Source: Candidatus Geothermarchaeales archaeon
Lineage (GTDB): Archaea > Thermoproteota > Nitrososphaeria > Geothermarchaeales > JAUWBL01
NCBI GenBank assembly: GCA_046757245.1
Contig: JBHHXX010000009.1
Span: forward strand, 1 to 24,000
Reading direction: 5' to 3'
Length of the DNA stretch: 24,000 nt
A model generated the notes under the pieces. That model did no database searches. It was given only the letters and a program-made list of their open reading frames with translations, and was not told the DNA's origin. Position 1 is the stretch's first letter. Each line of letters starts with the position of its first letter. Shown piece after piece: positions 1-24,000 of this stretch. Position numbers and translations under genes: made by a program.

Positions 1-366
1 TTTTATATAAATTTGATAGCTACGTTTATACCCACATTTTCAAAAACTTTACGCGCGGGCAAAGTAGGAAAGGTGAATTGGTACCTGGGGCTAGATACGT
101 GCTAGCGTTCTAGATGTCAAGTCTTCAGTTTTTATTTTTCTTCATCGCGTAAGTATAATGAACCTTTTTTATTCCATCCCATATCCCACGTTATAATAAA
201 CAGGGTGCATAATCTAGTAGTACAGAAAGATGATTCCAGCACTGAAATTTCAGTACTTCATTATACAGTGGATTCAACCATACAGGAAACGAGAAAGAAT
301 TGTTCTTTAATCACACTTTATCTAAAAGTCAGTGTCTAAAGGAAAAGTAAATAAGCTCTAATAAAG

Positions 367-411
367 TTTTGACAATTTGAGCTCTATCTAGGCCTTCCAC
401 CACTTAAATAG
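367..411 (-). repeat. Degenerate copy of the endA 3' end: last ~8-11 codons, stop codon and ~21 nt of 3' flank. Left copy of an imperfect direct repeat.
   Basis: Hand alignment of 367-411 against 1382-1426 gives 38/45 identical bases with no gaps. Minus-strand translation reads ..FQFQLFKWWKA*, compared with ..VQYLLFRWWKA* in the intact EndA. An in-frame stop lies just upstream, so this is a fragment and not a gene. Confidence 0.7.
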
Positions 412-524
412 CTGAAACTGGAAAAGATACTAGACTTTATTTTTAGGAATGGAAAGTATGGATGTGTGAACTTACCGCTCAAATACTCGGCGGATCGGAA
501 TTTTTACATAATTGTTTTATCATA

Positions 525-770
525 TTACGATTCTTTTTTAATGAGTTCATCTGCTTTGCCTTCCAGCTCATCCCATTGTGGGAGTTTACCTGCCATTTTT
601 TCTTGAATCTCCTCTAGGCTTGGCATCTTCTTTATAACAAGCAAACCAGCTTCTTCGGCGGTAACTTCTACGTGGTCGCCCTCTTTGATTTCTGCCATTT
701 TTCTCTCCTTAGCTGGGATAATTAGACTTCCACGCCTTCCGACTTTGGCGAGCGTCATGAATATCGCCAA
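525..770 (-). CDS. AbrB/SpoVT (MazE-like) swapped-hairpin DNA-binding protein; putative VapB-type antitoxin
   Basis: The N-terminal sequence LAKVGRRGSLIIPAKERKMAEIKEGDHVEV fits the SpoVT/AbrB looped-hinge pattern (x-V-x-x-x-G-x-hydrophobic-x-IP-x-x-x-R..l.l..GD.v.v). The protein is small and sits next to a PIN gene. The track start at 770 is TTG. The ATG at 758 (MTLAKVG..) is the more likely start. Confidence 0.75.
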   Translation of the reverse strand: MAIFMTLAKVGRRGSLIIPAKERKMAEIKEGDHVEVTAEEAGLLVIKKMPSLEEIQEKMAGKLPQWDELEGKADELIKKES

Positions 771-820
771 TTATATTTATAAAACCCTGTCATTTATTAA
801 TCTATCTGAGGAAATAAGAA
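771..820. promoter_or_regulatory. AT-rich bidirectional promoter region between the divergent AbrB and PIN genes
   Basis: A 50-bp spacer contains TATA-like TTTATAAAA (776-784) and CATTTATTAATC (791-802). Both lie 20-45 nt from the two divergent start codons. Confidence 0.3.
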
Positions 821-1234
821 ATGCCAGTCCTTGAGACGGACTTCCTCAAGGGGGTCATTGACCCCCAAGACAAGCTTTACAACCCCTCCATGGAGGCTCT
901 AAAACAAGTGGGGGAAAAAAATTGGTATGTGGCGTCTTCAGCCTTTATTGAACTAGACTTACTGCTAAAAAACAGTGGTATGTCCATTGATGATAGAATC
1001 GCGGTTTTTCAAGCGCTGAAATCTGAAATACCCAAAGAGATGGTTCTGACGGTTTCTCATCAAACACTCTCAGAGGCTACCTTGCTACAAAGAAAGTACT
1101 ATAAAATAAGTCACTTTTATTTTGATTCGATTCACTTAGCTGTTTCCATAGAATTAGACAACAAAATCGTCAGTAGTGATAAAACCTTCGATCAAATTGA
1201 AGAGATAGAACGAACCCCACTTGAAAAACTTTAA
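821..1234 (+). CDS. PIN-domain ribonuclease; putative VapC-type toxin
   Basis: The acidic PIN quartet is spaced as expected: LETDFL (N-terminal Asp), SSAFIELDLL (Glu), YFDSIHLAVS (Asp) and IVSSDKTF (C-terminal Asp). Length is 137 aa. It is adjacent to the AbrB-type gene. Confidence 0.75.
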   Translation: MPVLETDFLKGVIDPQDKLYNPSMEALKQVGEKNWYVASSAFIELDLLLKNSGMSIDDRIAVFQALKSEIPKEMVLTVSHQTLSEATLLQRKYYKISHFYFDSIHLAVSIELDNKIVSSDKTFDQIEEIERTPLEKL

Positions 1235-1381
1235 AGTCTATTGATCAGAGAGATTCGATCCAGCATGAGCACCATAACATGAGGTCAGAAGATAAAGGAC
1301 ACCTTGAAAAGTCTAATTCTAATGCTTCATTATATGACAAAATAAGACATGTAGGGATCAAGAAAATTTTATTTGAACTTA

Positions 1382-1426
1382 TTTTGACGATTTGAACCCT
1401 ATTTAGGCTTTCCACCACCTAAAGAG
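1382..1426 (-). repeat. Right copy of the 45-bp imperfect direct repeat. It overlaps the true endA stop codon and 3' flank.
   Basis: See 367-411. It covers 21 nt downstream of the endA stop (1403-1405, TAA on the minus strand) and the last 7 codons. Confidence 0.7.
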
Positions 1427-2002
1427 GAGATATTGAACCTTCCCCGTTTTTAGGTTGGGCACCGCGATAACAAACCGCTTCCTCACCGTTGTGGCCAGCC
1501 TCCCAGCTCTCACTATATCCGTCGAGCCGATCGCGTCCTTTAGCCTCATGATGGAGACGATGAAGGGCGCGTGGTCGATGCCGGGTCCCCTTCGGTATAC
1601 AGCGAAAGTTGATCCAAACTTCATGCCAGAGGTCACCACGTACCCAGCGCTCCGAAGATCCTCATAAACCATGAACTTCTCCTCAAAGGCATCATAGGCC
1701 CTCGAAGCATGTCCAAAGACCTCCTCCAAGGCGAGGTTCCTACCGGTGGCTGGGTCGTAAACCTCTATGCTTCCATTCTTCGCCAGATAGGCCGCCTCAA
1801 TGAGGTCTAGCACGAGGGGTGCATCGAGGTCACCCGGCTTCGGCTTGGGCACCCCTATGGGCTTGCCGTAGAAGCCCAGGGAGAAGACCCTCGATGAATC
1901 CTCTAGATCCCAGATTATGGCCCGGGTCTCCTCCAGATAGGCTATGGGCTTCTCTTTTTCGGACGCCTTCATATAATCATCACATCGCCTGATCTTTGCC
2001 AA
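1403..2002 (-). CDS. endA: tRNA-splicing (intron) endonuclease, catalytic-type subunit
   Basis: The C-terminal catalytic domain motif GMKFGSTFAVYRRGPGIDHAPFIVSI carries the Tyr and His of the Y-H-K triad. A downstream Lys lies in TTVRKRFVIAV. At 199 aa it is typical of archaeal EndA subunits. Confidence 0.85.
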   Translation of the reverse strand: MAKIRRCDDYMKASEKEKPIAYLEETRAIIWDLEDSSRVFSLGFYGKPIGVPKPKPGDLDAPLVLDLIEAAYLAKNGSIEVYDPATGRNLALEEVFGHASRAYDAFEEKFMVYEDLRSAGYVVTSGMKFGSTFAVYRRGPGIDHAPFIVSIMRLKDAIGSTDIVRAGRLATTVRKRFVIAVPNLKTGKVQYLLFRWWKA

Positions 2003-2237
2003 ACTTTATAGTAAATAAAATATTTTGTGTCCTTATAGGCCTTTTATACAGCGTTTTTCGATGCCTAGAAATTTTGTATTCCTGAATAACTCATGAATAA
2101 GGTGGTGGTTCAACAAAGCTTAATTTTCATTGTCGATAAAGTGTTTTCATAGATTGAGAATCCTCTACAGAGTCTTTAGTTTTTTTCAATGAAGGGGGGT
2201 AGAAGGTTTAAGATATCTGCATTTGAGAACTTAAAAA

Positions 2238-2254
2238 GTGATTCCTAGAATCAC
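2238..2254. terminator. Perfect hairpin GTGATTC-CTA-GAATCAC, 7 nt downstream of the stop of the 2261-2959 gene
   Basis: Read directly: 7-bp arms with a 3-nt loop. On the minus strand an A/T-rich run (TTTTT, reverse complement of 2233-2237) follows the hairpin. Confidence 0.3.
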
Positions 2255-2260
2255 GCGATT

Positions 2261-2959
2261 CTACGACTCCACGAGGATACGCTTCGCCAGGCTAATCTCT
2301 TCGCTTAGGACTCGGTGTGCCTCGTGGGCTTCATAATCGTTGACGACGAAAATTAGCTTATTGTTTAGCCTCAAAAGCTGATCTATCTCGATGCCCAATC
2401 GGTATAAAAGCTTAATGACAAAGTTATGTGAGACGGTTTCTTCGGTTATTGACGAAAAGTTTAGGACCACCTCTGACAAACCTCTCTTTATCGATGCTAT
2501 TTGTTCCTCCCCTACGGCTTCTAAGATCCTCTGAGAAACCTCCTCCTCCACGATGAGCTTCACCGTCTTCCTCGAGAAGTGGATGTGGAAGACTCGGGGA
2601 AATCTCCTGCTGCTTAAGAACACGTTTTGAAGAGCCTCTGAGAGTAGGGGAAGGAGGTCGATCGTCGCGTATAAATTAATGCAAACTATGCTTCCCGTAA
2701 TTAAAACACTGCTATTAGCCAAACCCCTTAGAAACTCCTTGCTCCTCGGCTTCTTCTCGATTGTTTTTGAGTATCGGATTATTGAGCGGACGATGGTGTT
2801 AGGTGGAACCTTCTTTCCAACTAAAGCCTCAACCTTCGGCGTGATTTCACGAGCTAGCGCAGTGTAGTTGACTAATCCTCTGCTGATGACCTCTTGGAAG
2901 ATAGGTTCATCGTCAATTGCGGAACGTACGGCGTCCGAGACGCTGATTCTAAATGTCAT
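2261..2959 (-). CDS. Uncharacterised protein, paralog A. N-terminal helical (HTH-like) region plus a C-terminal ACT-like pattern.
   Basis: It aligns along its length with the 5804-6547 product: SVSDAVRSAIDD..LVNYTALAREITPKVEAL versus SVSEAVRETIES..FANYTAIAKKIKPIIESM. The C-termini also match: GLSEVVLNF..LYRLGIEIDQLL..KLIFVVNDYEAHEAHRVL versus GLAEITVRL..LSINGIRILDML..EITMVFKEEDAPTVHKIL. This is the beta-alpha-beta-beta-alpha-beta spacing typical of ACT domains. The function call is inference only. Confidence 0.6.
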   Translation of the reverse strand: MTFRISVSDAVRSAIDDEPIFQEVISRGLVNYTALAREITPKVEALVGKKVPPNTIVRSIIRYSKTIEKKPRSKEFLRGLANSSVLITGSIVCINLYATIDLLPLLSEALQNVFLSSRRFPRVFHIHFSRKTVKLIVEEEVSQRILEAVGEEQIASIKRGLSEVVLNFSSITEETVSHNFVIKLLYRLGIEIDQLLRLNNKLIFVVNDYEAHEAHRVLSEEISLAKRILVES

Positions 2960-3011
2960 AGTACATTATGAATAAGTATTAGCGTTGAAAAATTTAAATA
3001 TAACTAGTACC

Positions 3012-3128
3012 ATTTTATTTTAAATGTCATAAATATGACATATTGTATTAAATATATCATCTAAGACATAATATTTAAATATTAATAATATTTTATTTTA
3101 AATATGACTAAAAGTATAAAATATGACA
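3012..3128. promoter_or_regulatory. Extremely AT-rich divergent control region with repeated motifs
   Basis: An exact 14-bp direct repeat ATTTTATTTTAAAT occurs at 3012-3025 and 3090-3103. A palindrome ATGTCAT-N4-ATGACAT spans 3024-3041. ATATGAC(A/T) occurs at 3033, 3102 and 3121. TATA-like AAAGTATAAAAT lies ~30 nt upstream of the ATG at 3150. Confidence 0.4.
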
Positions 3129-4094
3129 TTATATGTTCAAAGTGACAAAATGAAAGTCAAAAAATTTAGATTTTATCACTCATTATTTATCGCTTTTTCG
3201 CTTTCCCTCATATTAGGTCCGATTCCTAGGACAATAGCCCAATCACCGACTCTGTGTGAAGCTATAGTTAATGGGGGATTTGAGAAGGGAGACTTGAGCG
3301 GATGGGACGCGATAGACGCAGTTATTTTCAATTTTCTATCTTTTAACGAGCTCGTCCGGAGCGGTAGATACTCGGCTGGAGGCATCCACTTCACCATGAT
3401 GCAGGATCTACCCTCAATACCCGTTTCAAGTGTTAGGAAAATAGAGTTCTATGCCTCCACTCTCGCCGGTATGTCAACCACAGTATTTGCCGCTTTAGAG
3501 TATGCCGACGGAGAATACACGTCGTTCAACTTTAAGCTCCAAAACCAAGCTTGGTGGAAATGTGACTTAGACGTGGGCGGTCTTAACGCCTCAAAGTTAA
3601 TTAATAAACTGGTCATTTGGACGGTGAGCAACAACCCAATTGGTATCGACGATGTAACCCTCCTATACCACACAAGTAAAGGGGTTCTGAGGATTTATAC
3701 GACGCCAATCGCAGGTGAGATATACGTCGATTCGGTTAATAGGGGCGTAAAAAGAGCCGTAATATCCGTATCTCCAGGATTACACACGGTTTCATTTGGG
3801 CGGGTCCCGGGATTCAAGACGCCACAAGATAAGATAGTTGATATCAAGGCCGGGGAATCTATGGTTATCAGCTCTGTGTATTTGCCCCATGCTCCGAATG
3901 TAAATAATTCGATTCCGGGTGAAGAAAATGAAACGATGTTTAATGGTTTAAGGCAGATTCAATGGTTTGCTCCCCTTACTTTGGGTGTCGTACTAACAAC
4001 CGTTTATCTAGTCAAGTTCAGAAGAGACCGCGCGTCGAATTGCAGGGTTAGGCGGGGGTTGTGTAAAAATGCAAACAGCGGAAAAAGTACTTAA
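3123..4094 (+). CDS. Secreted, C-terminally membrane-anchored surface protein with a CBM/galactose-binding-like N-terminal beta-sandwich and a PEGA-like domain
   Basis: The signal peptide is MKVKKFRFYHSLFIAFSLSLILGPIPRTIAQS, so the likely true start is the ATG at 3150. The NGGFEKGDLSGWDA motif is typical of CBM4/9-like sandwich domains. RIYTTPIAGEIYVDSVNRGV..VSPGLHTVSF fits the PEGA pattern. A C-terminal TM helix FAPLTLGVVLTTVYLV is followed by a basic tail. N-X-S/T sequons are present (NNS, NET). Confidence 0.65.
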   Translation: MTLYVQSDKMKVKKFRFYHSLFIAFSLSLILGPIPRTIAQSPTLCEAIVNGGFEKGDLSGWDAIDAVIFNFLSFNELVRSGRYSAGGIHFTMMQDLPSIPVSSVRKIEFYASTLAGMSTTVFAALEYADGEYTSFNFKLQNQAWWKCDLDVGGLNASKLINKLVIWTVSNNPIGIDDVTLLYHTSKGVLRIYTTPIAGEIYVDSVNRGVKRAVISVSPGLHTVSFGRVPGFKTPQDKIVDIKAGESMVISSVYLPHAPNVNNSIPGEENETMFNGLRQIQWFAPLTLGVVLTTVYLVKFRRDRASNCRVRRGLCKNANSGKST

Positions 4095-5826
4095 TGATAC
4101 AATCAGAGACATTGTCATCACGATAGGCATAGGATTCATCATAGGAATTTCTACCGTGTTTTTATCTAGGATGTATGAATACCTATGGATTCTGAGGTCT
4201 ATTATCACGGGGATATCCTTACCCTTAACAATTCTATGCGTAATTGCTGGTCTAACCATAGCATATCTAATCGTTCAAAAATTCGCGTTAAAAAAAGAGA
4301 CGGGGTGTGGGACGTCTCAGGTCATTGAGGCTTATCACTATGAGAGAGGATACCTGTCCCCAAGGGATTTTTCTAGTAAAACGGTTGCTTCTGCCGTCAC
4401 CATAGGGTTTGGGGGTAGTGCTGGTTTGGAGGGGCCGAGCCTCCTCCTCGGAGGGGGAATCGCCTCGTTCATCGGGCAGAAGACGGGTCTCAGTCCCGAG
4501 AAAATTCGTGTGTTTATGGTTTCGGGTGCAGCGGCCGGTCTGTCTGCCATTTTTAAAGCTCCTTTGACCGGAATCCTCTTTGCCCTCGAGATTCCTTATA
4601 GACGGTATCTAGCGAAGGAGATCTTCATCACGGCTTCCCTATCTTCAGTAACTTCATACCTGACTTTCATATTTTTTGAGGGAAGCGAACCATTGTTCCC
4701 ATTCTCCCCAGTTCTCACCATCTCTCTCGATAATGCCCTATACGCAACCATTGAGGGGCTCCTAGCGGCGGTCGTGGCTCTCTTCTTCATCCATTTTTTC
4801 AGAACGGTCGAGAAGATGAGGACGAATTTCAAAGTACACCCGATCATCCTTCCAGCGCTTGGAGGACTAGTCGTCGGCTCCATTGGGTTAATGTGTCCAC
4901 GAATCCTCGGCGTCGGCTATGATACGATTTACTCCTCGGCTAGCGGTAGCCTCTATGATGCCTCGATGATGTTCCTAGTCTCACTGCTCATCTTTAAGAT
5001 TATCGCAACGAGTGTGACCCTAAACCTCGGGGGGAGTGGGGGACTCTTCATTCCCTCCATATTCGTAGGTGCCATAATGGGAGTTATATTTACAAAAATG
5101 CTGAGTATTGGTCCTAACGAGATTCTGGTCATGGCAGCTATGGCGGCTGTGATAGCGGCCACTAACAAGACACTTCTGACTAGTATAGCGTTCGTTGCGG
5201 AGACCTGTGGTCCCTCCTCTATTATATCTGCCACGATTGCTGCCTGTATTAGCTACGTGGCCTCTGGCAGTCTTTCTCTATATGAAAATCAGTTAGTGAG
5301 TAAACCCGAGGAAGAGGGGGAAGCCCTGACTCAATTACGTCATCTCATTCAATCCAACAACTTCTATAGGCGTAAAGAGATTCGCGTGAAGGAAATAATG
5401 GTTAGGAATCCGGTTACCTTGGATGAGGGCATGAGTATAGAGGAGGCCCTCGCCGTGGCGGCCCAACATGAATTTAGAGTTTACCCGGTGGTTAACAAAT
5501 GGGGGGGATTGATAGGTACCTTAAAAATAGAGGATCTCCTATCGATACCCATAGAAAAGTGGAATTTGCCGATTTCTCAGACGACGATTCAGGCGCCTCT
5601 AGTGGCCTTGGAGGAGGACAGCCTTTACGATATTATTGAGAAAATGATTCAGGAGCGCAGAGATCATGCCTACATAGTCTCAGATTACCATTCTATGCGG
5701 CCAGAGGGCGTCGTAGCGGGAATCGATGCGCTGAGAGCGTTTTTGAAAACCATTCTTATCGAAAAAACTCCTAAGATCGTTATTCAACCCTATACGAGAA
5801 GTCGTGATCCATATGAGGAGCCGTAA
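4069..5826 (+). CDS. ClC-family chloride channel/transporter with a C-terminal CBS-domain pair
   Basis: CLC signature motifs are present: GSAGLEGP (GxEGP with the gating Glu, 4423-4437), GGSGGLFIPS (GxFxP) and KAPLTGILFALE. The protein is multi-helical and hydrophobic. The C-terminus has two CBS-like repeats (VKEIMVRNPVTL.. and ..APLVALEEDSLYDIIEKM..HAYIVSD). It overlaps the upstream gene by 26 nt. Confidence 0.9.
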   Translation: MQTAEKVLNDTIRDIVITIGIGFIIGISTVFLSRMYEYLWILRSIITGISLPLTILCVIAGLTIAYLIVQKFALKKETGCGTSQVIEAYHYERGYLSPRDFSSKTVASAVTIGFGGSAGLEGPSLLLGGGIASFIGQKTGLSPEKIRVFMVSGAAAGLSAIFKAPLTGILFALEIPYRRYLAKEIFITASLSSVTSYLTFIFFEGSEPLFPFSPVLTISLDNALYATIEGLLAAVVALFFIHFFRTVEKMRTNFKVHPIILPALGGLVVGSIGLMCPRILGVGYDTIYSSASGSLYDASMMFLVSLLIFKIIATSVTLNLGGSGGLFIPSIFVGAIMGVIFTKMLSIGPNEILVMAAMAAVIAATNKTLLTSIAFVAETCGPSSIISATIAACISYVASGSLSLYENQLVSKPEEEGEALTQLRHLIQSNNFYRRKEIRVKEIMVRNPVTLDEGMSIEEALAVAAQHEFRVYPVVNKWGGLIGTLKIEDLLSIPIEKWNLPISQTTIQAPLVALEEDSLYDIIEKMIQERRDHAYIVSDYHSMRPEGVVAGIDALRAFLKTILIEKTPKIVIQPYTRSRDPYEEP

Positions 5827-6547
5827 ATCTGTATCTGAGGCGGTTCGTGAAACGATTGAGTCGGACTACACCATGTATATTGGAATAATTGGGGGATTTG
5901 CAAACTACACCGCCATCGCCAAAAAGATCAAGCCCATCATTGAATCCATGGTTAACAATAGATCCATCTCCCTAGCCAGTATAATCCAAGCTGTGAGCAG
6001 ATATGCCCGCTCACTTCAAGGAGACAATAAATCTATTGAGGCTATACGTGCGCTTGCCCAGAGCACCCTCATGATCAGAAACGATATAGCTGAATTAACT
6101 ATCACGGGTCATGATTCAAAAATGCGAAGCTTCTTGTTCACCCTAATGAAGCTTCTCGACTATGATAGAGGGGTAATCCGTTTAGTATCCTTCAACCTAT
6201 TGGAGCGAAAATTGAAGCTCATCCTAGAAGCCAAGGACATCGATGAAGTCGTCTCGGTAGTTCCATCAAGCCTGAAAACCTCTATTGAGACTGGGCTCGC
6301 AGAGATCACCGTTCGATTAAATCTGACCGGGTCCGATGTCGATTTCATGGCGGGTCTCTATCTTGCGCCCCTCTCGATAAATGGAATCAGAATCTTAGAT
6401 ATGTTGAGATGGGGTGAGGAAATAACCATGGTGTTTAAGGAGGAGGATGCCCCCACCGTTCATAAAATTTTAATAAACGAAATCAACCTAGCCCGATCCA
6501 TCTGTTCAAGACAAGCGGAATCTCTTTGCAGTCCTGTACATCAGTAG
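5804..6547 (+). CDS. Uncharacterised protein, paralog B of the 2261-2959 product (HTH-like N-terminus, ACT-like C-terminus)
   Basis: See the paralog A alignment. It overlaps the ClC 3' end by 23 nt. A later start (MRSRKSVSE..) is possible. Confidence 0.6.
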   Translation: MIHMRSRKSVSEAVRETIESDYTMYIGIIGGFANYTAIAKKIKPIIESMVNNRSISLASIIQAVSRYARSLQGDNKSIEAIRALAQSTLMIRNDIAELTITGHDSKMRSFLFTLMKLLDYDRGVIRLVSFNLLERKLKLILEAKDIDEVVSVVPSSLKTSIETGLAEITVRLNLTGSDVDFMAGLYLAPLSINGIRILDMLRWGEEITMVFKEEDAPTVHKILINEINLARSICSRQAESLCSPVHQ

Positions 6548-6591
6548 GACCCGTATAGACCCAGCAACTCTGACAACCCACTCATATAATC

Positions 6592-7242
6592 TCACATCAT
6601 CAGTATGGTGACCACGTGTAGGGCCTCGAGGGTCGCGTCGCAGGCGTTCTCGAGCCTGTTGATGACCTCGTTTATCGAGACGAGCTCGTTGGCGGAGAGC
6701 TTCATCCCCAGGGACTCTACGGAGAGGGATCTGTAAAGCCTGTCCACCTCAACCTCGTTTTCTGAGAGCTTTTTAGCCGCGCCCGGTATCCCCGAGGGGT
6801 TATAGCTCAGGAGGAAGATGCACTCCCTCAGGGCGTTCACCGTCTCTGCCACCTTCTGGGATAGGGCGAGAATCTTCTCTAGGATGCCTCTCGGGGCGGA
6901 CCTGAGATTTGTGAAGTACGCGATCCTATACGCGGAGCCCTCGAGGGAGTTTATCACGTTGCTCACGGTGCTGACGAGCCTTATCAGCTCCTCCCTACTT
7001 GATAGGAGGGGTCCCACGCCCATGAGCTCGCTGAATATGGTCTTCTCGATTCTCACGGTGCTATCGTCGATTTTCTTGACGTTTACGTAGAACTCCTCCA
7101 CTTTGTTGTCGTCGTTTGAGATGAGAGCCTCAACCATCTGGGGTAGGTAACCCGCAACGGAAACAGCGTTTCTGATGTGCTCTTGGAGGATCAGGAGGAC
7201 TCTTCTCCTGGCTTCAACCTCGGCTCCCTGAAAGAAAACCAC
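6592..7242 (-). CDS. DUF47 / PhoU-like helical-bundle protein (putative, distant)
   Basis: The 216-aa protein is predicted all-helical, with two similar halves. Each resembles the DUF47/PhoU repeat (..IEKTIFSELMG..PLLSSREELIRLVSTVSNVINSLEGSA.. and ..EVEVDRLYRSL...ELVSINEVINRLENACD). The acidic residues of canonical DUF47 are only partly conserved. The start is GTG. Confidence 0.45.
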   Translation of the reverse strand: MVFFQGAEVEARRRVLLILQEHIRNAVSVAGYLPQMVEALISNDDNKVEEFYVNVKKIDDSTVRIEKTIFSELMGVGPLLSSREELIRLVSTVSNVINSLEGSAYRIAYFTNLRSAPRGILEKILALSQKVAETVNALRECIFLLSYNPSGIPGAAKKLSENEVEVDRLYRSLSVESLGMKLSANELVSINEVINRLENACDATLEALHVVTILMM

Positions 7243-7389
7243 CTGTCTTCACCTTCGAGGCTAGCTTGCTCCATATAATTATTGGCTTTGGAAGGATAAT
7301 AAGATTTTCTCTTTGAGGGGAGATGAGGGTGGCTGGTGCAAACCATCTAAAACGTTTTATTGAAATACGACTTGGGATATTAATTAAAA

Positions 7390-7821
7390 ATGGTAAGTAG
7401 GATGAAAGTCGAGGAATTTGACTTTCCCGATGACCTATACTACAGCGAGGACCACATGTACGCAAGGGTTGAAGGAGACGTCGTGGTCGTAGGCCTCACC
7501 GATTATGGACAGCACATAGCCGGAACCATCGAATACATAGACGAATTAGACAAGGGCGAGGAGGTGAATCAAGGGAAAGCCTTCACCTCCATCGAGACGG
7601 GGAAGTGGGTCGGAGCGCTGAAGTGCCCGGTGAGCGGAGAGATTTTAGAGTTCAACGAGAAGCTCACGGACCAACCCGACCTCATAAACAAGGATCCCTA
7701 CGGGGAGGGGTGGATGATCAGGGTGAAACCCTCCAAACCCGAGGATGAGCTTAAGACGCTCCAGAGGGTTGAGGCACACGCAGAATTCGTCAAGGGGGAA
7801 ATAAAAAAGAAAGAGGGATAA
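7390..7821 (+). CDS. gcvH: Glycine-cleavage H-protein family lipoyl-carrier protein (GcvH-like)
   Basis: YSEDHMYARVEGDVVVVGLTDYGQ...FTSIETGKWVGALKCPVSGEILEFN...DPYGEGWMIRV aligns with GcvH. The lipoyl-Lys position (ESVK in E. coli) is occupied by K72 in ETGK (codon 7603-7605). Confidence 0.85.
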   Translation: MVSRMKVEEFDFPDDLYYSEDHMYARVEGDVVVVGLTDYGQHIAGTIEYIDELDKGEEVNQGKAFTSIETGKWVGALKCPVSGEILEFNEKLTDQPDLINKDPYGEGWMIRVKPSKPEDELKTLQRVEAHAEFVKGEIKKKEG

Positions 7822-7875
7822 CGAGCGGATATAGACCTTTTACCCCGCTGTAGAAGGGGGTCTCAAAATACTCAG

Positions 7876-8658
7876 ATGGTTGTGAATTCGAAATCGGTCG
7901 TGGAAATGAGAGAAGGAATTGGCTTTTTCTTCGGCTGCACCGTCGCAGTCCTCTTGAAGGAGCTCTATGAAGACCTAAAGAGGGTTCTGGACAAGGCTCA
8001 AGTCGAATATGAGCCCCTGGGCGTCGATCAATGTTGTGGGATACCCCTGGTTCTATCTGGATACATAGATGAGGCTAAGAAGCACGCTGGAAGAATCGTT
8101 GAAGAGATTGAGGGCAAGGATGTTGATACACTGGTAACCGCGTGTCCACACTGTTACATCGCGTTTTCCAAGGAATACCCGGAAACCCTAGGCGTCAGGG
8201 TTCCCTTCAGGGTTCAGCACTTCACCCAGCTCGCGGATAGACTCATAGACGAGAAGAAAATAAAGGTAGAGAAAGGCGTCGACCTGAGGGTAACGTATCA
8301 CGACCCCTGCTATCTGGGACGGATGGGTGACAGAATATACGAGGAGCCTAGGAGGATAATCAGGGCGCTGCCCGGAGTGGAGTTGAAGGAGCTCAGCCTC
8401 AACAGGGAGGACGCGACGTGCTGTGGAGGGGGCGGCCTCCTCAGAGCCTCATTCCCGATTTTGGCTTTGGAGGCGGCCAAGGAGAAGATCGAGATGCAGC
8501 TGGAGCCCCTGGGTGTGGATGCGGTGGTGTCTTCGTGTCCCTTCTGCTACATGAACTTGAGGGAGGGCTTGGAGATGAGAGAGAGACCCCTGAAGGTTTA
8601 TAATCTGGAGCAGCTTTTGGCGAGGTCCCTCGAGGGGGGTGTTGAGGGTGAGCGTTGA
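7876..8658 (+). CDS. lutA: CCG-domain (Fe-S) oxidoreductase subunit, LutA / GlcF / HdrB-like
   Basis: There are two cysteine-rich CCG repeats: C..QCCGIP...CPHC and CY..TCCGGGG...CPFC. Size (260 aa) and layout match LutA-type proteins. Confidence 0.8.
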   Translation: MVVNSKSVVEMREGIGFFFGCTVAVLLKELYEDLKRVLDKAQVEYEPLGVDQCCGIPLVLSGYIDEAKKHAGRIVEEIEGKDVDTLVTACPHCYIAFSKEYPETLGVRVPFRVQHFTQLADRLIDEKKIKVEKGVDLRVTYHDPCYLGRMGDRIYEEPRRIIRALPGVELKELSLNREDATCCGGGGLLRASFPILALEAAKEKIEMQLEPLGVDAVVSSCPFCYMNLREGLEMRERPLKVYNLEQLLARSLEGGVEGER

Positions 8659-9922
8659 GCACGCGGAGTTTTTGAGACACTATAAAAGGTACAAGGGTGA
8701 CCTCTACAAGGCTCTGAAGAACCGGTTCATCAGGCTCGCCCTGAGGAGGGGCGTGGCGACGATGAGGAGGAACACGGCCATAGCCTTCGAGCGCTTCCCA
8801 GACGTCGAGGAGAAGAGGGTTAAGCTGAGGGAGGTCAAGGAGAGGATCCTCGAGCATCTGGACGAGGTGGTTGTCCAGACCATGGAGTCCGTTGATAGGA
8901 TGGGTGGCCACGCCTATTACGCCAAAACCCCGAGTGATGCCTTAAAGACCATCGAAAAGATAGTGGGGTCGGGGAAGCTCGTGGTCAAGGGTAAGTCCAT
9001 GACCTCGGAGGAGATCGACCTAAACGAGCACCTAGAGGAGTGGGGGAACACCGTCTATGAAACTGACCTAGGAGCCTTCATCGTTCAAGTATTACGGGGT
9101 AGACCCATGCACATAACTTCCCCCGCCATCCACATACCCCGGGAGGAGGTGGCCAGGGTATTCTCAGAGATCTCGGGGAAAAACATGGCCCCCGACATCC
9201 CGAGACTCGCGGCGTTCGCCCGAGAACACCTCAGGAAGAAGTTCTTCGATGCCGATATAGGTGTGAGCGGGGCAAACGCGGTCATCGCCGAAACCGGGTC
9301 CATCTACCTCATCGAAAACGAGGGGAACATCAGGTTCGCCACCAACGCGCCTCCCGTCTACATAGCCATCGCTGGCATAGAGAAGATCCTCCCTACGTTG
9401 AGCGACGGAATGCTCCTGGTGGAGGTCGTCTCGAGGTACGCGGGCTACGCGGCCCCGAGCTTTGTCTCCATCATCTCGGGGCCCAGCAAGAGCGGCGACA
9501 TAGAGAAGACCCCGGTCGTCGGCGTCCACGGTCCTAGAGAGGTCCACCTCATACTCCTCGACGGCGGTCGAGGCGAGGTCGCCAAGGACCCCGTTTTGAG
9601 GCAGGCTCTTCTCTGCGTCCGATGTGGAGGCTGCTTCTACGAGTGCCCAGTCTACGCTCTAACGGCGGGCTACTTCGGCCACAAGTATTTGGGGGGTATA
9701 GGTGTTCCTTGGACGGCCTTTGTGTGTGGGGGTCTCGATAAGGCGGCGCCCATGGCCTTCACGTGCAGTCTCTGCGGCAAATGCGTCAAACACTGCCCCA
9801 TGGAGATAGATGTGCCAGCGATGGTGGCTAAGCTGAGGGAGATGTGCGCGATTAAGGGCTATCTCCCCCCCTACGTCGGAGAGATGGTTGAGAACGTTTT
9901 GACAAAGGGAACACCCTATTAA
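8639..9922 (+). CDS. lutB: LUD-domain iron-sulfur protein, LutB-like
   Basis: The central LUD/DUF162-like region is VVKGKSMTSEEIDLNEHLE..ETDLGAFIVQ..GVSGANAVIAETGSIYLIENEGN. A C-terminal 2x[4Fe-4S] ferredoxin pattern follows: CVRCGGCFYECP and CSLCGKCVKHCP. The start is GTG and overlaps lutA by 20 nt. Confidence 0.8.
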   Translation: MLRVSVEHAEFLRHYKRYKGDLYKALKNRFIRLALRRGVATMRRNTAIAFERFPDVEEKRVKLREVKERILEHLDEVVVQTMESVDRMGGHAYYAKTPSDALKTIEKIVGSGKLVVKGKSMTSEEIDLNEHLEEWGNTVYETDLGAFIVQVLRGRPMHITSPAIHIPREEVARVFSEISGKNMAPDIPRLAAFAREHLRKKFFDADIGVSGANAVIAETGSIYLIENEGNIRFATNAPPVYIAIAGIEKILPTLSDGMLLVEVVSRYAGYAAPSFVSIISGPSKSGDIEKTPVVGVHGPREVHLILLDGGRGEVAKDPVLRQALLCVRCGGCFYECPVYALTAGYFGHKYLGGIGVPWTAFVCGGLDKAAPMAFTCSLCGKCVKHCPMEIDVPAMVAKLREMCAIKGYLPPYVGEMVENVLTKGTPY

Positions 9923-10125
9923 ATCCCAATTGGGGGTATGAGAAAACATACCAAAGATTCAACTAAACATTTTTCCGCGGGATATTTATTGGGGCTTTTA
10001 TCCCTTGATTTTTCAATGAATGCGAGGCGACAAATATCAGGAATCTTATATAGCTTTTTCGAGGACACTTTGTTATTCGGAGCAATCCACAAACTCACGG
10101 TCGCCTCGTTAGAGGAGGTCCCCCG

Positions 10126-11511
10126 ATGCGTGGGATAACGATCCAAAACAAGAAGGCTTTGATAGAGAAGGCCTCCACCAGCCGCGACAGAGAGGCTAGG
10201 ATTATAACTCTAAACGCCATCGAGGATGCCTTAAACGCCTCTGACCCCCGAAAAATCATCAGGAGAAGCGTGAAACTCCAAGACGATGACCTCACGGTTG
10301 GGGATCTAACCCTCGATTTGAGGGGCAAGAAGGTCTTCATCGTGGGGGGTGGGAAGGGGAGCGGAGCCATGGCCGAGGCGTTGGAAGAGATCCTCGCGGA
10401 TAGAATTAAAAGAGGCATCATAAACGTGGTCAAGGGCACCAAAGGCGCCTTCAAAACCCAGAGGATAACGTTGAACGAAGGCTCGCATCCCATTCCAAAC
10501 CACCGTGGGTGGGAGGGGACGCGGTGGATGATGCAAATCGCTCGAGAGGCGGGGGAAGGGGATATCCTCATATGTTTGATTTCCGGGGGGGGCTCAGCCC
10601 TGATGCCCCTCCCCAAGGAGGGCATAACTCTGGAAGATGTGCAGAGAATCAACGAGGATCTCCTGAGATCCGGGGCATCCATCAACGAGATCAACGCGGT
10701 TAGGAAGCACCTATCGGATTTCAAGGGAGGACAATTGGCCCGGGAGGCCCACCCGGCGAGGATTGTGAGCCTGATACTCTCCGACGTCGTCGGGGACCCC
10801 CTCGACGTCATAGCCTCGGGACCCACCGCCCCGGACCCCACGACCTTCAGCGAGGCCGTCGGGATACTCAAGGCCTATAATATGTGGAAGGGGGCACCCG
10901 AGGCCGTGAAGAGAACGTTGTTGAGGGGTGAGAGGGGTGAGATACCCGAGACACCCAAGCCTGGAGACGGGGTCTTTGAGAACGTGAGCAACCTCGTAGT
11001 GGGCAACAACAGGATGGTGGTTCAAGCAGCCCGTGAAAGCTTGATGAGGGAAGGCTTGAGAGCCCTCCTGCTTTCATCCTTCATCGAGGGGGAGGCCCGC
11101 CATGTCGGAAGGGTCTTCGGGAGCATCGCACGAGAAGAGGCGAACTTTGACGCGCCCCTACCGAAGCCAGCTGCGGTGGTGGCAGGGGGGGAGACCACGG
11201 TGACGGTTACGGGGGGAGGGAGGGGTGGGCGCAACCAAGAACTCGTCCTTAGCGCCTGTGAGAAGATGGCTGGGCTTGACGGCGTTGCTCTGGCCTCGGT
11301 GGGCACGGACGGCTTGGATGGGTTCACGGACGCCGCGGGGGCCATCGCGGATGGAAAGACCTTTCTCAAAGCTAGGGAGGAGGGGGTCAACCCGCTAGAA
11401 TACCTGAGGAACAACGACTCCTATAGCTTCTTTAGAAGCGTGGGTGGATTGATCATGACGGGTCCTACAGCCACGAACCTCAACGATCTGATGGTGTTGA
11501 CAGCGCTCTAA
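10126..11511 (+). CDS. Glycerate 2-kinase / hydroxypyruvate reductase-like protein (DUF4147 + MOFRL family)
   Basis: Family-typical segments are VFIVGGGKGSGAMA, LISGGGSALMPLP, LSDVVGDPLDVIASGPT, GGETTVTV.G.G.GGRNQE, and the C-terminal MOFRL-type GTDGLDG..DAAGAI..TGPTATNLND. Confidence 0.85.
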   Translation: MRGITIQNKKALIEKASTSRDREARIITLNAIEDALNASDPRKIIRRSVKLQDDDLTVGDLTLDLRGKKVFIVGGGKGSGAMAEALEEILADRIKRGIINVVKGTKGAFKTQRITLNEGSHPIPNHRGWEGTRWMMQIAREAGEGDILICLISGGGSALMPLPKEGITLEDVQRINEDLLRSGASINEINAVRKHLSDFKGGQLAREAHPARIVSLILSDVVGDPLDVIASGPTAPDPTTFSEAVGILKAYNMWKGAPEAVKRTLLRGERGEIPETPKPGDGVFENVSNLVVGNNRMVVQAARESLMREGLRALLLSSFIEGEARHVGRVFGSIAREEANFDAPLPKPAAVVAGGETTVTVTGGGRGGRNQELVLSACEKMAGLDGVALASVGTDGLDGFTDAAGAIADGKTFLKAREEGVNPLEYLRNNDSYSFFRSVGGLIMTGPTATNLNDLMVLTAL

Positions 11512-11575
11512 GGCTAATCAAAAAATTAGGGTCAAATACCAGTAAGGTCAACTTTTCTTTGGACCCTCTTGGTGG

Positions 11576-12373
11576 ATGGGAATGTCGGGAACGGTTATCG
11601 GTGATGCTTTGACCGCCTTGACGGATGAGATTCCAAGGGTTGACGACATCAGGGCAGAGAGGGTTTGCCTGGGCCTAGGCTACACAGGGGTTAAGCTGGA
11701 CACAGGCCACGCTGGACTTTGCTACACCCTTCAGAGAGAGACGTGGTTGCGATGCTGTCAAGCATCGAGGCGAGCTGGCACGCTGGCTGGTAGTCGAGCC
11801 GTGGAGTTGGCCAACCTCGCCGCCTCGTGGGACATCGGTGAGAGAGTCGTGGGGGTCGCTTCCCTAAACGCGTTGTCCCAAATAGTCCTCGAGGGGAAGC
11901 CTAAAAGGTATCTGATCACGAGGGGAAACCTCATCGAAGACCTGGAGATTGGGGGGCGCGACGTCGTGGCCCTCGTGGGCAACATAAGACCCTTCGTCTC
12001 CGTGATCAAGGAGAAAGCCAAGGAGCTCTACGTCCTCGAGAGAAACCCCATGTTGCGCGAGGAGGGGGTTCTGCCCAGCGAGGCGTGTGAGGAGGTTCTC
12101 CCGAGGGCCGACATCGTCATCATCACCGGGAGTGCCCTAGCCAATGGGACGATAGACCGCCTCTTGGAGCTCTCGAGTAGAGCTAGGGAGGTGGCCCTCG
12201 TGGGCGCATCGGCGAGCCTCATCCCAGAACCCTTGTTCAAGCGGGGTGTCACGGCCGTGGGCTGTGTTCGAATTCCCGATCCAGACTGGGTGATGCGTAT
12301 CGTCGCTGAGGGCGGAGGAACCCATCAACTCAGGGCGGCCGTGGATTTTATCGTTGTTAGGCCGCGGGTTTAG
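11576..12373 (+). CDS. DUF4213/DUF364 Rossmann-like protein (putative metal/cofactor-handling, function unknown)
   Basis: The N-terminal CLGLGYTGVKLDTGHAGLCYTL pattern is characteristic of DUF4213. It is followed by a Rossmann-like VALVGNIRP...ADIVIITGSALANGT segment (DUF364). Confidence 0.65.
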   Translation: MGMSGTVIGDALTALTDEIPRVDDIRAERVCLGLGYTGVKLDTGHAGLCYTLQRETWLRCCQASRRAGTLAGSRAVELANLAASWDIGERVVGVASLNALSQIVLEGKPKRYLITRGNLIEDLEIGGRDVVALVGNIRPFVSVIKEKAKELYVLERNPMLREEGVLPSEACEEVLPRADIVIITGSALANGTIDRLLELSSRAREVALVGASASLIPEPLFKRGVTAVGCVRIPDPDWVMRIVAEGGGTHQLRAAVDFIVVRPRV

Positions 12374-12525
12374 TTGACCCAAAACTTTTCAATGGATTTT
12401 CTGACTTCCCGTGGAGAGCCATGAGCTTTAGGTAGAGATCAAAGCGGTTCCATGAAGCCTCGACCCCATCGCGAAAAGGGTTTTAAGGGTGAGCTTGGTC
12501 AAACATATGGGAGAAGGTCGAGATC

Positions 12526-13536
12526 ATGCGTAGGCCGAGGGTCTTCGTGACTAGGGCTATACCCGAGGAACCTATGAGGCTGCTCAGAGGGAACTTGGAG
12601 GTGGACGCGTGGCCCCAGGAGGACCTAAAACCCTCGAGAGAAGAGATCATCGAACACATCAGGGACAAGGAAGGCATATTAACCCTCCTCACGGACGAGA
12701 TAGACGCCGAAGTCATGGATTCGGCTCCAAACCTCAAGATCATCGCAAACTACGCGGTGGGATACGACAACATAGATGTCAAGGCGGCCAGCGAAAGAGG
12801 CATCCTCGTCACCAACACCCCCGAGGTCCTAACAGAAACCGTGGCCGACCTCACCTTCGCTCTGATCCTCTCTGTCGCCAGGGGCATAGTGAAGTATGAC
12901 GCCCTCGTGAGGGGGAGGGGGTGGAAGGGGGACTGGAAGCCCATGCTTTTTTTGGGATCAGATGTGCACGGGAAAACCCTCGGGATAGTGGGCCTGGGGA
13001 GGATCGGCGAGGCCGTGGCGAGGAGGGCCCGAGGCTTCGACATGCGCATACTATACTTCGACATCGTGAGGAGGGGGGAGCTCGAGGGGGAGTTGGGAGT
13101 TGAATACGTTTCCCTGGAAGAGCTCTTGAGGGCCTCGGACTACGTCTCCCTCCATGTGCCCCTCATGAGGGAGACGCGCCATATGATGGGGGAGGAGGAG
13201 TTCAACCTGATGAAAGCCACGGCCTACCTCATCAACACCTCCAGGGGTCCGGTGGTCGACGAGGAGGCCTTATACAAGGCACTCAAGGAGAGGAGGATAG
13301 CCGGGGCGGCCCTAGATGTCTTCGAGGTCGAACCCCTCTCAGACGACAACCCCCTCCTAGAATTGGAAAACGTGGTCCTAACCCCACACATCGGGAGCGC
13401 CTCCCCTGAGACGCGGATAGGCATGGGGTTGTTGGCCGCCGAGGCCCTAGTTGACTTCTTGGCGAGGAAGAGGGCGCCCAGATACGTGGTTAACCCCGAG
13501 GTCCTACGGGGACTCGACCTTAAGAGAGAGGCATAG
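12526..13536 (+). CDS. gyaR: Glyoxylate/hydroxypyruvate reductase (D-isomer-specific 2-hydroxyacid dehydrogenase)
   Basis: Resemblance to archaeal GyaR runs end to end: RVFVTRAIPEE.., IIANYAVGYDNIDV, the NAD-binding motif GIVGLGRIGEAVARRA, INTSRG.VVDE.AL, and the catalytic region LDVFE.EP...L..L.NVVLTPHIGSA. Confidence 0.9.
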   Translation: MRRPRVFVTRAIPEEPMRLLRGNLEVDAWPQEDLKPSREEIIEHIRDKEGILTLLTDEIDAEVMDSAPNLKIIANYAVGYDNIDVKAASERGILVTNTPEVLTETVADLTFALILSVARGIVKYDALVRGRGWKGDWKPMLFLGSDVHGKTLGIVGLGRIGEAVARRARGFDMRILYFDIVRRGELEGELGVEYVSLEELLRASDYVSLHVPLMRETRHMMGEEEFNLMKATAYLINTSRGPVVDEEALYKALKERRIAGAALDVFEVEPLSDDNPLLELENVVLTPHIGSASPETRIGMGLLAAEALVDFLARKRAPRYVVNPEVLRGLDLKREA

Positions 13537-13539
13537 GAG

Positions 13540-13926
13540 GTGAAGGGTTTGCCGAGGATCAAGATAATCGCGGGGGACGTGGAGTTGACCGCTGAGCTAA
13601 ACGCCTCAGAGACGGCCAGCAAGATCTATGAGGCTCTCCCCATCCGAGGTAGGGGGAACAGGTGGGGGGATGAGATATACTTTTCGATCCCGGTAGAGAT
13701 GGGTTCGGAGGAGGACTTCTCGCGGGCGGTGGTGGAGAAGGGGGATCTTGGCTATTGGCCCCCAGGCTCCGCCTTCTGCATATTCTTCGGCCCCACCCCG
13801 GCTAGTAGGGGCGATGAGATCAGACCCGCGAGTGAGGTAAACGTGTTCGGGAGAGTTTTGGGAGACGTCGATAGGCTGAAGAAGCTGAGGTCAGGTGAAG
13901 AGGTCAGGATAGAGAGGGCGGATTAA
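13540..13926 (+). CDS. Cyclophilin-like-fold protein (TM1367-like / DUF3830 type)
   Basis: The pattern is WGDEIYFSIPV....GDLGYWPPGSAFCIFFGPTP.....IRPASEVNVFGRV. The ORF starts 4 nt after gyaR, either at GTG 13540 or at TTG 13549, which follows a GGAGGTG Shine-Dalgarno-like element. Confidence 0.7.
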   Translation: MKGLPRIKIIAGDVELTAELNASETASKIYEALPIRGRGNRWGDEIYFSIPVEMGSEEDFSRAVVEKGDLGYWPPGSAFCIFFGPTPASRGDEIRPASEVNVFGRVLGDVDRLKKLRSGEEVRIERAD

Positions 13927-14041
13927 CCCACACGTTAATGATCGATTCCTCGATGTCATCCTAGGCGGAGAGGATCCATTGTGCGCACCATTTACCCATC
14001 GACGACTTCGATTTTCGACTCGACCATCGGTGGTATGAAGG

Positions 14042-14992
14042 GTGAGGGAAATGATAGAAGTTAAAGATATTGACATAGAGGAAGTGGAGGGTTTCGAGGC
14101 CCTTCTGAGAGCCTATTTTGAGATGGGGGGCTTCACGGCTAAACAGGTGGGGCTGGCAGCCGAAATTCTCGGTGAGATGTTTGTTGACGAGGATTGCACG
14201 GTCTTCCTCAGTTTCACGGGTGACGTGATAGCCACGGGTCTCCGGGGCGTCTTCAAGACCCTCGTCAAGAGGGGTTTGGTGGATATAGTGATAACCACGG
14301 TCGGTACCCTTGACCACGACTTGGCGAGGTGCTGGAGACCCTACTACCAAGGAGACTTCACGGCTGACGACGAGAAGCTCTTCGGGGAGAACATCCAAAG
14401 ATTGGGGAACGTGTTCATCCCCCGGGAGAGCTACGGTGAAATCCTGGAGGAGAAGCTCAGACCCTTCCTAGAAAACCTTTGGCAAGAGGGAAAAAAGGAG
14501 TTGTCCACCCACGAGTTGTGCAAGATCCTCGGAGAAAGGGTCGCGTGTCAAGAATCAATCCTCCACTGGGCGGCCGAAAGGGACATCCCCCTCATCATCC
14601 CCGGACCCCTAGATGGAGCCGTGGGTAGCCAACTGTGGCTCTTCCAGCAGAGCCACCGAGGCTTCCGCATAGACCTCTTCAAGGATCAGGAGTTGCTTTC
14701 AAACGTGGTTTTCGAGGCGAAGAGGACGGGGGCGATGATAGTGGGTGGGGGCATCTCGAAGCACCACCTCCTCTGGTGGAACCAATTTAGGGGTGGGTGT
14801 GACTACGCCGTGCAGATCACAACGGCGGTGGAGCGTGATGGAAGCCTCAGCGGCGCGAGGCTGGATGAGGCCGTGTCTTGGGGAAAGGTATCGAAAAAAG
14901 CGAGGAGGGCTTCTGTCTGGGGTGAGGCCACCGTAGTTCTCCCGGTCGTCGTCAAGGCCGCCCTGGAGCGTGTGGAAAGGGAGCTTGGCTGA
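14042..14992 (+). CDS. dys: Deoxyhypusine synthase
   Basis: VFLSFTGDVIATGLRG....LVDIVITTVGTLDHD and the hallmark MIVGGGISKHH motif are present. Length is ~313 aa. The likely true start is the ATG at 14051 (MIEVKDI..). Confidence 0.9.
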   Translation: MREMIEVKDIDIEEVEGFEALLRAYFEMGGFTAKQVGLAAEILGEMFVDEDCTVFLSFTGDVIATGLRGVFKTLVKRGLVDIVITTVGTLDHDLARCWRPYYQGDFTADDEKLFGENIQRLGNVFIPRESYGEILEEKLRPFLENLWQEGKKELSTHELCKILGERVACQESILHWAAERDIPLIIPGPLDGAVGSQLWLFQQSHRGFRIDLFKDQELLSNVVFEAKRTGAMIVGGGISKHHLLWWNQFRGGCDYAVQITTAVERDGSLSGARLDEAVSWGKVSKKARRASVWGEATVVLPVVVKAALERVERELG

Positions 14993-15458
14993 AGCCTCGA
15001 GGGTCTTCGTGATGTCCAACAGGGAGTATCCGAGCTCGCCCATGGTTGCCGTAGCGGCGGTCATTGTCAAAGATCACCACATCCTCTTGGTTAAACGATT
15101 GAGTGAGCCTGGGAGGGGGACGTGGAGCATCCCGGGCGGACTCATTAAAATCGGTGAGCTCGTCGCTGAAGCCGTGAGGCGAGAAGTTGAGGAAGAGACG
15201 GGTTTAGAAGTCGAGGTTGGACCGCTCGTAAAGGTGGTGGATAGAATCGTTTTAGACGATGAGGGAAGAATCAAGTATCACTACGTCATCCTCGACCACC
15301 TCGCAAAGGTTATCGGTGGAGAGGTTCACCCATCCTCAGATGTGTCCGAGGCGAGGTGGGTTTCCTTCAAAGATCTTCGCCGCTACAAACTCTCTAGGGC
15401 TTTAGAGGAGCTTTTTGAACGGGTCGCTATGCTGCTCGGGGAAGAGGTGGAGGGGTAA
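14970..15458 (+). CDS. NUDIX hydrolase
   Basis: The Nudix box is GGLIKIGELVAEAVRREVEEETGL (Gx5Ex7REUxEExGU). The likely start is the ATG at 15012 (MSNREY..). The track start is a GTG that overlaps the dys stop. Confidence 0.85.
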   Translation: MWKGSLAEASRVFVMSNREYPSSPMVAVAAVIVKDHHILLVKRLSEPGRGTWSIPGGLIKIGELVAEAVRREVEEETGLEVEVGPLVKVVDRIVLDDEGRIKYHYVILDHLAKVIGGEVHPSSDVSEARWVSFKDLRRYKLSRALEELFERVAMLLGEEVEG

Positions 15459-15489
15459 GGTTTACATCAGGTATACATTTAGAATAAAA

Positions 15490-16923
15490 TCATCGTCCAG
15501 ATGGTTTTGGCTTAATCTTATAGATGGTTTCGTCACCGATGTCTTGGAGTTCCACGCCTAACTTGCTCAACTCCCCCCTTATTAGGTCGCTTAGCTCATA
15601 GTCCTTCCTCTCCCTCAGCTTCCGCCTTACCTCGATGATGAGTTTGATCATTGCCTCGACGTCCGCCTCAACCCTCCTCTCCTCCTCCAAAACCCCGAAG
15701 ATCTTCGAGACGTCTCCGAAAAACCCCAAAATCTTCTCAAGCGTCTCCCTGCTCCTAGGCTCCTCGAGGAATTTGTTGACCTCGCCGCTGAGTTCATATA
15801 CGGCTGAGAGGGCCATGGGCGTGTTGAAGTCATCGTCCAGGGCCTCCTCGAATCTAGTTTTAAGCCTTCTCAGCTTCTTGACGAAGTCTCCTTCTTCGTC
15901 GGATCGACCTCCGGGTTGCTTGAGGCTCCTCTTGACTCTGTCCAGGGTCTCGTAGAGCCCCTCTAGGGATTTCTCCGCCTGCTCCAAGGCCTCCTCGCTG
16001 TAGTCCACGGGGCTCCTGTAGTGGGTGGAGAGGAAGAAGAGCCTGAGAGTCTCAGCCCCATGCCTCTTCAGGACCTCCTTGATGGGGATGATGTTCCCGA
16101 GGGACTTTGACATCTTCTCACCCCTAATGTTGAGGAAACCGGTATGAATCCAATATCTTGCGAGGGGCTTGCCCGTGGCGCCCTCGGATTGAGCCCTTTC
16201 ATTCTCGTGGTGGGGGAAGAGGAGATCGCTCCCTCCACCGTGGATGTCGAAGGTTTCCCCCAAATACTTCATGCTCATGGCGGAGCACTCGATGTGCCAA
16301 CCCGGCCTCCCCGGGCCCCAGGGACTATTCCAAGAAGGCTCCCCTGTCTTAGCGGACTTCCAGAGGGCGAAGTCCAAGGGGTTCCTCTTCTTCTCCCCGG
16401 GCTCCACCCTTGCACCCGCCCTCAGCCTCTCGATGGTCTGACCTGAGAGGGAGCCGTAGCCCTCGAACTTGTTCACGTCGTAGTACACGTCCCCGTCGAC
16501 GACGTAAGCTTTCCCTCGGTCGATGAGCTTCTGGATGAGCTCGCTCATCTCTAGAATGTGACCTGTAGCCCTGGGTTGAACGTCTGGGGGCCTAACCTTC
16601 AACGCCTCCATGTCCTCGTAATAGGATCTGGTGAAGGTCTCGGCGAGTTCAGCGACAGATATGCCCTCCCGGTTGGCTCTCGCCACCATCTTGTCGTCCA
16701 CGTCCGTGATATTCTGAACATACTTCACTTTGTATCCCCTGTGTTCGAGGTAGCGCACCATGATGTCGAAGGCCAGGTAGGTCCTCGCGTGGCCGATGTG
16801 GGAGTGGTCGTAGACGGTGGGCCCGCACACGTATATCCCCACCTCACCCTTTTTTACGGGTTTGAACTCCTCCTTCCTCTTCGTCACCGTGTTGTATATC
16901 CTCAGCATTTCTGACATTAACAA
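15490..16923 (-). CDS. cysS: Cysteinyl-tRNA synthetase
   Basis: The class I signatures HIGHARTY (HIGH) and KMSKSLGN (KMSKS) are present, plus the CysRS-typical MLRIYNTVT.., CGPTVYD and WHIECSAM (Zn ligands). The likely start is M6 at 16908. Confidence 0.95.
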   Translation of the reverse strand: MLMSEMLRIYNTVTKRKEEFKPVKKGEVGIYVCGPTVYDHSHIGHARTYLAFDIMVRYLEHRGYKVKYVQNITDVDDKMVARANREGISVAELAETFTRSYYEDMEALKVRPPDVQPRATGHILEMSELIQKLIDRGKAYVVDGDVYYDVNKFEGYGSLSGQTIERLRAGARVEPGEKKRNPLDFALWKSAKTGEPSWNSPWGPGRPGWHIECSAMSMKYLGETFDIHGGGSDLLFPHHENERAQSEGATGKPLARYWIHTGFLNIRGEKMSKSLGNIIPIKEVLKRHGAETLRLFFLSTHYRSPVDYSEEALEQAEKSLEGLYETLDRVKRSLKQPGGRSDEEGDFVKKLRRLKTRFEEALDDDFNTPMALSAVYELSGEVNKFLEEPRSRETLEKILGFFGDVSKIFGVLEEERRVEADVEAMIKLIIEVRRKLRERKDYELSDLIRGELSKLGVELQDIGDETIYKIKPKPSGR

Positions 16924-17070
16924 TTATCATGACATGGTATTTAGTTTTTCAACACGTGAATTATCCCCTGTTTAAAACGATTAAGATAAAAACAGAGTAA
17001 AATGGAAAATTCCACATCTCCACTCTATCTAGGATGGTTTCAGAGCTTAATCTAACACTCAATTCATTGG

Positions 17071-18852
17071 TTATTCTACGATGAGTTCAACGAGTCGGAG
17101 CTTTTCCACGTCAACCAGTCCCTTATCCGTTATCCTCAGCCTTGGGATGACAGCGAGGGGCAAGAAACTCAGATGCATGAAAGGCGACCTCAAACCCACC
17201 TGAAGGCTTCGAGCCGCCTCATCTAGCCTCACGAGATCCTCGGCGACTTCCTCCACGCCTCTCTCTGACATCAGACCAGCGACCTCCAATTTGAGTAGAG
17301 CCAAAACCTTCCCATCCTTCACGACAACTTGGCCTCCCCCTACCTCCCTCAAGGCGTTGACGGCTAGAGCCATGTCTCTATCGCAGATGCCGAGGGCCGT
17401 GATGTTGTGTGCGTCATGCCCCACACTCGAAGCCATGGCCCCCGCCTTTACGCCAAAGCCTTGAACGAAGCCTAGGCCGATGTAGCCAGTCCCTCTATGC
17501 CTCTCGACAACGGCGATCTTCGCCACGTCTCGCCCCGGATCAACCCTCAGAAACCCATTCTCAACTTCAAGTGTGAGAATCCTATGCTCCGTTAAAACCC
17601 TATCTTCCCTTACCCCGATGACCCTCACCTCGACGCATCGAGAGCTCCGTGGACCTCTAATCTCAAAGTTCTCAGGTTTCACTTCCCCGAGGTTCATCGT
17701 TTCCTTCGCGAATCGGGGGTATCGAGGCTCTCTAAGGGCGATGAGGAGTTTCCCCCTCGAGGCAACGGGTGCGCCGTCAGCTATCACCATCTGAGCCCTG
17801 AAATCCTCGAGGCGATCCACGATGACGATGTCGGCCAGCCTGCCGGGTGCGATGCTCCCAACGTCTCCGTCGACTCGAAAGTGTTCAGCCGTGTTTATCG
17901 TAGCCATCTGAATGGCTCGAACCGGGTCGACGCCTTCCTCCACGGCCCTTCTCAAGACATGGTCCATGTGCCCTTCCCGGATGAGGTCTACCGGATGCCT
18001 GTCATCGGTCGCGAGCAGGCAGTGCCTCATATCCAACTCTTCCTTGAGGATCGGCTTTACCAACGCGGCTAGATCCTTTGCGGTGGAACCCTCCCTGATC
18101 TCCATCTTCATCCCGAGCCTAAGTTTTTGGAGGATCTCCTCGGGGGTAGAGGATTCGTGATCCGATGAGATTCCAGCGGCTACATAAGCGTTCAAAGCCC
18201 CGCCGAGGAGGAGAGGTGCGTGTCCCTCCACAACCCCCCTACTGGCGATGGTCACCTCCACCTCCCTAAACAGTTTCTCATCCTTGGAGAGGACACCTAG
18301 AAAATTCATGACCTCCGCGAGACCCACAGCCCTCTCGAACCCGAGTCCCTCTTCAACATCCCTCCAATCGATCTCGGCACCCGTGGTCTCCAAGCCCGGG
18401 GCCGAGGGCACACAGGATGGGATCTCCAGAAAGACCTTCAGAGGGAGGTCTCTGGCCTCTTTGTACATGAGTTTGACACCCCCCAAGCCTAGGACATTGG
18501 CGATCTCATGGGGGTCTATGAAGACGCTCGTGGTTCCGTGGGGTAGGACGGCCCTCGCGAACTGGGTGACGGTGATCATGGAGCTCTCGATGTGGACGTG
18601 GGCGTCAAGGAAACCGGGCACGAGGTAGCGCCCCTCAGCGTCTATGATCATGGTTCCGTCGCCGAGGCATCGATCGGCTTCTCCAACCAAGGCGATCCTC
18701 TTAGCCCTAACAGCGACATCTACGTCCTCAAGGATCTCGCCCGTATGAACGTTTACGAGGTTGCCACTCTTCACCACGAGGTCTGCGGCCGCTCTCCCTA
18801 GCGCAGTGTCTACGAGTTCTTTTCTTAAAGACGCGACGCCTCGTTGAATCAA
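17071..18852 (-). CDS. ade: Adenine deaminase (amidohydrolase superfamily)
   Basis: The metal-binding motif is PGFLDAHVHIESS. Also present are HGTTSVFIDPHEIANV, the ~590-aa length and two-domain layout typical of Ade, and C-terminal GHDAHNI. The start is TTG. Confidence 0.85.
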   Translation of the reverse strand: MIQRGVASLRKELVDTALGRAAADLVVKSGNLVNVHTGEILEDVDVAVRAKRIALVGEADRCLGDGTMIIDAEGRYLVPGFLDAHVHIESSMITVTQFARAVLPHGTTSVFIDPHEIANVLGLGGVKLMYKEARDLPLKVFLEIPSCVPSAPGLETTGAEIDWRDVEEGLGFERAVGLAEVMNFLGVLSKDEKLFREVEVTIASRGVVEGHAPLLLGGALNAYVAAGISSDHESSTPEEILQKLRLGMKMEIREGSTAKDLAALVKPILKEELDMRHCLLATDDRHPVDLIREGHMDHVLRRAVEEGVDPVRAIQMATINTAEHFRVDGDVGSIAPGRLADIVIVDRLEDFRAQMVIADGAPVASRGKLLIALREPRYPRFAKETMNLGEVKPENFEIRGPRSSRCVEVRVIGVREDRVLTEHRILTLEVENGFLRVDPGRDVAKIAVVERHRGTGYIGLGFVQGFGVKAGAMASSVGHDAHNITALGICDRDMALAVNALREVGGGQVVVKDGKVLALLKLEVAGLMSERGVEEVAEDLVRLDEAARSLQVGLRSPFMHLSFLPLAVIPRLRITDKGLVDVEKLRLVELIVE

Positions 18853-18896
18853 TCTCTTCTCATTTTAATTGAGATAGGAGGCTTAATTAATGGGAG

Positions 18897-19391
18897 TTGT
18901 TTGAATACTTTCACCGTTCTCTCCCACATGATTTAACAAGGGATAACTATCCTCTTCAATCTAATGGGGGGTGGGTAGTGGGTGGTATGTTATTAAAACT
19001 GTTTTATAACAGTGAGGTTGAGCCCTACAACTCGGATTTGACGACCATTTTAACCTTGATGAGGGAGGTGGATGAGAGGGGCGTCCCATGTGAGAGCATA
19101 GACACGAAGAACCTAGCCAAAAGCGAGTTGTTCAAGTATTATCTTCACGCGTGTACACCCTCAATCCATAAAAGGTATAAGATCCGAAGGATCTTTGGCA
19201 CGAGGAGGCAGAGCGGCATATTCTTTGGAAAAGAGCAGCCGGCCCTAATCGTGTACAAAAAGAGTAATAGGATACCCGACGACGTCTTCCCCCACGAGGC
19301 GTGTGGCCAAGTCAGGGGGATAGCGGATTTTCTAAGGAGGCTATTATTCGAGATAGGGGAAGGGAAGAAAATCCCGTTAGCCGAGGTTTAG
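18897..19391 (+). CDS. Hypothetical protein; first gene of a tight three-gene operon
   Basis: It is an intact ORF with coding-like composition. The track start is TTG. The ATG at 18987 (MLLKLFYNSE..) is preceded by a purine-rich GGGGGTGGGTAGTGGGTGG and is more plausible, giving 134 aa. I recognise no motif. The alternating beta/alpha propensity is loosely thioredoxin-fold-like, but there is no CxxC. Confidence 0.5.
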   Translation: MFEYFHRSLPHDLTRDNYPLQSNGGWVVGGMLLKLFYNSEVEPYNSDLTTILTLMREVDERGVPCESIDTKNLAKSELFKYYLHACTPSIHKRYKIRRIFGTRRQSGIFFGKEQPALIVYKKSNRIPDDVFPHEACGQVRGIADFLRRLLFEIGEGKKIPLAEV

Positions 19392-19395
19392 GGAG

Positions 19396-19878
19396 ATGAG
19401 TGAGGTGGAACTGAGGATAAAAGTTAACGGCCACGAAGTTGAGGTTAAGGGAAGCAGGGAAGACGTCATAGAGCTTCTTGAGAAAACCATGGAGTATGTC
19501 TCTCAGTTCAGGAGTTGGACGGCGCCCTCGATGAGAGAGACCCCGCCGGGAATGGGTGAGGTGAAGGGGGAGGAAAGGGTCTTGGGGGAGGAGTTGGCTG
19601 ACCTACCTCCCCCCATAGGGATAAGCCCCAAGGACTCAACCGCCACGATACTGCAAAAGTTGTTCTCATCGCCCTGGGCTTCGAGGCCCCGAGCCCTCAA
19701 GGAGGTTCTCGGAGCCCTCTCATCCCTCGGGCTTCACTACCCTAAGTCCACAGTTGCGGTCAACCTCACCCGGCTCGTCAAGAGAAACATCATAAGGAGA
19801 ATGAAGTCTAAGGAGAACGTATACCTGTATATACCAACGATTCCGCCAAGGGCGAGGGAATTGGAGCAAGAGTCGTGA
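19396..19878 (+). CDS. Small wHTH protein, family member P1 (N-terminal beta-rich module, Pro/Gly/Glu-rich linker, C-terminal winged helix)
   Basis: The N-terminus is VELRIKVNGHEVEVKGSREDVIELLEK. The C-terminus LFSSPWASRPRALKEVLGALSSLGLHYPKSTVAVNLTRLVKRNIIRR aligns with the 21253-21681 product (LWREGWFSEPRPLSEVCEELARRGYHYDRSAVSHALLDLTKEGVLSR). It starts 4 nt after the upstream gene. Confidence 0.6.
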   Translation: MSEVELRIKVNGHEVEVKGSREDVIELLEKTMEYVSQFRSWTAPSMRETPPGMGEVKGEERVLGEELADLPPPIGISPKDSTATILQKLFSSPWASRPRALKEVLGALSSLGLHYPKSTVAVNLTRLVKRNIIRRMKSKENVYLYIPTIPPRARELEQES

Positions 19879-19891
19879 GAGGCTGTGCGAG

Positions 19892-20407
19892 ATGAGCGTA
19901 AGTGAGATTTACGTGAGGATTGATTGGGAGGGAAATACACTCGAATTCAGAGGGGACCCCGAGAAGGTTGTGCGGGAGGTCGAGAGCTTCCTAATGAAAA
20001 CGATCCCCCAAATATCTTTGGCGAGGAAGATTCAAATCTCCATCGACGCCCAAGATCTAACCGACATAATTTCGCCTCTAGTGAGGGTGACGCCCACGGG
20101 CGAGGTCGTACTTCTGGTGGCCCACGATAAGGCGTCCCTCAGCGAAAGGGTCTTGATCTTTCTCATGGCCCAGAAGTTCCTCTTTTTGACGGGGATGTCC
20201 CGAGAAGACCATTTATCCCTTCAAGCCATAGCGTCCAAGGTTATAGCCTCCCAAAAGTCCACCTCATCTAGGCTCAGCGAACTCTACACCCGGGGTTTCA
20301 TCGAGAAGAAGAGGATTGACGGACAGATTCGATACTGGGTCACGGTTCAAGGTATCCTAGACTTCAAGCAGAGGAAGCTCCCCAAACTCCTCAAAAAGAT
20401 AGCCTAG
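19892..20407 (+). CDS. Small wHTH protein, family member P2 (same N-terminal module, MarR-like C-terminal winged helix)
   Basis: The N-terminus EIYVRIDWEGNTLEFRGDPEKVVREVESFL is parallel to P1 and P3. The C-terminus LSLQAIASKVIASQKSTSSRLSELYTRGFIEKKRIDGQIRYWVTVQG is a typical wHTH recognition helix plus wing. Confidence 0.6.
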   Translation: MSVSEIYVRIDWEGNTLEFRGDPEKVVREVESFLMKTIPQISLARKIQISIDAQDLTDIISPLVRVTPTGEVVLLVAHDKASLSERVLIFLMAQKFLFLTGMSREDHLSLQAIASKVIASQKSTSSRLSELYTRGFIEKKRIDGQIRYWVTVQGILDFKQRKLPKLLKKIA

Positions 20408-20549
20408 GCTCTTCGGCACCTTGAGCATCAAGGGGGGCGCGGTTAAGCAATAGGCCCATGGCGCATATAGCTCTCCTACGCAATGCGTCTGTGGCGGCTC
20501 AAACCCCGGGACTCTGTTGTAGAGCGTCTCTACTCGTTTTATCGGGTTC

Positions 20550-20594
20550 AATGGAGATAAAATCTCCATTTCGCTCGACGTTCTGGGGGTCGAG
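20550..20594. terminator. Two adjacent hairpins in the convergent gap between P2 and padR
   Basis: The first hairpin is AATGGAGAT-AAA-ATCTCCATT: a 9-bp perfect stem at 20550-20570, followed by a T-run in TTTCG on the plus strand. The second is CTCGAC-N9-GTCGAG at 20574-20594. The location suits bidirectional termination. Archaeal terminators usually depend on T-tracts, so function is uncertain. Confidence 0.3.
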
Positions 20595-20605
20595 AAGAGG
20601 TTTGA

Positions 20606-20959
20606 CTAGTGTTCCTTCAGCGCTCCTCTTTGAATCTTCGAGAGAGCCTTCAATAATATTTCCAAGGTTTCTGAACCCTTTTCGGTTAATAGATAGATCT
20701 TCTTCCGCTTCTTCTTTTTGACGTAGATTGATTGGCTTTTTATCAGCTCCTCCTTCTCTAGCGCATTTAGGCGGGGGTAAAGTGTGCCAGGGCTGATGAA
20801 CACTTGATGGCGTTCATAGATTTCTGTGATGATCCTATAGCCGTGCATGGGCTCCTCTTTGAGTAGACATAAAATGTGTATGTCCAAGAAGCTTTTGATG
20901 TATCTTTCTCGTATGGCGTTTGCGTATAAATTGAGAGTCGTATTATAACGGTATGTCAT
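20606..20959 (-). CDS. PadR-family transcriptional regulator
   Basis: LDIHILCLLKEEPMHGYRIITEIYERHQVFISPGTLYPRLNALEKEELIKS....KKIYLLTEKG is the canonical PadR wHTH signature (..GY.l......s.GtlYp.L..Le..G.i). Confidence 0.85.
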   Translation of the reverse strand: MTYRYNTTLNLYANAIRERYIKSFLDIHILCLLKEEPMHGYRIITEIYERHQVFISPGTLYPRLNALEKEELIKSQSIYVKKKKRKKIYLLTEKGSETLEILLKALSKIQRGALKEH

Positions 20960-21252
20960 TTGAACTAGAATCTCCCAAAAACCGTTATATTGAAACTTAT
21001 TTATTTAAATATTTGTGGAAAAGCCGATTTAATTAATATCGAAGTCAAATCGAGATATTTTCATAAAAATATTTATAAATCCGATTAAAACTAAAATCGT
21101 ATTTAGAAGATTTAGCCAGTTTAGGGCTATAGGTAAGGGACCTGAGGTCAACCAAAACATTAGTATGGAGAGCGGATCTCAGTGTGGCCCCTCAATTATT
21201 CACTTTAACGCTTTGAGGACACGTGCATAGGTCTTCATCTAGTTTTAAAAGC

Positions 21253-21681
21253 CTACTCGTGAAGACCCCGGCTGACGTTGGAGATCTCAACCTTTCTCGG
21301 AGTCTTCTGGACGTAACGATATTTCCTGGTCTTCCCCTGCCTACTCAAAACCCCCTCCTTGGTGAGGTCGAGTAGCGCGTGGGAGACGGCGCTCCTATCA
21401 TAGTGATAGCCCCTTCGGGCCAGTTCTTCACAGACTTCACTCAGGGGCCTCGGCTCAGAGAACCACCCCTCCCTCCAAAGATCCTCGATCACCTCTCTAC
21501 ACGTCGTGGGCGCTGACTCAGGGGTCTTCAGAGCCTTGATGCCCTCGATTACTTCTCGACCGCCCCTCATTCCTTTTAGTACGTCTTGGACGACTCTCTC
21601 CACCTGGGACTCCTCGCACTCAAGCTCCACCTCGACGCCCGCCATCTTCAGCTTTATCCTCACTGTTTTCTCCCCATTCAT
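21253..21681 (-). CDS. Small wHTH protein, family member P3; divergent from nurA
   Basis: The N-terminus TVRIKLKMAGVEVELECEESQVERVVQDVL matches the P1/P2 module. The C-terminal wHTH is homologous to P1 (see above). Confidence 0.6.
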   Translation of the reverse strand: MNGEKTVRIKLKMAGVEVELECEESQVERVVQDVLKGMRGGREVIEGIKALKTPESAPTTCREVIEDLWREGWFSEPRPLSEVCEELARRGYHYDRSAVSHALLDLTKEGVLSRQGKTRKYRYVQKTPRKVEISNVSRGLHE

Positions 21682-21703
21682 TTTTCATCTACCATGAGTT
21701 TTC

Positions 21704-21736
21704 TTGAACATATTGAACAACAGCAATTCTTAAATA
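21704..21736 (+). promoter_or_regulatory. Candidate nurA promoter/operator: tandem TTGAACA repeats plus a TATA-like box
   Basis: TTGAACA occurs at 21704-21710 and 21713-21719, with a 9-nt period. TTAAATA at 21730-21736 is centred ~24 nt upstream of the nurA ATG (21757), which is consistent with a leaderless archaeal transcript. Confidence 0.3.
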
Positions 21737-21756
21737 CATCCTATAATTAAATATTC

Positions 21757-22845
21757 ATGAACAAAATGATCAATAACACTATAAAAGTCTTTCGGAGGGA
21801 GGGGAAACCATTCAACAGCGACGTTCTAGAAAACATACCTCCAATAAAGAAGTTGGCCCAAACGGCAGAGTGGTTAGAGGGGGAATTGCTCATACCCCGC
21901 ACAACGATTTCAACATACTCCATTAGACCCCTCCTAACCCAAGGCCTCAAGGCGAATGGGGGCGATGCCAAGGTAACCAGGCTCAAGAGGCTTCCAGTCA
22001 GGAGGGAAGTCATAGGCATCGACTCCACCTCCATTCCCCTAGCTGAGAGTAGGAAGGGCATCCTCTTGGCCGCGAGGGCGACCCTGATCAGAAGGACGAT
22101 GAGGGGCTATGGGGTGGAGAGGATCGGACCCATCCTAGCCTACATCACTAATGAAACCTTGGCCGAGCTTAGGCATGAATTGATAGCTTCCTGGAGGATC
22201 ATACGTTTGGCCACGGTGGATCCTTGGTACTCAAAACAGATCGTTATGACCATTCTGGAGAAATGGCTCCTCTGGAGGGCGGCTTCAACGTCTAGTGACG
22301 CGATAATCTTGGTGGATGGTTCTCTGAGGCCCTCCGTCATCAAGCTGAGGAACTACACGATTCAAAGGATAATGGCGGAGGCGGAAGATAGGGGAAACAC
22401 CGTCATAGGGGTTTCAAAGAGGTCGAAGCTCTTCAGGTGGTGTCCAGAAAAGCTTTTGAAGCTAGTGGAGGAGCGACCTCCAGCGGTGGTGGAGGTACCA
22501 GAGGCGAAGAGATACTTGAAAAACGTCTTAGGCACCGTTTTTTTCACCCTCTTCTCCCGAGATGGGGCACCCCTCAGAACGGATGTACCGGAATATGGGG
22601 GGGAACCTCTACAGAAACTTGAGGAACTCTACTCCAACGATCTGTTCCAATCAGGCTATCCGGAGACCCTGAGACAGGCCCACGTCTTCTCCAAGCTTTC
22701 AAGGACCGAGAGGATCGGTCTGAGGCTGAACCTCAGACTTTTTAAGGCGAGACTATTGCCCTCGGAGAGGAATAGAGACGTCCTCTTTGGGGGCTTTTCT
22801 AGGGCTTCTGGGGAGTGGGGAGTGGGGGATGCGAATCTACGGTAA
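21757..22845 (+). CDS. nurA: NurA-domain 5'-3' nuclease
   Basis: NurA-type motifs appear in the expected order: VIGIDSTS (first catalytic Asp), ILVDGSL, VIGVSKRSK, and C-terminal SGYPETLRQAHVFSKL. Length is 362 aa. It is immediately followed and overlapped by a HerA-type ATPase gene. Confidence 0.7.
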   Translation: MNKMINNTIKVFRREGKPFNSDVLENIPPIKKLAQTAEWLEGELLIPRTTISTYSIRPLLTQGLKANGGDAKVTRLKRLPVRREVIGIDSTSIPLAESRKGILLAARATLIRRTMRGYGVERIGPILAYITNETLAELRHELIASWRIIRLATVDPWYSKQIVMTILEKWLLWRAASTSSDAIILVDGSLRPSVIKLRNYTIQRIMAEAEDRGNTVIGVSKRSKLFRWCPEKLLKLVEERPPAVVEVPEAKRYLKNVLGTVFFTLFSRDGAPLRTDVPEYGGEPLQKLEELYSNDLFQSGYPETLRQAHVFSKLSRTERIGLRLNLRLFKARLLPSERNRDVLFGGFSRASGEWGVGDANLR

Positions 22846-24000
22846 GGATGGATCAACCTTCAAGATCATAGCCTTCCCCCACGAGAGGGTCTACAAGGGT
22901 GACTATCTCCTCCTAGAGGATAAGGGGAACAACGTCTCCATCCTCGCCCAAGTTGTTGATGTAGGCTACGTGGAGACACCTGGACTCCTCGAGGAGCTCA
23001 TCAGGGAGGGCTTATTCAATGAAAACAATCAGGACATCGACCCATACAACGTCAGCGACACCACAAAGTTCCTAAGGGACACGAAACAGCTCCTATGCGT
23101 CGCACGAGGGCTAATAAACAACGGGGAGCTCTCGACAAGGATCTACGACCTACCCTCCAGGGCTGAGTCAACGATAAGGAGGGTGCCAACCTCGAGGGTT
23201 ATCGAGATGGCCACCCCGATCCGAGGAAGGAAGATTTGGTTGGGAACGGATAGGGATAAACTGAGAATAATGTTGAACGCTGAAGCCTTAGACGGCTCGC
23301 TAACCCTCATAACGGGTATGAAGGGGTCAGGGAAGTCTCATCTGGCCAAGCTCTTCCTCCTCGAGCTCTTGGAGGAGGGTGCACCCTTATTGGTCTTCGA
23401 CCTGAACGGGGAGTATGTATGCCTCGACACGGCTTTAGACGGTAAACCCACTGAAAACCGAGGGAAAATAGAGGTTTACTATCCCGGGGGAAACCTCTTC
23501 TTCACCCTGGATTATCTGGGGCTTGAATCGGTGTCAAAGGTTCTCACCAAGGTGTTGGGGCTCCCTGGCGTTTCAGCCGCCGTCTTCAACGAGATTTGGC
23601 CCCTGGCGCAGAATCTGGGCTCAGTCTCCCCTAGGCTCCTACTGGAAGTGGTGAATAGATCCGTGACGAACATGATGGTCAAGGACGCCCTCACCTCGAG
23701 GTTGATGACCCTGAGGAGCTGTGAGTTCATCACGGACGACGAGAGAAAGCTGGTACGGGTGGAGGACTTTATACGCCCTGGGGGATCGGCCTCGATCATC
23801 GTTCTGAGGGATATCCCGATCACATCGAGGAAGATATTGGTGGAGATGATTCTGAGCAAGTTGGTCTCGCTCCTCGAGTTGAACGAGTTGCCACCCCTCT
23901 TCCTCCTAGCCGAGGAGGCACACCTCTATGTTAGGCAGACCTACTGGGAGGATATAGTTACACGTATGAGGCACTTCGGCCTCTTCGTTGTGTTTATCAC
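22829..24000 (+). CDS. herA: HerA-like (DUF87, FtsK/HerA superfamily) ATPase. It is open to the right window edge and is NOT in the supplied ORF track.
   Basis: I translated it by hand from the ATG at 22829 in frame 2, and there is no stop through 24000 (390 codons). The N-terminal HAS-barrel-like region is MRIYGKDGSTFKIIAFPHERVYKGDYLLLEDKGNNVSILAQVVDVGY. Walker A is GMKGSGKS (23315-23338). The HerA-type Walker B is LFLLAEEAH (23897-23923). It overlaps the nurA stop by 17 nt. Confidence 0.8.
   Translation, partial: MRIYGKDGSTFKIIAFPHERVYKGDYLLLEDKGNNVSILAQVVDVGYVETPGLLEELIREGLFNENNQDIDPYNVSDTTKFLRDTKQLLCVARGLINNGELSTRIYDLPSRAESTIRRVPTSRVIEMATPIRGRKIWLGTDRDKLRIMLNAEALDGSLTLITGMKGSGKSHLAKLFLLELLEEGAPLLVFDLNGEYVCLDTALDGKPTENRGKIEVYYPGGNLFFTLDYLGLESVSKVLTKVLGLPGVSAAVFNEIWPLAQNLGSVSPRLLLEVVNRSVTNMMVKDALTSRLMTLRSCEFITDDERKLVRVEDFIRPGGSASIIVLRDIPITSRKILVEMILSKLVSLLELNELPPLFLLAEEAHLYVRQTYWEDIVTRMRHFGLFVVFI

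What the first reader, a model, noticed from the sequence alone, without database searches (positions are those of the whole stretch)
21253..24000. Stand-alone, translationally overlapped nurA-herA module with its own divergent wHTH gene, and a herA ORF missing from the track
A 390-codon open frame (22829 to beyond 24000) encodes a HerA-type ATPase with a HAS-barrel, Walker A GMKGSGKS and Walker B AEEAH. It overlaps by 17 nt the stop of a NurA-motif nuclease, which suggests translational coupling.

In archaea where it has been characterised, the DNA-end-resection machinery is encoded as a herA-mre11-rad50-nurA cluster. Here the order is nurA then herA. No mre11 or rad50 lies upstream or between them.

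The neighbourhood is not housekeeping. It contains a PadR regulator, three paralogous small wHTH proteins and AT-rich spacers. HerA-family ATPases paired with a nuclease or other effector are an established architecture of anti-phage systems (SIR2-HerA, DUF4297-HerA). This pair could therefore be a second, non-repair or defence-type copy.

The divergent wHTH gene (P3) shares a 75-bp control region with nurA. That region contains tandem TTGAACA repeats.
Basis: partly seen in the sequence, partly recalled or inferred. Interest (0 to 1): 0.7.

Follow-up and report, generated by a model that had tools for sequence, protein, structure and literature searches.

The report
Core archaeal NurA-HerA with wHTH trio
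This is the lineage's own inherited DNA-end-processing nuclease and motor pair (NurA-HerA), not an anti-phage system, but in three archaeal lineages it sits beside an unannotated trio of small DNA-binding proteins and a conserved operator that nobody seems to have described.

Summary
nurA (21757-22845) passes Pfam's NurA threshold. herA starts at 22829, overlaps nurA by 17 nt and runs off the window. It is 483 aa on the extended contig.

No mre11 or rad50 lies in the window, in the 6.6 kb after herA, or within ±10 kb in 84 related loci.

The defence or "second copy" reading is not supported. This HerA family was confirmed at 529 places in species-representative genomes of Geothermarchaeota, Nitrososphaeria and Bathyarchaeia. 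It occurs once per genome in the 80 loci kept. Its tree follows taxonomy. It often sits in gatD-gatE synteny. It is absent from 2.9 million viral contigs. Its best solved relatives are the Sulfolobus repair HerA and NurA.

What is new is the company it keeps. The divergent wHTH gene (21253-21681) lies directly upstream of nurA in 64 of 81 loci. Its two paralogues (19396-19878, 19892-20407) are conserved partners. None has a curated family covering the whole protein. The TTGAACA repeats belong to a conserved TTGNNCA-N2-TTGNNCA operator that brackets the nurA TATA box.

Most likely this is a housekeeping resection machine with a dedicated wHTH control circuit. Still untested: genome-wide herA/nurA and mre11/rad50 copy number, and whether the trio binds the operator or touches the enzymes.

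The parts
19396..19878 (+). wHTH-A paralogue (160 aa). N-terminal beta-hairpin plus helix domain, linker, C-terminal BlaI-like winged helix.
   Evidence: Pfam Penicillinase_R 25.2 bits against a cut-off of 22.6, covering the wHTH part only. hhalign against the C family gives 99.2% probability. Orthologues lie next to nurA-herA in 25 or more loci.
19892..20407 (+). wHTH-B paralogue (171 aa), with the same two-domain plan.
   Evidence: hhalign against the C family gives 95.6% probability, E 1e-8. Orthologues, often duplicated, lie in the same block in about 45 loci.
21253..21681 (-). wHTH-C (142 aa), transcribed divergently from nurA. It is the most conserved of the three paralogues.
   Evidence: It lies directly upstream of nurA in 64 of 81 loci. 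It is 37-57% identical across three lineages. The AF2 model has a beta-hairpin at 6-23, a helix at 24-49, and a wHTH at 61-125 with pLDDT above 90 for residues 61-110. Foldseek finds BlaI, Fur, MecI and PadR wHTHs. All 223 homologues found carry no Pfam domain, and every source name given is 'hypothetical protein'.
21704..21719 (.). Operator site 1: TTGAACA-TA-TTGAACA, between the two divergent promoters and upstream of the nurA TATA box.
   Evidence: Exact pattern match. TTGNNCA occurs 111 times in 64 orthologous spacers against 6.2±2.3 in shuffles, with a dominant 9-bp spacing. The exact tandem pattern is found in 47 of 87 loci, almost only in this spacer.
21730..21736 (+). Candidate TATA box of nurA-herA (TTAAATA). 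It ends 20 nt before the nurA ATG, which implies a leaderless or near-leaderless mRNA (inference).
   Evidence: TTTAAAT/TTTATAT is conserved at the same place in the TATA-anchored comparison of the orthologous spacers.
21757..21773 (.). Operator site 2: (A)TGAACA-AA-ATGATCA, lying over the nurA start codon. It is the second copy of a 25-nt direct repeat spaced 53 bp from the first.
   Evidence: Repeat D1, 21701-21725 and 21754-21778, 76% identical. Exact pattern match on the minus strand at 21758-21773. In Bathyarchaeia, TTGATTGAACAAT lies at the same place but is read in a different frame, so the conservation is at the DNA level.
21757..22845 (+). nurA (362 aa). RNase-H-like NurA nuclease with candidate catalytic D89 (22021-22023), E168, D187 (22315-22317) and H309 (22681-22683).
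   Evidence: Pfam PF09376 at 37.2 bits. These residues are invariant in 18 homologues. The family profile's only significant hit in the PDB is S. solfataricus NurA 2YGK, E 0.002. The AF2 model has pLDDT 81. Foldseek finds TdpB, Sso, Tko, Dra and Pfu NurA.
22810..22828 (+). Purine-rich, Shine-Dalgarno-like GGGGAGT repeats inside the nurA 3' end, just before the herA ATG.
   Evidence: Read directly from the sequence. The function is inferred.
22829..24000 (+). herA, first 390 of 483 codons. N-terminal barrel region, Walker A at 23315-23338, Walker B at 23897-23923.
   Evidence: Open frame. PF01935 at 50.9 bits. Full length is 483 aa on contig L001. The family profile aligns over its full length to S. 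solfataricus HerA 4D2I, 61 bits, E 6e-16. The gap from the nurA stop to the herA start is -26 to +29 nt in 81 loci.

Best explanation
**What it is.** The pair is the vertically inherited, housekeeping NurA-HerA DNA-end-processing machine of a clade of Thermoproteota: Geothermarchaeota, Nitrososphaeria and Bathyarchaeia.

**How the enzymes work (by analogy, not shown here).** In the solved Sulfolobus, Thermococcus and Deinococcus complexes, a HerA hexamer uses ATP to push duplex DNA into a NurA dimer. The dimer separates and digests the strands. The same is assumed here.

**How it is expressed.** The two genes are made from one short-leader or leaderless mRNA. herA translation is coupled to the end of nurA. 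In this clade the pair is not linked to mre11-rad50.

**What accompanies it.** The pair belongs to a conserved module with three or four paralogous small proteins. Each has an N-terminal beta-hairpin-helix domain and a C-terminal BlaI-like winged helix.

**Proposed control (inferred).** The divergently transcribed wHTH-C, possibly with A and B, binds tandem TTGNNCA sites. These sites lie between the two divergent promoters and over the nurA start, so they bracket the nurA TATA box. Binding would repress or gate nurA-herA and the regulator's own gene.

**Shown:** gene identities, folds, conservation of the catalytic residues, synteny, and operator conservation.

**Inferred:** who binds the operator, the sign of regulation, the signal (DNA damage is the obvious candidate), and the in vivo role.
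For: **Identity of the enzymes**
- Pfam NurA and DUF87 hits are above threshold.
- NurA residues D89, E168, D187 and H309 and the YPETLR-AH motif are invariant.
- The NurA model matches solved NurA structures.
- The HerA profile's best and only full-length PDB match is the Sulfolobus repair HerA. Defence HerAs match only in the C-terminal ATPase part.

**Core-gene behaviour**
- HerA relatives were confirmed at 529 places in species-representative genomes. The 80 loci kept come from 80 different assemblies.
- The HerA neighbour-joining tree splits into Geothermarchaeota-like, Nitrososphaeria and Bathyarchaeia clades with no mixing.
- gatD-gatE lies upstream of the module in about 28 loci across all three lineages, adjacent to the wHTH block in most. 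PolB and CDP-alcohol transferase lie downstream in Geothermarchaeota.
- The flanks are housekeeping genes.
- No relatives were found in IMG/VR viral contigs.
- Genome papers on Thaumarchaeota already list a 'HerA-NurA pair' as homologous-recombination genes beside unlinked Mre11 and Rad50 (PMC5797428).

**Coupling**
- The gap from the nurA stop to the herA start is within -17 to +10 nt in 72 of 81 loci.

**The wHTH module**
- wHTH-C is directly upstream of nurA in 64 of 81 loci.
- In 9 more loci a same-strand paralogue takes that place. Seven loci are cut by the contig end. One has none detected.
- The three proteins are true paralogues.

**The operator**
- TTGNNCA is enriched about 18-fold in the spacers, with 9-bp phasing.
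- The exact tandem pattern is nearly unique to the spacer within each 15-21 kb locus.
- A second copy lies over the nurA start and is read in different frames in different lineages.
- One subclade changes both the start of the predicted recognition helix (GYHYDRTAVAH to GYNYDRSAISH) and the operator half-site.
Against: - No experiment or multimer model links wHTH-C to the operator or to the enzymes.
- One autoregulator would be enough for transcriptional control, so keeping three or four orthologous paralogue groups is not explained.
- The pair is very divergent from characterised NurA-HerA. Single-sequence phmmer finds no solved NurA, and HerA scores only 33 bits to Sso HerA. Functional equivalence is therefore an extrapolation.
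- The best structural match of the NurA model is TdpB, from a defence system, marginally ahead of Sso NurA.
- Whether these genomes also carry a canonical herA/nurA, or any mre11/rad50, could not be checked genome-wide.
Confidence: 0.6

Rival explanations
1. The wHTH trio are not, or not only, transcription factors. They are physical accessory subunits or DNA adaptors of the HerA-NurA machine. For example, a hetero-oligomer could recognise DNA ends or load the ring, taking the place that Mre11-Rad50 has in the thermophile operon.
For: - Three or four orthologous paralogue groups are kept together with the enzymes across lineages.
- wHTH-C (about 43% identity between this window and Bathyarchaeia) is conserved as well as HerA and much better than NurA (about 25-30%).
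- The C-type wHTH is fused, through a coiled coil, to HerA/FtsK-like DUF87 ATPases that lack the HerA N-terminal barrel, in other proteins (P0316, P0331).
- The N-terminal beta-hairpin-helix domain matches no known fold and looks like an oligomerisation element.
Against: - The wHTH is of the ordinary repressor type (BlaI, MecI, Fur, PadR).
- A conserved sequence-specific operator sits exactly at the shared promoter. A transcription factor explains that best.
- The fusion proteins lie in virus- or mobile-element-like regions and may reflect an unrelated use of the domain.
- No interaction data exist.
Confidence: 0.2
2. One reading: a defence-type HerA-nuclease system with its own wHTH regulator, analogous to SIR2-HerA, DUF4297-HerA, TdpAB or CRISPR-associated HerA-NurA. 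It would degrade invading DNA.
For: - It is a stand-alone nuclease plus HerA pair with a divergent wHTH regulator, and it is unlinked from mre11/rad50.
- The NurA model's top Foldseek hit is TdpB of TdpAB, E 1.4e-9.
- There are weak PADLOC hits for HerA: mad8 at 34 bits and HerA models at about 22 bits.
Against: - It is present once each in the 80 species genomes kept, and its phylogeny is congruent with taxonomy.
- It has conserved housekeeping synteny with gatDE and PolB, and is not in variable islands.
- There is no effector, modification or cas gene next to it in any of the four contexts with Pfam-annotated genes.
- PADLOC finds nothing for NurA.
- HerA_antiphage scores 18.8 bits against a cut-off of 800.
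- The HerA profile scores 61 bits over its full length to repair HerA, against 25 bits to TdpA and 52 bits, over partial stretches only, to SIR2-HerA.
- None was found in 2.9 million viral contigs.
Confidence: 0.07
3. A housekeeping but non-repair role. A HerA/FtsK-type pump with its nuclease would act in chromosome segregation, replication-fork processing or nucleoid maintenance, and the wHTH proteins would be site-specific chromosome-binding partners.
For: - HerA belongs to the FtsK-HerA pump superfamily (established knowledge).
- The module lies 3-5 kb from the family-B DNA polymerase gene in Geothermarchaeota.
- Multiple DNA-binding paralogues are conserved with it.
Against: - The NurA catalytic residues are intact.
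- The closest solved relatives are end-resection complexes.
- The exact tandem pattern is essentially confined to the module's own promoter within each locus examined. It has not been looked for elsewhere in these genomes.
Confidence: 0.1

Closest known systems
Sulfolobus HerA-NurA end-resection complex (PDB 4D2I HerA, 2YGK NurA); also Thermococcus kodakarensis HerA-NurA (9X1L-9X1P)
   Same: - Both proteins have these as their closest solved relatives by family profile, and NurA also by fold.
- Walker A and B, the N-terminal barrel region, and the NurA D-E-D-H residues with the DGSL and GYPxxLxxAH motifs are shared.
- The presumed mechanism is the same: a hexameric pump feeding a dimeric nuclease.
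   Different: - Gene order is nurA then herA, as a two-gene unit. It is not embedded in herA-mre11-rad50-nurA.
- Sequence similarity is very low. A single-sequence search finds no solved NurA.
- A wHTH trio and an operator accompany the pair, which the literature searches here did not find reported for the thermophile operon.
Bacterial stand-alone NurA-HerA (Deinococcus radiodurans, PDB 7F6D; Thermus thermophilus)
   Same: - It is a stand-alone pair without adjacent mre11/rad50. That these bacterial pairs form a nurA-herA operon is from my own knowledge. Their existence and phenotypes are described in PMC7776575.
- NurA is a fold match.
   Different: - The bacterial HerA is not among the profile's PDB hits at E ≤ 0.01.
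- No wHTH trio is known there.
- The bacterial pairs are dispensable (PMC7776575).
Defence HerA-effector systems: SIR2-HerA (8J4U/8UAE), DUF4297-HerA, TdpAB (8WFD/8WET)
   Same: - A HerA-family ATPase is paired with a nuclease or other effector.
- TdpB is a NurA-fold protein and is the top Foldseek hit.
   Different: - Only the C-terminal ATPase part of HerA aligns to SIR2-HerA (52 bits). TdpA scores 25 bits.
- There is no SIR2, DUF4297 or phosphorothioation gene nearby.
- The distribution is that of a core gene, not a patchy island.
BlaI/MecI/CopY-type winged-helix repressors (Pfam Penicillinase_R, PF03965)
   Same: - The wHTH subtype is shared. wHTH-A passes the Pfam threshold and wHTH-C falls just below it.
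- BlaI is the top Foldseek hit for wHTH-C.
- The likely binding mode is the same: repeated half-sites at the protein's own promoter.
   Different: - Here the wHTH is C-terminal, behind a novel beta-hairpin-helix domain.
- There is no BlaR1-type sensor gene.
- The proteins occur as three or four paralogues.
- The target is a DNA-repair operon.

Membership tests
NurA nuclease (Pfam PF09376) | Match to the family model above the curated threshold | tested here: met
   37.2 bits against a cut-off of 21, covering residues 86-309 and profile positions 4-249 of 254.
NurA nuclease (Pfam PF09376) | RNase-H-like NurA fold | tested here: met
   The AF2 model has pLDDT 81 and pTM 0.79. Foldseek finds Sso NurA 2YGK (E 4.7e-8, TM by target 0.56), Tko, Dra and Pfu NurA, and TdpB.
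NurA nuclease (Pfam PF09376) | Metal-binding catalytic residues (D, E, D, H) | tested here: met
   D89, E168, D187 and H309 are invariant in 18 homologues. The DGSL and GYPETLRxAH motifs align to 2YGK. Assigning these residues as catalytic rests on published NurA structures (my own knowledge).
NurA nuclease (Pfam PF09376) | 5'-3' exo/endonuclease activity stimulated by HerA | not testable with these tools
   Needs biochemistry.
HerA helicase/translocase (HerA-FtsK superfamily, PF01935) | Central DUF87 ATPase domain with Walker A and Walker B | tested here: met
   PF01935 at 50.9 bits against a cut-off of 23.2. GMKGSGKS and LFLLAEEAH are invariant in the family alignment.
HerA helicase/translocase (HerA-FtsK superfamily, PF01935) | N-terminal HAS-barrel | tested here: inconclusive
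   The family profile aligns to Sso HerA 4D2I from chain residue 30 (query residue 42), so it covers most of the barrel region. No structure was predicted for HerA.
HerA helicase/translocase (HerA-FtsK superfamily, PF01935) | Hexamer that docks a NurA dimer | not testable with these tools
   No multimer prediction was available.
Thermophile herA-mre11-rad50-nurA operon | mre11 and rad50 adjacent to herA and nurA | tested here: not met
   None in the window. None in the 6.6 kb downstream. None in three distant contexts with Pfam-annotated genes. None by motif scan of ±10 kb in 84 loci. The large neighbouring ORFs checked are IleRS, RpoB, CPSase, PolB, NrdD and one with only a calcineurin-like phosphoesterase hit.
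Anti-phage HerA systems (SIR2-HerA, DUF4297-HerA) | Match to defence-specific HerA models and an adjacent SIR2 or DUF4297 effector | tested here: not met
   PADLOC HerA models score about 22 bits over 60 residues. NCBIfam HerA_antiphage scores 18.8 bits against a cut-off of 800. The partner gene is NurA, and no SIR2 or DUF4297 gene is nearby.
TdpAB(C) phosphorothioate-sensing defence | TdpA-type ATPase plus TdpB, with a linked DNA-phosphorothioation gene | tested here: not met
   TdpB is a fold match, but TdpA scores only 24.9 bits against 61 for repair HerA. No modification gene lies in the flanks.
CRISPR-associated HerA-NurA | Location next to cas genes or a CRISPR array | tested here: not met
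   No cas families are among the called neighbours in four contexts. Rfam finds nothing in the window.
BlaI/MecI/CopY repressors (PF03965) | N-terminal wHTH, C-terminal dimerisation helices, and a partner sensor-protease | tested here: not met
   Only the wHTH part matches: A at 25.2 bits and C at 21.3 bits against a cut-off of 22.6. The wHTH is C-terminal. There is no BlaR1-like gene.

The most novel reading that the evidence does not exclude
The three or four paralogous wHTH proteins form a hetero-oligomeric, sequence- or end-binding partner of HerA-NurA. That would define a previously unrecognised five-gene resection module, independent of linkage to Mre11-Rad50, in Bathyarchaeia, Nitrososphaeria and Geothermarchaeota. 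The wHTH proteins would both gate transcription and recruit or load the motor-nuclease on DNA.
Probability: 0.2. Interest if true: 0.75.

Novelty: new variant of a known kind. Interest (0 to 1): 0.5.

Why it matters
- **An open problem in archaeal repair.** How archaea control and target their double-strand-break machinery is poorly understood. No LexA-like circuit is known. In Sulfolobus, HerA-NurA is essential (PMC7776575), and its mechanistic link to Mre11-Rad50 is still not described in detail.
- **What this offers.** A dedicated family of DNA-binding proteins and a conserved operator are attached to nurA-herA across three large, mostly uncultured archaeal lineages. That gives a concrete, testable candidate for the control or recruitment layer.
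- **Annotation.** It would give a first functional context to a family that appears in databases only as 'hypothetical protein': 946 cluster representatives match the wHTH-C profile at E ≤ 0.001.
- **A caution for defence hunting.** A stand-alone HerA plus nuclease pair with a wHTH regulator is not, by architecture alone, a defence system.

Tried and rejected
**Searches that found nothing useful**
- Single-sequence PDB search with NurA gave only noise. A family profile was needed.
- A profile of wHTH-C against PDB sequences gave nothing significant. A TBPIP/Hop2 wHTH at E 0.41 is not evidence.
- Pfam and NCBIfam scans of 41 wHTH-C orthologues gave only weak generic wHTH hits.
- The bacterial sigma-70 and terminator scan of the region is uninformative for an archaeon.
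- tRNA and Rfam scans found nothing in the window.

**The defence reading, tested and rejected**
- PADLOC and the NCBIfam antiphage HerA model give no convincing match.
- The viral-contig scan found 126 pattern matches, none confirmed as a relative.

**The search for mre11/rad50**
- The motif scan of 84 loci found none. Six of the 26 ORFs of 700 aa or more were run against Pfam and are housekeeping or unrelated genes.

**Literature**
- Searches for the wHTH + NurA-HerA association and for Bathyarchaeota Mre11/Rad50/HerA found nothing specific.

**A lead set aside**
- The fusion proteins carrying a C-type wHTH looked like a 'Rosetta stone' for a physical interaction. Their contexts are virus- or mobile-element-like, so they are weak evidence.

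Full report
**1. Checking the observation**

- nurA is a 362-aa ORF at 21757-22845 (+). The divergent 142-aa ORF is at 21253-21681 (-).
- The frame starting at ATG 22829 is open for all 390 codons to the window end. It overlaps the nurA stop by 17 nt.
- Pfam assigns NurA (PF09376) at 37.2 bits against a cut-off of 21. It assigns the HerA central domain (PF01935) at 50.9 bits.
- The Walker A motif GMKGSGKS and the Walker B motif LFLLAEEAH are present.
- herA was 'missing from the track' only because it runs off the window end.
- An identical NurA is encoded on public contigs that extend further. There herA is 483 aa.
- After herA come a CDP-alcohol phosphatidyltransferase, an MBL-fold protein and PEP synthase. 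No mre11 or rad50 follows.
- Upstream lie adenine deaminase, CysRS, NUDIX and deoxyhypusine synthase. Further upstream are tRNA-splicing endonuclease, a CLC channel, GcvH and Lut-like genes.
- So the gene content described is correct, but the neighbourhood is housekeeping.

**2. Which organism, and how widespread**

- A HerA 100% identical to the contig copy is annotated in a 'Candidatus Geothermarchaeales archaeon' MAG.
- The HerA family is strongly conserved. More than 2,000 database clusters match, at 40-76% identity.
- A scan of one genome per GTDB species confirmed HerA relatives at 529 places.
- The best 80 loci come from 80 different assemblies of Geothermarchaeota, Nitrososphaeria and Bathyarchaeia. 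Six are complete Bathyarchaeota chromosomes.
- A neighbour-joining tree of the 84 HerA sequences separates three clades that follow the taxon labels.
  - All 64 Bathyarchaeia-labelled sequences fall in one clade.
  - The one 'bacterial' label sits inside that clade and is probably a mis-binned contig.
- No relative was found in 2.9 million viral contigs.

**3. Synteny**

I called ORFs in 84 loci and searched them with local HMMs.

- nurA lies directly upstream of herA in 81 loci.
- The distance from the nurA stop to the herA start runs from -26 to +29 nt. It is within -17 to +10 nt in 72 loci. Tight coupling is therefore conserved, although the exact 17-nt overlap is not.
- No Rad50- or Mre11-like ORF lies within ±10 kb of any locus. 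Of the six largest neighbours run against Pfam, five are IleRS, RpoB, CPSase, PolB and NrdD, and one has only a calcineurin-like phosphoesterase hit.
- gatD-gatE lies upstream of the module in about 28 loci from all three lineages, adjacent to the wHTH block in most.
- In Geothermarchaeota, a CDP-alcohol transferase and the family-B DNA polymerase follow downstream.
- This is the signature of an old, vertically inherited core locus, not of a defence island.

**4. The small wHTH proteins are part of the module**

- The divergent gene (here called wHTH-C) is directly upstream of nurA in 64 of 81 loci.
- In nine others a same-strand paralogue takes that position. Seven loci are cut by the contig end. 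One has none detected.
- The window's two other small proteins (wHTH-A at 19396-19878 and wHTH-B at 19892-20407) have orthologues in the same block. B is often duplicated.
- Profile-profile comparison shows that all three are paralogues over both domains. C vs A scores 99.2% probability and C vs B scores 95.6%.
- wHTH-C is 37-57% identical across the three lineages. That is as conserved as HerA and much more conserved than NurA, which is about 25-30% identical.
- No curated family covers the whole protein. Only the wHTH part touches Pfam Penicillinase_R, with A above and C just below the threshold.
- All 223 homologues found carry no Pfam domain, and every source name given is 'hypothetical protein'.
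- A profile search of 1.8 billion cluster representatives finds 946 relatives at E ≤ 0.001.
- The AF2 model of wHTH-C has three parts:
  - a beta-hairpin (6-23) and a long helix (24-49) at moderate confidence;
  - a disordered linker;
  - a wHTH (61-125), with pLDDT above 90 for residues 61-110.
- The wHTH matches BlaI, MecI, Fur and PadR-type repressors. The N-terminal part matches nothing.
- The PadR gene at 20606-20959 and the AT-rich spacer are an insertion specific to this genus. In the closest other genome examined (L003), the 3' ends of B and C overlap.

**5. The control region**

- The 75-bp spacer carries TTGAACA-TA-TTGAACA at 21704-21719. A TTAAATA box lies at 21730-21736.
- A second, 76%-identical copy of the 25-nt repeat lies 53 bp downstream, over the nurA start (21754-21778).
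- In 64 orthologous spacers, TTGNNCA occurs 111 times against 6.2±2.3 in shuffles. The dominant spacing is 9 bp.
  - The loci are related, so these counts are not independent events.
  - Even so, the motif persists while the surrounding sequence diverges.
- The exact tandem pattern is found in 47 of 87 loci, and almost only in this spacer.
- When the spacers are anchored on the conserved TATA box, a consistent layout appears:
  - repeats lie upstream, with an inverted TGNNCAA half-site abutting the box;
  - repeats lie downstream, over the start of nurA.
- The downstream TTGAACAAT is read in different reading frames in different lineages. The constraint is therefore on the DNA, not on the protein.
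- One Geothermarchaeota subclade has changed two things together:
  - the start of the predicted recognition helix (GYHYDRTAVAH to GYNYDRSAISH);
  - the half-sites (TTGAATA and TTCATGAA in place of TTGNNCA).
  - This is a single event, so it is only suggestive of protein-operator co-variation.
- From position alone I infer that a wHTH dimer or oligomer bound here would occlude both divergent promoters.
- The distance from the TATA box to the ATG (20 nt) implies a leaderless nurA-herA mRNA in this genome. This too is an inference.

**6. What kind of NurA-HerA this is**

- Single sequences are very remote from anything solved.
- Family profiles are more informative.
  - The HerA profile aligns over its full length to S. 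solfataricus HerA 4D2I (61 bits, E 6e-16).
  - Defence HerAs match only in the C-terminal ATPase part, and TdpA scores 25 bits.
  - The NurA profile's only significant hit is S. solfataricus NurA 2YGK, through the DGSL and GYPxxLxxAH motifs.
- The NurA model (pLDDT 81) matches TdpB, Sso NurA and the Thermococcus, Deinococcus and Pyrococcus NurA structures.
- D89, E168, D187 and H309 are invariant, so an active nuclease is expected.
- PADLOC finds nothing for NurA and only short P-loop-level matches for HerA.
- The NCBIfam antiphage HerA model scores 18.8 bits against a cut-off of 800.

**7. Interpretation**

- The most economical reading is that this is the clade's housekeeping DNA-end-processing pair.
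- Genome papers on Thaumarchaeota already list such a pair as homologous-recombination genes next to unlinked Mre11 and Rad50 (PMC5797428).
- The canonical four-gene operon is a feature of thermophilic archaea, and stand-alone pairs exist in bacteria (PMC7776575).
- The defence reading fails on distribution, synteny, model matches and the absence of partner genes.
- The literature searches found no description of the conserved wHTH trio or its operator.
- I favour a dedicated, probably autoregulatory, transcription circuit (confidence 0.6 for the overall picture).
- Keeping three or four paralogues is not explained by simple autoregulation.
- A C-type wHTH is also fused to HerA/FtsK-like ATPases in virus-like regions.
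- These two points leave room for a physical adaptor role (about 0.2).

**8. Limits**

- I could not scan whole genomes. Whether a second herA/nurA, or any mre11/rad50, exists elsewhere in these organisms is open.
- No multimer prediction or experiment links the wHTH proteins to the operator or to the enzymes.
- Promoter and transcription-start assignments are inferred from sequence only.

**9. Verdict**

- The defence or second-copy interpretation is not supported.
- The real finding is a conserved, undescribed wHTH-operator module attached to a divergent but orthodox NurA-HerA pair. It is a new variant of a known kind, of moderate interest.

Noticed in passing
P0316, P0331, P0347; loci L088 8001-9500, L090 1640-3079, L091 5684-7336: The C-type winged helix also occurs as the C-terminal domain of 480-550-aa proteins, behind a coiled coil. 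In P0316 and P0331 the N-terminal part is a DUF87/HerA-FtsK-like ATPase without the N-terminal barrel. P0347 has no Pfam hit. All three sit among small ORFans, HNH endonucleases and a DNA methylase, so the regions look like archaeal viruses or mobile elements. They may be packaging or transfer ATPases.
   Followed up: partly
window 20357-21252: A PadR gene (20606-20959, -), a 70-aa ORF (20357-20569, -) and a 290-bp AT-rich spacer are inserted between wHTH-B and wHTH-C. Among the loci examined, this is seen only in this genus (L001, L002). The spacer holds three copies of AAAnCCGATTnAA (21020, 21077 and inverted at 21094), a candidate PadR operator.
   Followed up: partly
window 18897-19391: An ORF of 134-164 aa directly upstream of wHTH-A has no Pfam, NCBIfam or PADLOC match. 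Among the 84 loci searched it has a counterpart only in the near-identical contig L001. In other genomes that position is occupied by gatE or glmS.
   Followed up: partly
L007, L008-L016, L018, L025, L055 and others, upstream of the wHTH block: gatD-gatE (Glu-tRNA-Gln amidotransferase) lies on the same strand upstream of the module in about 28 loci of three lineages, adjacent to the wHTH-A/B genes in most. In some loci the gap is only a few bases, so co-transcription is possible.
   Followed up: partly
L008-L017 (Geothermarchaeota subclade), wHTH-C to nurA spacers: This subclade has GYNYDRSAISH in place of GYHYDRTAVAH at the start of the predicted recognition helix. Its half-sites are TTGAATA and TTCATGAA in place of TTGNNCA. 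This may be protein-operator co-variation.
   Followed up: partly
L024 (DATKLC010000078.1): A contig labelled 'Candidatus Krumholzibacteriaceae bacterium' carries the archaeal nurA-herA pair. It nests inside the Bathyarchaeia HerA clade, so the contig is probably mis-binned.
   Followed up: partly
L005 7346-7462 (-) and 7535-7735: A 5S rRNA gene lies just upstream of the wHTH block. Next to it is a GC-rich stretch ending in ...CCCCGGCCCCACCA that looks like a tRNA, but ARAGORN does not call it.
   Followed up: partly
L005, L035, L052, L054, L075, L077, L081 (also L068, L071): A minority architecture lacks the divergent wHTH-C. All the paralogues (B, B', sometimes A) lie on the same strand as nurA, directly upstream of it. 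In L005 the A-nurA spacer is 208 bp and carries a hairpin (GTCGTTCAAGG...CCTTGAACGAC).
   Followed up: no
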